Source: an uncultured Gammaproteobacteria bacterium (GTDB lineage: Bacteria; Pseudomonadota; Gammaproteobacteria; Steroidobacterales; Steroidobacteraceae). Taken from it: DNA of 64,000 nt. The stretch covers positions 122,001 through 186,000 of the forward strand of contig CAVOVV010000005.1 of assembly GCA_963699955.1 (NCBI GenBank), written 5' to 3'. Both the position numbers and the translations under genes were made by a program. Below are positions 1 to 64,000 of this stretch, piece after piece; the first letter of the stretch is position 1; each line of letters starts with the position of its first letter. The notes below the pieces were generated by a model. It was not told the origin of the DNA. It did no database searches and saw nothing but the letters and a program-made list of their open reading frames with translations.

Positions 1-621
1 CGCATCGGTTGCCATTTTGGTCCCGTGGTGCTCGAGACGCGCGACGTTTTTGGCGCCAGCGTGCACACCGCCAATCGCATGACCAGCCAGGCGAAAGCGG
101 GCCAGATCATCACAACCTCAGCCACTGTCGAGCGGCTCTCGCCCGAGTGGCGCGCCTCGGTGCGCCAGATCGACGTCGCCACGATTCGGGGGCAGGGCAC
201 GGAGATCGCACTCTACGAAGTGCTGTGGCAGACCGAGGATGTCACCAGCATGCTGCCGGCGCTTGCGCTGACGGCGCGTGATCATCGGCGCACGCTGCGC
301 CTGCGCCTGTCCGTGGGCAATCGCGAAGTGACCATCGACCAGCTGCATCCCCAGGTGGTGATTGGCCGCGCCGAAGAAAGCGACGTGATCGTGCGCGGCA
401 ACCTGATCTCGCGGCTCCACGCCCGCATTGATTTCAATCGCAACCGGTTCATGCTCACGGACCAGAGCACCAATGGTACGTTCGTGCAGATCGTCGGCCA
501 GGAGGAAGCCTTCGTCAGGCGCGACACGATTCCAATCTCGGGCGAGGGGATGATTGGCCTCGGTAAGGTGCCTGATATCGAATCGCCGCAGACTCTGCGG
601 TTCGTGTGCGAAGACGCCTGA
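1..621 (+). CDS. Class III adenylate/guanylate cyclase (C-terminal part of the catalytic domain) fused to an FHA domain; 5' end lies outside the window
   Basis: Frame 1 is open to the window edge. RIGCHFGPVVLETRDVFGASVHTANRMTSQAKAGQIITT resembles the end of a class III cyclase domain. VVIGRAEESDVIVRGNLISRLHARIDFNRNRFMLTDQSTNGTFV is FHA-like. Confidence 0.7.
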   Translation, partial: RIGCHFGPVVLETRDVFGASVHTANRMTSQAKAGQIITTSATVERLSPEWRASVRQIDVATIRGQGTEIALYEVLWQTEDVTSMLPALALTARDHRRTLRLRLSVGNREVTIDQLHPQVVIGRAEESDVIVRGNLISRLHARIDFNRNRFMLTDQSTNGTFVQIVGQEEAFVRRDTIPISGEGMIGLGKVPDIESPQTLRFVCEDA

Positions 622-649
622 CCGGCGTGCCGGGCGCGGGCCCGCCTGG

Positions 650-2434
650 TCAGCGGCTCACCGGCCCCAGGCGTCGCTCCACTTCGTCGAGTTCCGTGTA
701 CAAGGCGGCGGGCGCCGCGGCTCCGTAACCCTGCAGGTAGGCGCGGATATCGGCCACCTCCCGACGCAGTGCCGCCGGCGGGACCGTGGTCAATTCGACC
801 AGCACGGCCGGATCGATATCGAGTCCTGCCACGTCCAGATCTTCAGGGCGCGGCATCAGGCCAATGGCGCTGTCCTGCGCGCCGACGCGCCCAGCGCAGC
901 GCTCAAGCATCCAGTTCAGCACCCGCAGATTGTCCCCGAATCCCGGCCAGAGGTACTTGCCGGCCGCGTCCTGGCGGAACCAGTTGACGTGGAATATGCG
1001 CGGCGCATGCGCCAGGCGTGCACCGGTCTGCAGCCAGTGCGTGAAGTAGTGCCCGAAGTTGTAGCCGGCGAAAGGTTTCATGGCCATGGGGTCGCGACGC
1101 ACGATGCCGACATCGCCGGTGGCCGCGGCTGTGGTCTCAGAGGCCACCGAAGCGGCCACCAGCACGCCGTGCTGCCAGCTGCGGGCCTCGTACACGAGCG
1201 GCGCCAGTTCGCGCCGGCGTCCGCCGAATATCAGGGCCGTGATCGGCACGCCGCGCGGGTCCTCGGCGGCCGCGCTGTAACTTGGGTTCTGCGTGGCCGC
1301 GACCGTGAAGCGCGAATTCGGGTGCGCGGCCGGACCGCTACCGGACGAGTACGGGCGCCCCTGCCAGTCGATGGCGGGCGCGCCGTGTTTGCGACCCTCC
1401 CACCAGGGCTCGTTGTTGGCGGTGACCGCCACGTTCGTGAACAACGTGTCATGGCGGATCATTTCGTAGGCGTTACGGTTGGTCTTTTCGTTGGTGCCCG
1501 GCACCACGCCGAAATAGCCCGCCTCCGGGTTGATCGCCCACAAGCGACCGTCCGGCCCGGGATGGAGCCAAGCGATGTCATCACCCACGGTGAAGACCTT
1601 CCAGCCGGGGAGCGATTCGGGCGGAATCAGCATCGCCAGGTTGGTCTTGCCGCAGGAAGAGGGGAACGCCGCGGCCACATAGTGCGTTTCACCCGCCGGA
1701 TTTTGCAGCCCGACGATCAGCATGTGTTCGGCGAGCCAGCCCTCGGTTCTGGCCTGATAGCTGGCGATGCGCAGCGCGTGGCACTTCTTGCCCAACAGCG
1801 CGTTGCCGCCATACCCGGAGCCGAAGCTCTCGATCGCGAGTTCCTCGGGGTAATGCATGATGAAGCGGCGCGCCGGATTCAAATCGCCGGTCGAATGCAA
1901 TCCGCGCACGAAGGTGCCATCAACCGCAATGCGCTCGAGTGCCGGGCGGCCCATGCGCGTCATCAGCCACATGTTGAGTACCACGTAGGCGCTGTCCGTG
2001 ATCTCGACGCCGCAGCGGGCATTGGGCGAATCTATCGGACCCATGCAATAGGGGACTACGTAAAGCGTGCGGCCGCGCATGCAGCCTCGGAACAGTTCGC
2101 GCATGCGCGCCCGGGCCACTGCGGGCGCCAGCCAATTGTTGTTGGGTCCGGCTTCCTCCTGGGTGCTCGTGCATACGAAGGTCAGATGCTCGACGCGGGC
2201 CACGTCGGTCGGATCCGACCGGTACAGGTAGCAGCCGGGAAAGCTGTCTTGGTTGAGTTTGCGCAATTCGCCCTTGCGCACCAGCTCCTCACGCAGGCGC
2301 TGGTATTCCTCCGGCGAGCCGTCGCACCAATAGATGCGCTCCGGCTGCGTCAAGGCCGCAACCTCGGTCACCCAAGTGGCGACGCTTTTAGCGATTTCTG
2401 CCACAGAAGCCAGGGTATGGGGCGCGCTCGCCAT
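650..2434 (-). CDS. pckG: Phosphoenolpyruvate carboxykinase (GTP)
   Basis: 594-aa ORF with GTP-PEPCK hallmarks (FPSSCGKTNLAML, WLAEHMLIVG, YFGVVPGTN) and typical length. Confidence 0.9.
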   Translation of the reverse strand: MASAPHTLASVAEIAKSVATWVTEVAALTQPERIYWCDGSPEEYQRLREELVRKGELRKLNQDSFPGCYLYRSDPTDVARVEHLTFVCTSTQEEAGPNNNWLAPAVARARMRELFRGCMRGRTLYVVPYCMGPIDSPNARCGVEITDSAYVVLNMWLMTRMGRPALERIAVDGTFVRGLHSTGDLNPARRFIMHYPEELAIESFGSGYGGNALLGKKCHALRIASYQARTEGWLAEHMLIVGLQNPAGETHYVAAAFPSSCGKTNLAMLIPPESLPGWKVFTVGDDIAWLHPGPDGRLWAINPEAGYFGVVPGTNEKTNRNAYEMIRHDTLFTNVAVTANNEPWWEGRKHGAPAIDWQGRPYSSGSGPAAHPNSRFTVAATQNPSYSAAAEDPRGVPITALIFGGRRRELAPLVYEARSWQHGVLVAASVASETTAAATGDVGIVRRDPMAMKPFAGYNFGHYFTHWLQTGARLAHAPRIFHVNWFRQDAAGKYLWPGFGDNLRVLNWMLERCAGRVGAQDSAIGLMPRPEDLDVAGLDIDPAVLVELTTVPPAALRREVADIRAYLQGYGAAAPAALYTELDEVERRLGPVSR

Positions 2435-2525
2435 GACGTATCCTTGAGGCCAGCGCCCGAGTATATCCGCTATAGCTGGGAGTCATTTTCTTGCCATCAA
2501 TTGTAGCCTATTTTGGGTGCTCGGC

Positions 2526-4505
2526 ATGAGCGCCGTGGAGGAGGTGTTCCGGCCCGGCGGGGCGCTGGCGCGTGCTTTTGAGGGATTCGTCACACGGCCT
2601 ACACAGCGGCGCATGGCCGAGCGCATCGCCGTGGCAATGGCGCAACGCGAGCATCTGCTGGTGGAGGCGGGGACCGGTACCGGCAAGACCTTTGCGTACC
2701 TCGTGCCGGCGTTGACTTCTGGCCTGCGCGTGCTCATTTCGACCGGCACGCGTACGCTGCAAGATCAGCTCTACACGCGCGATATTCCGTTACTGGCCGG
2801 TGCGCTCGGTCGCCCGCTCACTACGGCACTTCTTAAAGGCCGCGCCAACTATCTGTGCCTGGCGAAGCTTGGCGACGCGCTCGCGCAACAATCGCTGTTG
2901 CAGGAGGAGCCGCGACTGAGCGCGCAGCTGCGCGACTGGGCGAGCACGACGCGCAGTGGCGACCTGGCCGAGGTATCGGCGCTGGGCGAGTCGCATCCCT
3001 TGCGTGCCCAGCTTACCAGCACGCGCGAAGCCTGCACCGGTGCGCGATGCAGCGAGTTTTCGCGTTGCCACGTGTTCGCGGCGCGGCGCGCCGCCCTTGA
3101 AGCGGATCTCGTGGTCGTCAATCACCACCTGTTGCTCGCGGATTTGGCGCTCAAGGAGGACGGGTACGGTGAGTTGCTGCCGGGCGTCGATGCGCTGATT
3201 CTCGACGAAGCGCACCAGCTCCCGGACCTGGCGGCCGAGTTCTTCGGGATCAGTTGTTCGAGCCGCCAGTTCGAAATCTTGCTGCTCGATGCGCGCCGCG
3301 AATTGCAACTAGCCGCGGTGCAGACGAAAGAGATTGCGCGCCTCGGTGCGCTCGTTGAAGAGCCGCTCCGGCTACTGCGAGCCGCCTTAGGTCAGCAGGA
3401 GCGGCGCATGGCCTGGGAGGAACTCAGTGCCGAAGCCATGGACGGCTGCGAATCACTGCGCGGCGCGCTGGATGAATGGGCCACTGCGCTGGCCGGGCTG
3501 GCAGAGTCTGCCGGCATCGCGCAATGCGTGGCGCGCGCTCGATCATTGGCAACGGCTTTGACGCAGCTGATGACCGTGCCCGAGGACCCGCAGGCTGGCG
3601 GGGCCCGCAGCGTGGAGCTGAGCGCGCGCGGATTCGTGCTGAGCCTGCTGCCCTACGATGTCTCCGCCCGTTTCCGCGCGCTCATCGATCAACATCCCAG
3701 CGCCTGGATTTTCACCTCGGCCACGCTGGCGCTGGCAGGAAATTTCCGGCATTTCTCCGCGCGCCTGGGGCTCGCGGATGCCGAAACGCTGTGCCTCGAG
3801 AGCCCCTTCGATTACGAGCGCCAGGCGCTGCTGTATCTGCCGGAAGGTCTGCCCGAACCGAGTGCGTTCAATTACACCGCGGCGGTGATCGAGGCCGTGC
3901 GACCGCTACTCGAAGCCAGCGAAGGGGGCGCCTTCCTATTATTCACCAGCCATCGCGCGCTGCGGCTTGCAGCGGCCGTGCTGCGCGCCGCCGACTGGCC
4001 CTCCGCCTGGCCGTTGCTGGTTCAGAACGACGCGCCGCGCGAACTGCTGCTGCGGCGATTTCGCGATTCCGGACACGCCGTGCTGCTGGGCACGGCCAGT
4101 TTCTGGGAAGGCGTCGACGTTCAGGGCGACGCGCTGCGTCTGGTCATGATCGACAAGCTGCCGTTCGCCCCGCCGGATGATCCGCAGGTACGCGCCCGCG
4201 CGCAGTTTCTGCGTGCGCTGGGGGTGAACGCGTTTCGGGACTACCAGCTCCCGGAGGCCGCTTTGGCCCTTAAGCAGGGCGTGGGGCGGTTGATCCGGAG
4301 TGAAGAGGATCGGGGCGTGGTGATGATCTGCGACCCGCGCCTGATGACTCGTGGCTACGGCCGCGCGCTGCTGGCCAGTCTGCCGCCGATGCGGCCTACG
4401 CGCGACGCGGGTGAAGCGACTGCATTGCTGAAGCGCTGCGCGCGCCAGCGCTCGGCGAGCGGCCCGCCGTCCCTCGCTTCGGCGGCGGCCCGAATAACCG
4501 CATGA
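2526..4505 (+). CDS. yoaA: ATP-dependent DNA helicase, DinG family (YoaA-like)
   Basis: N-terminus GFVTRPTQRRMAERIAVAM..LLVEAGTGTGKTFAYLVPAL and the DEAH box ILDEAHQL match YoaA/DinG. An in-frame GTG at 2517 is an alternative start. Confidence 0.8.
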   Translation: MSAVEEVFRPGGALARAFEGFVTRPTQRRMAERIAVAMAQREHLLVEAGTGTGKTFAYLVPALTSGLRVLISTGTRTLQDQLYTRDIPLLAGALGRPLTTALLKGRANYLCLAKLGDALAQQSLLQEEPRLSAQLRDWASTTRSGDLAEVSALGESHPLRAQLTSTREACTGARCSEFSRCHVFAARRAALEADLVVVNHHLLLADLALKEDGYGELLPGVDALILDEAHQLPDLAAEFFGISCSSRQFEILLLDARRELQLAAVQTKEIARLGALVEEPLRLLRAALGQQERRMAWEELSAEAMDGCESLRGALDEWATALAGLAESAGIAQCVARARSLATALTQLMTVPEDPQAGGARSVELSARGFVLSLLPYDVSARFRALIDQHPSAWIFTSATLALAGNFRHFSARLGLADAETLCLESPFDYERQALLYLPEGLPEPSAFNYTAAVIEAVRPLLEASEGGAFLLFTSHRALRLAAAVLRAADWPSAWPLLVQNDAPRELLLRRFRDSGHAVLLGTASFWEGVDVQGDALRLVMIDKLPFAPPDDPQVRARAQFLRALGVNAFRDYQLPEAALALKQGVGRLIRSEEDRGVVMICDPRLMTRGYGRALLASLPPMRPTRDAGEATALLKRCARQRSASGPPSLASAAARITA

Positions 4506-5206
4506 GGCTCCTGGCGCTCGATACCGCCACGGACTGGTGCAGCGTAGCGCTGTCGCAGGACGGTGAAATTTTGAGCCGCGAAGCGCGCGCCGAGCGTGGT
4601 CACGGCGGCCAGGTGCTGACACTGATTGACGCGCTGCTTGCGGAGGCAGGGACCGCGCTGGGCGCGCTCGATGCACTGGCATTCGGGCGCGGCCCGGGTG
4701 CGTTTACGGGGCTACGCTTGGCGGCCAGCGTTACTCAGGGACTGGCGTTTGCCGCCGGCATTCCAGTCATCGCCGTGTCAGACCTGCGCGCCCTTGCCCA
4801 GCAGGTATTGCTGCCCCCGCACCAGGACGCGCGCGTGCTCGTTTGCCATGACGCGCGCATGGGTGAGGTCTACTGGGCGGGATTTTGTAGCGTCGGCGGC
4901 TGCGCGCGCGCCGATACCCCCGAATCCGTGGCGGCGCCCAAGGAAATGATGGATGCCGCCCGCTCCTGGATTGGCGCCGGGGCCGTCAGCGGCGCCGGCA
5001 CCGGCTTTGCCGTGTATCCGGAGTTCTCGATCCTAAAGCCGCGCCTGCAGTTGCTGTGCGCCGACATCCATCCACGCGCGCGGGAGATCGCGTTGCTTGC
5101 GGCATATGATGGCCTGCAGGCCGCCGTGCCTGCGGAACATGCGCTGCCGGTCTATGTGCGCGACAATGTGGCGGCGGTGCCGAGCCGGCCGGAACCCAGC
5201 GCGTGA
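4502..5206 (+). CDS. tsaB: tRNA threonylcarbamoyladenosine biosynthesis protein TsaB
   Basis: MRLLALDTATDWCSVAL...GRGPGAFTGLRL is a typical YeaZ/TsaB N-terminus. ATGA overlap with the upstream helicase stop. Confidence 0.85.
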   Translation: MRLLALDTATDWCSVALSQDGEILSREARAERGHGGQVLTLIDALLAEAGTALGALDALAFGRGPGAFTGLRLAASVTQGLAFAAGIPVIAVSDLRALAQQVLLPPHQDARVLVCHDARMGEVYWAGFCSVGGCARADTPESVAAPKEMMDAARSWIGAGAVSGAGTGFAVYPEFSILKPRLQLLCADIHPRAREIALLAAYDGLQAAVPAEHALPVYVRDNVAAVPSRPEPSA

Positions 5207-5218
5207 GTGCCGGCTGCG

Positions 5219-5252
5219 CTGTCACAGATTCGTCATGCACACAGGCTACTGT
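5219..5252 (+). promoter_or_regulatory. Pho box (CTGTCAC-AGAT-TCGTCAT) with a downstream -10-like TACTGT, upstream of phoB
   Basis: Two 7-nt direct repeats separated by 4 nt at 5219-5236. A TAnnnT hexamer sits at 5247-5252, 10 nt downstream. This is the classical PhoB-dependent promoter layout. The ATG of phoB is at 5280. Confidence 0.55.
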
Positions 5253-5279
5253 GGCGCCGCCAAAGGTTATTGCAGTCTT

Positions 5280-5978
5280 ATGACACCCAAGCAGATTCTG
5301 ATCGTGGAAGACGAGCGGCCAATCCGGGAGATGATCGCCTTTGGTCTCAAGCGCGCCGGATTCGAGGTGCGCGAAGCCGAAGACAGCCGCACCGCCCGCT
5401 CGGCGCTGGCGAATCGACGCCCGGATCTGGTGTTGGTCGACTGGATGCTGCCCGATACCAGCGGCCTCGAGCTCACGCGCGCCCTCAAGCGCGACCGCGA
5501 GACGCGCGACCTGCCCGTCATCATGCTGACGGCACGCGCCGCCGAAGCCGACAAAGTGGCGGGGCTGGACGGCGGCGCGGACGACTATCTCACCAAGCCT
5601 TTCTCGCCGCGCGAACTGCTGGCGCGCGTCAATGCACTGTTGCGTCGTGTCTCCGGACCGGACGACGGCGAGGCGGTGGTTCACGGCGCGCTGACGCTGG
5701 ATCGCGCCGGCCATCGGGTGAGCTACACCGATCGCCCGGTGCCGCTGGGCCCCACCGAATACCGCCTGCTGGAATTTTTCATGCTGCACCCCGATCGTGT
5801 GTACAGTCGCGAGCAACTTCTGGACCGCGTCTGGGGAGGCAATGTCTATGTGGAAGAGCGGACCATCGATGTGCACATTCGGCGACTGCGCAAGGCGCTC
5901 GAGGAATTCGATTGCGACCAGTTCATCCAGACCGTGCGCGGCGCGGGCTATCGGTTTTCGGTACGCGTAGACGCCTGA
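5280..5978 (+). CDS. phoB: Phosphate regulon response regulator PhoB
   Basis: MTPKQILIVEDERPIREMI...DWMLPDTSGLEL...winged-helix C-terminus (VRGAGYRF). The start is taken at the internal ATG (5280) of the longer 5097 ORF. Confidence 0.9.
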   Translation: MTPKQILIVEDERPIREMIAFGLKRAGFEVREAEDSRTARSALANRRPDLVLVDWMLPDTSGLELTRALKRDRETRDLPVIMLTARAAEADKVAGLDGGADDYLTKPFSPRELLARVNALLRRVSGPDDGEAVVHGALTLDRAGHRVSYTDRPVPLGPTEYRLLEFFMLHPDRVYSREQLLDRVWGGNVYVEERTIDVHIRRLRKALEEFDCDQFIQTVRGAGYRFSVRVDA

Positions 5979-5985
5979 TTCCTCG

Positions 5986-7281
5986 ATGACCGTGGCGCTC
6001 TGGCGGAGCCTGTTCCTAACGACGTTGGCGGCCGTGTTGGTGGCCGTGCTGATCGGGCTGCTGACCGGTCACGTCGGGATCGCCGTGGCGGTGGTGCTGG
6101 CCGCCGTGCTGATGCGCCAGCTGTACATGCTGCAGCGGGTATTGCTGTGGCTGCGCAGCGATCGCGCGGACCTGGTGCCCGATGCCGGGGGCGCCTGGGG
6201 CGACGTGATTGGACTGATCGCGCGGCTGTTCCGTCGCAAGCAGTACCACAAGCGCCGCATGCGGCAGCTGCTGCGCGAGCTGCGCCACTCGACCGCGGCG
6301 ATCCCCGACGGCGTGGTGATGCTCAATCCCGCCGCCGAGATTCTGTGGTTCAACCGCTCTGCCGCCGAGCTGCTCAGCCTGCGCAGCCCCGGCGATGTCG
6401 GACTGCGTATCGACAATCTGGTGCGCCATCCCCAGTTCGTCAACTACCTGCGTAACGGCGACTACCACTCGCCGGTCGTGGTGCAGAGCGCCGGCATAAC
6501 GGAGCAGCACCTGCAGTTCCAGGTGGTGCCGTACGGCGCCGGTCAATTGTTGCTGATGGTGCGTGATGTCACGCGGCAGGTGCGACTCGAGGCCATGCGC
6601 AAGGACTTCGTCGCCAACGCTTCGCACGAACTGCGCTCGCCGCTGACCGTGATTTCGGGATACCTTGAGACGCTTGCGCAGGAGGAATCGCTCGATCCGG
6701 TGCTGCAGGGTCAGATGCAGGAGATGCGCCGCCAGGCGCTGCGCATGACCGCCATCGTCCAGGACCTGCTCGAGCTTTCGCGCCTGGAGGCGGACGGTGG
6801 GGTGCCCAACGAAGAGCCGGTCGACGTCGGCGCTCTGTTGACCCGCTTGCGCAGTGATCTGCTGGCGCGGCACGCGCTGCAACTGCAGGTGCGGATGCAG
6901 GTGGACACGCCGGACCGGTTGCGCGGTGAGCCGGCGCAGTTGCACTCGGCTTTTGCGAACCTGCTGGACAATGCCGCGAAGTACACGCCGGCCGGCGGCA
7001 GCGTGGTGATGCGTTGGTGGCGCGATGAACACGGGGGCTACCTGTCCGTGACCGACACCGGCATCGGCATTGCCTCCGAGCACATCCCGAGGCTCACCGA
7101 GCGCTTCTATCGGGTGGACGCGGGGCGGAGCCGCGCGAGCGGCGGGTCGGGACTCGGGCTGGCAATCGTCAAGCACGTCCTGCAGCGTCACGACGCCAGC
7201 TTGCAGATCGTCAGTGAGGAAGGCCGCGGCAGTACCTTTACCTGCCATTTCCCAGCGGCGCGACTGCTCCCGCCTGCGTGA
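5986..7281 (+). CDS. phoR: Phosphate regulon sensor histidine kinase PhoR
   Basis: N-terminal TM segments, a PAS-like region, H-box FVANASHELRSPLTV and an ATPase domain (GGSGLGLAIVKHV). It lies immediately downstream of phoB. Confidence 0.9.
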   Translation: MTVALWRSLFLTTLAAVLVAVLIGLLTGHVGIAVAVVLAAVLMRQLYMLQRVLLWLRSDRADLVPDAGGAWGDVIGLIARLFRRKQYHKRRMRQLLRELRHSTAAIPDGVVMLNPAAEILWFNRSAAELLSLRSPGDVGLRIDNLVRHPQFVNYLRNGDYHSPVVVQSAGITEQHLQFQVVPYGAGQLLLMVRDVTRQVRLEAMRKDFVANASHELRSPLTVISGYLETLAQEESLDPVLQGQMQEMRRQALRMTAIVQDLLELSRLEADGGVPNEEPVDVGALLTRLRSDLLARHALQLQVRMQVDTPDRLRGEPAQLHSAFANLLDNAAKYTPAGGSVVMRWWRDEHGGYLSVTDTGIGIASEHIPRLTERFYRVDAGRSRASGGSGLGLAIVKHVLQRHDASLQIVSEEGRGSTFTCHFPAARLLPPA

Positions 7282-7368
7282 TGCGGGACGGCTCCGAGAC
7301 GCCGGTCGCATCTCTTTTTGCCGCGGCTGGGCTATAGTTGGTGTCAGTGACCGTCAGGAATTGAATTC

Positions 7369-8097
7369 ATGGAAGCCGCCGATCTCTCGCACCACACCTC
7401 ACGTCGCTTCAATGAAGATCTGGAGCGCGTGCGCACCAAGGTTTTGGCGATGGGCGGACTGGTCGAGGAGCAGCTCAGCCACGCGCTGACGGCTCTGGTG
7501 CAGGGCGATAGCGCCCTCGGCCGATTGGTGGCGAGCCAGGATTACAAGGTCAACGGCATGGAGGTGTCCATCGACGAGGAATGCAGCCGCATCCTCGCCA
7601 CTCGCGCCCCCGCCGCCGGCGATCTACGCATGGTGGTCGCCACCATCAAGACCATCACCGATCTGGAGCGCATCGGCGACGAGTGTGAACGGATCGGCAG
7701 TATCGCCGCGCGGCTTGCCAAGGCGGAGCACCCGCAGGATCGCTACCGCGAGGTCAAGCACCTGGGGCGCACGGTGCAGCTGATGGTGCACAACATGCTC
7801 GATGCCTGTGCGCGACTGGACTCCACGCTGGCGCTGGAAACGGCGCGCAACGATCGCATCGTGGACGAGGAGTACGAGTCGATACAGCGCCAGTGCATCA
7901 CTTTCATGATGGAGGATCCGCGCACCATACGCCGGGCGCTGGAAGTGATGTGGGTGGTGCGCTCGCTGGAGCGGATTGGCGATCACGCCAAAAATATCTG
8001 CGAGTACATCATTTATATGGTGCACGGCAAGGATATACGCCATACCTCGCTGGAGAGCGTGGAGCAGGAACTCATCAGTCAAGCCGCGCGCGAGTGA
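7369..8097 (+). CDS. phoU: Phosphate signalling complex protein PhoU (copy 1)
   Basis: 242 aa. Duplicated PhoU repeats carry the DLERIGD and SLERIGDHAKN motifs. Confidence 0.9.
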   Translation: MEAADLSHHTSRRFNEDLERVRTKVLAMGGLVEEQLSHALTALVQGDSALGRLVASQDYKVNGMEVSIDEECSRILATRAPAAGDLRMVVATIKTITDLERIGDECERIGSIAARLAKAEHPQDRYREVKHLGRTVQLMVHNMLDACARLDSTLALETARNDRIVDEEYESIQRQCITFMMEDPRTIRRALEVMWVVRSLERIGDHAKNICEYIIYMVHGKDIRHTSLESVEQELISQAARE

Positions 8098-8591
8098 TGC
8101 GGTTGAGCCGGCGGCTTCTCAATCTTTCGGGCTTCGTCTGCTGCGCGGGATTACTGGGCTATGCCTGGTACGCGCAGGGAGTGCTTAGGGTTGAGCCCTG
8201 CCCGCTGTGTATCTTCCAGCGGATTGGCGTGGCGGCGACCGGCTTGATCTTCCTGGCAGCCTGGCTGCATGCGCCACGCAGCTGGGGGGCGCGGGTATAC
8301 GGCGCCCTGCTGGCCCTGGCAGCGCTGGCCACGATGGCGGTTGCCGCACGACACGTGTGGATACAGCATCTGCCCGAAGGAGCGGTGCCGGCCTGCGGCG
8401 CGGGCCTTAAGTTCCTGCTGGAAGAGTTTCCGCTGGCCGAGGTGGTGCGCAAAGTGCTGAGCGGCTCCGGGGAGTGTCATCAGGTGAACTGGACTTTCCT
8501 GTCGCTGGCGATGCCCACCTGGGTGTTGCTGATGGCCGGGGCGCTGGGGGCGTTCGGGCTGTACGCCAATTTCAGCCAGCGGCCGCGCTAG
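8097..8591 (+). CDS. dsbB: Disulfide bond formation protein B
   Basis: MRLSRRLLNLSGFVCCAGLLGYAWY..EPCPLCIFQR (CxxC in the first periplasmic loop) and four TM-like segments. The start ATG overlaps the phoU TGA by 1 nt (TGATG). Confidence 0.8.
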   Translation: MRLSRRLLNLSGFVCCAGLLGYAWYAQGVLRVEPCPLCIFQRIGVAATGLIFLAAWLHAPRSWGARVYGALLALAALATMAVAARHVWIQHLPEGAVPACGAGLKFLLEEFPLAEVVRKVLSGSGECHQVNWTFLSLAMPTWVLLMAGALGAFGLYANFSQRPR

Positions 8592-9715
8592 CCAAGCAAC
8601 TCCTGCAGCACGTGGACGTACATCGCGTGCAGCGCGTCGATGTCCGTGAGCCGTGCGCATTCATTGACCTTGTGAATACTCGGATTCGGCACGCCGAGCT
8701 CAACGACCTCGGCGCCGGTGGCCACCAAGAAGCGCCCGTCTGAAGTGCCGCCCGTGGTCGCGTACCGGGGCTCCAGGCCGCTCGTTGCCTTGACCGCGGC
8801 GCTGACGGCGGCCGCCAGCCTGCCAGGCGGGCAGTAGAAGGGGGCACCGGAAGGCTGCCACTCCAGGCTGTAGCGCACCCGGTTCTTTCGGAGTATGCCC
8901 TCGATCGTGGCCATCAGCTCCTCGACGCTGTGCACGGGCGCGTAGCGCAGGTTGAAGTCCGCCTGCAGCTCGCCAGGAATCACGTTCAGGGCGCCGGTGC
9001 CGGCGTTGAGATTCGAGACCTGAAAGGTGGTCGGCGGGAAATGCTCGCTGCCCTGGTCCCAGGCGCGGCTGGTGAGATCGGCCAGCGCCGGCGCCAGGCT
9101 ATGCACCGGATTTTCCGCAATGTCCGGATAGGCGACATGTCCTTGCACCCCATGCACGGTAAGGTGCCCGGACAGCGACCCGCGCCGGCCGATTTTGAGG
9201 ATGTCGCCCGTCTGGTGTTCGCTCGAAGGCTCGCCGACGATGCACCAGTCCAGACGCACGCCGCTCGCCCGCAGCGTCTCGACCACACGCCGCGTGCCAT
9301 CGATCGATGGTCCTTCCTCGTCGCTCGTAATCAGGAAGGCCAGCGATCCGCGGCCTGGCCAACCTTTTGCGACGAAGGCCTCCGCGGCGGTCACCATGGC
9401 GGCGATGCCGCTCTTCATGTCCGCCGCGCCGCGCCCATAGAGCACACCGTCCCGGATTTCCGGCTGAAACGGGTCCGAGTGCCAGGCTTTGAGCGGGCCG
9501 GCGGGCACAACATCGGTGTGCCCTGCAAAGCACAGCACCGGGGGAGCTTCGCCCAGCACCGCCCAGAGGTTGTCCACTTGGCCGTAGCGCAGGTGCTCGA
9601 TCCGGCACCCGAGCTTCGCGAGTCGCTCGGCAATGAGTTGCTGACAGCCGGCGTCGGTCGGCGTCACCGAGGCTCGGCTAATCAGTTCCTGAGTAAGCGC
9701 AACGGTGGCAGACAT
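8588..9715 (-). CDS. dapE: Succinyl-diaminopimelate desuccinylase
   Basis: MSATVALTQELISRASVTPTDAGCQ...GHTDVVP...M20 peptidase motifs. About 375 aa from the internal ATG. Confidence 0.9.
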   Translation of the reverse strand: MSATVALTQELISRASVTPTDAGCQQLIAERLAKLGCRIEHLRYGQVDNLWAVLGEAPPVLCFAGHTDVVPAGPLKAWHSDPFQPEIRDGVLYGRGAADMKSGIAAMVTAAEAFVAKGWPGRGSLAFLITSDEEGPSIDGTRRVVETLRASGVRLDWCIVGEPSSEHQTGDILKIGRRGSLSGHLTVHGVQGHVAYPDIAENPVHSLAPALADLTSRAWDQGSEHFPPTTFQVSNLNAGTGALNVIPGELQADFNLRYAPVHSVEELMATIEGILRKNRVRYSLEWQPSGAPFYCPPGRLAAAVSAAVKATSGLEPRYATTGGTSDGRFLVATGAEVVELGVPNPSIHKVNECARLTDIDALHAMYVHVLQELLG

Positions 9716-9830
9716 CGAATTAACCCTGTGGCGGAAGGCCTCGCGCGCCAGCGCCTTATACGGCGAAAGCATTTTGCGTGCAATACGTTGGCAATGTCAT
9801 TGAATCGCAATACTCAGCGCGCGATTCGCC

Positions 9831-9864
9831 GTGACACGAAACTGTCACACAGCACAAGTATAAA
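9831..9864 (+). promoter_or_regulatory. Pho-box-like element (GTGACAC-GAAA-CTGTCAC) plus -10 TATAAA upstream of the porin gene
   Basis: 7-4-7 arrangement at 9831-9848, with TATAAA at 9859-9864, 10 nt downstream. The element is also a GTGACA-N6-TGTCAC palindrome. An extra TGTCAT sits at 9795-9800. Confidence 0.45.
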
Positions 9865-9904
9865 ACCGCAGCAGCTCCACTGGCTCTCAAGAAAGGCATT
9901 TCCA

Positions 9905-11272
9905 ATGAATAAAGTTCTCATCGCTGCGGTTGCCGCGCTGACTTTTGGCTTGGGCGCGCCGGTCATGGCGCAGACCTCGAGTGCCGATGCGGCCGCGGCC
10001 CAGGCGCAGATTGATTCGCTCAAGCAGCAGCTGCAACAACTGCAGTCGACGGTCGATGGCATGAAGAGCAATGTCGTGCCCGTGTCCAAGGAGCCGACCA
10101 AGGCGATCGTTGAGGTGGACAACGGCAGCACCACGGTGGGTGGGCAGGCGTTCATGGACTTCGGCAATATTTCCAACCAGCAAAATGGCCTGGATATCAC
10201 CCCGACCGGGACGGGCTTTGACATCAAGCGCTTTTATCTGATCGTGGATCACAAGTTCGACAACGTGTGGGCCGCGAACCTGACCACCGATGCGCAGTAC
10301 CTGGCCGATCGGACCACGAGCGTGGTCTCCTCGGTGGGCCCGCCCCCGAAGACCACCACGGTGACCACCGCTGCGGGGACCGCCGGGGTGAGCGAAGTGT
10401 TCATCAAGAAGCTCTACCTGCAGGCGACCGTCAATGACGCCTTTGTGGTGCACGCGGGCTCCTACACCTCGCCCTGGGCCCCGTTTGTGGAGAGCCTGTA
10501 CGGGTACCGGTTCATCGAGAAGACCCAGACCGACCGGCTCGGCTACGCCAACACCGCCGACTGGGGCCTGAACGCCACCGGCAAGCTCGGCGGGGGGCTG
10601 TTCACCTACTCGGTCTCCATCGTCAATGGCGGAGGGTTCAAGAACCCCTCGCGCAGCAAGTACGTCGATTACGAGGGACGGGTGGGGGTCACCCCGGTGT
10701 CCTGGCTGACCTTCGGGGCCGGCTTCTACAGCGGGCACCTGGGGCAGATCACCACCTCCAACCAGGACTTTCCGAAGAACACCGCCTCGCGCTGGGACCT
10801 GGCCCTGGGCGTGCACGCGGGGGGCTTTCGCATCGGCGGGGAGTATTTCGAGGCCAAGAACTACAAGAGCGCCAATCCCACCACCGGGGTGTACAACGTC
10901 TCGGCGATCACCAGCAACAGCCTCACCGCCCCGCTCAGCGACAAGGGCGATGGCTTCTCGGTGTGGAGCTCCTTTGACTTCAACGCCCAGTGGTCGGTGT
11001 TCGGGCGCTACGATGAGGCCAAGCCCAGCAAGGATGTGGTCTCCGAGCTCAAGGACACCTACTTCACCGTGGGCGTGGACCTCAAACCCCGAAAGAACAT
11101 CGATCTGGCCCTGGTCTACAAGAACGAGAAGGTCGAAAACGGCCAGATATCGGTCTCCGGGGCCGATGCCAACGGCTCCTACACCATCGGGGGCACCGGC
11201 ACGACCACCAACGGCTTGACCACCGAGGGCAAGTTCGACGAGGTCGGCCTGTACGCGCAGTTCACCTTCTGA
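9905..11272 (+). CDS. Outer-membrane beta-barrel porin with an N-terminal coiled-coil segment (OprO/P-like or DcaP-like; family not resolved)
   Basis: Signal peptide MNKVLIAAVAALTFGLGAPVMAQ, then the heptad-like AAAQAQIDSLKQQLQQLQSTVDGMK. Alternating beta-strand pattern rich in G/Y/F/N and a C-terminal ...LYAQFTF terminal Phe. Confidence 0.75.
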   Translation: MNKVLIAAVAALTFGLGAPVMAQTSSADAAAAQAQIDSLKQQLQQLQSTVDGMKSNVVPVSKEPTKAIVEVDNGSTTVGGQAFMDFGNISNQQNGLDITPTGTGFDIKRFYLIVDHKFDNVWAANLTTDAQYLADRTTSVVSSVGPPPKTTTVTTAAGTAGVSEVFIKKLYLQATVNDAFVVHAGSYTSPWAPFVESLYGYRFIEKTQTDRLGYANTADWGLNATGKLGGGLFTYSVSIVNGGGFKNPSRSKYVDYEGRVGVTPVSWLTFGAGFYSGHLGQITTSNQDFPKNTASRWDLALGVHAGGFRIGGEYFEAKNYKSANPTTGVYNVSAITSNSLTAPLSDKGDGFSVWSSFDFNAQWSVFGRYDEAKPSKDVVSELKDTYFTVGVDLKPRKNIDLALVYKNEKVENGQISVSGADANGSYTIGGTGTTTNGLTTEGKFDEVGLYAQFTF

Positions 11273-11398
11273 GCCCACCGCTTTCCACATGACTACTCGT
11301 AGGGAACAAGCAGAAGATGTTGAATCGATGCACTGCGTCCAAACACCTAAACTCGAGTCCGGCTTGATTCGAACGGCAAATAGTTAGACGCTCATGCC

Positions 11399-12172
11399 AT
11401 GACTGCCGAAGGCCTAACGCACCATACGTCCAGCCGCTTCGACGCGGATCTGGAGCGGATCCGCGCGAGCGTGCTGGAAATGGGTGGTTTGGTGGAGCGT
11501 CAGCTGCACGACGCATTGGGCGGCATTGAGAGCGGCAACTCCGACGTCATCGCCGCCGTGACCGAGCAGGAACTGCGCATCAATCAGATGGAACGCTCCA
11601 TCGACGAGGACTGCTGCCGGGTGCTGGCCACGCGGGCGCCTGCGGCCACCGACTTACGGCTGCTGATTGCGGTATTGAAGACCATCACGGACCTGGAGCG
11701 GATCGGTGACGAGGGCGAGAAGATCGCGACCATCGCCGTGCACATGGCCGGAGTCGAACGGCCGCGCACCCGCTATCGGGAACTGCGCCACATTGGTGCG
11801 CTGGTCACGGACATGGTGCGTGGGGCGCTGGACGCTTTCGCGCGTCTGGATGCCGACTTGGCGTTCAAGGTGGCGCGTCGCGACCGGACCGTCGATGAGG
11901 AGTACGAGGCCGTACAACGGCAGTGCATTACCTTCATGATGGAAGATCCGCGCACGATTCGGCGGGCGCTCGATGTCCTGTGGGTAGTGCGGTCGCTGGA
12001 ACGGATCGGCGATCACGCCAAGAATATGTGCGAGTACGTTATATACACCGTACATGGCAAGGACGTGCGCCATACGCGACTCGAGGAAGCGGAACTCGAT
12101 TTGCGCTCCGCCACCAGGCATTCCGCTGCCAGCGGCGCCGATCTGCCGCCCGTCGGCGGAATGGCGCGCTGA
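11399..12172 (+). CDS. PhoU-family protein (copy 2, paralog)
   Basis: 257 aa, collinear with copy 1. Identical blocks include QRQCITFMMEDPRTIRRAL and WVVRSLERIGDHAKN. DNA differs at many synonymous positions. Confidence 0.85.
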   Translation: MTAEGLTHHTSSRFDADLERIRASVLEMGGLVERQLHDALGGIESGNSDVIAAVTEQELRINQMERSIDEDCCRVLATRAPAATDLRLLIAVLKTITDLERIGDEGEKIATIAVHMAGVERPRTRYRELRHIGALVTDMVRGALDAFARLDADLAFKVARRDRTVDEEYEAVQRQCITFMMEDPRTIRRALDVLWVVRSLERIGDHAKNMCEYVIYTVHGKDVRHTRLEEAELDLRSATRHSAASGADLPPVGGMAR

Positions 12173-12381
12173 GCTGCACCCGCAGGCTCGCTTCGAAAAG
12201 GCCAAAAACAAATTGAATCCGCGCCGATCATTGCCATCGGATTGTAGGAGTCTGTCGGCGTGTTGCCCAACTCGCCGCTGTGCTGACGGCCTCCAGGCCT
12301 GCGACCTGCAAGCGCGCGCCGGTGAAGGGCGTGAACGCCGATGTGTGCTATCGTTTCGGTAAGAACAGTCACTGGTAAAGC

Positions 12382-13278
12382 ATGTCCAGCGAGGCCAAGT
12401 TGTCCGGTCTGATGCCCGCCACTGACACGGATTCCGGCATCATCCCGGTGCGTGAGAGCGGGCGTGGCGCTGTGCACGTCAATGTCGATGAGGCGCGCCG
12501 CGCCTCCGCCGTCAATTCGCCGGTCAAGGCCCGCGCCCAGGCCCTGAGCTTCTACTATGGTGAGTTCAAGGCGCTCAAGTCACTCAACATGGAGTTTCGC
12601 GAGCGCCAGGTGACCGCGCTGATCGGCCCGTCGGGTTGTGGCAAGAGCACCTTCCTGCGCTGCTTCAATCGCATGCATGATCTGACGCCGCTGACGCGCT
12701 ACGAAGGCAGCATCATGCTGTACCCCGAGGACATCAATCTGGTGGCCCGCGGCATCGATCCGATCGAAGTCCGCATGCGCATCGGCATGGTGTTCCAGAA
12801 ACCAAATCCGTTTCCGAAATCGATCTTCGAAAACGTCGCCTATGGCTTGCGCGTTCGTGGCCTGCGTTCCCGCGCCCGGCTGGCCGAGCAGGTCGAGCAG
12901 GCGCTGCGTGCTTCGGCGCTTTGGGATGAGGTCAAAGATCGCTTGTCCGAATCCGGCCTGTCGCTCTCCGGCGGCCAGCAGCAGCGTCTGTGCATCGCCC
13001 GGGCGCTGGCCACCAATCCGGAGATTCTGCTGTTCGATGAGCCGACCTCGGCGCTTGACCCGATCGCTACGGCGCGCATCGAGGAACTGATTACCGGTCT
13101 GCGTGAGCGTGTCACGGTGATTATTGTCACGCACAACATGCAGCAAGCGGCGCGCGTGTCGGATTTTACGGCCTTCATGTACCTGGGCGAACTCATCGAG
13201 TTCGCCGAGACCACCAAGATCTTCACCAACCCGAGCAAGAAGGCGACCGAGGATTATATTACCGGTCGCTATGGCTAG
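12382..13278 (+). CDS. pstB: Phosphate ABC transporter ATP-binding protein PstB (no pstS/C/A in the window)
   Basis: [66 protein letters not shown] are PstB-specific. It has an N-terminal extension of about 35-40 aa relative to E. coli PstB as I remember it. Confidence 0.85.
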
Positions 13279-13313
13279 TCGGTCGCCTGCGTGCACCGGC
13301 CGTTGCGCGCCGC

Positions 13314-14165
13314 TCAGTCCATGCGCAGCAAGTCGTTTAGGGAAGTCTTGGCGCGCGTCTGCGCATCTACGCGTTTGACGATGACCGCACAGTAGAGCGA
13401 GTGCGAGCCGTCCTTGGATGGCAGGGCGCCGGACACCACCACTGAACCGGGCGGCACGTGGCCCTGCAGCGTCTTGCCGGTGGTGCGGTCGAAGATCCGC
13501 GTGCTCTGGCCGATGTACACGCCCATGGAGATCACCGAGCCGGCGCCCACCACCACGCCCTCGACGATCTCGGAACGCGCGCCTATAAAGCAGTGGTCCT
13601 CGATGATCGTCGGGCTGGCCTGGAGCGGCTCGAGTACCCCGCCGATGCCGACTCCGCCCGACAGGTGCACATGGCTGCCAATCTGCACGCAGGATCCGAC
13701 CGTGGCCCAGGTGTCCACCATGGTACCCGTGCCCACATAGGCGCCAATGTTGATGTAGCTGGGCATCAGCACGACGTTGGGGGCGACGTAGGCGCCACGG
13801 CGCACGATGGCGTGCGGCACGACGCGCACGCCGGCGCGCGCAAACTCGTCGGCGCTCAGAGCGGCAAACTTGAGCGGCACTTTGTCATAGAAGCGCGCAT
13901 AGCCGGCCTCACTGACCTGGTTGTCGTGGGTTCGGAAGTACAGCAGCACGGCCTTCTTGAGCCACTCGTTGACACGCCACTGGCCCGAACTGTTCTCGGC
14001 GACGCGCAATTCGCCCCGGTCGAGCAAGTCGATGACCGCATCGATCGCGCCCCGCAGCTCGGGGCCGGCGCTCTCGGGCGTCAGGCTCTGCCGCTGCTCG
14101 AAGGCCGCCTCGATGGCGACACGCAACGGCTCATGACTTGCGCGCTGGTCCGATCGCGCGCTCAT
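13314..14165 (-). CDS. dapD: 2,3,4,5-tetrahydropyridine-2,6-dicarboxylate N-succinyltransferase
   Basis: 283 aa with hexapeptide-repeat C-terminal half and the typical DapD N-terminal domain. Lies downstream of glnD, as in many gammaproteobacteria. Confidence 0.9.
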
Positions 14166-16861
14166 GGAGGCTCAGGCGGACTAAGCGTCTCAAGCAGGCG
14201 GGCACGCAGGCGCTCGGCTGCCACCTCGTCGAGTGGCTGGCGGTGGCCGTCGGTGAGATAGAACACGTCCTCCGCGCGCTCGCCCATGGTGCCGATCTTC
14301 GCGGCCGCCAGATCGACTCGTTCTTCCCACAGCACCTTGCCGACATCGCACAGCAGCCCGGGGCGGTCACCGGCCACCAACTCCAGCACCGAGCGGGCAT
14401 TGCGCTCGTCCACGCTGATGGCAATCTGCGTCGGCGTCCGAAAGACGCTCAGCTGTCGCGGCGCCCGGCGCGAGACCGCCAGCGGGGCCTCGCCGGGACG
14501 CTTGAGCGAGGAGCGCAGCGCGTACTCGATCTCGCCGAGGCGGTCAGCATCGGCAATCATCGCGCCGTCTTCTTCGAGCACGTGGTAGGTGTCCAGGGAA
14601 TATCCCTCGCCGACCGGAGTAATGCGTGCATCAACGACGTTAAGCCCCAGCTGGTCGAGCACCGCGGTGGTACGCGCAAAGCTGTGACGCTGGTGCGGGG
14701 CATACATCAGGAGGGCGGCGGTGCCGGTGCCCGGTTGCGATTCCACGGCCACGCGCGCCACCGCGCCACTGGCATCCGGAGCGGCCAGGACCCGGGTATG
14801 CTGGGCAATCTCCTCGGGCAGGTAGCGCAGAAAATAAGCTTCCGGGAGTCGTGCCCAGGTGGCCTCGATGGCCGCGGGTTCCAAGCCCGAGGCCAGCAGC
14901 AAGGCGCGTGCGCCGGCCTGATTTTCGCGCAGCAGTTCATCCTTGTCGATCGGCGTCTCGAGGCCGCGACGCAGCGCGCGGCGCGTCTTCTCGTACAGGC
15001 TGTGAAACAGCGAGGCCTTCCAGGAATTCCACAATTTTGGATTCGTGCCGCGCACGTCGGCACAGGTGAGCACGTACAGATAGTCCAGATGCGCCTCATC
15101 GCCCACCTTGCGCGCAAATTCCTTGATGACCTGTGGATCACCGATGTCTTGCTTCTGCGCGGTCACCGACAGCAGCAGATGATTCTTGACCAGCCAGGCC
15201 ACCAGCCGCGCGTCATAGCGTGACAGACCCTGCTCCAGACAGAACGCCTCGGCGTCGACCGCCCCGAGCTCGGAGTGATCGCCGCCGCGCCCCTTGGCGA
15301 TGTCGTGAAAGAGCGCGCCCAGGTAGACGATCTCCTGCTTAGCGAGGGTCTGCATGATCGGCGAGACTAGTGGCAGCTCGTGGTTGAATTCCGGGATTGC
15401 CAGGCGCCGTGCGTTGCTGACCACGAACAAGGTGTGGGCGTCGACGGTGTAAGCGTGAAACAGGTCGTACTGCATGCGTCCAACGACGCGTCCGAAGGCC
15501 GGGATATAGCGCCCCAGCACGCCGTAGTTATTCATACGCCGCAGTTCGTGTGTGACCCCGCGCGGCGCCCGCAGGATCTCCAGGAACAGCCGATGATTGC
15601 GCGGGTTCTGGCGGAATTCCTCGTCCACCAGCCACAGGCTGCGCGTCACCGCGCGCATCGTGCCGGCGCGCACGCCACGGATATGCGGGTGCTGCTGCAA
15701 CAGCACGAACAGCTCCAGCAGCGCCGAGGGCTGACGGCTGAACAGCTCTTCGCTTACGGCCTCGAGCGAACCGTCGCGCAGCTGGAACTGCGGGGTCAGG
15801 GGCTTGGGCGGGATGTCATCGCTGAGGATGGCCTCGCGGAACAGCTGCAGCAGCAGTTCATTGAGCAGCTGCACGTCCATCAGTGTGCGGTAGTAGCGCT
15901 GCATCAGCTGCTCGACGGCGAGCGTGTAGTTGCCGTCCTCGTAGCCAAAGCTGCGCGCCAGCTTGATCTGGTGATCAAACAGCAGCCGGTCTTCCTGCCG
16001 GCCGGTCAGCACGTGCAGCCCGAAGCGCACCTTCCACAGAAACGCCTGCGCCTGCTTGAGGCGGCGCAGCTCGGAAGGAGTCAGAAATCCGTGCGTGGCC
16101 AGCTCATCGAGCGACTCGGACCCGAAATGGCGCTTGGCCACCCAGGCGATGGTCTGGATGTCGCGTAGGCCCCCGGGGCCGCTCTTGACGTTGGGTTCCA
16201 GGTTGTAGGCCGTGTCGTTGGCCTTGCGATGCCGTTCCTGCTGCTCGCGAACTTTGGCGGCGAAGTAATCGCGCACCGGCCAGAGTCGGTCCGGGGCCAG
16301 CGCGGTGCGCATCGCCGGGAGCAATGTGGCGCTGCCGGCCAGCCAGCGTGCCTCGAGCAATGTGGTCATGACGCCGACGTCCGCCAGGCTTTCGGCCGCG
16401 CATTCGTTGAGGGTGCGCACGCTGTGGCCGATCGCCAGGCCGATGTCCCACAGGAACGCCACCAGCTGCGCAATCTGATTGCGCTCGCCGTCGGTGAGCA
16501 ATTCGGGCGTCAACACCATGACATCGACGTCCGAGCACGGATGCAGCTCGCCGCGCCCGTAGCCGCCAACCGCCGCCAGAGTTAAACGCTCGGCCAGCTG
16601 AGGTTCGAGTCGCGCACCCCATACTCCGGCGAGCAGTCGATCAATACAGGCCGCGCGCGCTTGCACCAGCGCCTCGACGGGTTCTTCGTCGCGAAACCGC
16701 TGTCGCAGTTCCTCTTGGCTGCGGGTGAGCAGCTCTCGACAGGTGTCGGCCGAGTACTGGCCGGCCGCCAGCAGGCCCGGCAGGCGCTCGAGCAGGGGCC
16801 AATCGATGCGCGGCGCCGGCGGGGAACTCAGCTCGTCGAGAGTGGCGGGGTCGGCGCTCAT
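14162..16861 (-). CDS. glnD: Bifunctional [protein-PII] uridylyltransferase/uridylyl-removing enzyme
   Basis: 899 aa with a nucleotidyltransferase domain ([16 protein letters not shown]), an HD domain ([14 protein letters not shown]) and two C-terminal ACT domains. Confidence 0.9.
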
Positions 16862-17652
16862 GCCGCGCCGGCTGCGCGACGCTCCGCGGCACCGAGCGTC
16901 AACACTTCATGGCCGGTGGGCGTGACCAGCACCATGTGCTCCCATTGGGCGGACAGTGAATGATCCTTGGTGACCACCGTCCAGCCGTCCGGCATCACCC
17001 GCGTGTGGCGTTTGCCGGCGTTGATCATCGGCTCGATGGTGAACACCAGCCCCGGTACCAGCTCCATGCCGGCGCCAGCCTCGCCGTAATGCAATACCTG
17101 CGGGTCCTCGTGATAGACGCGCCCGATGCCGTGTCCGCAGTATTCGCGCACCACGCTGTAGCCGGCGGCCTCGGTGTGTTGCTGGATGGCATGACCGATG
17201 TCGCCCAGGTGCGCGCCGGGGCGCACCTGCTCGATCGCATTCCACATGGCGGTCCGGCAGGTGTCCGTCAGGCGCTGGGCCTGTATCGAGGGCTTGCCGA
17301 CGTAATACATCCGGCTGGTGTCGCCGTGGTAGCCGTCCTTGATGATGGCCACGTCGATATTGAGCAGGTCGCCGTTCTTAAGCACCCGCTCGTTGGGTAT
17401 CCCGTGACAGACCACGTGGTTGACCGAAGTGCACACGGTCTTGGGGAATCCGCGGTAGCCCACGTTGGCCGGGACCGTGTGCTGGATATTGACGATGTAA
17501 TCGTTGCAAATCCGGTCCAGATCGTCGGTGCTCACCCCGGGAAGCACGTGCTCCCCGATCATGTCCAGTACATCGGCGGCCAAACGACCGGAAATGCGCA
17601 ATTTCCCCTGTTCCTCAGGGGTCTTGATCGAGACTTGGGTGGAGCGGAGCAT
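16858..17652 (-). CDS. map: Type I methionine aminopeptidase
   Basis: 264 aa with VCHGIP, DIGHAIQ, YCGHGIG and FTIEPM motifs. Confidence 0.9.
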   Translation of the reverse strand: MLRSTQVSIKTPEEQGKLRISGRLAADVLDMIGEHVLPGVSTDDLDRICNDYIVNIQHTVPANVGYRGFPKTVCTSVNHVVCHGIPNERVLKNGDLLNIDVAIIKDGYHGDTSRMYYVGKPSIQAQRLTDTCRTAMWNAIEQVRPGAHLGDIGHAIQQHTEAAGYSVVREYCGHGIGRVYHEDPQVLHYGEAGAGMELVPGLVFTIEPMINAGKRHTRVMPDGWTVVTKDHSLSAQWEHMVLVTPTGHEVLTLGAAERRAAGAA

Positions 17653-17697
17653 AGGGGTGCGAGGCCTGCCTAAAGCGTTGTTCCGGCGAGAAGTTCA

Positions 17698-17706
17698 TGG
17701 TATAAA
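17698..17706 (+). promoter_or_regulatory. Extended -10 promoter (TGgTATAAA) for rpsB-tsf, followed by a ~165-nt leader
   Basis: TGGTATAAA at 17698-17706 closely resembles the extended -10 of the E. coli rpsB promoter as I recall it. The distance to the rpsB ATG (17878) is similar to the long E. coli leader. Confidence 0.5.
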
Positions 17707-17877
17707 GCGCGGCCTTTTTTGGCAACGCAATCCACACGCGTATCAGTAACTTGCAGCTGGGTGTCCCCACGCCCTTAGGCTCTCGCCAACCCCGGATCGG
17801 GCGGTGAGGGCCAGAAAGGAGTGGGAATCGCTGGCAAGGATACGCGGAGGCCCTAACCCAACAACGAGGTATCGATC

Positions 17878-18924
17878 ATGTCCAGCGTGTCTATGCGACA
17901 GATGCTGGAAGCGGGCGTCCATTTCGGACACCAGACCCGCTTCTGGAACCCGAAGATGGCCCCCTATATCTTCGGTGAACGCAACCGAATTCATATTATC
18001 AACCTGGAGCAGACGCAGCCGCTGTTTGCCGCGGCGATGACATTTATTAAGCGCGTCATCGCTGATGGCGGGCGAGTGCTGTTTGTGGGCACCAAGCGCT
18101 CGGCGCGCGATGCGATCGCGGCCGAGGCGGCGCGCTGCGGCATGCCCTATGTTAACCAGCGCTGGCTGGGCGGGATGCTTACCAACTTCAAGACCTTGCG
18201 CCAGTCGATCAAGCGCCTCGCCGATCTCGAGGAGCTGACCGCCTCGGGTGCGATCGAAAAGCGCGGCAAGAAAGAAGCGACCATGTTGCGCCGCGAGATG
18301 ATCAAGCTGGAAAAGAGCCTGGGCGGTATCAAGCTGATGGAATCGCTCCCGGACGTGCTGTTCGTGGTCGATGTGGGCCATGAGCACATTGCGATTCACG
18401 AGGCACGCAAGCTCGGGATTCCCGTGGTCGCGATCGTCGACACCAATTGCACGCCCGAGGGCATCGATCATGTCATTCCGGGCAACGACGATGCGATGCG
18501 CGCGATACAGCTGTATACCAACGCGGTCGCCGAGGCGGTGATCGAGGGTAAGTCCTCGGTGCCACAAATGGCCGTAAGCGAAGACGAATTCGTGGAACTC
18601 GATGAACAGGGCAACCCGCGCCGCAAGCCTGGCCGCAGCGCGCGTCCGGGACGGCCGCAGGCGCCCATTCGGCACCGCAAGCCGGCGGCGCGTCGTGGGC
18701 CGGCCCCTCCGGCCGCGGCCGCCGCGCCGCCGCCTGCTCCGGGCGCCGAGGCTGCTGCAGGCGCCGAGAGCGTCCCGCCGGCCGCGCCGCCTGCCGAGGT
18801 CAGCGACGCAGAGCTCGACATCGATGATACCGTGGACGTCGCACCGGCCCAGAGTGCGACCGCCTCGGTACGCCGCCGACCGGCGCCGGGCGCGACCGGC
18901 GCCAGGCGCGGGCAACGCCAATGA
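17878..18924 (+). CDS. rpsB: 30S ribosomal protein S2 with a ~100-aa Pro/Ala/Arg-rich C-terminal extension
   Basis: [36 protein letters not shown]... is canonical S2 through about residue 245, followed by a low-complexity basic tail. GAGG RBS at 17866-17869. Confidence 0.9.
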
Positions 18925-19808
18925 GCGTCACGGCCGATACCGTCCGCCAGCTGCGAGAGCGCACGGGCGCGGGCATGATGGAATGCAAGAAGGCTCTGGT
19001 GGAGACCCAGGGCGATCTGGACGCCGCCGCCGAGTTGATGCGCAAGCAGGGCCTGGCCAAGGCGGACAAGAAGGCCACGCGCGTCGCCGCCGAGGGCGTG
19101 ATCGCGATTGAGCGCGCCGCCGATGGCCGCAGTGCCGGGATGGTTGAGATCAACTGCGAGACCGATTTTGTGGCGCGTGAGCAGGATTTTCGCGCCTTTG
19201 CCGCTGACGTCGCCCGCAGCGTGCTCGCGGCACGTCCCGCCAATCTCGAGGCCCTGATGGCCGTGCCCCTCAGCTCGGACGAGAACGTCGAGGAGCGGTG
19301 GCGCGCGCTGGTGGCAAAGATCGGCGAGAAGATCTCGGTGCGGCGCTTTGCGCGCATCGACTCCTCCGGTTCGCTGGGGGCGTACCTGCATGGCTCGCGC
19401 ATCGGCGTGCTGGTGGCGCTCGAGGGAGGCTCGGCGGAACTCGCGCACGATCTGGCGATGCACATCGCGGCCAGCAATCCGCGCTATATCAGTGCGGCCG
19501 AGGTGCCTGAGGCCGAGGTGGCCAAGGAGCGCGAGATCCTGACCGAGCAGGCGCGCCAGGAAGGCAAGAGTCCCGAGATTGCCGCCAAGATGGTGGCTGG
19601 GCGGCTCCGAAAATCACTGGCGGAAATCACCCTGCTCGGCCAGCCGTTCGTCAAGGATCCCGAGCAGACGATCGAAGCCCTGCTCAAATCCGCAGCTGCG
19701 CGGGTGCGCGAGTTCCAGCGCTTTGAGGTCGGGGCGGGCATCGAGAAGAAATCAGAGGACTTTGTCGCCGAGGTCATGGCGCAAGTCAGCGCGGCCGGGC
19801 GCAGCTGA
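18921..19808 (+). CDS. tsf: Elongation factor Ts
   Basis: [36 protein letters not shown] is the canonical EF-Ts N-terminus. ATGA overlap with the rpsB stop. Confidence 0.9.
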
Positions 19809-19842
19809 AGGGGGCCGGCCGCGGTAACAGGTGTTTGCGAGT

Positions 19843-19869
19843 ATGCCCCGCTTTAGCGGGGCATTTTTT
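19843..19869 (+). terminator. Intrinsic terminator after tsf
   Basis: ATGCCCCGC-TTTA-GCGGGGCAT is a perfect 9-bp stem followed by TTTTT. Confidence 0.7.
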
Positions 19870-19880
19870 AAGGAGTGCGC

Positions 19881-20612
19881 ATGACGAGTGCTACCGGGTC
19901 GCCGCGCTTTACGCGCATCTTGGTAAAGCTTTCGGGCGAGGCGCTGCTGGGGGCAGCGGACTACGGCATCGACCCGGCGGTCATCAAACGCATCGCCAGC
20001 GAGCTGCGCGACGTACAGGGCCTGGGCACACAGGTTGCGGTGGTGATCGGAGGCGGCAACATCTTTCGTGGCGCGGGTCTGGCCCGTGCCGGCATGGATC
20101 GGGTTACCGCGGATCAAATGGGCATGCTGGCGACGGTCATGAATGCGCTGGCCATGCAGGACGCCCTGGAGTCCCTGAACGTGCATGTGCGGGTGATGTC
20201 CGCGATCCGCATCAATGAGGTCTGCGAGGACTATATCCGTCGCCGCGCCGTGCGACACCTCGAGAAAGGCCGCATCGTGGTGTTTGCGGCCGGCACCGGC
20301 AATCCGTTTTTCACCACCGACACGGCCGCTGCGCTGCGCGCCATCGAAATTAGCGCGCAGCTGCTGATCAAGGCCACCAAGGTCAACGGCATCTATTCGG
20401 CGGATCCGGTGCACGATCCGAAGGCCGAGCATTATCCGCGGCTCACCTTCGAGCGCGTGCTGACCGAGCGCCTGAACGTGATGGACGCCACCGCGATCGT
20501 CATGTGCCGCGATCACAACTTGCCACTGCGGGTATTCAATCTTAATGCGGCCGGCGATTTGCTGCGCGTGGCGCGGGGCGAAGAGCCGGGAACGCTGGTC
20601 ACCAATGGGTAG
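19881..20612 (+). CDS. pyrH: UMP kinase
   Basis: [11 protein letters not shown]...[11 protein letters not shown] motifs. AAGGAG RBS at 19870-19875, 5 nt before the ATG at 19881. The track ORF starts at an upstream GTG (19875). Confidence 0.9.
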
Positions 20613-20700
20613 TGCCGCAAGCGGCCGCGGCCAGCGACCGCGCGCCAAAAACTGACGTGCCGGGCCGCGAGCGCCCGGATGCGCATGCAAGGGGAAAGCC

Positions 20701-21258
20701 ATGATTGAGGATCTGAAGAAAGATGCCACGGCCCGCATGCACAAGTGCGTGCAGGTGTTTCAGGCGGACTTGAAGAAGATGCGCACCGGGCGCGCCCACC
20801 CGAGCCTGGTGGAGCATCTCAAGGTCGATTATTACGGGGCCGATGTGCCATTGCAGCAGGTCGCCAACATCACCGTGGAAGATGCGCGCACGCTCGCCAT
20901 CTCACCGTGGGAGAAGTCCATGGTCGGGCCCATTGAAAAGGCCATCCACAAGTCGGATCTCGGGCTCACGCCCATGACGGCGGGCACGGTGATCCGCGTG
21001 CCGCTGCCCCCGCTCACCGAGGAGCGGCGCCGCGACATCACCAAGGTCGTGCGCCAGGATGCCGAGAACGCGCGAGTCAGCATCCGCAATGTGCGTCGCG
21101 ACGTACTTGCCGACGTCAAGGAGTTGCTGAAGGAAAAGGAGATCTCGCAGGACGACGAGCGCAAGGCCCAGGAGGAGATCCAGAAGCTGACCGACCGGCA
21201 CATCGCCGAACTCGAGCAGCAGCTGGCGGCGAAGGAAAAGGAGATCCTGCAGGTCTAG
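20701..21258 (+). CDS. frr: Ribosome recycling factor
   Basis: 185 aa, canonical RRF sequence ([19 protein letters not shown]..., IRNVRRD). Confidence 0.95.
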
Positions 21259-21268
21259 CGCGGGGAAC

Positions 21269-22027
21269 ATGCCGATGACATCTTCGTTGCACGCCAAGGC
21301 CGAGCCGCCGGCGCCACTGCCGCAGCACGTGGCCATTGTGATGGACGGCAACGGACGCTGGGCGCAGGGCCAGGGACGCGAGCGCAGCGACGGGCACCAC
21401 TCCGGACTCAATCCGGTGCGCACCGTCATCGAGGAGTGCGCGCGTCGCGGGATCGGCGCCCTGACGCTGTTTGCATTCTCGAGTGAAAACTGGTCGCGCC
21501 CCGCTCCCGAGGTGGCGAACCTCATGAGCTTATTTTGCGACGCCCTGGATCGTGAATTGCCGCTGCTGCACGAGCATGGCGTGCGGCTCCGGTTTGTCGG
21601 CGAATTGGCGGCACTGGAGGCGCGTCTGCGCGAGCGCATTGCTGCGGCCACGGCGGCAACGGCCGCGAACAGCCGATTGCGTTTGCAGATCGCCATCAGC
21701 TACGGCGGGCGCCAGGACATCCTGGCGGCGGCGCGCAGCGTGGCGGCACGCTGCGAACGGGGCGAGCTCAGGAGTGAGTCGCTGACGGAGGCGGATTTCA
21801 CCGCGGGCCTGGCGCTGGCGGGCCTGCCCGACCCGGATCTGTTCATACGCACCGGCGGCGAGCAGCGCGTCAGCAACTTCCTGCTGTGGAACCTGGCCTA
21901 TGCCGAGCTGTATTTCACCGACACGCTCTGGCCCGATTTTGGCGCCGCGGACTTTGCGCTCGCCTTGCGGCATTTTACGCAGCGCCAGCGCCGCTTCGGG
22001 CGCACCGGCCAGCAGGTCGCAGGCTAG
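21269..22027 (+). CDS. uppS: Ditrans,polycis-undecaprenyl-diphosphate synthase
   Basis: HVAIVMDGNGRWA, LTLFAFSSENWSRP and RTGGEQRVSNFLLWNLAYAELYF motifs. ATG 21275 is an alternative start. Confidence 0.9.
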   Translation: MPMTSSLHAKAEPPAPLPQHVAIVMDGNGRWAQGQGRERSDGHHSGLNPVRTVIEECARRGIGALTLFAFSSENWSRPAPEVANLMSLFCDALDRELPLLHEHGVRLRFVGELAALEARLRERIAAATAATAANSRLRLQIAISYGGRQDILAAARSVAARCERGELRSESLTEADFTAGLALAGLPDPDLFIRTGGEQRVSNFLLWNLAYAELYFTDTLWPDFGAADFALALRHFTQRQRRFGRTGQQVAG

Positions 22028-22034
22028 CACGGCG

Positions 22035-22832
22035 ATGCGCGCGCGTATTTTCACGGCAATGGTGCTTGGCACGGTGCTGGTCGCGGTGCTGCTGTACGGT
22101 TCGGCCTGGGCGGCACGCGCGCTATTTGGTTTGTTCATCGCGGCCGGCGCCTGGGAATGGTCGGCGTTTCTGGGCCTGACGGCGCGCGCCGCACGGATGG
22201 GCTACGTGCTCTCGGTCGCCGTGCTGGCGGTGGCTGCGCGCGCGCTGCTCGCCGACCGCCCGGAGTTTCTCAGACTGATGCAGTTTAGTGCCTGCTGGTG
22301 GACGCTGGCGTTGCTGTGGCTCCTGCTCGCGCCGCGCACCACACGTGGCTGGAGCACGGCGCTGGCGGGTCCGTTGGCGCTGGTGCCCGCCTGGGCGGCC
22401 TTGACCCACATGGTGGAATTCTGGCCGCGCGGGGCGCAATGGGTACTGTTCATACTCACGCTGACTTTCGCCGCCGACACCGGCGCCTATTTTGCCGGTC
22501 GCGCGTACGGACGAGTCAAATTGGCGCCGCAAGTCTCGCCGGGCAAGACTTGGGAAGGAGTGGTCGGTGGCATGGTGTTGGCGACCGCCGTGGGCTATGC
22601 GGGCAGCCGCTGGTTTGACCTCGCGCCTGGTCGATTCGTGCCACTGTGTCTGGCGGCGGCGGCCTTTTCCGTGGTCGGCGATTTGACCGAGAGCATGTTC
22701 AAGCGCGCGGCGGGGCTCAAGGACAGCGGCCGGCTGTTCCCCGGCCACGGCGGGGTGCTCGACCGGGTCGACGGCGTCCTGGCGGCCACGCCGGTGATGT
22801 GCCTGGGTTTGCTGTGGCTCGGAGTCGGCTGA
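22035..22832 (+). CDS. cdsA: Phosphatidate cytidylyltransferase
   Basis: Multi-TM protein with the CdsA signature SMFKRAAGLKDSGRLFPGHGGVLDRVD. Start taken at the internal ATG. Confidence 0.85.
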   Translation: MRARIFTAMVLGTVLVAVLLYGSAWAARALFGLFIAAGAWEWSAFLGLTARAARMGYVLSVAVLAVAARALLADRPEFLRLMQFSACWWTLALLWLLLAPRTTRGWSTALAGPLALVPAWAALTHMVEFWPRGAQWVLFILTLTFAADTGAYFAGRAYGRVKLAPQVSPGKTWEGVVGGMVLATAVGYAGSRWFDLAPGRFVPLCLAAAAFSVVGDLTESMFKRAAGLKDSGRLFPGHGGVLDRVDGVLAATPVMCLGLLWLGVG

Positions 22833-24034
22833 TGCAGGGCGTCGCCATACTGGGCGCTACCGGCAGCATCGGCCGCAGCACCCTCGCGGTACTCGATGCT
22901 CATCCGGACAGCTATCGGGTCGTTTCGCTGGCCGCGCGCAGCGACGTCAGCCGGATGGCGGAGCTTTGCCTGCGCTATCGCCCTGAGGTTGCCGCGATGG
23001 AACGGCCGGATGCGGCACTCGAGCTGGAAAAGCAGTTGCGCAACGCGGGTGCCGGCACGCGCGTGGCGGCCGGCGCGGAGGCGATCGAGCAATTGGCGAG
23101 CGATTCGGCGGCCGATGTCGTGATGGCCGCCATCAGCGGCGCCGCGGGACTTCGTTCGTCCATCGCTGCGGCGGCAGCCGGTAAGCGGCTGCTGATTGCC
23201 AATAAGGAGGCCGTGGTGATGGCCGGTACGCTGCTGTTGGCAGCGGCACGCAGCGGCGGAGCCACCTTGATCCCGATTGACAGCGAACACAACGCGATCT
23301 TCCAGTGCCTGCCGCATGCCGCGCGGGTCGGAGAACGCCCGGCGGGGGTGCGGCGTCTGCTGTTGACCGCTTCGGGCGGCCCGTTTCTGGACTGGCGGGC
23401 GGCGGCCATGGCACGGGCGACACCCGAGCAGGCCTGCGCGCACCCGCGCTGGAGCATGGGACGAAAGATCTCTGTGGACTCGGCCACGCTCATGAACAAG
23501 GGTTTGGAACTCATCGAGGCCAGCGTCCTGTTCGGGATCGAACCGCGCGATGTCACGGTGGTTGTGCACCCGCAGAGCATCGTGCACTCTTTGGTCGAAT
23601 ACGTGGACGGCTCGGTCCTGGCACAACTGGGATCGCCCGACATGAAGACCCCGATTGCCGTGGGTCTGGCGTGGCCCGCGCGAATCGCTGCCGGTGTAGA
23701 ATTCCTGGACCTGGCCAAGCTCGGTTCGCTTGATTTCCGGGCGCCCGATCGAGAGCGCTTTCCCTGTTTGGGGCTGGCCGAAGCGGCGGCTCGGCAGGGG
23801 AGCCTCGCCTGCACTTGGCTCAATGCGGCCGACGAGGTCGCGGTCCAGGCGTTTCTCGACAAGCAGTTGAACTTTGGGGATATTCCGGGGGTCATTGACA
23901 GGGTTATGGAGAGCGCACGTGGCGGAGCGATGAATGATCTGAACAGCGTGCTGGGCGCCGACGCCCTGGCGCGCGAGTGCGCTCACGCCGTGCTGGCCGA
24001 GCGCAACGTCTCCAAGCACAGGACCCGGGCGTGA
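22832..24034 (+). CDS. dxr: 1-deoxy-D-xylulose 5-phosphate reductoisomerase
   Basis: MQGVAILGATGSIGRSTL, LANKEA, PIDSEHNAIFQ and MNKGLE motifs. TGATG overlap with cdsA. Confidence 0.9.
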   Translation: MQGVAILGATGSIGRSTLAVLDAHPDSYRVVSLAARSDVSRMAELCLRYRPEVAAMERPDAALELEKQLRNAGAGTRVAAGAEAIEQLASDSAADVVMAAISGAAGLRSSIAAAAAGKRLLIANKEAVVMAGTLLLAAARSGGATLIPIDSEHNAIFQCLPHAARVGERPAGVRRLLLTASGGPFLDWRAAAMARATPEQACAHPRWSMGRKISVDSATLMNKGLELIEASVLFGIEPRDVTVVVHPQSIVHSLVEYVDGSVLAQLGSPDMKTPIAVGLAWPARIAAGVEFLDLAKLGSLDFRAPDRERFPCLGLAEAAARQGSLACTWLNAADEVAVQAFLDKQLNFGDIPGVIDRVMESARGGAMNDLNSVLGADALARECAHAVLAERNVSKHRTRA

Positions 24035-25407
24035 TCGAGTCCTTGTGGTCGCTGGGCGGTTTTGTGGTCGCCGTGTGCATCCTGGTGACCGTGCATGAAT
24101 TCGGTCATTACTGGGTGGCCCGGCGGCTGGGCTTCAAGGTGTTGCGGTTCTCTGTCGGCTTTGGCCGAGCCTTGTGGACACGCCTGGGGGGCGTCGATCG
24201 CACCGAGTATGTGCTGGCGGCGGTGCCCTTGGGCGGCTACGTCAAGCTGCTTGACGAGCGCGAGGCGCCGGTAGCGCCCGCTGACTTGCCGCGCTCGTTC
24301 ACGCGCCGTCCGCACTGGCAGCGCATCGCGGTATTGCTGGCCGGCCCGGCCGCCAATTTCCTGTTTGCGATTCTGCTGCTCACGGCCATGTTGCTGGTGT
24401 CCGGCAGTACCGAACTGCGTCCGATGTTGGGCACGGTGCGTCCCGACTCGCCCGCGGCGCGCGCCGGCGTGCGCTCGGGCGATGAGATCGTGGGCGTAAA
24501 TAATCACCGCGTCGCTAGCCAGCGCGAGCTGTGGCTCGAGCTACTGGACGGCGTCACGCGCTCGGGACCGCTGGTGCTGCGGCTTCGGGACCCGAAAGGG
24601 CAGGAGCGCCTGGCGCCCATAGAATTTGCCAACCCCGCCGAGCGCCGTGCCATGTCCGATCCGGCCACCGGTCTGGGCGGCCTGGGCCTGCGGTTTCAGG
24701 AATTGCCGATCCCACCCGTGGTCGGAGCGGTAAGTCCCGATGGGCCTGCGGCCCGCGCCGGACTCAAGGCTGGCGACGAGATCCTGAGCATCAACGGCGA
24801 GCCGGTACCGGATTTTCTGGCCCTGGTGGCGCTGGTGCGCGCCCACCCGGACGAAACCATCGCAGTGCAATATCGGCGCGACGGCCAGGAAGCGTCGACC
24901 CGGGTCGCGGTCGCCGGCGTGAAACAGGACGGCACGCGCATCGGCCGCATCCAGGTTACTCAGCCGCATGTTCCCCTGTATCCGCCCGGCATGTTGCGCC
25001 ACGTGCGCTACGGCCCGGTCGCCGCGCTTGTCGAAGCCAGCCGCGAGGCCTGGAACATGACCGTGCTCCAGGCCCGGATGCTGGTGCGCATGCTCGCCGG
25101 CGAAGTCTCGGTCAAGAACCTCAGTGGTCCGCTGACCATCGCCCAGCTAGCGGGCGATTCGGCGGCCGCGGGCGTCGCCGCCTTCCTCAGTTTTTTGGTG
25201 TTGATCAGCCTAGCGCTCGGTTTTATGAACCTACTGCCTATCCCGATACTCGACGGCGGTCAGGTCGTAATGCAGGCGATCGAATGGCTAAAAGGCAGCC
25301 CACTGTCCGAACGCGTGTATGCCGCTGGGCAACAGCTTGGGATTGCAATGGTGGTGCTGCTGCTGGGCCTGGCCCTGTATAACGACATCTCGCGTCAGTT
25401 TGGCTGA
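24031..25407 (+). CDS. rseP: RIP zinc metalloprotease RseP
   Basis: HEFGHYW zinc motif near the N-terminus, two PDZ-like regions and NLLPIPILDGG near the C-terminus. The GTG start overlaps the dxr stop (GTGA). Confidence 0.85.
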   Translation: MIESLWSLGGFVVAVCILVTVHEFGHYWVARRLGFKVLRFSVGFGRALWTRLGGVDRTEYVLAAVPLGGYVKLLDEREAPVAPADLPRSFTRRPHWQRIAVLLAGPAANFLFAILLLTAMLLVSGSTELRPMLGTVRPDSPAARAGVRSGDEIVGVNNHRVASQRELWLELLDGVTRSGPLVLRLRDPKGQERLAPIEFANPAERRAMSDPATGLGGLGLRFQELPIPPVVGAVSPDGPAARAGLKAGDEILSINGEPVPDFLALVALVRAHPDETIAVQYRRDGQEASTRVAVAGVKQDGTRIGRIQVTQPHVPLYPPGMLRHVRYGPVAALVEASREAWNMTVLQARMLVRMLAGEVSVKNLSGPLTIAQLAGDSAAAGVAAFLSFLVLISLALGFMNLLPIPILDGGQVVMQAIEWLKGSPLSERVYAAGQQLGIAMVVLLLGLALYNDISRQFG

Positions 25408-25430
25408 ATCTCTTCTTTGGTAACGGCAGT

Positions 25431-27935
25431 GTGCGCATGAGTTTTCGCGCGGTCATCGCGACGCTTGTTTTGCTTGTGTGCAGCGCAGGCACGATCGGGC
25501 AACAGTTGCCCAGTGCAGCCGCGTCCGGGCAACCGGCGTTGCCCAGCACCGCCACGTCCGGGCAACCGGCGAGCGATACCGATTTTACGGTCGGCGACAT
25601 CAAGATCGAAGGTCTGCAGCGCATCTCCGAAGGCACGGTGTTCAATTACCTGCCGGTCAATATCGGCGACCAGCTCAATGCCCAGCGGCTGCGCGAGGCG
25701 TTGCGGGCGCTGTATGCCACGGGATTTTTCCGCGATGTGGCGTTGAATCGCGACGGCAACACTCTGTTGATCACCGTGCTCGAGCGCCCGTCGCTCGAGA
25801 GCGTCGAGATCAAGGGCAACAAGGACATCAAAACCGAGGATCTGCAGAAGTCGTTGCGCAACGTGGGATTGGCGGCCGGAAAAACCTTCAACCGCTCAAC
25901 GCTGGAAGAGGTGACGCAGTACCTCACCGACCAGTACTACAGCCGCGGCAAGTACGCCGTGACGATTGACGCCAAAGTGGAAGACCTGTCGAACAATCGG
26001 GTGCGGGTCAATATCGACATCAAGGAAGGCGATCGCGCCAAGATCCGCCAGATCAACATCGTCGGCAACAAGGCCTTCAAGTCCAAGGACATACTCGAAA
26101 CCCTGACCCTGAAGACCCCGCAGTGGAATTCCTGGTACAAGGACGACGATCGTTACTCGCGAGAATCGTTGCAGGGCGACCTGGAAAAGATCGAGTCCTA
26201 CTACCAGGATCGCGGCTACGCCAATGTGCGGATCGATTCGGTGCAGGTGGCGATTGCACCGGACAAGAACAACGTATTTATCACGGTGAACATCACCGAG
26301 GGCATGATCTACAAGATCTCCGAGGTCAAGCTCGCCGGCAACCTGGTGGTGCCCGAGGCGCAACTGCGGCGCCTGGTGCTGGTGCAGCCCGGCCAGATCT
26401 ATTCGCAAAAGACGATTTCTTCCTCGCAGGAGCTGATGAAGAACCGGCTCGGCGCCGAGGGGTTTTATTTTGCCAAGGTCGAACCGGTCCCGCAGACCGA
26501 TGACACCAAGCGGGAAGTGTCGCTGACGCTGTTCGTCGATCCGGGAAGCCGCGTCTACGTACGCAACATCACCTTCAAGGGCGCAAACCGCAGCAACGAT
26601 GAGACCATGCGGCGCGAACTGCGGCAGCTCGAGGGATCGTTGCTGTCAAATGTGGCCCTGGAGCGCTCCAAGCAGCGCCTGCAGCAGCAACCGTATCTCG
26701 AGACCGTCGATTTCGAGACCACCCCGGTGGCAGGCTCCGCGGACCTGGTCGATGTGGTGTTCAACGTCAAGGAACGTCCGAGCGCCACCATCAGCGGCGG
26801 CATCGGCTATTCGGCCTCGCAGAAATTCATGCTCAATGCGAGCTTCCAGGACAGCGACTTTATGGGCTCAGGGAACAGCGTGGCCCTGCAAATCGACGCT
26901 GGCCCGTACAACAAGATCTACAGCTTCGCGCATACCAACCCGTACGCCGGCATCGAGGGGGTCTCGCGAACCGTGTCGGTGACCTACCGCACCTCGACGC
27001 AGTTCGTATCCGCGTCTTCGAGTTTCAAGTCCGAGAACTTTTCCCTGGGCCTCAATTACGGCTATCCGATCACCGAATACCAGCGCGTCAGCGCCGGCAT
27101 TTCGCTGGGGCACTCGGATCTGGTGACCTATCAGGGCAGCAGCGCGCAGCAGGCCGTCGACTGGGTCAAGCAGAACGGCAATTCCTATCAGGAAGTACTG
27201 CTCTATAACAATGTGCTGGGCGATGGCACATCGGTGACCAGCGCCACCCAGCTGTATGGAACGCGCTTTGATACCATCGAGCTGAACACCGGCTGGCTGT
27301 TTGATTCGCGCAACCGCGGCCTGTTCGCCGATCGCGGGCAGCGCCATTCGTTCGCGTTCAACATCGCCCCCGCCGGACAGGTGCAGTATTACCTCGCCAG
27401 CTACAGCGGTACCGGTTATATCCCATTGATCCTGAACACGACTCTGGCCCTCAGCATGAACCTGGGTTACGGCAACAGCATGGGCAGCACCACCGAGATC
27501 CCCCCGTACAAGCGCTTCTACGCCGGCGGTCCCGACACGGTCCGGGGTTTTTACGAAAGCTCGCTCGGTCCGGTGGACACGCACGGCAATCCTTACGGCG
27601 GCAACCTGCTGACGGTGGCACGTGCCGAAATTATTTTGCCGTTGCCCGCCAAGTGGCAGACCAGCGCCCGGGCCACCCTGTTTTACGACTACGGCAACGT
27701 GTTTTCGCAGGACAGCACCAAATACGTGGGCCGCGACCTGCAGACTCCGGTGGACTACAGATTCGCGTATGATCAGCTGAAGCGGTCGACCGGCGTGGCG
27801 GTGCAATGGCTGGCCCCGTCACTGGGCATATTCCGTTTCAGCTACGGCATACCGCTGAACAACAGTCACGGGGATTCGGTGCACTTTGCCGACCGCACCG
27901 AGTACTTTCAGTTCACAATCGGCGGTTCCTATTGA
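25431..27935 (+). CDS. bamA: Outer membrane protein assembly factor BamA
   Basis: 834 aa with a signal peptide, POTRA repeats (IKIEGLQRISEGTVFNYLP...) and a C-terminal Omp85 barrel. ATG 25437 is an alternative start. Confidence 0.9.
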   Translation: MRMSFRAVIATLVLLVCSAGTIGQQLPSAAASGQPALPSTATSGQPASDTDFTVGDIKIEGLQRISEGTVFNYLPVNIGDQLNAQRLREALRALYATGFFRDVALNRDGNTLLITVLERPSLESVEIKGNKDIKTEDLQKSLRNVGLAAGKTFNRSTLEEVTQYLTDQYYSRGKYAVTIDAKVEDLSNNRVRVNIDIKEGDRAKIRQINIVGNKAFKSKDILETLTLKTPQWNSWYKDDDRYSRESLQGDLEKIESYYQDRGYANVRIDSVQVAIAPDKNNVFITVNITEGMIYKISEVKLAGNLVVPEAQLRRLVLVQPGQIYSQKTISSSQELMKNRLGAEGFYFAKVEPVPQTDDTKREVSLTLFVDPGSRVYVRNITFKGANRSNDETMRRELRQLEGSLLSNVALERSKQRLQQQPYLETVDFETTPVAGSADLVDVVFNVKERPSATISGGIGYSASQKFMLNASFQDSDFMGSGNSVALQIDAGPYNKIYSFAHTNPYAGIEGVSRTVSVTYRTSTQFVSASSSFKSENFSLGLNYGYPITEYQRVSAGISLGHSDLVTYQGSSAQQAVDWVKQNGNSYQEVLLYNNVLGDGTSVTSATQLYGTRFDTIELNTGWLFDSRNRGLFADRGQRHSFAFNIAPAGQVQYYLASYSGTGYIPLILNTTLALSMNLGYGNSMGSTTEIPPYKRFYAGGPDTVRGFYESSLGPVDTHGNPYGGNLLTVARAEIILPLPAKWQTSARATLFYDYGNVFSQDSTKYVGRDLQTPVDYRFAYDQLKRSTGVAVQWLAPSLGIFRFSYGIPLNNSHGDSVHFADRTEYFQFTIGGSY
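25506..25571 (+). repeat. In-frame 33-bp tandem duplication (2 units) in the bamA N-terminal linker
   Basis: Unit 1 (25506-25538) is ttgcccagtgcagccgcgtccgggcaaccggcg. Unit 2 (25539-25571) is ttgcccagcaccgccacgtccgggcaaccggcg. They encode LPSAAASGQPA / LPSTATSGQPA. Confidence 0.8.
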
Positions 27936-27988
27936 TTTTTCAACCGGCGGCGCCTTGCAAGGGCTGCCTCATTTTCGGGAGCAAAACA

Positions 27989-28540
27989 GTGAAGCGTTCT
28001 TGGATAGTGTCTATAGCAGGGTTGCTGGTGAGTGCTCTGGCCGTGGTGCCGGCGCAGGCCGATATCAAGATCGGGGTGGTCAACGCCTCGCGTCTGCTGC
28101 AGGAATCGCCGCAGGCCAAGGCCGTCCAGGAGGCCCTGCGCAACGAGTTCGCGCCCAAACAGCGTGAATTGGCGGCGCAGCAGACCGCGCTCAAGGCGAA
28201 GCAGGAGAAATACGAAAAAGACGCGCCGACCATGAGCGCGGATCAGCGCGCCAAGGCCGAGAAGGAAATCCGCGACGGCAATCGCGAATATTCGCAGAAG
28301 GCGACCGATTTCCAGGAAGACGCCAATACGCGCCAGAACGAGGAACTGTCTCGGCTGCAGAGCGCCATCGTCGCCGAAGTGCAGAGCTACGCGACCTCGC
28401 AGAAATACGACCTGGTCCTGACCGAAGGCGTGGTGTACGCGAACAGTTCGCTCGACATTACCGCGCAGGTACTGGCGGGACTGCAGGCGCATGCCACGAC
28501 CCCGGCGGCGCCCAAGCCGGCCCCGCCGCCCACCAAGTAA
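27989..28540 (+). CDS. skp: Periplasmic chaperone Skp (OmpH)
   Basis: GTG start gives VKRSWIVSIAGLLVSALAVVPAQA (signal peptide), then IGVVNASRLLQESPQAKA... and a coiled-coil-rich OmpH-like body. It sits between bamA and lpxD. Confidence 0.75.
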   Translation: MKRSWIVSIAGLLVSALAVVPAQADIKIGVVNASRLLQESPQAKAVQEALRNEFAPKQRELAAQQTALKAKQEKYEKDAPTMSADQRAKAEKEIRDGNREYSQKATDFQEDANTRQNEELSRLQSAIVAEVQSYATSQKYDLVLTEGVVYANSSLDITAQVLAGLQAHATTPAAPKPAPPPTK

Positions 28541-28576
28541 GGGAGGGGGCCTTAGCGCGGCCCTCGGGATGCTCTG

Positions 28577-29614
28577 ATGGAACTGCCGCTCAGCGAGCTT
28601 GCGGTGCGCTTTGGCTGTGAATTGCGCGGCGATCCGGCGCTGCGCGTCAGTCGCGTGGCGACGCTGGCCGGCGCCGGCCCGGGCGATCTGAGCTTTCTGG
28701 CCAACCCGCAGTACCGCCCGCAGCTGGCGGCGACCCGCGCCACGGCCGTGGTGATCGATGCCGCCAGTGCCCAGCTCTCGCCGGTGGCTGCGCTGGTGCA
28801 CTCAAATCCGTACGCAACCTACGCGCGCATCGCGACCCTCTTGCACCCGGAGCCCGCCGTTGCGGCCGGTGTTCATGCCACGGCACTCATCGATGCCAGT
28901 GCGCAGATTGCGCCCAGTGCCAGCGTCGGAGCCCTGGTGATCATCGGTCCGCGTGCGGTGGTCGGGGAGCGTGCCGTGATCGGTGCAGGCTCTATGCTCG
29001 GCGCGGATGTGCGCATCGGCGCCGACTGTTTCCTGCAGCCGCGCGTGACGCTCGCGGCGGGCTGCGAACTGGGCGCCCGCACGCGGATACAGTCCGGGGT
29101 CGTGATCGGCTCCGATGGGTTTGGATTCGCGCGCGATGCGGCAGGCTGGACCAAAGTGCCGCAGCTCGGTCGGGTGCGGATCGGCGCCGACGTGGAAGTC
29201 GGCGCCAACACCACCATCGATCGCGGCGCCATTGACGATACGGTCATCGCGGACGGGGTCAAACTCGATAATCTGATTCAGATCGCCCATAACGTCCAGA
29301 TCGGGGCGCACACCGTCATCGCGGCCTGCTGTGGCATATCGGGCAGCACCAGCATCGGTGCCCGCTGCATGATCGCCGGTGCGGTGATGTTCGCTGGCCA
29401 CTTGAACATCTGCGATGATGTGGTGGTGACCGGCCATTCCAGCGTTACGCACTCGCTCACCACCCCAGGCCTGTACTCCGGCTGCATTCCGGTGACTACG
29501 GCGCCCATGTGGCGGCGCCTGGTCGGGCGCTTCAAGCGCCTCGATGTGCTGAACGAGCGCGTCCGGCGGCTGGAGCGCGGCGAGGACGGATTACCACCAC
29601 AGGACCAAGACTGA
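28577..29614 (+). CDS. lpxD: UDP-3-O-acylglucosamine N-acyltransferase
   Basis: 345 aa with the LpxD N-terminal domain, a long hexapeptide-repeat region and the conserved position. Confidence 0.9.
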
Positions 29615-30105
29615 TGAACGCACCGCTGCAACTGGACATCCACGCGATCCTCAAGCGGCTGCCGCACCGTTACCCGTTTCTGCTGGTCGATCGGGTACTC
29701 GAGTGCGTGCCGGGCAAGAGCATCCGTGCGTTGAAGAATGTCACCATCAATGAGCCGTTTTTCCAGGGTCATTTTCCGCGACGGCCGGTGATGCCCGGAG
29801 TCATTATTATCGAAGCCCTGGCGCAAGCCGCGGGCATCCTCACCTTTGTCACCGCCGATGCCTTCCCGGACGACAAGACCGTGTTCTATTTTGTCGGCAT
29901 CGACAAGGCACGCTTCCGCCGGCCGGTCGAGCCGGGCGATCAACTTACCCTAAGCGCCACCTTGGAGCGCACCCTGCGCGGCATCTGGAAGATGGCCACC
30001 ATTGCCACCGTGGGCGGTGCCGAGGCGGCCACCGCCGAGCTGATGCTCGCCCCGGGCACTATCATTAACCCGGGCTGGGAGCCGGGGGCAGGGCGCACGT
30101 CGTGA
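29614..30105 (+). CDS. fabZ: 3-hydroxyacyl-ACP dehydratase FabZ
   Basis: [42 protein letters not shown] overlap with lpxD. Confidence 0.9.
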
Positions 30106-30872
30106 TCGACGAGCGGGCTCTGGTCTCGCCCCAGGCAGAGCTGGCGAGCGATGTCAGCGTCGGTCCGTTCTCGGTCATCGGCCCGCAGGTGCGCATCGGC
30201 GCGCGTACCCGTATCGCCGCGCACGTCGTGATCAACGGGCCGACCACAATCGGTGCCGACAATGTGTTCTTCCAGTTTGCCTCGATCGGCGATGCGCCCC
30301 AGGACAAGAAGTATCAGGGCGAGCCGACGCGCCTGGAAATCGGCGACCGGAACGTGTTTCGCGAGTCGTGCACCGTCAATCGCGGCACCACGCACGATGA
30401 AGGCGTCACGCGCGTGGGCAACGACAACTTGCTCATGGCGTACACGCATGTCGCCCATGACTGCCAGGTGGGCGACCGTATCGTGATGGCCAACTACGCG
30501 GCGCTAAGCGGCCACGTGAGCCTCGGCGACTGGGTGATCATGGGCGGCTACGCGGGTGTGCACCAGTTCTGCAAGGTCGGTGCGCATGCTTTCATTGCCA
30601 ACAACGCCGCCGTGACGCGCGATGTGCCGCCGTACCTCATGGCCGTGGGGCAGCCGGCCACGCCGCATTCAGTCAACAGCGAGGGTCTCAAACGGCGCGA
30701 ATTCAGCGCCGTGCAGATCCGCAACATCCGCGAAGCCTTCCGCATCCTGTACCGGCGCGAACTGCCGCTCGAGACGGCGGTCAAGGAGCTTACGGCCCTG
30801 GCGGAGACCCAGGCGGAGATCCGTCCGTTTGTCGAATTCATTGCAGCCTCGAATCGCAGCCTGATTCGTTAG
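30102..30872 (+). CDS. lpxA: Acyl-ACP--UDP-N-acetylglucosamine O-acyltransferase
   Basis: 256 aa with hexapeptide repeats and the C-terminal helical domain. The GTG start overlaps the fabZ stop. Confidence 0.9.
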
Positions 30873-30874
30873 TA

Positions 30875-32035
30875 GTGGTGACCGGCGCATACCGCGTGGC
30901 GATGGTGGCCGGCGAGACCTCCGGCGACCAGCTGGGCGCTGCGCTCATCGCGGCGCTGCGCGAGCGCTGCCCGGCCATCAGTGTGCGTGGTGTGTGCGGC
31001 CCGCTGATGCACGCGGCGGGCTGCGAGTCGCTCGCTTCCGCCAGTGAGCTGTCCGTCATGGGCCTGGCGGAAGTGCTGGCGCATCTGCCTCGCCTGCTGC
31101 AGCTGCGAGCGCGCTTGCGGCGCGAGTTCGGCGCCTGGCGGCCGGACGTGTTTATCGGCATCGACGCCCCGGAGTTTAATCTCGGGCTGGCCGCGCACTT
31201 GCACGCGACAGGCATCAAGACCGTTCAGTACGTGAGTCCGCAGGTGTGGGCGTGGCGCCAGCGGCGGGTCAGTCACATCGCCCGGTCCTGCGACCTGGTG
31301 CTGTGCCTGCTGCCCTTCGAGCCGCCGTTTTACGCACGCCATGCGGTGCGCGCCGAATTCGTGGGCCACCCGCTGGCCGATCAGATTCCGTTGGACATCG
31401 ACCGCGCTCTGGCCCGGCGCGCCCTGGGCTTGAGCGCCGAGGGGACCGTCGTGGCGCTGCTGCCGGGGAGCCGGAGCGCTGAGGTCGCGCGCTTGGGCCC
31501 GGATTTTTTTGCGGCCGCCGGAATCCTGGCCAAGCGCTGGCCGGCCGCGCAATTCATCGCTCCGGTGGCCGCGCCGCCGCTGCGAGCGCTCCTGGAGCGC
31601 GAACTTGGAGCGGCCGGGGCGCCCGCGGCCGGCATCCGCTTGCTCGAGGGACAGGCGCGCGTGGCGCTGCAGGCCGCGGATGTCGCCCTGGTGGCCTCCG
31701 GTACCGCCAGCCTCGAGGCCTTGTTGTGCGCTTGCCCCATGGTCGTCGCCTACCGCCTGAGTCCCGTGACTGCGTTCATGTTGCGTACACTGCGCATGGT
31801 GCGCCTGCCATACTTCTCGCTCCCCAATTTGCTCGCCGGTGAGCCGCTGGTGCCAGAATTCTTGCAGGAACAGGTGAGCGCGCCGCGCTTGGCGGCGGCG
31901 CTGCAGGCGCAGTTCGAGGATGCGGCGCGGCGCGCTGCGCTCGGCGCACGCTTTCGCGCCATCCACCAGAGCCTCCGGCAGGGCGGCGCCGCCAAGGCGG
32001 CCGCTGCGGTGCTGCAACTGCTGGGCGCAAGTTGA
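30875..32035 (+). CDS. lpxB: Lipid-A-disaccharide synthase
   Basis: [33 protein letters not shown] motifs. GTG start. Confidence 0.9.
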
Positions 32036-32619
32036 TGGCGGCGCTGCTGCTTGCTGGGGTGGATGAAGCGGGGCGCGGCCCGCTGGCCGGTCCCGTGGTC
32101 GCGGCCGCCGTGGTTCTCAACCCGCTGCGGCCGATCGAGGGCCTGCGGGACTCGAAGAAGTTGGCGCCGGCGCGCCGCGAGGAGCTGGCCATCCTGATCC
32201 GCGCGCGCGCGCTCGATTTCGCTATCGGCGTGGCGGCGGTCGAGGAGATCGACGAAATCAATATCCTGCAGGCGACCTTGCTCGCCATGCGCCGGGCTCT
32301 GCAGCAGCTCAGGTTCCGCCCGACGGACATCATCATCGACGGCAACAAGGCGCCGCAGCTTGCTGATCTTTTTGGCAATTGCCGGATATCAACGCAGGTG
32401 GGGGGCGATGATCTGGTGCCGGCCATCAGCGCGGCGTCGATCGTGGCCAAGACCTGGCGCGACGCCCTGATGGTCAAGCTTGACCTGCAGTACCCCGGAT
32501 TTGGCCTCGCGCAGCACCGCGGCTACACGACGGCGGCGCACCTGGAGGCCCTGGCTCGGCTCGGCCCCACGGCCATCCATCGACGGAGCTTCGCTCCGGT
32601 AAGATCGCTGCTGGTCTAG
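32035..32619 (+). CDS. rnhB: Ribonuclease HII
   Basis: [21 protein letters not shown] and DSKKL motifs. The ATG overlaps the lpxB TGA (an in-frame TTG at 32032 is an alternative start). Confidence 0.9.
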
Positions 32620-32646
32620 GGCCGTCACAGCCACGGGCAGCGTCGC

Positions 32647-35600
32647 ATGAGCGTTAATTTCGTACATCTGCGGCTGCACACCGAGTTCTCGCTCGTCGAC
32701 AGTGTCGTGCGGGTCGATGAGCTCGTGGACGCGGTCGCGGCGGCAGGCATGCCTGCCGTGGCCATTTCGGATCAGTACAACCTGTTCGCGATGGTGAAGT
32801 TCTACCGCGCGGCACTGGCCCGCGGCGTGCAGCCCATCGTCGGCGTGGACCTGCACGTCCGCGAAGGTTCCGATCCGCAGGGACCCTCCCGCCTGACGCT
32901 GCTGTGTCAGAACCTCGAGGGCTATCGCAACCTGACCCGGCTGGTGTCGCGTGCCTGGCTTGAAGGGCAGAGCAAGGGCGTGCCCCTGATTGAGCGCGAC
33001 TGGCTGACGCGCACAACTACCACCGGGCTTATCGCGCTTTCGGGTGCGCAATCGGGCGATGTCGGGCGAGCCCTGCTGCAGGGGCGCAGCGAGCAGGCCA
33101 AGCGGGCGCTGGATGCCTGGCTGGAGCTGTTCGGCGACCGCTACTACCTCGAGCTGCAGCGCGTCGGTGCGCCGGGGGAAGACCTGTACGTGCCGGCGGC
33201 CCTGGCGCTGGCCTGCGCGCACGGCGTGCCCCCGGTGGCCACGAACGAGGTGCGATTCCTGCAGCCGACCGATTTTGAAGCGCACGAGGCACGGGTGTGC
33301 ATTCATGAGGGCACGTTGCTCGCCGATCCGTCACGGCCGCGACGCTACACGCCGCAGCAGTTTCTGCGCACCGCGGAGCAGATGGCCGCGCAATTTCCCG
33401 AGGCGCCCGCGGCACTGGCCAACAGCGTACAGATCGCGCGCCGCTGCAGCCTGGTGCTGCGCCTCGGCGAGGCTCGGCTGCCCGTTTTTCCGGTGCCGCA
33501 GGGCTCGACTCCGGAGCAGTACCTGCAACTGGCCGCACAGCGGGGCCTCCAGGCTCGCCTGATGGCCGCGCCGCTCGAGGCGCAGGACGAGGAGCGTTAT
33601 CGGCTGCGACTCGAACAGGAGCTGGCCGTGATCTGCCCGATGGGCTTCGCGAGCTACTTTCTCATCGTCGCCGATTTTATCGACTGGGCGCGCGGCAACG
33701 GCGTGCCCGTGGGCCCGGGACGCGGCTCCGGAGCCGGATCGCTCGTCGCTTACGCGCTGGGCATCACCGCCATCGATCCACTGCGCTACGACTTGCTGTT
33801 TGAACGTTTCCTCAACCCCGAGCGCGTGTCGATGCCAGATTTCGACATCGACTTCTGCATGGTCGGGCGCGATCGCGTCATCGAATATGTCGCCGCCAAG
33901 TATGGCGCCGAGCGGGTCTCGCAGATCATCACCTACGGCACCTTGGCGGCCAAGGCGGTGGTGCGCGATGTGGGCCGGGTGCTCGGGCACCCGTACGGGA
34001 TGGTCGATCGCATTGCCAAGCTGGTGCCCTTCGAGCTTGAGATGACCCTCGAGAAGGCGCTGGAGCGCGAACCGGAACTCAAGCGCTTGTATAGCGAAGA
34101 CGAGGAAGTACGCACCCTGATTGACATGGCCCGTTCGCTGGAAGGCTTGACGCGCAACGCCGGCAAGCACGCCGGTGGCGTGGTTATCGCCCCCTCGGTG
34201 CTTACCGATTTCGCGCCGCTTTACTGCGAGGCGGGCGGCGCGAATGTCGTCACCCAGTTTGACAAGGACGACGTCGAAGCCGCAGGCCTGGTCAAGTTCG
34301 ATTTCCTCGGCTTGCGCACCCTGACGGTGCTCGACTGGGCGGTTCACAACATCAACGCCGAGCGGCTGCAGAACGGCGAGCCGCCGCTCGATCTGGCGCG
34401 CCTGCCCATGGACGATGCCGCCACGCTCGCGCTGCTCAGGAGCGGTCGCACCACGGCGGTGTTTCAGCTCGAGTCGCGCGGCATGAAGGACTTGATCCGG
34501 CGCCTCCAGCCCGATTGCTTCGAGGACATCATCGCGCTGGTGGCGCTGTTCCGCCCCGGACCACTGCAGTCGGGCATGGTCGAGGACTTCATGGCGCGCA
34601 AACATAACCGCAGTGACCGGCCGATTGATTATCTGCACCCGGACCTGCGCCAGGTTCTCACGCCCACCTACGGCGTGATCCTCTATCAGGAACAGGTGAT
34701 GCAGATCGCGCAGATTCTGGCCGGCTACACCCTGGGCGGAGCCGATCTGCTGCGGCGCGCGATGGGCAAGAAGAAAGCCGAAGAGATGGCCAGCCAGCGC
34801 AGCGTATTCACAACCGGCGCCATGGCACGCCAGGTGCCGCGCGCGCGCGCCGAGCACATCTTCGACCTGATGGAAAAATTTGCGGGCTACGGCTTCAACA
34901 AGTCGCACTCGGCGGCCTACGCGATGCTCTCCTACCAGACGGCCTACCTCAAGGCGCACTATCCGGCCGCGTTCATGGCGGCGGTGCTGTCGGCCGACAT
35001 GGACCGCACCGACAAGGTCGTGACCCTGATCGACGATTGCGCGCTGATCGGACTGAAAGTATTGCCCCCCGACGTCAACGCCTCCGTGCATGTCTTCGCG
35101 GTTGCCGACGCAGCGACCATTCGCTACGGGCTGGGAGCGATCAAGGGCGTGGGCCGCTCGGCCGTGGACGCGCTGGTCGAGGAGCGCGAGGCCCGGGGCG
35201 CCTACGTCAGCCTGGAAGACCTGTGTCATCGAGTGGATCTGGCGCGCGTCAATCGTCGCGTGCTCGAGGCGCTGATCCGCTCCGGCAGTTGCGACTCGCT
35301 GGGCGCAAATCGCGCCGGCATGATGGAACGGCTGGCCGTCGCCATGCAGGCCGGAGAGCAGACCGCGCGCACCGCCGAGGCCGGGCAGGATGATTTCTTC
35401 GGGCTCCCGCAGGCGGCGGCCCGCGCAGTCTCTCCCGCCGCGCACGCCGAGCCCGTCTGGAGCGAGGCGCAGCGACTGGCGGGCGAGCGCGAGACTCTGG
35501 GCCTGTACCTGACCGGGCATCCGATCGCCCGCTATGAGCGCGACCTGGCGCAGCTGGTCGGGGTGCGGATCCGTGATCTGGCCGGCGAGGCGCGACCGGT

Positions 35601-36153
35601 GGGGGGCGAGGGCGAACGCTGGAGCGAGGCGCGCAAGGTAAGTGCCGCCGGCTTGATCATGGAAATTCGCCGCCGCGGTCCGCGGCTGAGCTTCGTGCTC
35701 GACGACCGCAGCGGACGGATCGAGGTGACCCTGAGCGAGGAGACTTACCACCGCTTTCGCGACCTGGTGGTCAAGGATGCGCTGGTGCTGGTCGAGGGCA
35801 GCCTGCGCTTTGACGAATTCAGCGACGCCTGGCGGGTGCAGGCGCGCACCCTGCAGTCGCTGGCGGCCGTGCGCGAGCGTCAGGCGCGGCGCCTGCTGAT
35901 CGACTGGCCGCAACCATCTGAGCACGGCGAATTGCTGGGTGTGCTGGCCGAGCTGCTGTCCAAGTCGCTGGGCGGGGAGTGCGCCGTGGTGGTGCGGTAC
36001 ACCGGTGCCGACGCCCAGGGCATGCTGACCCTCGGGGATGAGTGGAAGGTGCACGCGACCGCCAGGCTCATTGAGGAGCTCGAGCGCCGTTTCGGCGTGG
36101 TGCGCGTGGCCTATGGGGTGACCGAAGGCGCCAGCTCGGCCGCCTCGGCCTGA
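32647..36153 (+). CDS. dnaE: DNA polymerase III subunit alpha
   Basis: 1168 aa with an N-terminal PHP domain (FVHLRLHTEFSLVDS), polymerase core (GPGRGSGAGSLVAYALGIT, PDFDIDF) and an OB fold. Confidence 0.95.
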   Translation: MSVNFVHLRLHTEFSLVDSVVRVDELVDAVAAAGMPAVAISDQYNLFAMVKFYRAALARGVQPIVGVDLHVREGSDPQGPSRLTLLCQNLEGYRNLTRLVSRAWLEGQSKGVPLIERDWLTRTTTTGLIALSGAQSGDVGRALLQGRSEQAKRALDAWLELFGDRYYLELQRVGAPGEDLYVPAALALACAHGVPPVATNEVRFLQPTDFEAHEARVCIHEGTLLADPSRPRRYTPQQFLRTAEQMAAQFPEAPAALANSVQIARRCSLVLRLGEARLPVFPVPQGSTPEQYLQLAAQRGLQARLMAAPLEAQDEERYRLRLEQELAVICPMGFASYFLIVADFIDWARGNGVPVGPGRGSGAGSLVAYALGITAIDPLRYDLLFERFLNPERVSMPDFDIDFCMVGRDRVIEYVAAKYGAERVSQIITYGTLAAKAVVRDVGRVLGHPYGMVDRIAKLVPFELEMTLEKALEREPELKRLYSEDEEVRTLIDMARSLEGLTRNAGKHAGGVVIAPSVLTDFAPLYCEAGGANVVTQFDKDDVEAAGLVKFDFLGLRTLTVLDWAVHNINAERLQNGEPPLDLARLPMDDAATLALLRSGRTTAVFQLESRGMKDLIRRLQPDCFEDIIALVALFRPGPLQSGMVEDFMARKHNRSDRPIDYLHPDLRQVLTPTYGVILYQEQVMQIAQILAGYTLGGADLLRRAMGKKKAEEMASQRSVFTTGAMARQVPRARAEHIFDLMEKFAGYGFNKSHSAAYAMLSYQTAYLKAHYPAAFMAAVLSADMDRTDKVVTLIDDCALIGLKVLPPDVNASVHVFAVADAATIRYGLGAIKGVGRSAVDALVEEREARGAYVSLEDLCHRVDLARVNRRVLEALIRSGSCDSLGANRAGMMERLAVAMQAGEQTARTAEAGQDDFFGLPQAAARAVSPAAHAEPVWSEAQRLAGERETLGLYLTGHPIARYERDLAQLVGVRIRDLAGEARPVGGEGERWSEARKVSAAGLIMEIRRRGPRLSFVLDDRSGRIEVTLSEETYHRFRDLVVKDALVLVEGSLRFDEFSDAWRVQARTLQSLAAVRERQARRLLIDWPQPSEHGELLGVLAELLSKSLGGECAVVVRYTGADAQGMLTLGDEWKVHATARLIEELERRFGVVRVAYGVTEGASSAASA

Positions 36154-36367
36154 AGCGCCTGGCAGGTTGCGGCGCGGGGCGATGAAACGTAGGCTTGCGG
36201 GCGATGCCTAAGGACGCGGCCACGAGTACAGCTGAGGATGCGGCACGGAGCGATCCGCTGGCCGCCTGCTGCCGTGGTCCGGAGGCGGATCTGTGCCGAA
36301 CCCGGACTCAGCGCTCGGGCGCACCCTCCGCACCGGCTGCGGCGCGCCGCACGCGCTGATCTGAACC

Positions 36368-37333
36368 ATGGCCGTCAATTTCCTCGACTTCGAGCAGCCA
36401 ATCGCCGAGCTTGAGGCCAAGCTCGAGGAGCTCGGCCACCTCAGCACCGACGAATCGGTCAATGTCGAGGAAGAAATCGGCAAGCTGCGCGCCAAGAGCC
36501 AGCAGCTGACCCGCTCGATCTTTGCGAACCTGACTCCGTGGCAGATTACGCAGCTGGCGCGACACCCGCAGCGCCCCTACGCGCTCGATTACATCGCCGC
36601 CATCTGCACGGATTTCCAGGAGCTGCACGGCGATCGCATGTACGCCGACGATCTGGCCATCATTGGCGGCCCGGCCCGGCTGGACGGGCGCACCATCATG
36701 CTCATCGGTCACCAGAAGGGCCGCGATACCAAGGAGCGCGTGCGGCGCAATTACGGTATGCCCAAGCCCGAGGGTTACCGCAAGTCGCTGCGCTTGATGA
36801 AGATGGCCGAGAAATTTGCGCTGCCGATCGTCACGCTGATCGACACTCCGGGTGCCTACCCCGGCGTGGGCTCGGAGGAGCGCAACCAGAGCGAGGCCAT
36901 CGCCCGCAACCTGTTCGAAATGGCGACGCTCCGCGTCCCGATTGTCAGTGTGGTGATCGGTGAGGGCGGCTCGGGCGGGGCGCTGGCGATCGGCGTGTGC
37001 GACCGGCTGCTGATGCTCGAGTACTCGACCTATTCGGTCATTTCTCCCGAGGGCTGCGCGTCGATCCTGTGGAAGAGCGCTGATAAAAAAGAAGTGGCCG
37101 CCGAGGCCCTGAATATCACCGCCGCGCGGCTGAAGGATCTGGGGCTGGTCGATGAGGTGCTCAAAGAGCCTCTCGGCGGCGCGCACCGCGATCCGCCCGC
37201 GATGGCCAAGACGCTGACGACCGCGCTGCAACGGGTGCTGCTCGAACTCGAGGCCATCCCGACCGATGAGCTGCTCGCGCGCCGCGACGCGCGGCTGGCC
37301 GCCTTTGGAGTGTATTCCGAGAGCCCGCCGTGA
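36368..37333 (+). CDS. accA: Acetyl-CoA carboxylase carboxyltransferase subunit alpha
   Basis: [22 protein letters not shown]..., IDTPGAYPG and [10 protein letters not shown] motifs. Confidence 0.95.
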
Positions 37334-38730
37334 ATCGTCGAGTCGCGCCGGTGGCCCGCGCGTCGGCGGCGGGCACGCGCTTTTCTTCGATGGCACTGGC
37401 GCGAACCTTGCGCCAGCTCGCCGGGCCGCTCTCCGGCACCCGGCTGTGCATCGCATTCTCAGGGGGGCTGGATTCCACCGCGCTGCTCGCTGCGTGCGCG
37501 GCGCTGCGCGTACGCTGCCGCTGCCGGGTGCGCGCCATCCACGTCAACCATCATCTGCAGCCCAGTGCGACTGCCATGGCCGCGGCCGCGCGCGCCGGCG
37601 CACGGCGGCTCGGCGTCAGCTGCAAGGTCGTGAACGCGCCGGTCGGCATTGCGCGCGGCGATTCGGTCGAAGCGGTGGCGCGGATCAAGCGCTATGCGGC
37701 CTTGCGCGGTGAATTGCGCCCGGGCGAGTGGCTGCTGTTGGCGCAGCACCAGGACGATCAGGTCGAGGCACTGTTGCTGCAGCTCCTGCGCGGTGCCGGC
37801 GTGGCGGGGCTGGCGGCGATGCCGGCGCGGAGCGGATTCGTGTTGCGCCCGCTGCTGGGCGTGACCCGCGAGCAGTTGCAAGATTACTTGCAGCGGCGCT
37901 CGGTGCGCTGGACGGACGATCCGAGCAATGCGGACGAGCGCTTTGGCCGCAACTATCTGCGCCGGCGGGTCCTGCCGTTGCTGCGCGAACGCTGGCCCGG
38001 GCTCGGGGTGGCGATCAGCCGCAGTGCTGCGCTGGCCGCCGAGGCGCAGCAGCTGCTCGGCGAACGTGCGGCCGCTCAATTGCTTGACGCGCACGACGGC
38101 GTGGCGCTGAGCGTCAGTGCGCTGCGTCGCTTGCCCGATCCCGAGCGGCGCAACGCGTTGCGGTTCTGGCTGGAGCGGCGTGGCCTGAGCATGCCCGACC
38201 AGCGTCGATTGCGGGAGATTGCCGGACCCATGCTGGCCGCCCGGCACGACGCCCAGCCGCTGGTCGAGTGGTCGGGAGGTGCGGTGCGCCGACACGGCGG
38301 GCTGCTGTACGCCCTAGTGCGCACCGACTCGCCCGAGTGCGCCCCGGGCGCGGCCCGCTTCAAACCCTTAAGCTGGGACTGGCGCCGCGAACCCCGCCTG
38401 GCGCTGCCCGACGGGGCCTGCCTGGAGTTGCAGGATGATCCGCGGGGCGATTGGCTCCGCTCCTCGCTGCCCGCCCGGCTCACGGTCGCCTTCCGGCGCG
38501 CCGATGGCACGGTGGCCGGTTTCCCGGGAGGCCGGAAGCTCAAGCGCGTGCTGCAGGAGAGTTCATGGCCACCGTGGCGCCGCTCCGCGGTGCCTCTGGT
38601 CTATGCGGGCCGCCGTCTGCTCGCGGTGGGGGACTGGTGGCGCGCCCCCGGGCGGGCCGCCGGCCCCTCCACGCGTCGTGGAAGGCGCTGCCGCCTGCAA
38701 TTGCACCGCGGCAATGCCGCATTGATTTGA
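37330..38730 (+). CDS. tilS: tRNA(Ile)-lysidine synthase
   Basis: PP-loop motif [18 protein letters not shown], and the typical position after accA. The GTG start overlaps the accA stop. Confidence 0.85.
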
Positions 38731-38822
38731 GGCGGCGGTGCATATTTGTTAGGCTGTGTTCCCGTCGTCAGTTCCCGGCTCCGCAACGGAGCCGCTGACA
38801 GCACATACGGCGGAATCCCTAG

Positions 38823-42580
<3,758 letters not shown>

Positions 42581-42601
42581 TCGGCACATGAGAGGCCTGC
42601 C

Positions 42602-42985
42602 GTGAAATGGTTTGCCGCCGCGCTGGCTGCCGCGCTGCTCATGCTCCAGTACCGGATCTGGTTCTCGACCGACGGTGTGGGTGAAGTGATGCGCTTGCGC
42701 GCCGCGGTGGCCGACCAGCAAGGCGACAACGAGCGATTGTCGGCCCGCAATCGCCAGCTGGCCGCCGAAGTCCGCGACTTGAAGCAGGGCTACAGCGCCC
42801 TCGAGGAACGTGCGCGCTCGGATCTTGGCATGGTCGCGAGCAATGAAACCTTCTTCCAGGTCGGCCCGGCGGACGCGCCGGTCATCGCGCCACCGGCTCC
42901 GCATGCGCCCGCGCTGCCGCACTCACCACTCCGGCCGGCCGTGGCGTCCAGCGTGCCTCCGGCACATACCGCGGCCGTGCGCTGA
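42602..42985 (+). CDS. ftsB: Cell division protein FtsB
   Basis: N-terminal TM segment, then a leucine-zipper-like LRAAVADQQGDNERLSARNRQLAAEVRDLKQG. Conserved position between eno and ispD. GTG start with an AGAGG RBS. Confidence 0.8.
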   Translation: MKWFAAALAAALLMLQYRIWFSTDGVGEVMRLRAAVADQQGDNERLSARNRQLAAEVRDLKQGYSALEERARSDLGMVASNETFFQVGPADAPVIAPPAPHAPALPHSPLRPAVASSVPPAHTAAVR

Positions 42986-43018
42986 GCACGCGCCGCGAGT
43001 CCCCCAAGAGCGTGTGGA

Positions 43019-43753
43019 GTGGCTGCCGGGACGAGCTACTGGGTGGTCATGCCGGCGGCGGGTGCCAGTCGTCGTTTTGGCGCGGGCCCCGCAAAGCAGC
43101 ACGTAGTGCTGGCCGGTCGCACGGTGCTGGAGCTGGCGCTGCAGCCATTTTCCGAGGATGCGCGCTGCCGGGGCATCGCGGTGGCGTTGTCGCCCGCGGC
43201 GCTGGCGGATGCCGCCGTGCGGGTCCGGTTCGCCGCGAAGGTGGCGCCGGTCATGGGCGGCGCGCGGCGCTGTGATTCGGTGCTGGCCGGGCTGGACGCG
43301 CTGGCCGAGCGGGCGGGCGCAGAGGACTGGGTGCTGGTGCACGATGCCGCGCGTCCCTGCCTCAGCGCCGCGGACCGGGACCGGCTGCTGCAGGCCGGAG
43401 CCGCGCACCCGCTCGGCGCGCTGCTCGCCGTCCCCGTGACCGACACCCTCAAACGGGCCGATGACTCTCAGCGGAGCGAGGGCACCGTGGATCGCGGGGG
43501 GCTGTGGCGAGCACTCACGCCGCAGATGTTTCGATACGGACCGCTCTGCGCCGCCCTGCGCAGTGCGGTGGCTGCGGGGCGCGAGCCCACCGACGAGGCT
43601 CAGGCCATTGAATGGCAGGGTGGGCGCCCCTTGCTGGTCGCCGCCCAGGACAGCAACATCAAGATCACCAGCCGCCAGGATCTGGCGGTTGCGATGGCGA
43701 TCCTGGCCTCGCGCCCTGGCCCGAGCGGAGCGGCCACGGAGTCGACCGGATGA
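43019..43753 (+). CDS. ispD: 2-C-methyl-D-erythritol 4-phosphate cytidylyltransferase
   Basis: VVMPAAGASRRFG, VLVHDAARP and the family layout. GTG start. Confidence 0.85.
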   Translation: MAAGTSYWVVMPAAGASRRFGAGPAKQHVVLAGRTVLELALQPFSEDARCRGIAVALSPAALADAAVRVRFAAKVAPVMGGARRCDSVLAGLDALAERAGAEDWVLVHDAARPCLSAADRDRLLQAGAAHPLGALLAVPVTDTLKRADDSQRSEGTVDRGGLWRALTPQMFRYGPLCAALRSAVAAGREPTDEAQAIEWQGGRPLLVAAQDSNIKITSRQDLAVAMAILASRPGPSGAATESTG

Positions 43754-44223
43754 GAGTCGGATTCGGGATCGACGTGCACGCCTTCGGCCCGGGCGACGCC
43801 CTGATGCTGGGTGGGGTGCGTATTCCGCACAACCGGGGCGTGATCGCGCATTCCGACGGCGACGTCTTGCTGCACGCGCTGGTCGATGCCCTGCTGGGGG
43901 CGGCGGGCTTAGGGGACATCGGCGAGCATTTCCCCGACAGCGACCCGCGGTGGCGGGGCGCGGCGAGCCAGCAATTCGTCGTTGCGACGCTGGCACTGCT
44001 GTCGCGTCGCTCCTTCAGGGTGGTCAATGTCGATCTGACGCTGCTCGCCGAGCAGCCACGGCTGGCGCCGTGGCGCGAGCAGATTCGTCACTCGATTGCC
44101 TCGCTCCTGGGCGTGCCGATCGCCGACGTCAACCTCAAGGCCACGACCGCCGAGCACCTGGGGTTCGTAGGCCGCAACGAGGGGCTGGTGGCGATGGCGA
44201 GCGTGCTGATCGATCAGCTCTAG
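43750..44223 (+). CDS. ispF: 2-C-methyl-D-erythritol 2,4-cyclodiphosphate synthase
   Basis: MRVGFGIDVHAF...HSDGDVLLHAL..LGDIGEHFPD. ATGA overlap with ispD. Confidence 0.9.
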   Translation: MRVGFGIDVHAFGPGDALMLGGVRIPHNRGVIAHSDGDVLLHALVDALLGAAGLGDIGEHFPDSDPRWRGAASQQFVVATLALLSRRSFRVVNVDLTLLAEQPRLAPWREQIRHSIASLLGVPIADVNLKATTAEHLGFVGRNEGLVAMASVLIDQL

Positions 44224-44226
44224 GGC

Positions 44227-44769
44227 TTAGCTTCGAGCATTCGCCCGCAGCAGCACCAGCGTGGCGCCGGTGCCGCCATCGCGCATGGCCGCCGAGGTAA
44301 AGGCCAGCACCGGACGCGCGCGGCGCAGCAGCTCATGCACGGTATTTCTGATCACCGGGCCTCGCTGACCGGAACGCAGTCCCTTGCCGTGCACGATGCG
44401 AAGGCATTGCAGACGGCGGGCGAGGGCCGCCAGCAGGAACTCACGCAGCTGCACCCGCGCCTCCGCGAGCCGCATGCCATGCAGATCAATCTCGGCCTCG
44501 ATGCGGAACTCGCCGCGGCGCAGGCGCCGCAGCACGGTCTCCGGGACACCGGGCTGACGGTATTGCGTCGAGTCGCCGGGTTGGATGTCCAGATCGGCGG
44601 CTGGCGGCGCCAGACTCTCGAGCAGCACCGCGGCGCGTTCGGCACGGGTCTGGCGAGCACGCGGCGGGGGCTTGCGCGGCGCGGATTTGGCTCGCGGGGG
44701 CGTCGCAAGCGGTCGCACGCCGCGCATGGCGGCGCGGAAAAGGTCGCGTTCATCGTCCTTGGCGGCCAT
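44227..44769 (-). CDS. Smr-domain protein (SmrA-like endonuclease)
   Basis: The C-terminal IDLHGMRLAEARVQLREFL...LRIVHGKGLRS...GGTGATLVLL is a Smr domain. Confidence 0.75.
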   Translation of the reverse strand: MAAKDDERDLFRAAMRGVRPLATPPRAKSAPRKPPPRARQTRAERAAVLLESLAPPAADLDIQPGDSTQYRQPGVPETVLRRLRRGEFRIEAEIDLHGMRLAEARVQLREFLLAALARRLQCLRIVHGKGLRSGQRGPVIRNTVHELLRRARPVLAFTSAAMRDGGTGATLVLLRANARS

Positions 44770-44841
44770 CTCGCATTCCTCCGGAACCGAGGTTTAAGTA
44801 TATTGGCGCGCCTTCAGTCACGGGGCTCGCCGCTCAAAGAA

Positions 44842-45618
44842 ATGAAAATCCTGATCAGCAACGACGATGGCTATCGATCGGAGGGTATTGCACGGCTGCG
44901 CGCCGCGCTCGCCGAGGTGGCCGACGTCACCGTGGTCGCGCCCGACCGGAACCGTAGCGGGGCGAGCAATTCGCTGACCCTCGATGTGCCGCTGCGGGTG
45001 ACGCAGTCCGAGCCCGGCGTGCACTACGTGACCGGGACGCCGACCGATTGCGTGCATCTTGCGGTCTCCGGACTGTTCGATTTTGATTTCGACATGGCCG
45101 TGAGCGGCGTCAACGATGGGCCCAATCTGGGCGACGACGTGCTGTATTCGGGCACCGTCGCGGCCGCCATCGAAGGCCGGTTTCTCGGTCTGCCCACCTT
45201 GGCGGTCTCGCTGTGCACCGAGCCCGGAGCCGCCCGGCACTTTGAGACCGGGGCGATCGTGGCGCAGCGAATCGTAACCCAGCTGCTTGGCCAGCCGCTC
45301 GATCCGCGCCTGATCCTGAATATCAACGTGCCCGATCTGCCCCTCGGGCAGCTGCGCGGGATCCGCGCCACGCGGCTGGGATTTCGGCACCGCTCGGAGC
45401 CGGCGGTCCCGGTGCGCAACCCGAAGGGCGAAACCATGTACTGGGTGGGTCCGTCGGGGGCGGGCGCGGACGCAGGCGAGGGCACGGATTTTCACGCGGT
45501 GGCCGAAGGCTGGGTGTCGGTGACGCCCCTGTCGATCGATCTGACGCGCCACGCCGCGCTGCCCGAGTTGGGCCAGTGGCTGGCCCGTGTGCCGTTGCTC
45601 GATACGGCCAAGAAGTAA
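44842..45618 (+). CDS. surE: 5'/3'-nucleotidase SurE
   Basis: [30 protein letters not shown]. Start at the internal ATG of the longer track ORF. Confidence 0.9.
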
Positions 45619-45629
45619 CGGGCCGCACG

Positions 45630-46292
45630 ATGACTGACCCACGCTTCACGGGTATTGGCATGACCTCGCTCCGCACCCGCGACCGGTTGGTGCAGCGGCT
45701 GCGTGACCAGGGCATCACCAATCTGACCGTGCTCGATCGGATTCGGAATCTCCCGCGCCATATTTTCGTCGACGAGGCGATCGCCAGCCGCGCCTATGAG
45801 GACACGGCTCTGCCCATCGGATTCGGCCAGACGATTTCGCAGCCGTTCATCGTGGCACGCATGACCGAGGCGCTGCTGGACGGTCCGCCTCTCAAGCGCT
45901 TGCTCGAAGTGGGCACGGGCTGCGGCTATCAGACCGCGGTGCTGGCGCCGCTGGTGGAGCGCATCTACAGCATCGAACGCATTGCGGGGCTGCAGCACCG
46001 GGCGCGACAGCGACTCAAGGAACTCGACGTGCGCAACGTGCGCTTCAAAGTGGGCGACGGCTCCATCGGCTGGCGGACCCAAGCGCCCTTTGACGGGATC
46101 ATCGTCGCGGCGGCGCCGCTAGTCGTGCCGGAAGAATTGATCGAGCAGCTCGCACCCAACGGTCGCCTGATCGTGCCCGCAGGTCCCGAGGGCAAACAGC
46201 AATTGCTGCGCATCGTGCGCCGGGAGCAGGGTCTGGAACGGCAGGTTCTGGGGTCGGTTTCCTTCGTTCCATTGGTCGGCGGGGTCGGTTAA
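45630..46292 (+). CDS. pcm: Protein-L-isoaspartate O-methyltransferase
   Basis: [30 protein letters not shown] motifs, and the surE-pcm pairing. Confidence 0.9.
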
Positions 46293-46358
46293 TGGCATCG
46301 AAACAAGATGAGTAATGGTCTATAACCTTATGATTTAGATATTATAACCTAATGGCAC

Positions 46359-46388
46359 TTGTCAAGCTTAGAAGTGCGCGACTAGTAT
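46359..46388 (+). promoter_or_regulatory. Candidate sigma70-like promoter (TTGTCA-18 nt-TAGTAT) inside the AT-rich intergenic island
   Basis: -35-like hexamer at 46359-46364 and -10-like hexamer at 46383-46388. It is preceded by two 12-nt direct repeats TATAACCT(T/A)ATG at 46321-46332 and 46343-46354. Confidence 0.35.
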
Positions 46389-46394
46389 CGGGCC

Positions 46395-46620
46395 CTGTCG
46401 GTCCGCACCGACAGCCTGCAAATCAAGGGTGCTCAGGCGCACAGGGAGAAGACACAGGGCAACAGGGGAAGAGCTGATTAGTCCACAGAAGAAGAAAAAC
46501 AGTCCGAAAAACAAAAACAAGGCAGTGACAATTATTCGATTCTGTCAGCTTCGGATAGTTGGTTGGTTGAGCGATCTTTCCGCCCTGTGTCTTCTTCCGG
46601 TGCGCTCTGGGCGCACCGGG
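46395..46620 (+). ncRNA. Candidate structured small RNA (family unknown; ends are approximate and the strand is inferred from the promoter-like element only)
   Basis: No credible ORF in the region. 8-bp hairpin at 46395-46414, a 24-bp long-range helix (46437-46460 / 46582-46605), an A-rich unpaired tract at 46485-46520, and a terminal 9-bp hairpin at 46597-46619. Confidence 0.3.
46437..46605. repeat. 24-nt inverted repeat pair flanking a 121-nt AT-rich core
   Basis: gcgcacagggagaagacacagggc (46437-46460) against gccctgtgtcttcttccggtgcgc (46582-46605). Hand alignment gives 22 Watson-Crick pairs, 1 G-T and 1 mismatch. Confidence 0.8.
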
Positions 46621-46640
46621 CCCCGCACCCCGCGGTCCTC

Positions 46641-47009
46641 TTAGGGGAACAGCCCGGCGACGACTTCACGCCGTTCCTGGGCCAGCACGTTGTAGGTACG
46701 GCAGGCCGCGCCGAGATCCATGAGCTCCAAGGCGATGCCGCGCGCTTCGAGCGCGCGCCGCAGCGCACCGCCGGCCGCCGGCACGACGCCATCGGCGCCG
46801 ATGAGCAGGACCTGCGGATGCAGCGCGAGGAGCGGCTCAAGCGCCGCCAGGTCCAGCGCCTGCGCGGATTGCACCGGCCAGTCCGTGATCAGGCGCGCGC
46901 TGCTGACGATGCAGGGTGCGCGGATCGTCTGCCCGCCAATGTTGATTTCGCCACGCGCGTACGAGCGCACGGTCAGTATTTGCGGATCGGAGTCGAGTAC
47001 CAGTCGCAC
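46641..47009 (-). CDS. Mth938-like (DUF498 / NDUFAF3-like) domain protein
   Basis: The C-terminal ~120 aa of the 258-aa track ORF look like this family (RLVLDSDPQILTVRSYARGEINIGG..LLIGADG..MDLGAACRTYNVLAQERREVV). GTG at 47009 is the only plausible in-frame start near the domain boundary. Confidence 0.65.
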   Translation of the reverse strand: MRLVLDSDPQILTVRSYARGEINIGGQTIRAPCIVSSARLITDWPVQSAQALDLAALEPLLALHPQVLLIGADGVVPAAGGALRRALEARGIALELMDLGAACRTYNVLAQERREVVAGLFP

Positions 47010-47027
47010 GGCCGTTACGATACCACC

Positions 47028-48074
47028 GTGCCTCGACTCATCCTTGTCCTCCGCGACCTGTACCCCGCGCGCCTGAGCGAGGCGGCGCGCGCCACGCTCC
47101 CTCGCCTGCCGGAACTCGAACGTTGGCTCGCGCAAGGGGAGACCGATCTGGCCGCCGGCGACTGGCGCCAGTGGCTGCAACGGGAAGCCCGCGGCCCCGC
47201 CGCTCGTGGGGTTCCGCCCGCATCGATCGCTGGCGCGGCGGTGTCGGGCGTGCCCGCGGGAGTGCCGGTGTGGTTTGCGAGCCCTATCCACTTGGTCGCC
47301 GGACTCGACACGGTGCGCGTGCATCCGGCCGGACTGCTGCAGCTGAGCAGCGAGGATCAGTGCCTGCTGGAGCGGGATTTCATGACCGTTTTTGCCCACT
47401 CGGGCTGGTCCCTGCACGCGACCGGCCGGCGTGAGCTGCTGCTGGCGGGAGGTCCAGCGCTCCAGCCGGACAGCGTGCGCAGCCAGGATCCGGCGCTATG
47501 GCTGGGAGCGGATCCGCGCGAAGGGCTGCCCGCCGGCCCGGCCGCGGGTACGCTGCGCCGCCTCGGCGCGGAAATGGAAATGTGGCTCCATGAGCACCCG
47601 ATCAACGAGGCGCGCCGCGCGCGTGGCACGCCGGCGGCCAACGCCGTGTGGATCTGGGGCGGGGGCCGCCCCGCGCTCTCGGTATCCGCGAACGCTGTGT
47701 CGAAGCCCAGCGGCGCTGCGGTAGCATGGGCCGACGACCTGTTCGTGGATGGACTGGCGCGGCTTGAGGGCTTCGCAGTCGGGCCGCTGCCGCCGCGCTG
47801 GCCGCCATCGACGAACGCGAATCGCGTGCCGGAGGCCGACGTGCTGGCAGTCTGCGGGTTGGGCGCCGATGCCAGTGAGACGGCTCTCGAGGGGCTGGAG
47901 CGCGACTGGGTCGCACCGGCGCTCGAGCACTGGCGAGCGGTGCAATGGCACAGCGCAACGCTCCTGGTCGGCGCGCGCGCCGTGACGCTCGCGCGCGGGC
48001 CGTGGCGCTCCCTGTGGCGCCGGTTCAGACGACCTCAACCCTGGTGGGAGACCTTGTTGCAGTGCTCACGGTAG
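47028..48074 (+). CDS. Conserved hypothetical protein, possibly an RpfE-type regulatory protein (recJ-linked)
   Basis: The GTG start gives VPRLILVLRDLYPARLSEAARATLPRLPELERWLA... The upstream part of the 503-aa track ORF is antisense to the Mth938-like gene. Its position immediately upstream of recJ-prfB-lysS recalls the Xanthomonas rpfE neighbourhood. The assignment is from memory. Confidence 0.5.
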   Translation: MPRLILVLRDLYPARLSEAARATLPRLPELERWLAQGETDLAAGDWRQWLQREARGPAARGVPPASIAGAAVSGVPAGVPVWFASPIHLVAGLDTVRVHPAGLLQLSSEDQCLLERDFMTVFAHSGWSLHATGRRELLLAGGPALQPDSVRSQDPALWLGADPREGLPAGPAAGTLRRLGAEMEMWLHEHPINEARRARGTPAANAVWIWGGGRPALSVSANAVSKPSGAAVAWADDLFVDGLARLEGFAVGPLPPRWPPSTNANRVPEADVLAVCGLGADASETALEGLERDWVAPALEHWRAVQWHSATLLVGARAVTLARGPWRSLWRRFRRPQPWWETLLQCSR

Positions 48075-49783
48075 TTCGACGCGAGGTGCCTGCCGGTGCC
48101 GAGGCCCTGGGCGCGGACCTGCACCCCGTGCTGCGGCGCGTGTACGCCGCGCGCGGCCTGCGCACCCACGAGGAGTTGAATCTCGCACTTGAGCGCCTGG
48201 CGCCAATCGGAAGTCTGGAGGGGACCGACGCGGCCGCGCGGCTCCTGCGTCGGCATCGGGACGGCCGGGTGCTGGTGGTGGGCGATTTTGACGCGGACGG
48301 CGCCACCAGCACCGCACTGGTGCTGCGCGCGCTGCGCGGCTTCGGGTTCGCGGCGGTTGATTTCCTGGTGCCCAATCGCTTCGAGTACGGCTACGGGCTG
48401 ACGCCTGAAATCGTCGCGGTGGCCGCCGAGCGGGCTCCCACACTGATCATCACGGTCGACAACGGCATCTCGAGCCACGCCGGGGTCGCAGCCGCGCGCG
48501 CGCGCGGCATCGAGGTGCTGATCACGGATCATCATCTGCCCGGGCCGCAGCTTCCCGAGGCCAACGTGATCGTCAATCCCAACCTGCCGGGCACGGGCTT
48601 TGTCAGCGGTGCGCTCGCCGGAGTAGGGGTGGCCTTCTACGTGTGCGCTGCCCTGCGCCGTACGCTCGAGACGGAGGGCGATCTGCCCCCCGGCGCACCG
48701 TCCGTGGCCTCGTTTCTTGACCTGGTGGCCCTAGGCACGGTGGCCGATGTCGTGCCGCTCGATGCCAACAATCGCGTGCTGGTGGCCCAAGGCGTGGCCC
48801 GAATCCGCGCTGGGCGCTGCGTGCCGGGCATCAGCGCATTGTTGAGCGTGGCGCGCCGCGCGCAAAGCGAACTGGTGAGCAGCGACCTTGGATTTGCCGT
48901 CGCACCGCGGCTCAACGCGGCGGGACGCCTGACCGACATGTCGATCGGGATCCGCTGCCTGCTCGCGGACGATCCGAACGAGGCACGCCGGCTCGCCGCC
49001 GAGCTCGATGCGCTCAATGCGCAGCGGCGCGAGATCGAGGCCGACATGCAGCTGCAGGCCCTGTCGGCGGTGCGCGCGCTGCGCGATGAGCGCAGCGGGC
49101 CGAAGCGCTCGGGCGTGTGCCTGTTTGACGCCGCCTGGCACCAGGGCGTGGTGGGATTGGTGGCCGGTCGCGTCAAGGAACAGTTGCGTCGCCCGGTCGT
49201 GGCCTTCGCACTGGCCGACGAGCGCAACCTGCGCGGCTCGGCGCGCTCCGTGGCGGGCGTGCATATCCGCGACGTGCTCGCCGCCATCGCCACGCGCGAA
49301 CCCGGGATGCTGGAGAAATTCGGCGGCCATGCCATGGCTGCGGGTCTGAGTCTGCCGCGATCGCATCTGGATCGTTTTGCACGCGCCTTCGACGCCGAGG
49401 TGGCGCGGGCGATGGCCCACAGCGCACTGCACGATGCCATCGAAACCGACGGCGAACTTCAACCCGAGGACATCGCATTGCCCTTGGCGAACGCGCTGCG
49501 CGCCGGCGGACCCTGGGGCGCGGCATTTGCCGAGCCGTTGTTCGACGGAGTATTCGAGGTGCGCGGCACGCCGCGAGTGTTGGGCGAGCGGCATCTGAAG
49601 TTCCAGGTCTCGGCCCGCGAAGGCCGGGGCGGATTTGAAGCCATCGCGTTTAACAAGGTCGACCCGCAGCATCCAGCCCCCCTGCCGACGGGCCAGGTGC
49701 GGCTGATCTACCGCCTGGGCACCAACGACTACCAGGGCGAGCTGCGGTTGCAGTTGGTGGTCGAGCACCTGCTGGCGCCCTAG
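48062..49783 (+). CDS. recJ: Single-stranded-DNA-specific exonuclease RecJ
   Basis: VVRREV..LHPVLRRVYAARGL matches the E. coli RecJ N-terminus. DHH motifs (VVGDFDADGATS, ITDHH) and DHHA1 (GGHAMAAG) are present. GTG start chosen. Confidence 0.9.
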   Translation: MLTVVRREVPAGAEALGADLHPVLRRVYAARGLRTHEELNLALERLAPIGSLEGTDAAARLLRRHRDGRVLVVGDFDADGATSTALVLRALRGFGFAAVDFLVPNRFEYGYGLTPEIVAVAAERAPTLIITVDNGISSHAGVAAARARGIEVLITDHHLPGPQLPEANVIVNPNLPGTGFVSGALAGVGVAFYVCAALRRTLETEGDLPPGAPSVASFLDLVALGTVADVVPLDANNRVLVAQGVARIRAGRCVPGISALLSVARRAQSELVSSDLGFAVAPRLNAAGRLTDMSIGIRCLLADDPNEARRLAAELDALNAQRREIEADMQLQALSAVRALRDERSGPKRSGVCLFDAAWHQGVVGLVAGRVKEQLRRPVVAFALADERNLRGSARSVAGVHIRDVLAAIATREPGMLEKFGGHAMAAGLSLPRSHLDRFARAFDAEVARAMAHSALHDAIETDGELQPEDIALPLANALRAGGPWGAAFAEPLFDGVFEVRGTPRVLGERHLKFQVSAREGRGGFEAIAFNKVDPQHPAPLPTGQVRLIYRLGTNDYQGELRLQLVVEHLLAP

Positions 49784-49836
49784 AGGGGCTCCGGGCCCGT
49801 GCTACCATGGGTGTCCTAAAAATTGCGGATCGGGCG

Positions 49837-50932
49837 ATGGAAATCACACAACTCAGACGGGCATTGACAGATCTCGAGGAGCGCGCGCTGTCCTTGAGGG
49901 GGTTCCTTTGAGTACGACCGCAAGCGCGAGCGCCTGGAAGAAGTCAGCCGGGAGCTGGAAGAGCAGGCCGTGTGGAGCCAACCTGAGCGCGCCCAGGAAC
50001 TGGGCCGGGAACGCGCCCGCCTAGGCGCAGAGCTCGGCGAAATGGATCGCGTCTCGGGCTCGGTGCATGCCGCACTCGAGCTGCTGGAACTCGCCGAAGC
50101 CGAGAACGATGAGTCTACGGCGAACGACCTCGAGCGCGAGCGGCCGAAATTCGAGGCCAGCGTGCGCGCACTCGAGTTCAAGCGCATGTTTCGCGGCGAG
50201 ATGGACTCGCACAGCGCGTTCCTGGACATTCAGGCGGGCGCGGGGGGAACCGAGGCGCAGGACTGGGCGCAGATGCTGTTGCGCATGTACCTCAAGTGGG
50301 CCGTCACCCGCGGCTATTCCGCCGAAGTGATCGACTCCAACCCTGGAGAAGTCGCCGGGCTGAAATCAGCCACCGTCGAGGTCGAGGGCGAGTACGCCTA
50401 CGGATGGCTGCGCACCGAGACCGGCGTGCACCGCCTGGTGCGCAAATCGCCGTTTGACTCCGGTAACCGCCGCCACACCTCGTTCGCGTCGGTATTTGTG
50501 TCGCCCGAGATCGACGATGACATTGCCATCGACATCAACCCGGCGGACCTGCGCACCGATACCTATCGCTCCAGCGGCGCGGGCGGCCAGCACGTCAACA
50601 AGACCGAATCCGCGGTGCGCATCACGCACCTGCCGAGCGGCATCATCGTGGCCTGCCAGAATGAGCGCAGCCAGCACAAGAACCGCGCCACCGCCATGAA
50701 GATGCTCAAGGCCAAGCTCTACGAGCTGGAGGTCAACAAGCGCAATGCCGCGGCCAAGGTGCTCGAAGACTCCAAATCGGACGTCAGTTGGGGCAATCAG
50801 ATCCGCTCCTACGTGCTTGATCAGTCACGCATTAAGGATCTGCGCACCGGGGTCGAGGTGGGCAACACCGGCTCGGTGCTCGATGGGGCACTCGATCAGT
50901 TCATGGAAGCCAGTCTCAAGGCCGGACTGTGA
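49837..50932 (+). CDS. prfB: Peptide chain release factor 2, requiring a programmed +1 frameshift (49837..49908 joined to 49910..50932)
   Basis: ORF0 is [24 protein letters not shown] followed by TGA. The +1 frame continues [34 protein letters not shown]... with the SPF and GGQ motifs ([19 protein letters not shown]). Confidence 0.9.
49897..49912 (+). promoter_or_regulatory. prfB +1 frameshift site: internal SD-like AGGGGG followed by CTT TGA G
   Basis: AGGGGG at 49897-49902, CTT at 49906-49908 and in-frame TGA at 49909-49911. The layout matches the E. coli AGG GGG TAT CTT TGA C site. Confidence 0.85.
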
Positions 50933-52455
50933 ACGGCCCCACGCAAGAATCCGCAGCGAGCGGCGCGAGCCCCGAACCGGTCGATGAGAACCGGTTGATC
51001 GCCGAGCGGCGTGCCAAGCTCACTGCGCTGCGGCTGCGAGGCCAGGCCTACCCGAACGAGTTCCGGCGCGACGCGCTGGCGGCGGAGTTGCACAGCGCCT
51101 ACGCCGAGTGCGACGCCGCCTGGTTAGAGGCCAACCCGGTGCAGGTGCGGGTCGGCGGCCGCATGATGCTCAAGCGCGTGATGGGCAAGGCGAGCTTCGC
51201 CAAGCTCGCGGACCGCAGCGGCTCGATCCAGCTGTTCCTGCAGGAAAGTGCGCTGGGCGAGGTCTACGAGGCCTTCAAGGACTTCGATGTCGGCGACATA
51301 CTCGGGGCCCGCGGGCCGCTGTTCCGCACCAAGACCGGGGAATTGTCGGTCCGCGTCTCCGGGCTGAAGCTGCTCGCCAAATCCCTGCGGCCGCTCCCCG
51401 ACAAGTGGCACGGGCTCAGCGACACCGAGACGCGCTATCGCATGCGCTATGTCGACCTGCTGATGAGCGAGTCCAGCCGCGCGGTGTTCCGCAGCCGCAG
51501 CGCCATCATCCGCTACCTGCGCGACGCACTCGACGCGCTCGACTTTCTCGAGGTCGAGACGCCGATGATGCAACCGATTCCGGGCGGTGCTGCCGCGCGG
51601 CCCTTTGTCTCGCACCACAACGCGCTCGACCAGAGGATGTACCTGCGGATCGCTCCCGAGCTTTATCTGAAGCGCCTGATCGTCGGTGGGCTTGAGCGGG
51701 TCTACGAGATCAACCGAAATTTCCGCAACGAAGGCCTCTCTACGCAGCACAACCCGGAATTCACGATGCTCGAGCTGTACTGGGCGTACAGCGACTACCG
51801 CGAACTCATGGATCTCATCGAGCGGCTGCTCCATGGGCTGCTCGACGCGCTGCTCGGCACGCGCGTCGTTCGCTACCAGGGGCGCGATTACGACCTCGGC
51901 AAACCCTTCCGCCGGGTGACGGTCGAGGCGCTGATCATCGAGCACAATCCGCAGCTCGACCGCGGCCGACTGCGCGAGCTGCCCTACCTGCGTTCCGCCT
52001 GCGAGCGGCTCGGCATCCCGTTCAGGCCGGGCGACGGCGCGGGCAAGCTGCAGATCGAGATTTTCGAAAAAACCGGCGAGCACCACCTGCTCGAGCCAAC
52101 CTTCGTGCATGCCTATCCGGCGGAAGTCTCCCCGCTCTCGCGCGCCAATGACCTCGATCCGTTCCTCACCGATCGCTTTGAGTTCTTCGTGGCCGGCCGC
52201 GAACTCGCCAACGGCTTTTCCGAGCTCAACGACCCGGAGGATCAGGCGGCGCGATTCCGGGCGCAGGCCGCGCGTCACGACGCGGGGGACGACGAGGCCA
52301 TGCATTACGACGCCGATTACATCCGTGCGCTCGAGTACGGCATGCCGCCGACGGCCGGGTTGGGTCTCGGCGTCGATCGGCTGGTGATGCTGCTGACCGA
52401 TTCGCCCTCGATACGCGACGTGTTGCTGTTCCCGCAGCTGCGCCCGGAAAGTTAG
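50929..52455 (+). CDS. lysS: Lysine--tRNA ligase (class II)
   Basis: 508 aa with an OB anticodon-binding domain and class II motifs ([25 protein letters not shown]). The GTG start overlaps the prfB stop. Confidence 0.95.
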
Positions 52456-52465
52456 GGCGCCGCCC

Positions 52466-53317
52466 GTGGCCGCACCCGCAGCCCGGCCCGCGCCCGGGCA
52501 ACCCATCGGTGTCTTCGATTCGGGGGTCGGCGGCCTGACGGTATTGCATGCGCTGCGCTCGATCCTGCCGGCCGAGTCCTTTGTGTACCTCGGCGACACG
52601 GCACGGCTCCCTTACGGCACGAAGAGCGCCCACACCGTGATCCGCTACGCGCTGCAGGCTGCCGACGTGCTGGTGGCGCGCCACATCAAGTGCCTGGTGG
52701 TCGCCTGCAACACAGCCTCGGCGGCGGCCCTGCATGCCATGCGCGAGCGCTATGAAGGCCTGCCGGTCATTGGCGTCATCGAGCCCGGGGCGCGCGCGGC
52801 CTGCGCGGCCTCGCTCAGCGGCCGCATGGTCGTGCTCGCTACCGAAAGCACCGTGCGCGGTGGCGCCTACCAGCAGGCCATCGCGCGCATCCGGCCCGCT
52901 GCCGAGGTGTCGGCGATCGCCTGCGGCCTGTTCGTGGCCCTGGCCGAGGAAGGCTGGGTGGATGAACCGATCACCGCGCAGGTGGCGCAGCGCTACCTGG
53001 CGCCACTGCGCGCCGAGACGGGAAAGCGTGTGGATACGCTGGTGCTCGGCTGCACGCACTTCCCGCTGCTCAAGTCCGCGATCGCCGCCGCCGCTGGAGC
53101 GGATGTGCAGATTGTCGATTCCGCGGACACCACCGCGCATACCGTACGGACGGCGTTGGCGCAGCATTCGCTCCTGCAGCCGGCGCACGCCGCGGCGGCC
53201 GGCACGGCGCAGCTGCGCTTCCTGGCCACCGACGGCATCGAGCGTTTCGCCCATGTCGGCGGGCGCTTCCTGGGCACGCCCATCGGCGCCGAGAGCGTCG
53301 AGCTGGTCGATTTCTAG
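52466..53317 (+). CDS. murI: Glutamate racemase
   Basis: IGVFDSGVGGLTVL, ACNTASA and LGCTHFPLL motifs. Confidence 0.9.
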   Translation: MAAPAARPAPGQPIGVFDSGVGGLTVLHALRSILPAESFVYLGDTARLPYGTKSAHTVIRYALQAADVLVARHIKCLVVACNTASAAALHAMRERYEGLPVIGVIEPGARAACAASLSGRMVVLATESTVRGGAYQQAIARIRPAAEVSAIACGLFVALAEEGWVDEPITAQVAQRYLAPLRAETGKRVDTLVLGCTHFPLLKSAIAAAAGADVQIVDSADTTAHTVRTALAQHSLLQPAHAAAAGTAQLRFLATDGIERFAHVGGRFLGTPIGAESVELVDF

Positions 53318-53326
53318 GCCGGCGCG

Positions 53327-54403
53327 ATGCGCCAGAGCGACCCGGTGCGCGCGCCTCCACTGATCGTGCGCTTCGCCGCCTTCGGGGACGTGGTGCTGAT
53401 CACGGCAATGATCGAAGTGCTGTACCGGCGTTACGGCACGCCCGTCGATCTGCTGAGTTCCGGCTCCTGGACGCGCCCCCTATTGGCCGATGATCCGCGC
53501 GTGGGCCGGATCCAGCTGGTGACCAGCCGCAAGACCCCCTATCCATTGAGGCCCAGCCAGTGGCGGGCGGTGCGCTGGATGCGCGCGCGCGGTCTTGGCC
53601 CCGTATACCAGTGCGATCCGGAACCCAAGGCTCAGTGGCTGGTCGAGCACGCCGGCATCCCGCGGGAATGGATTATCCGCGCGCATGACTTCCCCGCGCC
53701 CCGGCCGATGCACTGGACCGAGTGGTGGCTGGCGATTGCCATGCTCACTCCGCCAGCGCTGCGGCCGCCGCCGCCGCTTCTGGACACCGCGCAGGTCGAT
53801 GCCGTGCCGCGTCTGTATGTGGGCGCCAAGGCCCGGGAGGACTGCCAGCGCTGGCTGGCCGAGCGCGGCTGGGGCGACGGACCCTCGGTGCTGATTCAGG
53901 CCGGCAACAAGCGCACGCTCAAGCGCGGTCGGCGGATCGGCACGAGCGATGCGAAGTACTGGCCGCCGCAGCGCTGGGGCGCGCTGGCACGCGGCGTGCT
54001 CGAGCGCCTGCCGGGTGCGCGCGTGTTGCTGACGGGCGCGCCGGTCGAACACGCGGTGATCGAGTCGATCCGGCGCGCCGCGGACTCGCCGCGCGTGCAC
54101 AATCTTGCCACCGACATGACGGTGCCGCGCCTGCTTGCCCTGCTGGAGCGCGCCGATAGCATGATCTCGGTGGACACCGGCCCGGCGCATGCCGCCGCCG
54201 CGCTCGACTGCCCGCTGACGGTGATGTTTGCCAACGCGGACCAGCGCTGGTGGCGGCCCCGTTCCCGGCTCGGGCGCGTGGCCGTGCTGGGCGGGGGCGC
54301 CGGACAGGCGAGTCGCCTGCTCGACATCCCGGTCGAGCAGGTGCTCGAGGCCTGGAGCGCTTTGGGCGGACGCACGCCTCGGCCGGCGCGTCCGATTGCT
54401 TAA
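53327..54403 (+). CDS. Glycosyltransferase family 9 (LPS heptosyltransferase-like)
   Basis: N-terminal IVRFAAFGDVVLITAM and C-terminal SVDTGPAHAAAALDCPLTVMF resemble GT9 signatures. It heads a heptose-biosynthesis cluster. Confidence 0.7.
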   Translation: MRQSDPVRAPPLIVRFAAFGDVVLITAMIEVLYRRYGTPVDLLSSGSWTRPLLADDPRVGRIQLVTSRKTPYPLRPSQWRAVRWMRARGLGPVYQCDPEPKAQWLVEHAGIPREWIIRAHDFPAPRPMHWTEWWLAIAMLTPPALRPPPPLLDTAQVDAVPRLYVGAKAREDCQRWLAERGWGDGPSVLIQAGNKRTLKRGRRIGTSDAKYWPPQRWGALARGVLERLPGARVLLTGAPVEHAVIESIRRAADSPRVHNLATDMTVPRLLALLERADSMISVDTGPAHAAAALDCPLTVMFANADQRWWRPRSRLGRVAVLGGGAGQASRLLDIPVEQVLEAWSALGGRTPRPARPIA

Positions 54404-54481
54404 AGTAGGGAAGTCGGGCAGGATTTTGCGGCCCACCGTGCCCGTGGCCGGGCCCGGGGCCCCGCCATCGCCAGGAATTCC

Positions 54482-55051
54482 ATGAGCACGAAGTTTCAGC
54501 AAAACCTGGACGAGCATCGTGCCCTGTTTGCCCGCCTGGAATCCCTGTCCGAGCCGGTGGCACAGGCCGCCACCCTAATGGTCGACGCGCTATCGGCCGG
54601 CCGCAAGCTGATGCTGTGCGGGAACGGTGGTTCGGCCGCGGACTCCCAGCACCTGGCGGCCGAATTCACCGGGCGGTTCATCGATGATCGCCGGCCGCTC
54701 GCCGCCATGGCTCTGTCGACCGACACTTCGGCGCTGACCTGCATCGCCAATGACTACTCCTTTGATGAGGTGTTTTACCGCCAGGTGATGGGGCTAGGGG
54801 TGGCGGGCGACTGTCTGGTGGCCATCTCCACTTCCGGAAATTCCAAGAATGTGGTGCGCGCCGTCGAGGCCGCCCGCGCCCTGAAGATGCGCACCATCGG
54901 CTTACTCGGCCGCGACGGCGGGCAACTCGCCGGGATGTGCGACGTGCCCGTCATCGTGCCCAGCTCGACCACCGCACGCATCCAGGAGGCCCATATCCTG
55001 ATCGGCCATACCCTGTGCGGAATGGTCGAAGAGTTGCTGCAGCTGGCCTGA
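54482..55051 (+). CDS. gmhA: Phosphoheptose isomerase
   Basis: SIS domain protein with CGNGGSAADSQHLAAEF, ISTSGNSKNV and QEAHILIGH. Confidence 0.9.
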   Translation: MSTKFQQNLDEHRALFARLESLSEPVAQAATLMVDALSAGRKLMLCGNGGSAADSQHLAAEFTGRFIDDRRPLAAMALSTDTSALTCIANDYSFDEVFYRQVMGLGVAGDCLVAISTSGNSKNVVRAVEAARALKMRTIGLLGRDGGQLAGMCDVPVIVPSSTTARIQEAHILIGHTLCGMVEELLQLA

Positions 55052-55066
55052 CTCCCGGCAGCCCCC

Positions 55067-55996
55067 ATGACCGACATGAAAGCGAAATTTCAGCGCGCCC
55101 GCGTGCTGGTGGTGGGCGATGCGATGCTGGATCGGTACTGGTTCGGGTCGGTCGACCGGATTTCCCCCGAGGCCCCGGTGCCGGTGGTGCGGATTTCCCG
55201 CGAGGAGGAGCGCCTCGGCGGCGCCGCGAATGTCGCCCTCAACATCAAGGCGCTGGGCGCGCAGGCCTCGCTGATGACCGTGGTGGGAACTGACGAGCCG
55301 GCGGGCAAGCTGCGCAAGTTACTTGCCGAGCACGGCGTGCAATCGCTCCTGGGGAGCGATGCGCAGCTCAACACCATCGTCAAGCTGCGGGTCATCGGCC
55401 GCGCCCAGCAGCTTATCCGCCTGGACTTTGAGAATCAGCCGGACCACGAAGTCCTGGCGCTCATGCTCAACGACTACCAGCGAGTGCTGCCCGAGCACGA
55501 CGCGGTATTATTTTCGGACTACGGCAAGGGCGGCCTGACGCACATTCCGCGCATGATTGCGCTGGCGCGCGCGGCCGGAACCCCGGTGCTGGTCGATCCA
55601 AAAGGCAATGACTACGCGCGCTACGCAGGCGCCACGGTGATTACGCCCAACCGCGAGGAGCTGGCGCAGGTGATCGGCCCGTGGTCCAGCGAGGAGCAGC
55701 TGCACGAACGCGCGCAAAAGCTGCGCCAGGCGCAGGGCTTCGGGGCCATCCTGCTGACGCGGAGCGGGGAGGGCATTTCGCTCTTTGACGCGGGCGGCCA
55801 CCTGCAGGTGCCCGCGCTGGCGCGCGAGGTGTTTGACGTGACCGGCGCCGGCGACACCGTGATTGCCGTACTGGCGGTGCTGCTGGCCTGCGGCATGGGC
55901 CTGCGCGACGCCTTGCCGGTGGTCAATCGAGCCGGCGGCATCGTGGTCGGAAAATTCGGCGCCGCCAATCTCGGCTACGAGGAGTTGTTTCCGTGA
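55067..55996 (+). CDS. hldA: D-glycero-beta-D-manno-heptose 7-phosphate kinase (stand-alone HldE domain I)
   Basis: Ribokinase-fold with [42 protein letters not shown]. It ends before any cytidylyltransferase domain. Confidence 0.85.
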
Positions 55997-56009
55997 CCGG
56001 GCGAGCCAC

Positions 56010-57005
56010 GTGAAGGCGGTAGTCACCGGTGCGGCCGGCATGATCGGCAGCAACCTGGTGCACGGGCTGAACGCCCGCGGCATCGACGAGGTCATCGCGG
56101 TCGATGACCTGAGCGACGGTTCGAAGTACCGCAACCTGGCGGGTGCGCGGCTGAGCGACTATTTCGACAAGGACGATTTCTACGGCCGCTTTGCGCGCCG
56201 CGAGTTCGGCCGCGTGGACGTGGTGCTGCACCAGGGCGCCTGCTCCGACACCATGGAGCACAACGGCCGCCTCATGCTGGACAGCAATTACCGCTGCTCG
56301 AGGAATCTGCTCGAGGCCTGCCAGGCGCAGGGCACGCGATTGCTGTATGCCTCGACCGCCGCCATATATGGCGGCAGCGTCACGTTTCGCGAGCAAGCCG
56401 AGTTCGAGCGGCCGCTGAATGTCTACGGCTATTCAAAACTGCTGTTTGACCAGGTGGTGCGCCGCCGTCTGGGCAGCATGGCGTCGCAGGTGGCCGGGTT
56501 CCGCTACTTCAACGTGTACGGGCCGCGCGAACAGCACAAGGGCCGCATGGCGTCGGTGGCGTTCCACAACTACGGCCAGTTCCGCGAGGCTGGAAGCGTG
56601 CGCCTGTTCGGTGAGTACGGTGGCTATCGCGCGGGCGAGCAGCAGCGCGATTTCGTGTACGTCGATGACGTGGTGGCGGTCAATATGTGGTTCCTCGAGC
56701 ATCCCGATCGCAATGGCATATTCAATCTCGGCACCGGCCGGGCGCAGAGCTTTAACGAGGTCGCGCAGGCCACGGTCAATGCGTGTCGGGCGGTGCGCGG
56801 CGAGGGCGCGCTGGCACTCGAGCAGCTGGTCGCCAAGAAGCTGATTCAGTACGTCGAGTTTCCGGCGGCGCTGGCCGGCAAGTACCAGTGCCACACCCAG
56901 GCCGACCTGGCAGCGCTGCGCGCCGCCGGCTGCGAACTGCAATTCGTGGACGTGGCCACCGGCGTCAAGCGCTACGTCGATTGGCTGGCGGCATCGTCCC
57001 CTTGA
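56010..57005 (+). CDS. hldD: ADP-L-glycero-D-manno-heptose 6-epimerase
   Basis: [35 protein letters not shown] and collinear similarity to E. coli HldD as I remember it. GTG start. Confidence 0.85.
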
Positions 57006-57484
57006 ACGCTCCGAGTGCGCTGCTGCAAAAATTCATACCCGCCGCGGCCCTCGGGGAGCGAACGTTGCGGCGGCCGCTGGTATTTACCAACGGCGTCTTC
57101 GACGTGCTGCACACCGGGCACGTGACCTACCTGGAGGCCGCGCGCCGCCTGGGCGCAGCCCTATTGGTGGCCGTGAACACGGATGCTTCGGCGAGGCGCC
57201 TGCGCAAAGGACCGGACCGGCCCCTCAACCGGGAATCGGACCGCGCGACCGTCATCGCCGCGCTGGCCAGCGTGGACTACGTGACGCTCTTCGATGAGGA
57301 CACGCCCTGCGAGCTGATGCCGCGCTGCCGGCCGGAGATCTACGTCAAGGGGGGCGACTATGCCATCGACGCGCTGGCCGAGACCGCGTTGGTGCGTAGC
57401 TGGGGCGGGGAGGCGGTGGCGATCCCGTTTGTCGAGGGCTATTCCACCACGGCACTCCTGCAGCGAATTCGCGGGAGCCGCTGA
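57002..57484 (+). CDS. hldC: D-glycero-beta-D-manno-heptose 1-phosphate adenylyltransferase (stand-alone HldE domain II)
   Basis: [36 protein letters not shown] is the cytidylyltransferase HxGH motif. The TTG start overlaps the hldD stop. The start codon is uncertain. Confidence 0.75.
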
Positions 57485-57514
57485 CTTGCCGGTGGGCACG
57501 CAGCCGGCGGTCCC

Positions 57515-58075
57515 ATGAAGGGCGCCTTCATCGATCGCGACGGCGTCATCATCGAAGAGCGCGGCTATGCGTACAAGATCGAGGACTTTGCGCCGCTCCC
57601 GGGGGCGATCGCCGCGCTGCGCGATCTGCACTCCGCCGGCTACCGACTGGTGGTGATCACCAATCAGTCCGGAATCGCGCGCGGACTGTACAGCGAGGCG
57701 GACTACCTGAACTTCAACGCGCACATGCAGGCGCGCCTGGAGGCCGAAGGGGTGCGACTGGACGCCGTGGAATACTGCCCGCATCTGCCCGATGCGCCGG
57801 TGGCGCGCTACCGGCTCGATTGCGAATGCCGCAAGCCCCGGCCGGCGATGCTGCAACGGGCGGCCGACCGGCTCGGCATCGATCTGGCCGGTTCGGTGCT
57901 GGTCGGGGACCGGCGCACGGACATCGAGGCCGGGCGCGCCGCCGGGGTCGGCCGCTGCTTTCTGGTGCGCAGCGGGCAACGCCTCGCAGAGCAGGATGCG
58001 TCGCTCGCCGATGGCGTCTACGAGGATCTGGGCGCCTGCGTGCGCGGGCTGCTCGCGCCGCTCCCGGCCGGCTAG
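57515..58075 (+). CDS. gmhB: D-glycero-D-manno-heptose 1,7-bisphosphate phosphatase
   Basis: HAD motif FIDRDGVI, VVITNQSGIARG, CxHxxxxxCxCRKP zinc motif (YCPHLPD..CECRKPRP) and VGDRRTDIEAG. Confidence 0.85.
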   Translation: MKGAFIDRDGVIIEERGYAYKIEDFAPLPGAIAALRDLHSAGYRLVVITNQSGIARGLYSEADYLNFNAHMQARLEAEGVRLDAVEYCPHLPDAPVARYRLDCECRKPRPAMLQRAADRLGIDLAGSVLVGDRRTDIEAGRAAGVGRCFLVRSGQRLAEQDASLADGVYEDLGACVRGLLAPLPAG

Positions 58076-59388
58076 GCGGGATTTTCCAGGGTAAAGCGCG
58101 CGCTCTCGTCTTCGTAAGCGAACACTTCCGCGTAGCGACCCCAGCTGATGATGGCGCGCAGGGTTTGCTCGGCGGCCTCCTCGGTCATGAAATCCTCGAG
58201 CTCGTCGATGAAGCGGCTCTTGCGCGCCACGTGCGAGGTGCGCTCGTCGAGCACCCGCCGCACGTGCGCCGCCAGCGGCACGTAGGCCAGCAGCTGGCGG
58301 GCAAAGATGCGCTTGCGTTCATCGCGCTCGGCGTTGCAAAACGCGCGGCCGGCGTCGGTAAGCTTCAGGTCGCCGCCTTCCAGCTCCGCGAAGCGCAGCA
58401 TTTGCAACGTCTCGGCCACCGGAAAGAGCTCGTCGATCTCCATCTGCAGATCGGTGGCGATCTTCGGCAGATCGGCCATACCGTTGTAGGGCGCCGCGGC
58501 CACCGCCTCGAGCAGGCCCGACAGTTCGTTGGAGGAAACGTGCGGCAGCGCGCTGCCGATCCCCTGCCCGGGAAAGAATTCGGTGCGCGTGCCGGTGGGG
58601 GGGGTGAGGGCGCGCGCGGTCATCTCGACGTAGATGCGCTCCACCAGCTCGCGGAATGAGGGGTCGAGGCGGTTGCGCGGCTGGGGCAGCGTCACCTCGA
58701 TCTCCGACAATACCCGGCCCGGATTGCTGCCGAACACCAGGATGCGATCACACATCAGGACCGCCTCCTCGATGTTGTGCGTGACCAGGATGACGCCCTT
58801 GATCGGCATGCGTCCTTCGGACCACAGGTCGAGGAAATCGGTGCGTAGCGTTTCGGCGGTGAGCACGTCCAGCGCCGAGAACGGCTCATCCATCAGCAGG
58901 ATGTTGGGATGCACCACCAGCGCGCGGGCGAAGCCGACGCGCTGGCGCATGCCGCCCGAGAGTTCACGCGGGTAGGCCGACTCGAATCCATCCAGGCCGA
59001 TCAGGTCGATGGCCGCCAGCGTGCGTTTGCGGATCTCGGTGCGCGCCAGGCGCTGCGCCTCCAGGCCGAGCGCGACATTTTCGTACACGGTGAGCCAAGG
59101 AAATAGCGCAAAGCTCTGAAAGACCATGGCGATCCCGGCCGCGGGACCATCGACCGGGTTGCCCAGGTAATTGAGGGCGCCGCGACTGGGCTCGGACAGA
59201 CCGGCGATCAATCGCAGCAGCGTGGACTTGCCCGATCCCGAACGGCCCAGCAGCCCGACGATCTGGCCGCTGGCCAGCCGCAGGTTCACACCCTCAAGCA
59301 CCAACAGCTCCTGGCCGTCAGGTTTTGGGAACGACTTGGCGATCCCGGTCACCTGCAGCAACGGCACCGCGTCGATGACGGCGTTCAT
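58072..59388 (-). CDS. ABC transporter ATP-binding protein (NitT/TauT-like) with a C-terminal AAA-associated domain
   Basis: Walker A GRSGSGKSTLL, signature LSGGMRQRVGFARAL and Walker B ILLMDEPFSALD, plus a C-terminal non-ABC domain of about 190 aa. Confidence 0.85.
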   Translation of the reverse strand: MNAVIDAVPLLQVTGIAKSFPKPDGQELLVLEGVNLRLASGQIVGLLGRSGSGKSTLLRLIAGLSEPSRGALNYLGNPVDGPAAGIAMVFQSFALFPWLTVYENVALGLEAQRLARTEIRKRTLAAIDLIGLDGFESAYPRELSGGMRQRVGFARALVVHPNILLMDEPFSALDVLTAETLRTDFLDLWSEGRMPIKGVILVTHNIEEAVLMCDRILVFGSNPGRVLSEIEVTLPQPRNRLDPSFRELVERIYVEMTARALTPPTGTRTEFFPGQGIGSALPHVSSNELSGLLEAVAAAPYNGMADLPKIATDLQMEIDELFPVAETLQMLRFAELEGGDLKLTDAGRAFCNAERDERKRIFARQLLAYVPLAAHVRRVLDERTSHVARKSRFIDELEDFMTEEAAEQTLRAIISWGRYAEVFAYEDESARFTLENPA

Positions 59389-59403
59389 GAGTGCATCCTT
59401 GCC

Positions 59404-61140
59404 TCAGCTGAGCCGGTAGTGGCGTTCAGCGTAGTAATACAGCGGTCGCCAAAAGGCCCGATTGATCGTAACCACAAACAGGCACATCGTGGTGATGCCG
59501 AGCACGATGCGATGATAGTCGCCCGCTGCGGTCGCCGTGGCGATATAGGCGCCAAGCCCCTGAGCGCGCACTTCGGTGCGGCCCCAGCTGGCTAGCTCCG
59601 CGACGATGGCCGCATTCCACGAGCCCCCCGAGGCGGTGATCGCGCCGGTCACGTAATAGGGCATGACCCCAGGCAGTGCGACGCGCCGCCACCACAGCCA
59701 TCCGCCGACGCGGAAATTCTGCGCGGCGTGCCGCAGCTCGGCGGGCATGGCGGCGGCGCCCGCGATCACGTTGAACAGGATGTACCACTGGGTCCCGAGG
59801 ATCATCAAGGGGCTCAGCCAGAGATTCGGGCTCAGCTGCCAGGCCACAATGACGTACACGACCAGCGGAAACAGCAGGTTTGCCGGAAAGGCGGCGAGAA
59901 ACTGCGCGACCGGCTGCACCCACTGCGCGACGCGGGGCCTGAGGCCGATCCACACGCCCACCGGCACCCACACCAGGCTGGCCAGCGCGATCAACACCAC
60001 CACCCGCGCCAGCGTGAGTAAACCCAACACGCCTACTTCGCGCAGCTCGGCCAGATTGGTCCCCGACCACAGCGCCTCACCAAGCTTGCGCAGGGCGAGC
60101 GTGCCGGCGATCAGCAGCAGCGTCATCCAAAGGGCGCTGCCGATCCAGGAGTGGCGCGCGCGGCGCGGGCCAGCGCGCGCTCGCGGCGCCGCGCGCAACG
60201 GCAACGCCCAGCTGGTCCAGCGCACCAGGGCGTAAAAGCTGACCGTCAGGCCCTTGATCAGGCGGGAGCGCCGCATCATGGTCAGCGCCCAGGAGGGTGG
60301 GGGCTCGGCGCCCGGTTCCTGCTCGGCGCGAAAGCGATCCACCCAGGTGATCATCGGGCGGAACAGCAGTTGGTCATACACCAGAATGACCAGGGCCATG
60401 GTGGTGATCGCCCAGCCGATGGCCTGCAGGTTGCGCTGCTCGATGGCGAGCGCAATGTACGAGCCGATACCGGGCAGCGCCACGTGCGTGTGGCCGACGC
60501 TGATCGATTCCGAGGCGACGACGAAAAACCAGCCGCCGGACATCGACATCATCATGTTCCAGGTCAGGGCCGGCAGCGCAAAGGGCACTTCCAGCTGCCA
60601 GAACCGCATCCACGGCGTCAGGTGGAAGGAGGCGGCCGCCTCGGCGAGCTCGGTGGGTACGGTGCGGAGCGATTGGTAGAAGCTGAAGGCCATGTTCCAG
60701 GCCTGGCTGGTGAAGATGGCAAAGATCGCGGCAAATTCCGCGCCCAGCACACGTCCCGGGACCAGCGCCATGAAAAACACCACGCTGATCGAAATGAACC
60801 CGAGGATCGGCACCGACTGCAAGATGTCGAGCAGCGGCACCAGGAAGCGCCCGGCGCGCGGGCTCTTGGCGGCCCAGGTGGCATAGGTCAGGGTAAACAC
60901 CAACGACAGCGCCAGGGCGGCAAACATGCGCAGGGTGGTGCGCGCGGCGTACTCGGGCAAATGCGAGGGCGCCAGCGACAGCGGGGTGGTGTCCAGCTGC
61001 GAGAGCGGGGCCAGCAGGCCGCGGCTGGCCGCGGCCAGGAACGTGACCAGACCAATCACCACAATCAGCGCGAGCGTATCCCAGCGCGTCGCGAACTCGC
61101 GGATAAAGCCAAAAGGTTGGGTGCGGTCCGCTCGAAGCAT
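59404..61140 (-). CDS. ABC transporter permease with duplicated (fused) transmembrane domains
   Basis: 578-aa polytopic protein with two BPD-type permease halves. It is separated by 15 nt from the ATPase gene. No substrate-binding-protein gene is adjacent. Confidence 0.8.
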   Translation of the reverse strand: MLRADRTQPFGFIREFATRWDTLALIVVIGLVTFLAAASRGLLAPLSQLDTTPLSLAPSHLPEYAARTTLRMFAALALSLVFTLTYATWAAKSPRAGRFLVPLLDILQSVPILGFISISVVFFMALVPGRVLGAEFAAIFAIFTSQAWNMAFSFYQSLRTVPTELAEAAASFHLTPWMRFWQLEVPFALPALTWNMMMSMSGGWFFVVASESISVGHTHVALPGIGSYIALAIEQRNLQAIGWAITTMALVILVYDQLLFRPMITWVDRFRAEQEPGAEPPPSWALTMMRRSRLIKGLTVSFYALVRWTSWALPLRAAPRARAGPRRARHSWIGSALWMTLLLIAGTLALRKLGEALWSGTNLAELREVGVLGLLTLARVVVLIALASLVWVPVGVWIGLRPRVAQWVQPVAQFLAAFPANLLFPLVVYVIVAWQLSPNLWLSPLMILGTQWYILFNVIAGAAAMPAELRHAAQNFRVGGWLWWRRVALPGVMPYYVTGAITASGGSWNAAIVAELASWGRTEVRAQGLGAYIATATAAGDYHRIVLGITTMCLFVVTINRAFWRPLYYYAERHYRLS

Positions 61141-61218
61141 GGGATGCCGATCGGGCTGGTTTATAGTGGCGCGCAGTATACGGGTTCAGCACGGGCGGAC
61201 CGACCCTCGGGGTGCCCT

Positions 61219-62214
61219 ATGGCGCAGGAGACTCAGGTGACCGAAGAGCGTTGCGGTGGCATCGCCCCGCACGCGCGCGGTTTTGATTCGGCGAACCCGC
61301 TGGCCGAGCGGCGCACCTTGTGGGTGCTGATCCTCACCGCGATCACCATGGTGCTGGAGATCGTGGCCGGCTGGTGGTACGGGTCGATGGCGCTGCTGGC
61401 CGACGGCTGGCACATGAGCTCGCACGTCATCGCCTTGGGCCTGGCGGTCGCGGCCTATGTGTTGGCGCGGCGCCTGCGGCGCGATGATCGTTTTGCATTC
61501 GGCACCTGGAAGATTGAAGTGCTCGGGGGCTACACCAGCGCGCTGCTGCTGGTCGGCGTGGTCCTGTACATGGCCGTCGAGTGCCTGTCGCGATTGCGAA
61601 ACCCCGGTCTGATTGCCTACGACCAGGCCCTGGGCGTGGCGTTCCTGGGACTGCTGGTCAATTTGGCCTCAGCCGGCCTGCTCGCCGGCGCCGCAGGCCA
61701 CGACGGCGATGCGGCACCGGGCCACGGGCACGCCCACGAGCATGGCCACGCCCACCGCCACGATCGCCCTCCCCAAGTAGACCTCAATCTGCGCTCCGCC
61801 TACCTGCACGTGGCCGCCGACGCGGGCACCTCAGTGCTGGCCATAGGCGCCTTGGCCGGGGGCAAGTATCTGCACCTGGTCTGGCTGGACGCCGCGGTCG
61901 GCCTGTTTGCCTCGCTGGTGGTGGCGGCCTGGGCGTGGTCGCTGTTGCGCTCAACGAGCCGCGTCCTGCTCGACGCGGAAATGGGCGCGCCGGTGGTGGG
62001 AAAGATTCGCCATACCCTGCGCGCGGCGCCCATACCCGTGGAGATCCAGGACCTGCACGTCTGGCGAGTCGGCAAGGGCAGCTACGCCTGCATCCTGAGC
62101 GTCGCCACCAGTGCGCCCGTGAGGCCGGAGTATTTCCGCACCTTGCTGCAGGCGCACGCCGAGATCGTGCATGTCACGGTCGAGGTCAATCCGAGCGTTG
62201 TCGCCTCAACCTAG
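61219..62214 (+). CDS. Cation diffusion facilitator family metal exporter (CzcD/ZitB-like)
   Basis: LADGWHMSSHV and YLHVAADAGTS motifs, six TM-like segments and a His-rich loop GHGHAHEHGHAHRHD. Start at the internal ATG of the 687-aa track ORF. Confidence 0.85.
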   Translation: MAQETQVTEERCGGIAPHARGFDSANPLAERRTLWVLILTAITMVLEIVAGWWYGSMALLADGWHMSSHVIALGLAVAAYVLARRLRRDDRFAFGTWKIEVLGGYTSALLLVGVVLYMAVECLSRLRNPGLIAYDQALGVAFLGLLVNLASAGLLAGAAGHDGDAAPGHGHAHEHGHAHRHDRPPQVDLNLRSAYLHVAADAGTSVLAIGALAGGKYLHLVWLDAAVGLFASLVVAAWAWSLLRSTSRVLLDAEMGAPVVGKIRHTLRAAPIPVEIQDLHVWRVGKGSYACILSVATSAPVRPEYFRTLLQAHAEIVHVTVEVNPSVVAST

Positions 62215-62291
62215 ATTGCGATATTGTCGGCGCTTCGGGACGGAGTAAAACCGCTCCTCACCAGTCCGCAAAGAGCAACAAGGGGACTCAC

Positions 62292-63428
62292 ATGGCTCAG
62301 CCCAGCTTTCAGGGACAGTTCATCTGGCACGAACTGCTTTGCAATGACACCGGCACAGCGACCGCTTTTTACGAGCGGATTCTGCCTTGGAAGGCGCAAC
62401 CCTTCAGCCCCGGCTCGCCCTACTTCCTGTTCAGGTCGACGGCTGGCAATCCCGTGGCCGGCGTGATGCGCCTGTCCGATGAGGCCCGGGCGGCGGGAAC
62501 CGCGCCTCACTGGCGAGGCTACATCGGCGCGGCGGATGTGGATGCCATCGCCGGCCAGGCCGTGGGCCTCGGCGCGCGTATACAGCAGCCCGTGCAGGAC
62601 ATTCCGGGCGTCGGCCGCGTCGCGCTGTTGACCGACCCGGAGGGTGCGACGTTCGGCGTGTATTGTCCGTTGATGAACTCCGATAGCGCGCCAGCCAGCG
62701 CCAGCTTTTCATGGAATGAACTGGCGGTACGCAATCGAGAGGCCGCGCTGGCGTTCTATCAGCGCCTGTTCGGCTGGAAACTGCGTCCACCCATGGATAT
62801 GGGCGGTGGGTTTTATTACCAGACCTTCGGCCTCGGCGATCAGGACTTTGGCGGCGCTTACACGATCCCCGCGGACCGGGCCATGCCGCCGGCGTGGTGC
62901 CCCTATGCCGCCAGCAGCAGCGCCGACGAGACCGCCGGCAAGGTGCTGGCCGCCGGCGGAAAGCTGGCCCATGGGCCCATCGAGGTGCCGGGGGGCGGAC
63001 GCATCGTGCAGTTCTTTGATGCCCAGCACGCATTCTTCGCGGTGCACTCGATGGCGGTCGCCGCGACCACCGGGGCCGGCAAGGCCAAACCCAAAGTCGC
63101 TGCCAGTTCCGCCCGGCCGGCGGCGAAGCGGGCGGCGAAGAAATCCGCCACCAAAAGTCCAAAGAAGGCGAGGTCAAAAATGAAAGCGAAGGCAAAGACG
63201 AAGGCCGCTGGACGACGTGCTGCCGGGCCTGTGACGAAGTCACGGCGCCGGCGTGTGGTGAGGCGAGTCCGAAGAGCCAAACGCAAGGTCGCTCGGGCGC
63301 TACGACGGGCCGCGGGGCCCGCGACGAAGTCGACGCGCCGCCGTGTGGTGAGGCGAGTCCGCAGAGCGAAACGCAAGCTGGTCCGAAAGGTCAGGCGGGC
63401 CAAGCGCAAGGTTGCGCGCAAGAAATAG
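62292..63428 (+). CDS. Two-domain VOC (glyoxalase/bleomycin-resistance fold) protein fused to a ~120-aa Lys/Arg-rich repeat tail
   Basis: FIWHELLCNDTGTATAFYERILPWK and FSWNELAVRNREAALAFYQRLFGWK begin two VOC repeats. From about residue 258 the sequence is KAKPK..AKKSATKSPKKARSKMKAKAK.. followed by two 30-aa units (AAGP(V/A)TKS(R/T)RRRVVRRVRRAKRK...). Confidence 0.7.
   Translation: MAQPSFQGQFIWHELLCNDTGTATAFYERILPWKAQPFSPGSPYFLFRSTAGNPVAGVMRLSDEARAAGTAPHWRGYIGAADVDAIAGQAVGLGARIQQPVQDIPGVGRVALLTDPEGATFGVYCPLMNSDSAPASASFSWNELAVRNREAALAFYQRLFGWKLRPPMDMGGGFYYQTFGLGDQDFGGAYTIPADRAMPPAWCPYAASSSADETAGKVLAAGGKLAHGPIEVPGGGRIVQFFDAQHAFFAVHSMAVAATTGAGKAKPKVAASSARPAAKRAAKKSATKSPKKARSKMKAKAKTKAAGRRAAGPVTKSRRRRVVRRVRRAKRKVARALRRAAGPATKSTRRRVVRRVRRAKRKLVRKVRRAKRKVARKK
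63219..63398 (+). repeat. In-frame 90-bp tandem repeat (2 units) encoding the arginine-rich tail
   Basis: Units at 63219-63308 and 63309-63398. Roughly the first 75 nt of each unit are near-identical, including the shared run gtgtggtgaggcgagtccg. Confidence 0.8.

Positions 63429-64000
<572 letters not shown>

Follow-up and report, generated by a model that had tools for sequence, protein, structure and literature searches.

What is encoded in the gap that follows pcm in this gammaproteobacterial DNA? Within the window, by which we mean the whole 64-kb stretch analysed (64,000 nt), the pcm open reading frame (ORF) stops at 46292 and a convergent minus-strand ORF stops at 46641, leaving 348 nt between them. 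Pfam assigns PCMT to the pcm product, DUF498 (the Mth938-like family) to the convergent gene and SurE to the gene upstream of pcm; the ends of both ORFs are those given in the original prediction. The GC content of the gap is 51%, against 66% for the window, and the local G+C counts that had been made by hand, 17 of 60 at 46301-46360 and 22 of 60 at 46481-46540, proved exact; indeed, all the features listed in that prediction are present in the sequence where it had placed them. Its description of the gap as the only long non-coding stretch is broadly correct. By a crude gene call based on ORFs and GC3, the gap after pcm is the longest low-GC gap of the window, and three shorter ones (126-225 nt) lie elsewhere, at 11273-11398, 12173-12381 and 17653-17877.

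Relatives of the Pcm protein, taken from one genome per species, place the window in a part of the Steroidobacteraceae/Steroidobacterales known from metagenome-assembled genomes only. At loci L001-L031, both a blastn search and a covariance model (R1), for which 13 close sequences were used, found exactly one plus-strand copy of an element from the gap, directly after pcm. A degenerate pattern derived from two conserved segments was used to search metagenomes and matched at least 120 contigs, with a full or end-truncated R1 match in 71 of the 80 metagenome loci examined. A broader model (R2) recovered the divergent loci L065, L054, L070 and L071 at E values of 1e-11 to 1e-15 and L032 at 1e-5; a search of Woeseiaceae loci with the same model found nothing. 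In the window itself R1 gives the element 247 bits and R2 gives it 163 bits, and it is the only plus-strand match in 64 kb. Conservation in relatives, on which the original prediction depended, is thus seen at ~100 Steroidobacteraceae genome and soil-metagenome loci, the sample type being read from contig names alone. Where the pcm DNA of these relatives is 79-89% identical and the DUF498 DNA 67-88%, the core of the element is 95-100% identical.

Gene order is the same at nearly all of the ~100 loci: pcm and the element on the plus strand, then DUF498 on the minus strand, with the element ending 5-50 nt from the DUF498 stop codon. A LysM/M23 NlpD-like gene lies between pcm and the element in the divergent subfamily (L065, L070, L054, L071 and L032) and in a few other members, and a 4.3-kb insertion parts the two at L086 and L117. 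In the outgroup Lentisalinibacter, pcm is followed by a 193-aa ORF (DedA-like by eye) and nlpD, with a convergent DUF498 gene 60 nt off, and neither the element nor rpoS is found at this locus. Since the outgroup lacks the element and distant relatives have the order pcm, nlpD, element, the element is an addition within one lineage. It lay at first after nlpD, a gene that the window's clade has since lost at this site; no nlpD homolog was found in the 64-kb window. The original prediction had also remarked that the element sits where nlpD-rpoS follows pcm in many gammaproteobacteria. The nlpD half of that remark finds its counterpart in the distant relatives. The rpoS half does not stand: the outgroup nlpD is convergent with DUF498, with no rpoS, and because this outgroup lacks both rpoS and the element, the element did not replace rpoS. 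An origin as a relic of an rpoS leader was rejected on the same locus, and no link to rpoS was found.

The plus strand of the gap is predicted to fold far more stably than its composition would give, the fold of 46390-46640 having an energy of -114 kcal/mol and a z-score of -5.7 relative to shuffles. The predicted features are collected in Table 1.

Table 1. Positions of the predicted small RNA, its helices and tracts, and its promoter and upstream region, numbered from the first nucleotide of the window.
Feature	Position	Strand	Basis or remark
AT-rich promoter-upstream region	46293..46358	+	contains both window-specific TATAACCT repeats
Direct repeats	TATAACCTTATG 46321-46332; TATAACCTAATG 46343-46354	+	22 nt apart
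Position of semi-conserved YAANNNNTTGAW motif	46323..46335	+	TAACCTTATGATT in the window (one mismatch)
-35 hexamer TTGTCA	46359..46364	+	CTTGTCAA invariant in 13 relatives; TTGNNN at the same position in 73/97 loci
-10 hexamer TAGTAT	46383..46388	+	invariant in close relatives; TANNNT after 18-bp spacer
Whole predicted small RNA, ~215-230 nt	46394..46620 (3' end approximate)	+	covariance-model match 46388-46612
P1, 5'-terminal hairpin CUGUCGG/CCGACAG	46395..46414	+	inverted repeat I7; 92.8% of cells paired, 89 sequences
P2 closing stem, 5' strand, purine-rich, GAAGACACAGGG core	46434..46460	+	inverted repeat I1
P3 continuation helix, 5' strand GGGGAAGAG...	46465..46484, pairs with 46561-46581	+	folding prediction
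Purine tract AGAAGAAGAAAAACAG	46487-46502	+	position given in the original prediction
A-R-N tract 1, AAG AAG AAA AAC AGU	46489..46503	+	mean unpaired probability 0.63 (predicted)
A-R-N tract 2, AAA AAC AAA AAC AAG	46507..46521	+	mean unpaired probability 0.73 (predicted)
P4 hairpin, 11-bp stem	46529..46561 (46529-46539 with 46551-46561)	+	loop UUCUGUCAGCU at 46540-46550
G/U-rich 3' segment GUUGGUUGGUUG	46558..46569	+	common to the P4 and P3 3' strands in the window
P2 closing stem, 3' strand, pyrimidine-rich, CCCUGUGUCUUC core	46582..46609	+	inverted repeat, pairing across relatives
3' hairpin CCGGUGCGC-ucugg-GCGCACCGG	46597..46619	+	inverted repeat I5, direct repeat D5

The structure was evaluated on a MAFFT alignment (A4) of 89 non-identical members that had not been fitted to any structure, with helices P1, P2 and P4 scored against controls in which the pairing partners were slid by 1-3 columns. 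Paired cells amount to 94.9%, compared with 40-49% in the slid controls; 22 of 39 pairs show changes on both sides (219 cells), and not one of 500 shuffles matched any of the pairing or covariation measures. The hairpin-rich sequence that had been noted downstream of the promoter thus resolves into a strongly folding region with three covarying helices. In P1, a GC pair is replaced by UA in three relatives. P2, of ~28 bp, shows compensatory changes in 16 of 23 pairs, with 93.9% of its cells paired, and its base is especially variable yet remains paired (UA 27, CG 21, GC 20 and UG 8 at one pair), while its GAAGAC/GUCUUC core is conserved in sequence beyond what pairing alone would ask. In P4, 98.1% of cells are paired, with G-U, A-U and C-G exchanges. 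P3 is invariant in the close clade and so gives no covariation there; its register is clade-specific, its 5' strand being rich in purines and its 3' strand in pyrimidines, and GGAGGG/CCCUCC stands in the analogous place in the major clade. The G/U-rich segment is conserved as UUGGUUGGUUG in relatives. In the relatives found through Pcm, a set free of search-pattern bias in this respect, the P4 loop UCUGUCAGC is near-invariant and is the most conserved single-stranded element. A pseudoknot between P1 and the P4 loop (CUGUC with GACAG) was rejected, as it shows no covariation: L026, L029 and L031 alter P1 only, and L016 alters the loop only.

Two observations fix the strand. In P2 and P4 one pair gives way to another by way of G-U wobbles; the frequent G-U pairs become A-C mismatches when read on the minus strand, and minus-strand covariance-model scores fall far below those of the plus strand; the RNA strand is therefore plus. 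The long hairpin as such would also form on the minus strand. At the 3' end of the window RNA, the hairpin listed last in Table 1 is in competition with the base of P2; the sequence after it is GCCCCGC, with no U run, and no terminator-like site was found in 46100-46900. Analogous hairpins occur at L016, L018, L031 and L026, some of them followed by U runs, and a hairpin with a U-run terminator directly follows P2 at L029, L160, L093, L070, L016 and L032; most members, like the window RNA, have no U tail.

An element acting in cis, as a bidirectional terminator or insulator between pcm and DUF498 or as an antisense regulator of the DUF498 3' end, would suit an RNA that ends so close to the DUF498 stop in nearly all loci and a hairpin that could form from either strand. 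Such a role would have no use for ~120 nt of conserved interior and does not sit well with the element's own conserved promoter, described below. Moreover, the outgroup and L034, where pcm and DUF498 are 9 nt apart, have genes 9-60 nt from one another without any such element, whereas L029 and L031 keep the RNA though DUF498 is 3.3 kb off. We consider a cis-acting role very unlikely.

A remnant of a mobile element (a MITE-like inverted repeat) or a small protein-coding gene might likewise be read from the window sequence, as the element contains a 24-nt inverted repeat and a 71-codon ORF spans the RNA. The inverted repeat, however, contains G-U pairs and compensatory changes; each locus has a single copy in a synteny that is always the same, and matches to the element were found neither in plasmid and phage records by blastn nor in viral contigs with the same degenerate pattern. 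As to coding, the ORFs differ in frame, start and length among members, with none conserved in the RNA, and variation of the synonymous type is absent from the RNA sequences of close relatives. Both readings were rejected on these grounds, and even taken together we find them scarcely credible.

The RNA also has no counterpart in Rfam 15, either at gathering score over the whole window or in permissive searches of 1.4 kb, of the RNA alone and of a major-clade homolog, in which no bacterial family matched. The only matches were chance or sub-threshold eukaryotic ones: mir-3661 (minus strand, in the DUF498 coding region), a human lncRNA model and plant microRNA hairpins. A known RNA family or a mobile-element remnant, either of which had been named at the outset as an outcome that would undo the original prediction, was looked for in the Rfam, plasmid, phage and viral collections with no match. 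Similarly, our literature search found no paper describing a regulatory RNA in Steroidobacteraceae or small RNAs in Steroidobacter.

Upstream of the folded region, the sigma70-like promoter that had been proposed, TTGTCA-18-TAGTAT (46359-46388), is the sole promoter-like site in 46100-46900, where 0.1 would be expected by chance. All 13 close relatives have CTTGTCAA and CTAGTATC unchanged, and the spacer and the upstream DNA vary. Across the family, TTGNNN-N18-TANNNT is present at 73 of 97 loci with a spacer of 18 bp in each, and the pattern ends 4-8 nt (mode 7) before the P1 hairpin. The hexamers themselves are clade-specific (TTGTCA/TAGTAT in the window's clade, TTGCRN/TAACAT in the major clade), and the major-clade promoter looks strong, with an A-tract upstream. 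Conserved hexamers at a fixed spacing are the pattern expected of a functional sigma-70-type promoter, from which transcription is predicted to start at ~46394-46396, directly at P1. A sigma-54 promoter (TGGCAC-N5-AAGC at 46352-46367) was also considered; its GG/GC spacing is right in the window, but the site is absent from relatives, and the GG-N10-GC pattern read by eye at 46353-46367 is not conserved in them.

Taken together, the conserved promoter, the covarying plus-strand helices and the lack of a conserved ORF make it very probable that the gap after pcm holds an independently transcribed, structured small RNA gene, as the original prediction had supposed. Less of that prediction survives further upstream. 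The two 12-nt direct repeats to which it had drawn attention are there, and when the 66-nt AT-rich segment was shuffled 3000 times, a repeat as good as the TATAACCT pair turned up in just 8 cases, while 1000 shuffles of the entire gap gave 16, so that the pair is unlikely to be due to chance within this one sequence. The counterpart of 46293-46358 is AT-rich in all close relatives yet has no alignable sequence, and no similarity to this region is detectable even in relatives whose RNA is 96-100% identical. The TATAACCT repeats are thus specific to the window sequence, and their reading as a regulator site or conserved operator was abandoned; the first copy alone overlaps a semi-conserved motif, YAANNNNTTGAW. 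Of 15 close-clade sequences, 9 have an exact copy, in every case 36 nt upstream of the -35 hexamer, and none of 57 major-clade sequences has a match. This motif resembles a binding site for IHF, whose consensus we take to be WATCAANNNNTTR, and IHF binding there may be treated as a lead.

What might such an RNA do? The two A-R-N tracts lie between P3 and P4, and all 89 members have three or more A-R-N units in a row at two separate places (median longest run, five). Adenine accounts for 47% of the P3-P4 interior and for 18% of the rest of the RNA. Column counts over the 89 sequences follow the triplet closely: the first position is A in 94-100%, the second is almost only A or G and the third takes all four bases. 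Because the tracts lie outside the metagenome search pattern, this periodicity is no artefact of selection. In the divergent subfamily the closing stem is kept and the tracts reach 7-9 units, while the apical region differs and the UCUGUCAGC loop sequence is missing. The purine tract AGAAGAAGAAAAACAG, which had been put forward as a possible platform for Hfq or another protein, was confirmed, and the idea itself is strengthened by the finding of two tracts instead of one, with an A/purine/any periodicity in 89 of 89 members.

Tripartite A-R-N motifs are recognised by the distal face of Hfq, whose hexamer takes up six of them (PMC4063720); a site specific for adenine, one selective for purines and one that does not discriminate recur there six times. 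As the triplet pattern of the family corresponds to this binding surface, and CrcZ offers a precedent, we propose that the RNA binds Hfq through its A-R-N tracts, a step that we judge likely from the pattern of conservation. E. coli Hfq, used as a tblastn query, gave no match in the window or across ~1.1 Mb of loci, all of them around pcm, where no hfq gene was expected. The window RNA has no U tail for the proximal face of Hfq.

The partner might instead be a protein other than Hfq, which the structured RNA would bind or sequester: S1, an RNase or a double-strand binder recognising GAAGAC/GUCUUC, or else RNase III, cleavage by which could release the mature RNA from the long stem. The conservation of the P2 core in sequence as well as in pairing would be explained in this way, and the near-perfect duplex of 24-28 bp is of the size of RNase III substrates. 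Against this, the strict A/purine/any periodicity points to the Hfq distal face; to our knowledge such a periodicity is known for that surface only, and S1 shows no three-base periodicity. We regard a non-Hfq protein as the principal partner as unlikely. Separately, RNase III or another partner that binds double-stranded RNA is possible for the conserved P2 core.

How the RNA might act once bound to Hfq is a further question. A trans-acting small RNA of the Hfq class II type could pair with mRNAs through the P4 loop UCUGUCAGC or the G/U-rich strand. Within a small RNA, conservation tends to be highest in the seed, and among the single-stranded elements of the relatives found through Pcm it is highest in the P4 loop; A-R-N motifs are typical of class II small RNAs, and the terminators that follow P2 at six loci are canonical. 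This reading is harder to reconcile with the lack of a U tail in the window RNA and most other members, and with a divergent subfamily that retains its A-R-N tracts without the loop sequence. We hold a base-pairing role to be possible, if somewhat doubtful.

The overall architecture also invites comparison with 6S RNA, which mimics an open promoter and sequesters the RNA polymerase holoenzyme. The window RNA measures ~175 nt from P2 to P2 and, between its closing stem and an apical hairpin, opens into a large internal loop, and its major-clade counterpart has the strong-looking promoter and upstream A-tract described above. The two sides of the internal loop are, however, very unequal, A-R-N repeats making up its 5' strand; the apical arm is just 11 bp long; and none of the 6S models in Rfam was matched at gathering score in the window, at E<=1 in 1.4 kb or at E<=10 with the RNA alone or the major-clade homolog. 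A 6S-like function is highly improbable.

Our favoured explanation, which we advance provisionally, is a stand-alone small RNA that binds the distal face of Hfq by two tracts, most likely as a decoy of the CrcZ kind. Transcription would begin at ~46395, at P1, from the sigma-70-type promoter. The long stem formed by P2 and P3 would clamp an interior comprising two single-stranded (A-R-N)4-5 tracts, the P4 hairpin with its UCUGUCAGC loop and the G/U-rich strand. Each of the two tracts would bind at most one Hfq hexamer, by its distal face, and the RNA, if abundant and stable, would titrate Hfq from mRNAs that bear A-R-N motifs, as CrcZ does in Pseudomonas, while the P4 loop may contact a further partner. 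P1 and the closing stem would protect the ends of the RNA and, as most members have no U-tract terminator, must also define its 3' end.

The notion that the RNA acts mainly as an Hfq decoy, which we put forward with less assurance than Hfq binding itself, draws on analogy with CrcZ. Speaking for it are the full-length tracts, the general lack of a U tail, the end-protecting helices and the retention of the tracts where the UCUGUCAGC loop sequence is not found; speaking against it is the number of tracts, two where CrcZ has six. A pure decoy would also leave the conservation of the P4 loop and the P2 core unexplained, which a base-pairing seed or a second protein would fit better. A bolder version, in which the RNA represents an independently evolved second family, after CrcZ, of global Hfq-titrating decoys in abundant, mostly uncultured Steroidobacteraceae of soil, with tracts displayed on a rigid double-stranded clamp, an invariant loop that recruits a partner and a signal at the promoter to which Hfq availability would be coupled, is conceivable and in our view rather doubtful.

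Steroidobacteraceae are common in soils, and the candidate small-RNA family described here is cleanly delimited, backed by covariation, slower-evolving than its protein-coding neighbours and absent from Rfam 15; its alignment and covariance model are suited to submission as a new Rfam family. The position-by-position conservation of A, R and N is an unusually explicit signature of a protein-RNA interface, which makes the proposed Hfq binding directly testable. Should the decoy model prove correct, control of Hfq availability in the manner of CrcZ would extend beyond the pseudomonads.

Finally, a comparison with known systems places the RNA more precisely. MITEs occur as multiple dispersed copies with terminal inverted repeats, whereas the element is present once in the 64-kb window and once per locus. 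The CsrA sponges of the RsmZ/CsrB type are, like the proposed decoy, protein-sequestering small RNAs, and rsmZ in Pseudomonas presumably lies just after pcm-nlpD-rpoS, in a neighbourhood similar to that of the window RNA. These sponges display many GGA motifs in loops. The window RNA has three by eye (CAGGGAG, AGGGGAA and UCGGAU), the first two of them in the P2 and P3 stems, and it has neither a palindromic GacA box nor an Rfam match; a CsrA sponge was rejected for want of GGA motifs. It resembles 6S RNA (SsrS) in overall size, in the general succession of closing stem, large loop and apical hairpin and in a strong-looking promoter. A 6S RNA has a central bubble of roughly 15 + 15 nt and a long terminal stem-loop; the window RNA has an asymmetric loop (~40 nt of A-R-N repeats on one side, ~10-15 nt on the other) and an apical arm of 11 bp. 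It differs also in its extra 5' hairpin and in matching neither RF00013 nor the related models.

The nearest relatives in kind are found among the RNAs that bind Hfq. Class II Hfq-dependent small RNAs such as ChiX, MgrR and CyaR combine a seed with A-R-N motifs that contact the distal face of Hfq, and are typically ~80-110 nt long with a Rho-independent terminator and U tail. The window RNA shares the A-R-N motif, and differs in having two full-length tracts and no U tail, so that the class II combination of A-R-N motif and terminator is not found in it. In Pseudomonas, crcZ is transcribed from a sigma-54/CbrB promoter and lies after cbrB; the window RNA, in contrast, has a sigma-70-like promoter and follows pcm. 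We would not expect the Crc protein outside pseudomonads. The window RNA matches no Rfam family, and hence no CrcZ model that Rfam may hold. CrcZ is a 407-nt Hfq decoy with six (A-R-N)n repeats (n>=4), each tract taking up about one hexamer (PMC4063720). The window RNA is shorter, at ~220 nt, and has two tracts, which are clamped inside a closing stem of ~28 bp or more. What it has in common with CrcZ, CrcY and CrcX is that it is a stand-alone noncoding RNA with several predicted single-stranded (A-R-N)n tracts of n>=4, and the decoy action proposed for it is also theirs. We classify it as a new RNA family of a known kind, that of the Hfq-associated small RNAs.

A history of gene loss and gene gain beside pcm emerges from comparison of the window with related pcm loci. 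In locus L065 pcm and the small RNA are separated by a gene for an NlpD-like lipoprotein (LysM plus Peptidase_M23), and the same order recurs in six further loci (L070, L054, L071, L030, L144 and L032), all of them more distant RNA-bearing relatives. Since the window carries no nlpD homolog anywhere along its length, whereas these distant relatives retain one, nlpD has been lost from the post-pcm position in the window's clade. In the outgroup Lentisalinibacter salinarum (L064), pcm is followed by a 193-aa ORF (DedA-like by eye), nlpD and then, ~60 nt away, a convergent DUF498 gene. Both the small RNA and rpoS are absent from this arrangement, and the RNA gene is thus a lineage-specific insertion.

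The 3' end of the RNA has two possible pairings. The final 9 nt of the 3' strand of P2, the closing stem, can pair instead with a repeat of the P2 5' strand located further downstream (GCGCACCGG), forming a terminator-like hairpin that is mutually exclusive with the P2 base. Analogous hairpins are present in L016, L018, L031 and L026, with a U run following in L016 and L031. The alternative pairing may represent a conformational switch or a means of 3'-end formation. Separately, the family member in L020 contains a tandem duplication of ~47 nt, so that the P4 hairpin and part of A-R-N tract 2, a predicted single-stranded repeat, each occur twice in the RNA.

Promoters of the major clade, the larger group of RNA-bearing loci, share a conserved motif, TTCTGCGAC, within the 18-bp spacer between -35 and -10 (seen within the 60 nt preceding the RNA in, for example, L153, L117 and L099). 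Upstream lies an A-tract (AAAAATC..TT....CAAA) that is UP element-like. The window's clade shows no obvious equivalent of either the spacer motif or the A-tract.

Features discussed, with coordinates in the window or in the named locus
Locus	Coordinates	Strand	Feature
Window	11273-11398		short low-GC intergenic stretch
Window	12173-12381		short low-GC intergenic stretch
Window	17653-17877		short low-GC intergenic stretch
Window	46597-46619		alternative 3' hairpin
Window	47040-48074	+	~355-codon ORF
Window	49894-49912		prfB frameshift site
L020	4808-5070		RNA with duplication
L064	3977-6389		pcm-nlpD-DUF498 arrangement
L065	4659-5321		NlpD-like gene

Across the whole 64 kb, Rfam at the gathering score returned no RNA genes of any kind, tRNA included. 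Three further low-GC stretches likewise have no Rfam match; the third is upstream of an ORF resembling, by eye, ribosomal protein S2 (rpsB). At E up to 0.001, Pfam gives no match for the ~355-codon ORF, which is divergent relative to the DUF498 gene. The gene for release factor 2, prfB, has its classic site of programmed +1 frameshifting in the window, with TTC CTT TGA G coming after AGGGGG. A 34-codon ORF stops at 49911; downstream, the main RF2 frame runs on.

Follow-up and report, generated by a model that had tools for sequence, protein, structure and literature searches.

The gap between pcm and a convergent gene of the DUF498/Mth938-like family houses a stand-alone gene on the plus strand for a small RNA that is predicted to have its own transcription and has not been described before. 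It lies in the 64-kb stretch of DNA analysed here (the window, to which all coordinates refer), is about 220-230 nt long, and extends roughly from 46395 to 46615-46625. The locus comprises the following genes and features:

45576..46292, plus strand: pcm, coding for protein-L-isoaspartate O-methyltransferase, the upstream neighbour (Pfam PF01135, E = 2.4e-57)
46359..46364, plus strand: sigma-70-type -35 element TTGTCA, part of the sole promoter-like site in 46100-46900
46383..46388, plus strand: -10 element TAGTAT; TAGTATC is invariant in close relatives
46395..46414, plus strand: inverted repeat CTGTCGG-TCCGCA-CCGACAG where transcription is predicted to start, a candidate 5' stem-loop of the RNA and/or DNA operator
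46429..46472, plus strand: 5' strand of the closing helix (MFE and centroid folds), with the nearly invariant core GAAGACACAGGG at 46448-46459
46487..46499, plus strand: A-R-N tract 1, AGAAGAAGAAAAA, unpaired (column counts, 130 sequences)
46510..46520, plus strand: A-A-N tract 2, AACAAAAACAA = AANAANAANAA, unpaired (column counts, 130 sequences)
46531..46559, plus strand: inner hairpin, stem 46531-46538 with 46552-46559, loop ATTCTGTCAGCTT at 46539-46551 (covariation)
46559..46570, plus strand: G/U-rich strand TTGGTTGGTTGA of the internal loop (3' side), conserved across set A3
46575..46614, plus strand: 3' strand of the closing helix (MFE fold and covariation), with the core CCCTGTGTCTTC at 46583-46594
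46597..46619, no strand assigned: 9-bp G+C-rich hairpin CCGGTGCGC-TCTGG-GCGCACCGG, sharing 46597-46605 with the closing helix; likely a 3'-end/terminator-like structure
46641..47030, minus strand: convergent DUF498/Mth938-like gene (Pfam PF04430, E = 2e-23), stop codon at 46641-46643, with 47030 as a nominal start

Orthologous loci were fetched via pcm, with about 4 kb on either side of it, and the family was recovered with nhmmer, yielding about 130 distinct homologues in Steroidobacteraceae genomes and soil metagenomes. Of the 80 pcm loci from Steroidobacteraceae-like genomes, about 30 have the element conserved directly after pcm. A motif scan added at least 120 soil-metagenome contigs with one match per stretch, no contig occurring twice among those listed; they have pcm (or nlpD) upstream and the convergent DUF498 gene downstream, always at the same locus. 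Among the neighbours of the RNA gene, the DUF498 gene is the most constant across relatives, and it is also more tightly linked than pcm. Its stop codon lies 21 nt from the 9-bp hairpin in the window, and in contigs reaching far enough its end usually follows the RNA gene by a few tens of nucleotides, with 0-50 nt between the last helix of the RNA and the DUF498 stop among relatives, and about 830 nt between the two genes in one subclade.

The ends of the RNA are joined by a long helix. An earlier note on this DNA had drawn two 24-nt arms, and these indeed pair (46437-46460 with 46582-46605) through 22 Watson-Crick pairs, one G-U (G46446/T46596) and one mismatch (A46443/G46599); the 7-bp extension proposed for them (46466-46472 with 46575-46581, one G-U) is present as well. 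The helix turns out to be longer than first noted, about 40 bp (46429-46472 with 46575-46614), and its outward continuation (46429-46442 with 46600-46614) draws on the 9-bp hairpin, using its loop and a portion of its 3' arm. Over the whole window, the arms are the best non-palindromic inverted repeat within 400 nt, and the 24-mer has no second match in these 64 kb at up to three mismatches, with 0 expected from 100 shuffles. The plus-strand fold reaches -82.6 kcal/mol (z = -5.1) and the minus-strand fold -71.5 kcal/mol (z = -3.7), each against 200 dinucleotide shuffles. As for the three ACAGGG motifs pointed out previously (46441, 46454 and 46462), all are present, but only the middle one lies within the family-wide conserved core.

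Compensatory substitution in orthologous regions, by which the earlier note had proposed to recognize a functional structured RNA, is plentiful in the long helix. Over 130 distinct sequences, 92.9% of cells are paired, as opposed to 41-50% with the partners slid, and the covariation score is 0.305 versus 0.07-0.11 with the partners slid; none of 500 shuffles reached any of the observed pairing or covariation measures. Changes on both sides are found in 23 of the 36 pairs (for example, CG 50 / GC 33 / GU 29, or AU 62 / CG 46). In the closing helix, covariation is seen across the family for 46436-46459 with 46583-46606. Variation is all but absent from the central 12 bp, and the flanks covary, with the proviso that the metagenome members were found by a pattern fixing 24 nt, so that the invariance of those positions is circular in that subset.

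The same helices reveal the strand. Read on the plus strand, the closing helix and inner hairpin contain 429 G-U versus 27 A-C oppositions, and two adjacent inner-hairpin positions yield A-C mismatches on the minus strand in over half the members; a minus-strand RNA was rejected on this asymmetry. The greater stability of the plus-strand fold agrees with this. The gene is also non-coding. A small-protein gene had been considered, with the period-3 A-A-N pattern resembling codon wobble and fitting a 71-codon frame of the window, and was rejected on drifting registers and missing starts: the two tracts stand to each other in register 0, 1 and 2 modulo 3 in 47, 32 and 48 members, respectively, the spacing of conserved blocks (34-41 and 71-91 nt) varies by non-multiples of 3, and an in-frame start codon exists in only 51 of 127 members, leaving 76 without one. 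Since the register of the tracts shifts modulo 3, the A-A-N periodicity is not a reading frame.

Upstream of the RNA gene is a conserved promoter, which its sequence predicts to be of the sigma-70 type. The -35 region CTTGTCAA is invariant in 13 close relatives, the AT-rich spacer around it being free to vary, and cTTGC is found 17-18 nt upstream of the -10 element across the family. The -10 element of metagenome members reads TAACAT in 52 of 69, TAGTAT in 7 and TACCAT in 5, giving a family promoter with TTG(T/C)CA/TTGCNN at -35 and TAGTAT/TAACAT at -10. A sigma-54 promoter was rejected: the window has TGGCAC-N-GC (GG-N10-GC) upstream, but relatives have not kept it. The inverted repeat at 46395-46414 shows some compensatory changes in close relatives, e.g., CTGTCTG/CAGACAG; family-wide, it is 77.6% paired, with its ends (CTGTC...GACAG) conserved in sequence and its inner positions mostly unpaired, and its distance from the -10 element varies among members.

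Within the internal loop enclosed by the closing helix, both A-rich tracts stay unpaired in the MFE fold as well as in the consensus fold and follow one rule, with A or R at positions 1-2 in at least 95% and a degenerate position 3. The columns of tract 1 read A-A-N-A-R-N-A-R-N-A-A-N-A, the A positions being occupied by A in 124-127 of 130 sequences and the N positions by all four bases. In tract 2, the core AANAANAA has A in 118-129 of 130 (92 at the first position and 114 at the second), and N is fully degenerate. The inner hairpin that follows has 97.9% of its cells paired, with many G-U to A-U switches and changes on both sides in four of its eight pairs; its loop is kept in 26 of 27 genome-derived members and is different in the most distant ones. 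As read from the alignment, the G/U-rich strand at 46559-46570 lacks a conserved partner for pairing within the largest subgroup, and we regard it as a possible seed or site of protein contact. Candidate single-stranded seeds are the conserved loop UCUGUCAGCU and the strand UUGGUUGGUUGA; a search of the 64-kb window for target sites complementary to either of them gave nothing above chance.

The 3' end of the RNA gene is where two pairings compete. The segment CCGGTGCGC (46597-46605) is perfectly complementary to GCGCACCGG (46611-46619) across the loop TCTGG, as had been noted, and can indeed pair both ways, but the two folds are not near-isoenergetic: imposing the 9-bp hairpin on the fold carries a penalty of about 8 kcal/mol relative to the long helix, and its base-pair probability on the plus-strand RNA is about 0 at equilibrium. 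It is missing from the plus-strand MFE fold and is part of the minus-strand one, making its suggested role as the 3'-end structure of the minus-strand Mth938-like gene plausible. In agreement with the earlier note, no U-tract follows the hairpin on either strand in the window, and no terminator-like site was found in 46100-46900. A U-rich stretch after the tail hairpin occurs in only about 5-10 of 115 family hairpins, and a U-run after the helix or hairpin is confined to small subclades.

Relatives carry hairpins of other sequence at the same place. To count them, energy thresholds replaced cruder hairpin-overlap classifiers. Tail structures that overlap the helix tail and reach -14 kcal/mol or lower are found in 56 of 133 members versus 33.6 +/- 3.8 in shuffles, and those of -18 kcal/mol or lower in 33 of 133 versus 13.9 +/- 2.8. 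Mutually exclusive pairing recurs in the family, stable overlapping 3' hairpins being 1.7-2.4 times commoner than in shuffled controls, although the effect size depends on the threshold, and a lax hairpin definition gives no difference (overlap in 82 versus 75.3 +/- 4.8 in shuffles). Such hairpins are not universal: in many members they are absent or do not overlap, and in the largest subgroup, judged by eye from the listing of folds, the 3' hairpin is placed after the helix with no competition. The stems of the tail hairpins are almost all Watson-Crick on both strands, with no strand bias, as is expected if both convergent transcripts use the structure. The tail region folds better on the minus strand in 95 members versus 36, which may simply reflect base composition. 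Overall, the tail hairpins probably mark 3' ends common to the RNA gene and the convergent gene, and the enrichment of overlapping forms leaves room for a real bistable 3' end.

Comparison with known RNA families yielded no relative. At gathering thresholds, Rfam 15 gave nothing for the window, 15 related loci or a distant member that was also searched, and at E <= 10 the locus matched only sub-threshold eukaryotic lncRNA or miRNA-precursor models, a reflection of its long hairpin shape. No tRNA or tmRNA was found. Control of the riboswitch or attenuator type, which the mutually exclusive pairings had suggested, is unsupported, since there is no co-oriented downstream gene and no ligand-pocket-like core: DUF498, the gene that comes next, runs towards the RNA gene and stops 21 nt from the hairpin, and the layout is the same in relatives, while the conserved unpaired parts are the A-A-N repeats, the hairpin loop and the G/U-rich strand. 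The lack of an Rfam match, the lead of the long helix by about 8 kcal/mol and the missing U-tract point the same way. Attenuators and riboswitch platforms do resemble this locus in that 46597-46605 has a choice of partners, one upstream and one downstream; unlike in those systems, the "antiterminator" here leads in stability by about 8 kcal/mol and does not depend on a ligand. The locus adds no new riboswitch class.

We favour, with a probability of roughly 0.55, the reading that this is a stand-alone plus-strand sRNA gene whose A-R-N tracts serve as binding sites for the distal face of Hfq, and whose hairpin is a shared 3'-end structure with no switch acting on a downstream ORF. The closing helix would clamp the ends of the RNA and display the internal loop with its two A-R-N/A-A-N tracts, hairpin and G/U-rich strand. 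Hfq binding is probable as judged from the tract sequences, which the distal face would hold, and the RNA could either titrate Hfq, like CrcZ, or act as a class-II-type Hfq-dependent base-pairing sRNA, whose seed would lie in the conserved loop, the G/U-rich strand or both. The 9-bp hairpin would be a G+C-rich 3'-end or terminator-like structure that the RNA gene has in common with the convergent DUF498 gene, and on the plus-strand RNA it would form only transiently, or with the 5' arm held open. Antisense or processing control may be a further possibility. Among the points that speak against Hfq are the differences from CrcZ described below and the fruitless target search in the window; in addition, the U-tail, in which canonical Hfq-dependent sRNAs and intrinsic terminators end, is missing in the window and rare in the family, and the near-invariance of the central 12 bp is left unexplained by Hfq binding. 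Neither hfq nor crc was matched in the window and the fetched fragments, which represent partial genomes and are hence uninformative in this regard.

The competing pairings could instead constitute a bistable 3' end, in which the closing helix acts as antiterminator and the local hairpin as terminator, a factor such as Hfq on the purine-rich 5' arm or the A-R-N loop deciding between a stop at about 46620 and antisense read-through into DUF498. This is consistent with the two partners of 46597-46605 and with complementarity of the helix tail to downstream sequence exceeding the shuffled level in a sizeable fraction of the family; moreover, with the DUF498 stop 0-50 nt past the last helix, any read-through would be antisense. 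We consider it unlikely, however, in view of the long helix, which is more stable by about 8 kcal/mol and zips up during transcription, of the missing U-tract and of hairpins without a plus-strand signature, as well as of the non-overlapping hairpin in the largest subgroup (by eye) and the chance level of overlap under the lax criterion. A combination of both readings, in which an Hfq-binding sRNA has its 3' end toggled between hairpin and closing helix by Hfq or by the DUF498 product sitting on the purine-rich 5' arm or the A-R-N loop, leading to sRNA release or antisense read-through, with the 12-bp duplex as the recognition site, is a long shot; if true, it would place a protein-sensing transcriptional switch inside an sRNA gene. 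The near-invariant 12 bp between covarying flanks, together with a linkage to DUF498 tighter than that to pcm, might alternatively point to a scaffold or sequestering RNA for a partner other than Hfq, be it a reader of the GAAGACACAGGG/CCCUGUGUCUUC duplex (possibly the DUF498/Mth938-like protein) or, as in a 6S-like decoy, RNA polymerase; a closing stem displaying an internal loop is the common layout of 6S, Y and Csr-type RNAs. This is likewise doubtful: no 6S, Y-RNA or other Rfam match appears even at E <= 10, there is no symmetric central bubble, we know of no RNA-binding role for DUF498, which in one subclade lies about 830 nt away, and the A-R-N signature specifically indicates Hfq.

Still less can be said for a function on the minus strand, as the 3' UTR or terminator region of the DUF498 mRNA, which we hold to be very improbable. 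The element does abut the DUF498 stop codon in most loci, the 9-bp hairpin belongs to the minus-strand MFE fold, and the tail folds better on that strand (95 versus 36), but the 429 G-U versus 27 A-C oppositions in the closing helix and inner hairpin and the conserved plus-strand promoter argue otherwise, and to our knowledge the A-A-N periodicity has no reading as N-U-U. Scarcely credible, finally, is that the locus represents mobile or repeated DNA (a MITE or an inverted repeat of the REP kind) or encodes a small protein. Its 24-nt terminal inverted repeats around about 120 nt are reminiscent of the former, and the 71-codon open frame across the region in the window, with period-3 A-rich tracts, of the latter. 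Yet dispersal of the inverted repeat, named in the earlier note as the mark of a MITE, is not seen: there is one copy in the window and one per contig examined, always at the same locus with the same neighbours. Wobble-aware covariation supports an RNA over both of these readings, and the protein gene is further contradicted by registers drifting modulo 3 and by the 76 of 127 members without an in-frame start.

Returning to the favoured Hfq-binding sRNA, its nearest functional counterparts may be the Hfq-titrating RNAs of Pseudomonas. The distal face of Hfq recognizes A-R-N triplets in a tripartite manner, and the A-rich stretches of CrcZ titrate Hfq (PMC4063720); PMC8121710, PMC6422490 and PMC6239178 treat the same recognition. 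Like CrcZ, CrcY and CrcX, the RNA described here presents single-stranded A-A-N/A-R-N repeats, which the distal face of Hfq reads (PMC4063720), on a stable structured scaffold. It differs from them in lineage and neighbourhood and shows no sequence or covariance-model similarity; CrcZ is 407 nt long with six A-rich stretches, as compared with about 230 nt and two tracts here, and its 40-bp closing helix with the invariant core sets it apart from CrcZ-type RNAs. The CrcZ promoter is reportedly of the sigma-54/CbrB type, as opposed to the sigma-70-type promoter here. Class II Hfq-dependent sRNAs (ChiX, MgrR, CyaR) use an internal A-R-N motif for the distal face (PMC6239178). The present RNA shares with them such a motif and conserved unpaired stretches that are possible seeds. 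Class II sRNAs are about 80-100 nt long and finish with a Rho-independent terminator whose U-tail serves the proximal face, whereas here the U-tail is missing in the window and in most members. With 6S RNA the family shares its size (about 180-230 nt) and a long interrupted helix that clamps the ends around an open internal region, but there is no RF00013 match at E <= 10, and the promoter-like bubble between two helices of 6S RNA contrasts with an asymmetric A-rich loop and short hairpin here. The 3' hairpin, for its part, resembles bidirectional terminator-like hairpins in being G+C-rich, almost purely Watson-Crick, located between convergent 3' ends and foldable on both strands; it departs from them in having no flanking A/U tracts and in overlapping the functional closing helix of one transcript.

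Steroidobacteraceae occur commonly in the sampled soil metagenomes, and our literature search found no sRNA work on Steroidobacteraceae or Steroidobacter and nothing relevant for the motif or for Hfq sRNAs of Xanthomonadales. The locus provides this lineage with a well-supported, lineage-wide regulatory RNA that has clear covariation, a conserved promoter and a textbook Hfq distal-face motif in an unusual clamp-like scaffold. If the RNA titrates or uses Hfq, it would represent a global post-transcriptional regulator beyond the enteric and pseudomonad models, and would offer a natural case for the interplay of A-R-N display, an invariant duplex and a 3' end overlapping a convergent gene. The family is ready for inclusion in RNA family databases, which would improve the annotation of soil metagenomes.

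Two further candidates were dropped. A CsrA sponge of the Csr/Rsm type was suggested by ACAGGGA, which matches the CsrA SELEX consensus, but the GGA/ACAGGG motifs are base-paired in the 5' strand of the closing helix and are not conserved, and the GGA of the loop (UUCGGAU) is replaced in most members, which have UUCGAAU. Synteny of the rsmZ type was abandoned with no Rsm-like feature at the locus; the comparison arose from some of the relatives, in which nlpD sits between pcm and the RNA gene.

The 348-nt spacer that holds the element has a G+C content of 51%, compared with 66% in the window, and the conclusion that this locus represents a previously undescribed small RNA family, occupying a conserved position in Steroidobacteraceae, is well supported. 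At the level of sequence comparison, its nature as a plus-strand, non-coding gene with a conserved promoter, a covarying structure, one copy per stretch and conserved synteny can be regarded as established. The family is solid and new, and combines an unusual invariant duplex with a possibly bistable 3′ end. Its features and flanking genes in the window are:

45576-46292, plus strand: pcm, flanking the element upstream
46359-46388, plus strand: sigma-70-type promoter-like site TTGTCA-18-TAGTAT, the only such site in the region
46395-46414: inverted repeat CTGTCGG-N6-CCGACAG at the predicted transcription start
46487-46499, plus strand: tract 1, A-A-N-A-R-N-A-R-N-A-A-N-A, from column counts
46510-46520, plus strand: tract 2, A-A-N-A-A-N-A-A-N-A-A, from column counts
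Inner hairpin, plus strand: conserved loop UCUGUCAGCU, without a conserved partner in most members
46559-46570, plus strand: conserved G/U-rich strand UUGGUUGGUUGA, also without a conserved partner in most members
46641-46643 (stop codon), minus strand: convergent DUF498/Mth938-like gene, flanking the element downstream

Relatives were gathered by a Pcm search, which yielded 80 loci (most of them in MAGs, and every one from Steroidobacteraceae/Woeseiaceae-like gammaproteobacteria), with the element just downstream of pcm in about 30 of them, and by a scan of metagenome contigs with three conserved 8-mers, which yielded at least 120 stretches. Each metagenome stretch has a single match, and no contig appears twice among the matches listed. 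In contigs that reach far enough, pcm is found upstream, and the distance downstream to the end of the convergent DUF498 gene is usually a few tens of nucleotides; in one subclade, ~830 nt separate the element from DUF498. In about nine loci, pcm is parted from the element by 0.7-4.4 kb of other DNA, such as nlpD (LysM + M23 peptidase) in L083 and L085 or a ~1370-aa ORF in L088 and L129, indicating that the element keeps company with DUF498, not with pcm. The dispersed repeat or MITE that an earlier note named as what would refute a functional RNA does not fit this pattern, which is that of an orthologous gene found once per examined stretch. Between the DUF498 gene and recJ, the window also has a plus-strand open frame (47100-48074) with no Pfam match, overlapped by several alternative frames, as is typical for high-G+C DNA.

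The pairings described in the earlier note were verified base by base. The 24-bp helix (46437-46460 with 46582-46605) comprises 22 Watson-Crick pairs plus a G-U pair and an A/G mismatch, and is extended by pairing of 46466-46472 with 46575-46581; three ACAGGG motifs are located at 46441, 46454 and 46462; and CCGGTGCGC (46597-46605) is fully complementary to GCGCACCGG (46611-46619). Allowing up to 3 mismatches, no second copy of the 24-mer occurs in the window, nor in any of 100 shuffles, and the fold stability z-scores are -5.1 for the plus and -3.7 for the minus strand, which together argue against a chance inverted repeat. The closing helix also runs further outward (46429-46442 with 46600-46614).

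A consensus structure was obtained with RNAalifold from 29, and later 130, sequences, and verified by explicit pair counts. Across the 130 sequences, 92.9% of cells are paired, versus 41-50% with the partners slid, and the covariation score is 0.305, versus 0.07-0.11; none of 500 shuffles matched any observed pairing or covariation measure. Compensatory changes are numerous in the long helix, and 23 of the 36 pairs have changed on both sides. Covariation is heavy in the outer portion of the closing helix (e.g. CG 50/GC 33/GU 29, UA 35/GC 33/CG 26, and AU 62/CG 46); in the inner hairpin, where 46531-46538 pairs with 46552-46559, 97.9% of cells are paired and wobble switches are frequent. G-U pairs outnumber A-C juxtapositions by 429 to 27 over the closing helix and inner hairpin in the 130 distinct sequences, indicating that the structure is selected on the plus strand. 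In L020, one of the related loci, the inner hairpin is tandemly duplicated (4806-5097), with TTCGAGTCTGTCAGCTTCGAAC occurring twice ~45 nt apart.

Amid freely covarying flanks, the 12 bp at the centre of the closing helix, GAAGACACAGGG/CCCUGUGUCUUC (46448-46459/46583-46594), are nearly invariant in sequence. For the metagenome set this invariance is partly circular, 24 nt having been fixed in the search pattern; of the 27 members that come from genomes and were found via Pcm, the three 8-mers are retained by 24-26. Rare core changes are compensatory, as in L028, L024, L027 and, with GAAGACGCG/CGCGTCTTC, the distant L065 group. The latter group (L065, 5426-5590; L071, 5429-5593; L070; L054), in which pcm is ~61-63% identical and lies ~770 nt before the element, retains this compensated core and the A-A-N tract and has a different inner hairpin; the most distant members of all preserve the helix and A-A-N tract and have lost the hairpin loop. 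The near-invariance of the 12-bp core suggests sequence-specific duplex recognition or a second pairing partner.

In tracts 1 and 2 of the internal loop, the specified positions are A or R in at least 95% of sequences, while N takes all four bases. An open frame of 71 codons crosses this region in the window, which might point to codon wobble as the source of the period; this coding reading fails, since the tract-to-tract register is 0, 1 or 2 mod 3 in 47, 32 and 48 members, respectively, registers to the hairpin and 3′ arm drift as well, spacings change by non-multiples of 3, and an in-frame start is missing in 76 of 127 members. Strict A-R-N periodicity, confined here to each tract separately, is what the distal face of Hfq recognises, and CrcZ titrates Hfq through A-R-N repeats (PMC4063720); distal-face recognition is also treated in PMC8121710, PMC6422490 and PMC6239178. 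The RNA is probably bound by the Hfq distal face, and would work as a titrator or class-II-like sRNA. Its nearest functional analogues would be CrcZ-type titrators and class II Hfq sRNAs, but membership in these groups fails on homology, promoter type or 3′ U-tail. Each of four further readings (6S, Csr/Rsm, MITE and small protein) fails a defining test. At gathering thresholds, neither the window nor 15 related loci match any Rfam 15 family, and at E ≤ 10 the locus gives only sub-threshold hits to eukaryotic lncRNA or miRNA-precursor models; no tRNA or tmRNA genes occur in the 64-kb window, and literature searches yielded nothing on the motif or on sRNAs in the Steroidobacteraceae lineage.

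The earlier note had read the competition between the long helix and the 9-bp hairpin as typical of a riboswitch- or attenuator-like switch, or of processing and antisense control. The switch reading is supported only in part. The alternative pairings do exist and are enriched, but ligand or attenuation control finds no support: the element does not qualify as a riboswitch or attenuator, since no co-oriented gene follows it, no U-tract terminator was found in its region and no aptamer family matches. By extending outward, the closing helix takes up the loop of the alternative hairpin and a portion of its 3′ arm; forcing this hairpin on the plus-strand RNA costs ~8 kcal/mol, and its equilibrium probability there is therefore ~0. 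The minus-strand MFE includes it. The same position is often occupied in relatives by a G+C-rich hairpin whose sequence differs. Under a lax definition (≥5 bp, ≤-6 kcal/mol), overlap with the helix tail (82/133, versus 75.3 ± 4.8 with downstream sequence shuffled) is not informative; overlapping structures at ≤-14 kcal/mol (56 versus 33.6 ± 3.8) and ≤-18 kcal/mol (33 versus 13.9 ± 2.8) are enriched, so that the duplicated partner motif extends to a substantial share of the family. In the largest subgroup (..GUGUCUUCUGCCGAUCAUCCUC, small hairpin, DUF498 stop), as judged by eye from the fold listing, the hairpin comes after the helix and does not overlap it. Nearly all stem pairs of the tail hairpins are Watson-Crick whichever strand is read; these hairpins have no strand preference, and U-tracts after them are rare. 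The simplest reading is that the 9-bp hairpin would serve as a 3′-end or terminator-like structure common to two tail-to-tail transcripts, packing against or into the closing helix of the sRNA; a regulated toggle is a conceivable alternative. In a small subclade (L024, L082, L090, L097, L135, L153), a U6-8 run comes immediately after the closing helix, which may itself be the terminator stem.

In 13 close relatives, CTTGTCAA (-35) and TAGTATC (-10) are invariant within freely drifting AT-rich spacer, and 46447-46605 is almost wholly invariant; across the family, the promoter reads cTTGC(N17-18) followed by TAACAT, TAGTAT or TACCAT. In its family-wide form, CTGTC-N10-GACAG, the inverted repeat starts 6-9 nt past the -10 in most members and only 0-1 nt past it in ~11 of 69; its ends are conserved in sequence and its inner positions pair poorly. 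For these reasons, it may be a transcription-factor operator, instead of or besides an RNA 5′ stem-loop. Approximately 25 nt upstream of the -35, T(G/A)TAA-N5-TTGA(T/A) (46321-46336) is kept in the close clade of the window, surrounded by otherwise freely drifting AT-rich spacer, and might serve as an activator or UP-like site.

Follow-up and report, generated by a model that had tools for sequence, protein, structure and literature searches.

A tandem VOC protein with a conserved polybasic C-terminal tail in an uncultured gammaproteobacterial lineage

The window analysed here is a stretch of 64,000 nucleotides from the genome of an uncultured soil gammaproteobacterium (3.63 Mb in 7 contigs, 64% GC). 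Toward its 3′ end, a gene on the + strand (62292..63428) encodes, by translation, a protein of 378 aa plus stop in which a tandem-VOC core of net charge −4 is followed by a long polybasic tail, giving the whole protein a pI of 11.5. The gene starts at ATG 62292, because a Shine-Dalgarno-like AAGGGGA (62280..62286, + strand) lies 5 nt 5′ of this codon and because Met1 is invariant across an alignment of 48 homologues; a search of 5.8 billion proteins found 353 homologues in all. The stop-to-stop reading frame extends back to 61581, but the portion upstream of ATG 62292 is an artefact. An antisense frame of 187 aa (62903-63466, − strand), which overlaps both nadC and the VOC core, was likewise rejected, since the region is accounted for by conservation and dN/dS on the + strand. 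Scanning 61100-64000 for promoters and terminators gave no signal above chance.

The upstream neighbour is a co-directional CDF cation-efflux gene (61219..62214, + strand; Pfam Cation_efflux, E 2.9e-29), separated from the VOC start by 77 nt and thus a possible operon partner. Downstream lies the 3′ part of the convergent nadC (quinolinate phosphoribosyltransferase; 63429..63998, − strand; Pfam QRPTase_C, E 2.5e-58), and the VOC stop codon TAG (63426-63428) directly abuts the nadC stop (63429-63431), as the original prediction had described. The CDF-VOC adjacency and the convergent nadC are kept in the related loci L001-L013. The two stops abut in L001-L004, overlap by about 18 nt in L007 and lie 4-99 nt apart in the other syntenic relatives. 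In a clade ~42% identical to our protein an EamA exporter gene instead precedes the VOC gene, the two overlapping by 4 nt, in one distant clade an FHA-domain protein is encoded about 2 kb downstream, and further clades have other neighbours again. The neighbourhood was therefore set aside as a functional clue: it is not decisive, given that the CDF and EamA adjacencies are each specific to a clade.

The core consists of two VOC domains, confirming that two complete VOC repeats precede the tail. Domain 1 (62310..62669, + strand; residues 7-126) comprises two beta-alpha-beta-beta-beta modules, aligns to Rv0577 and matches Pfam Glyoxalase_6 over residues 17-123 (E 4.8e-7). Domain 2 (62700..63050, + strand; residues 137-253) matches Glyoxalase over residues 143-244 (E 1.1e-7), and also Ble-like_N (PF22677), the latter at 25.5 bits against a cut-off of 24.5 and over 23 residues only. 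Both glyoxalase models score above their cut-offs, as expected of a member of the VOC superfamily, and the secondary-structure pattern of an AlphaFold2 (AF2) model built from the 48-sequence alignment fits the VOC fold with a pLDDT above 85 (88-97 in domain 1 and 85-97 in domain 2). A Foldseek search with the core model matched 268 PDB VOC chains at E≤0.001. The closest solved structure is Mycobacterium tuberculosis Rv0577 (3oxh), both by phmmer (E 5.6e-29, residues 7-253) and by Foldseek, where it takes top rank (E 3.5e-22, TM(target) 0.83, 31% identity). The presence of two VOC domains on one chain and the similarity to Rv0577 over its full length place the protein with the Rv0577/KbpA-type tandem VOC proteins (COG3324-like). 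AbxF (PDB 8stb, 9jt3, 8eo9) comes second in Foldseek (E 1.6e-15, TM(target) ~0.8; E ~2e-9 and 21-23% identity by sequence). The KbpA equivalog model (NCBIfam NF053614) gives 66.9 bits against a cut-off of 250, so that by this measure the core is a relative of KbpA and not an equivalog. True glyoxalase I structures fit poorly (TM 0.24-0.33) and rank, together with the extradiol dioxygenases, far below Rv0577 and AbxF, while Ble and MRD structures are absent from the top of the Foldseek ranking. The JGI annotation ‘related to lactoylglutathione lyase’ is thus best read as a fold label, since only the generic Pfam fold model matches. Taken from the Pfam, phmmer, Foldseek and KbpA-model results, the core is a tandem VOC of the Rv0577/KbpA/AbxF branch, and not a demonstrated glyoxalase.

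Rv0577 (also CFP32) and Streptomyces KbpA share with our core the single-chain tandem arrangement of four beta-alpha-beta-beta-beta modules, but they are tail-less proteins of about 260 aa, unlike the 378-aa protein described here. The window protein, like its type, would be cytoplasmic. Proposals for the biochemical function of Rv0577 and KbpA differ and include an association with neutral-red staining, detoxification of a glycerol by-product and TLR2 agonism (PMC8779077). AbxF, a VOC-fold enzyme that forms the spiroketal in anthrabenzoxocinone biosynthesis, is also tail-less and belongs to an actinomycete biosynthetic-cluster context that is absent around the VOC gene here.

The tail itself (residues 257-378, 122 aa), whose sequence as quoted in the original prediction is borne out by translation, has a net charge of +55, from 25 K and 30 R, and lacks D, E and H altogether. 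Its first zone (63060..63227, + strand; residues 257-312) is rich in K, A, P and S, with an H1-like composition (14 K, 3 R and no D/E in residues 257-306), and is predicted to be disordered: in the AF2 model it shows a pLDDT of about 38-44 and no secondary structure. The remainder is predicted by AF2 to form two Arg-rich amphipathic helices, helix 1 at 63237..63311 (+ strand; residues 316-340) and helix 2 at 63327..63422 (+ strand; residues 346-377), with pLDDT of about 55-78. The hydrophobic moment of helix 1 peaks at 100 degrees and is matched by 5 of 2000 shuffles, that of helix 2 peaks at 95 degrees and is matched by none of 2000, although the hydrophobic stripe is in both cases narrow and made of V, A and L only. 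An AAGP breaker, which opens each unit of the repeat described below, parts the two helices. Based on the predicted disorder and helicity and on the hydrophobic-moment shuffles, the tail is bipartite, with an H1-like disordered K/A/P/S segment followed by two predicted Arg-rich amphipathic helices. The description of the whole as H1-like therefore stands for the first half, where the long, acid-free, K/A/P-rich and disordered character of H1, AlgP and PhaF tails is found in zone 1, but only by composition: the second half is Arg/Val-rich and predicted to be helical, and neither homology to such tails nor short tandem repeats of the KPAA type were found, the KPAA motif being absent from the entire 378-aa protein. 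No Pfam or NCBIfam model matches the tail. A homology search with residues 300-378 alone, in which 8000 word-sharing candidates were scored for this low-complexity query, returned four orthologues and nothing else, which leaves the idea that the Arg-rich module is common to other domains unsupported, and a regular-expression scan for VRRAKRK found no match elsewhere in the genome.

The second half of the tail is built from the 90-bp tandem duplication that was originally proposed, on which Tandem Repeats Finder (TRF; period 90 across 63212-63401, 1.8-2.1 copies, 78-87% matches) and direct comparison of the units agree. Unit 1 (63219..63308, + strand) encodes residues 310-339, AAGPVTKSRRRRVVRRVRRAKRKVARALRR, and unit 2 (63309..63398, + strand) encodes residues 340-369, AAGPATKSTRRRVVRRVRRAKRKLVRKVRR; the TRF value of 2.1 copies corresponds to a partial third copy, AKRKVARKK (63399..63425, + strand), that ends in the conserved ...ARKK. 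The two units are identical at 69 of 90 nucleotides (77%) and at 24 of 30 amino acids. Twelve of the 21 nucleotide differences fall at third codon positions, and the codon differences are 9 synonymous versus 6 non-synonymous. This degree of divergence, together with the excess of third-position and synonymous changes, indicates that the duplication is old and has been kept at the protein level, rather than being recent or an assembly artefact. The copy number in relatives, for which a check had been suggested, is consistent: the same two units are found in P0003 and P0004, species-level relatives that are ~90% identical, and a variant of the 30-aa units is present in L001.

Several observations argue for translation and conservation of the tail and for purifying selection on it. 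At related loci in species-representative genomes, where genes were called by extending reading frames after tblastn rather than taken from annotation, the basic tail stays open in 16 of 16, at about 85-130 residues, despite many indels. These loci all come from metagenome bins labelled Steroidobacterales, Steroidobacteraceae, Gammaproteobacteria or Proteobacteria, and the sampled genomes are kin rather than independent observations. Among the 119 non-self homologues listed by the 5.8-billion-protein search, 109 reach at least 300 aa and have a K/R-rich end, and the last four residues are ARKK in 57 of these 109. A few apparent exceptions (P0056, P0084) resemble frameshifted assemblies. Between the window and L001, the Nei-Gojobori estimate of dN/dS comes to 0.078 in the core against 0.118 in the tail; five more pairs that yielded a defined value lie at 0.07-0.09 (core) and 0.16-0.36 (tail).

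To gauge the spread and the age of the tail, the VOC core alone was searched against 1.84 billion representatives at 50% identity, and the 147 best clusters were taken, with full-length cores 34-65% identical. Among these 147 best clusters 79 stop directly after the core, while 65 have an extension of at least 30 aa, of which 61 are basic, with 25-55% K+R and in nearly all cases 0-7% D/E. On the core tree the tail state requires 8 changes, compared with a mean of 53 when the labels are shuffled, and none of 500 shuffles is as low. One clade of 77 rows contains 74 tailed members even though its cores are only ~37% identical, and the named members of the distant tailed clusters are Steroidobacteraceae bins. 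Within the order the VOC gene was found in 21 of 151 sampled genomes. Families f1 and f9 have VOC tails of 85-235 aa, whereas the copies in family f24, ~37-39% identical, stop right after the core. Relatives in which the VOC domains are followed immediately by a stop, which the original prediction had considered as evidence against it, thus exist in this distant family but not among the close relatives. Parsimony on the core tree and the distribution over families together indicate that the tail is old and was gained mainly once, and that it then diversified in sequence with its charge kept. Its length among relatives varies from 40 to 265 aa and its style from KPAA- and PARK-type repeats through to RRV heptads, the Arg/Val heptad style recurring in several sub-clades. 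From these comparisons, the conserved property is the dense positive charge with exclusion of acidic residues, and not the sequence, the helicity or the hydrophobicity. The claim that the tail fills a former intergenic space is not supported, because the tail is clade-wide and old and because the stop spacing varies among the syntenic relatives; recent read-through into intergenic DNA is rejected on the same clade-wide presence and on the repeat units being only 77% identical in nucleotides.

Tails of comparable composition also occur on other enzymes. A census of our genome based on six-frame reading frames and composition thresholds, which is crude and probably undercounts, found acid-free K/R tails on a GalU-type nucleotidyltransferase (~30 aa), SucD (~65 aa), Acs (~85 aa), an HhH-GPD DNA glycosylase (~40 aa) and AcpS (~22 aa). 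The extension of ribosomal protein S2 in the same window was considered too, but it is of a different kind, mixed in charge and rich in P, A, R, E and D. For SucD, Acs and GalU the tails were then sampled across the family, in 30 further genera. A basic tail of 24-144 aa is present on SucD at 25 of 29 complete loci (29 genera), compared with 0 of 10 genomes in families f9, f10 and f24 of the order. The orthologous Acs has a tail of 38-171 aa at 16 of 19 loci and the paralogous Acs at 0 of 11, and GalU is tailed at 7 of 30 loci, with shorter tails that fall mostly in the closer sub-clade. The VOC tail occurs in f1 and f9 but the SucD tail in f1 only, so that the ranges are nested: VOC is widest, then SucD and Acs, then GalU. 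Because these ranges differ, the tails on the different enzymes were not gained as one system, and the tailing looks, on present sequence comparisons, like a continuing tendency of the lineage rather than one designed fusion. Like most of the orthologous VOC tails, those of SucD and Acs are not amphipathic.

Basic tails of this general kind have been studied in a few other bacteria. In Pseudomonas the KPAA domain at the C terminus of AlgP binds DNA and is located on polyP granules (PMC9239181), and the disordered KPAA region of PhaF binds RNA (PMC12818456). Both resemble the present case in carrying a long, disordered, acid-free K/A/P-rich tail on a folded N-terminal domain, and KPAA-like repeats occur in them as well as in many orthologues of the VOC protein. 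However, the window tail has no detectable homology to either, lacks KPAA, is dominated by Arg in its second half and is predicted to form helices there; at the N terminus, AlgP and PhaF have a helical or phasin domain where our protein has a VOC fold. The basic N-terminal tail of Myxococcus xanthus FrzCD binds the nucleoid independently of sequence (PMC5716589), and the lysine-rich PAKKA tail of Mycobacterium smegmatis Ku modulates DNA binding (PMC3553676). These are likewise lineage-specific, low-complexity basic tails on a conserved domain, but they belong to a protein that works on DNA (Ku) and to a chemoreceptor (FrzCD), whereas the partners here, identified from sequence alone, are a VOC protein and metabolic enzymes. 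The RRVVRRVRR pattern of the window tail resembles, in composition and periodicity only, the Arg-rich motif peptides, and its helices, unlike those peptides, are 25-32 residues long, duplicated and attached to a 27-kDa domain. Arg-rich motif peptides such as those of HIV Rev/Tat and lambda N, and designed amphipathic Arg/Val peptides, become helical upon binding RNA or membranes.

The reading that we favor, with a probability of roughly 60%, is that the tail is a generic electrostatic tether of the core to DNA, RNA or polyP. We rank it first because the dense charge is conserved and because the studied tails of this kind bind polyanions. The argument is one of composition and analogy; neither the Pfam and NCBIfam models nor the tail-only search gave a profile or homology link from the tail to a characterised DNA-, RNA- or polyP-binding domain, and we infer the polyanion binding, the identity of the polyanion and the benefit of co-localisation alike. 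Specifically, the 122-residue tail would hold the core, independently of sequence, on an intracellular polyanion, which could be the DNA of the nucleoid, RNA (ribosomal or messenger) or granules of polyphosphate. For the disordered K/A/P segment we envisage flexible, multivalent binding in the manner of H1, AlgP and PhaF. In this lineage the 90-bp duplication would have added two Arg-rich amphipathic helices and so raised the charge density, and these helices would probably fold on contact with the polyanion. PPK1, two PPK2 and PhaC are encoded in the genome, and the PPK1 and the two PPK2 would make polyP available as a partner. The VOC tail would then be one case of a family habit, given the like tails on the unrelated SucD, Acs, GalU, AcpS and DNA glycosylase. 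It counts against the tether that most of the tailed enzymes (SucD, Acs, GalU and AcpS) have no evident reason to be on nucleic acid, and that the tails were not gained as one system. The more specific suggestion of a detoxifying domain tethered to the nucleoid fares less well. Its first element, polyanion binding, is the most reasonable role for the tail, but a purpose-built detoxifier is weakened by the tails on SucD, Acs, GalU and AcpS. It is possible but not specifically supported, since the Rv0577/KbpA/AbxF branch is without an established detoxifying activity and the tail is common to CoA-handling and sugar-nucleotide enzymes.

Some features of the tail could also be explained if it had no specific partner at all, being a tolerated or weakly useful low-complexity expansion (for solubility, or as an ‘entropic bristle’) or a by-product of a lineage-specific mutational tendency to lengthen genes by K/R-coding repeats. 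The tail sequence and length (40 to 265 aa) drift fast, repeats and indels abound, dN/dS in the tail is 1.5-5 times the core value, and the enzymes that carry tails are assorted, without a common theme, the GalU tails being short and sporadic. However, dN/dS is well under 1 in every pair with a defined value, and hundreds of proteins show stretches of over 100 residues from which acidic residues are almost wholly missing. The tail has also persisted in a clade with core identities of only ~37%, and 57 of the 109 tailed homologues listed still end in ...ARKK. We therefore regard the absence of a partner as unlikely, though not negligible. The tail could instead be a peripheral membrane anchor, with its cationic amphipathic helices and polybasic residues attaching to acidic phospholipids and so keeping the core at the inner membrane, beside the exporter of the upstream gene. 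This would draw on the two significantly amphipathic predicted helices and on the gene following an inner-membrane exporter gene in two clades (CDF in one; EamA, with the 4-nt overlap, in the other). Among the orthologous tails, however, Pro-rich repeats of the K/A/P or PARK type prevail, and these lack a hydrophobic face, so that helicity and amphipathicity are not conserved features; the hydrophobic stripe in the window protein is V/A/L only, other clades have different neighbours, and the SucD and Acs tails are likewise non-amphipathic. Such peripheral anchoring is improbable.

A regulatory role, in which a KbpA-like core would have a Ser/Thr kinase or some other protein as its partner, with the tail tuning the interaction or acting as an autoinhibitor, we consider quite improbable. 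The nearest named relatives are indeed the ‘kinase inhibitor homolog’ Rv0577 and KbpA, and the FHA-domain gene about 2 kb downstream in a distant clade would fit, but the KbpA equivalog score is far below its cut-off (66.9 bits versus 250), there is no linked kinase gene in the window, and a generic role is more in keeping with the like tails on SucD and Acs. It is very improbable indeed that the basic region is made, also or instead, as a separate 82-aa protein from the internal ATG 63180-63182: an SD-like GAGG (63170-63173) lies 6 nt upstream of this in-frame codon, but the Met is kept in the three closest relatives only and is Ile or absent in the others, and purifying selection also covers the part of zone 1 upstream of ATG 63180. 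The lack of conservation of the Met beyond the closest relatives led us to reject this internal start.

Extending the electrostatic tether to the other tailed enzymes gives a bolder and on balance doubtful proposal: the polybasic tails may serve as a shared address label that brings a particular group of enzymes together on a single polyanionic scaffold (the nucleoid or polyP granules), forming a membraneless metabolic or protective compartment in this uncultured Steroidobacterales family. The set would comprise the Rv0577-like VOC protein, succinyl-CoA synthetase alpha, acetyl-CoA synthetase, AcpS, GalU and the DNA glycosylase. With three members of the set acting on CoA or acyl-CoA, such a scaffold could supply acyl-CoA locally.

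As for novelty, no domain model covers the architecture, and in the literature searched we found no description of a VOC protein with a basic tail or of such a tail on SucD or Acs; tailed VOC homologues are annotated only as ‘VOC family protein’. To that extent the original prediction of a new architecture holds, but the arrangement is not rare, being present in 109 of 119 listed homologues and in 61 of the 147 nearest clusters. What is new here is the elaboration of the tail by Arg-rich helical repeats and the family-wide tailing of several enzymes. To our knowledge, basic H1-like tails are otherwise features of a few bacterial DNA- or granule-associated proteins, and not a recurrent accessory on central metabolic enzymes. 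Here, selection has maintained such tails within one bacterial family for a long evolutionary time, on a VOC protein as well as on SucD and Acs. If these tails do place the enzymes on the nucleoid or on polyP granules, they would represent a simple and testable route to the subcellular organisation of bacterial metabolism, and polyanion-driven localisation or condensation could be studied on the tails that nature provides, which grade from K/P-rich, disordered forms to R/V-rich, helical ones. Even if they do not, the tailed proteins form a large unannotated architectural class that domain databases have missed, the VOC protein by itself accounting for more than 60 clusters at 50% identity.

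Basic C-terminal tails are also found on other proteins encoded in the window's own genome (G000, with C2 to C7 denoting contigs). The alpha subunit of succinyl-CoA synthetase, SucD (G000:C4:176473-177546, + strand, outside the window), carries one of about 65 aa. Across the Steroidobacteraceae, 25 of the 29 sampled genera have a tailed SucD (loci L032-L060), with tails of 24-144 aa, and none of 10 genomes sampled elsewhere in the order, from three further families, does. In acetyl-CoA synthetase, Acs (G000:C6:1454899-1457103, + strand), the basic tail measures about 85 aa, and among 19 orthologous loci from the family (L072-L090) 16 retain it; paralogous Acs proteins, approximately 50-55% identical, are without it.

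Shorter tails of 22-60 aa, rich in K/R and free of acidic residues, end a GalU-type nucleotidyltransferase (G000:C2:298550-299521, +), AcpS (G000:C7:~110611-110168, -), an HhH-GPD DNA glycosylase (G000:C6:1567558-1566782, -) and a 176-aa ORF (G000:C4:185349, +). The GalU tail is scattered within the family (7/30). We also considered the C-terminal extension of about 100 aa on ribosomal protein S2 (window 17878-18924, +), whose end overlaps tsf in the sequence ATGA, but rejected it as the same kind of tail because its composition is mixed-charge and P/A/R/E/D-rich. Separately, the last 18 residues of a 62-aa ORF outside the window (G000:C5:15571-15759, +) are all lysine, implying that this 64% GC genome holds a long simple repeat rich in A.

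Two homologues of the tailed VOC protein, P0056 and P0084, have Arg/Pro/Ser-rich, lysine-poor ends that resemble out-of-frame translations of the tail, probably owing to frameshifts in the assembly of the metagenome contigs. Within the VOC gene itself, the codon for Met297 is an in-frame ATG preceded by GAGG at a distance of 6 nt (window 63170-63182), a sequence arrangement that could yield an 82-aa stand-alone basic protein. However, no relatives other than the three closest share Met297, which counts against such a product.

In a clade about 42% identical (L029, L030), the last 4 nt of an EamA exporter gene are shared with the tailed VOC gene (L030 5036-6004 and 6001-7155, respectively), and the same gene run includes a small glyoxalase gene together with a gene for a GH17/GT2 fusion. 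In the window, the gene upstream (61219-62214, +) encodes a CDF cation-efflux protein with a His-rich loop, GHDGDAAPGHGHAHEHGHAHRHD. Each of the 13 closer relatives has this gene next to the tailed VOC gene, which makes it a possible operon partner.
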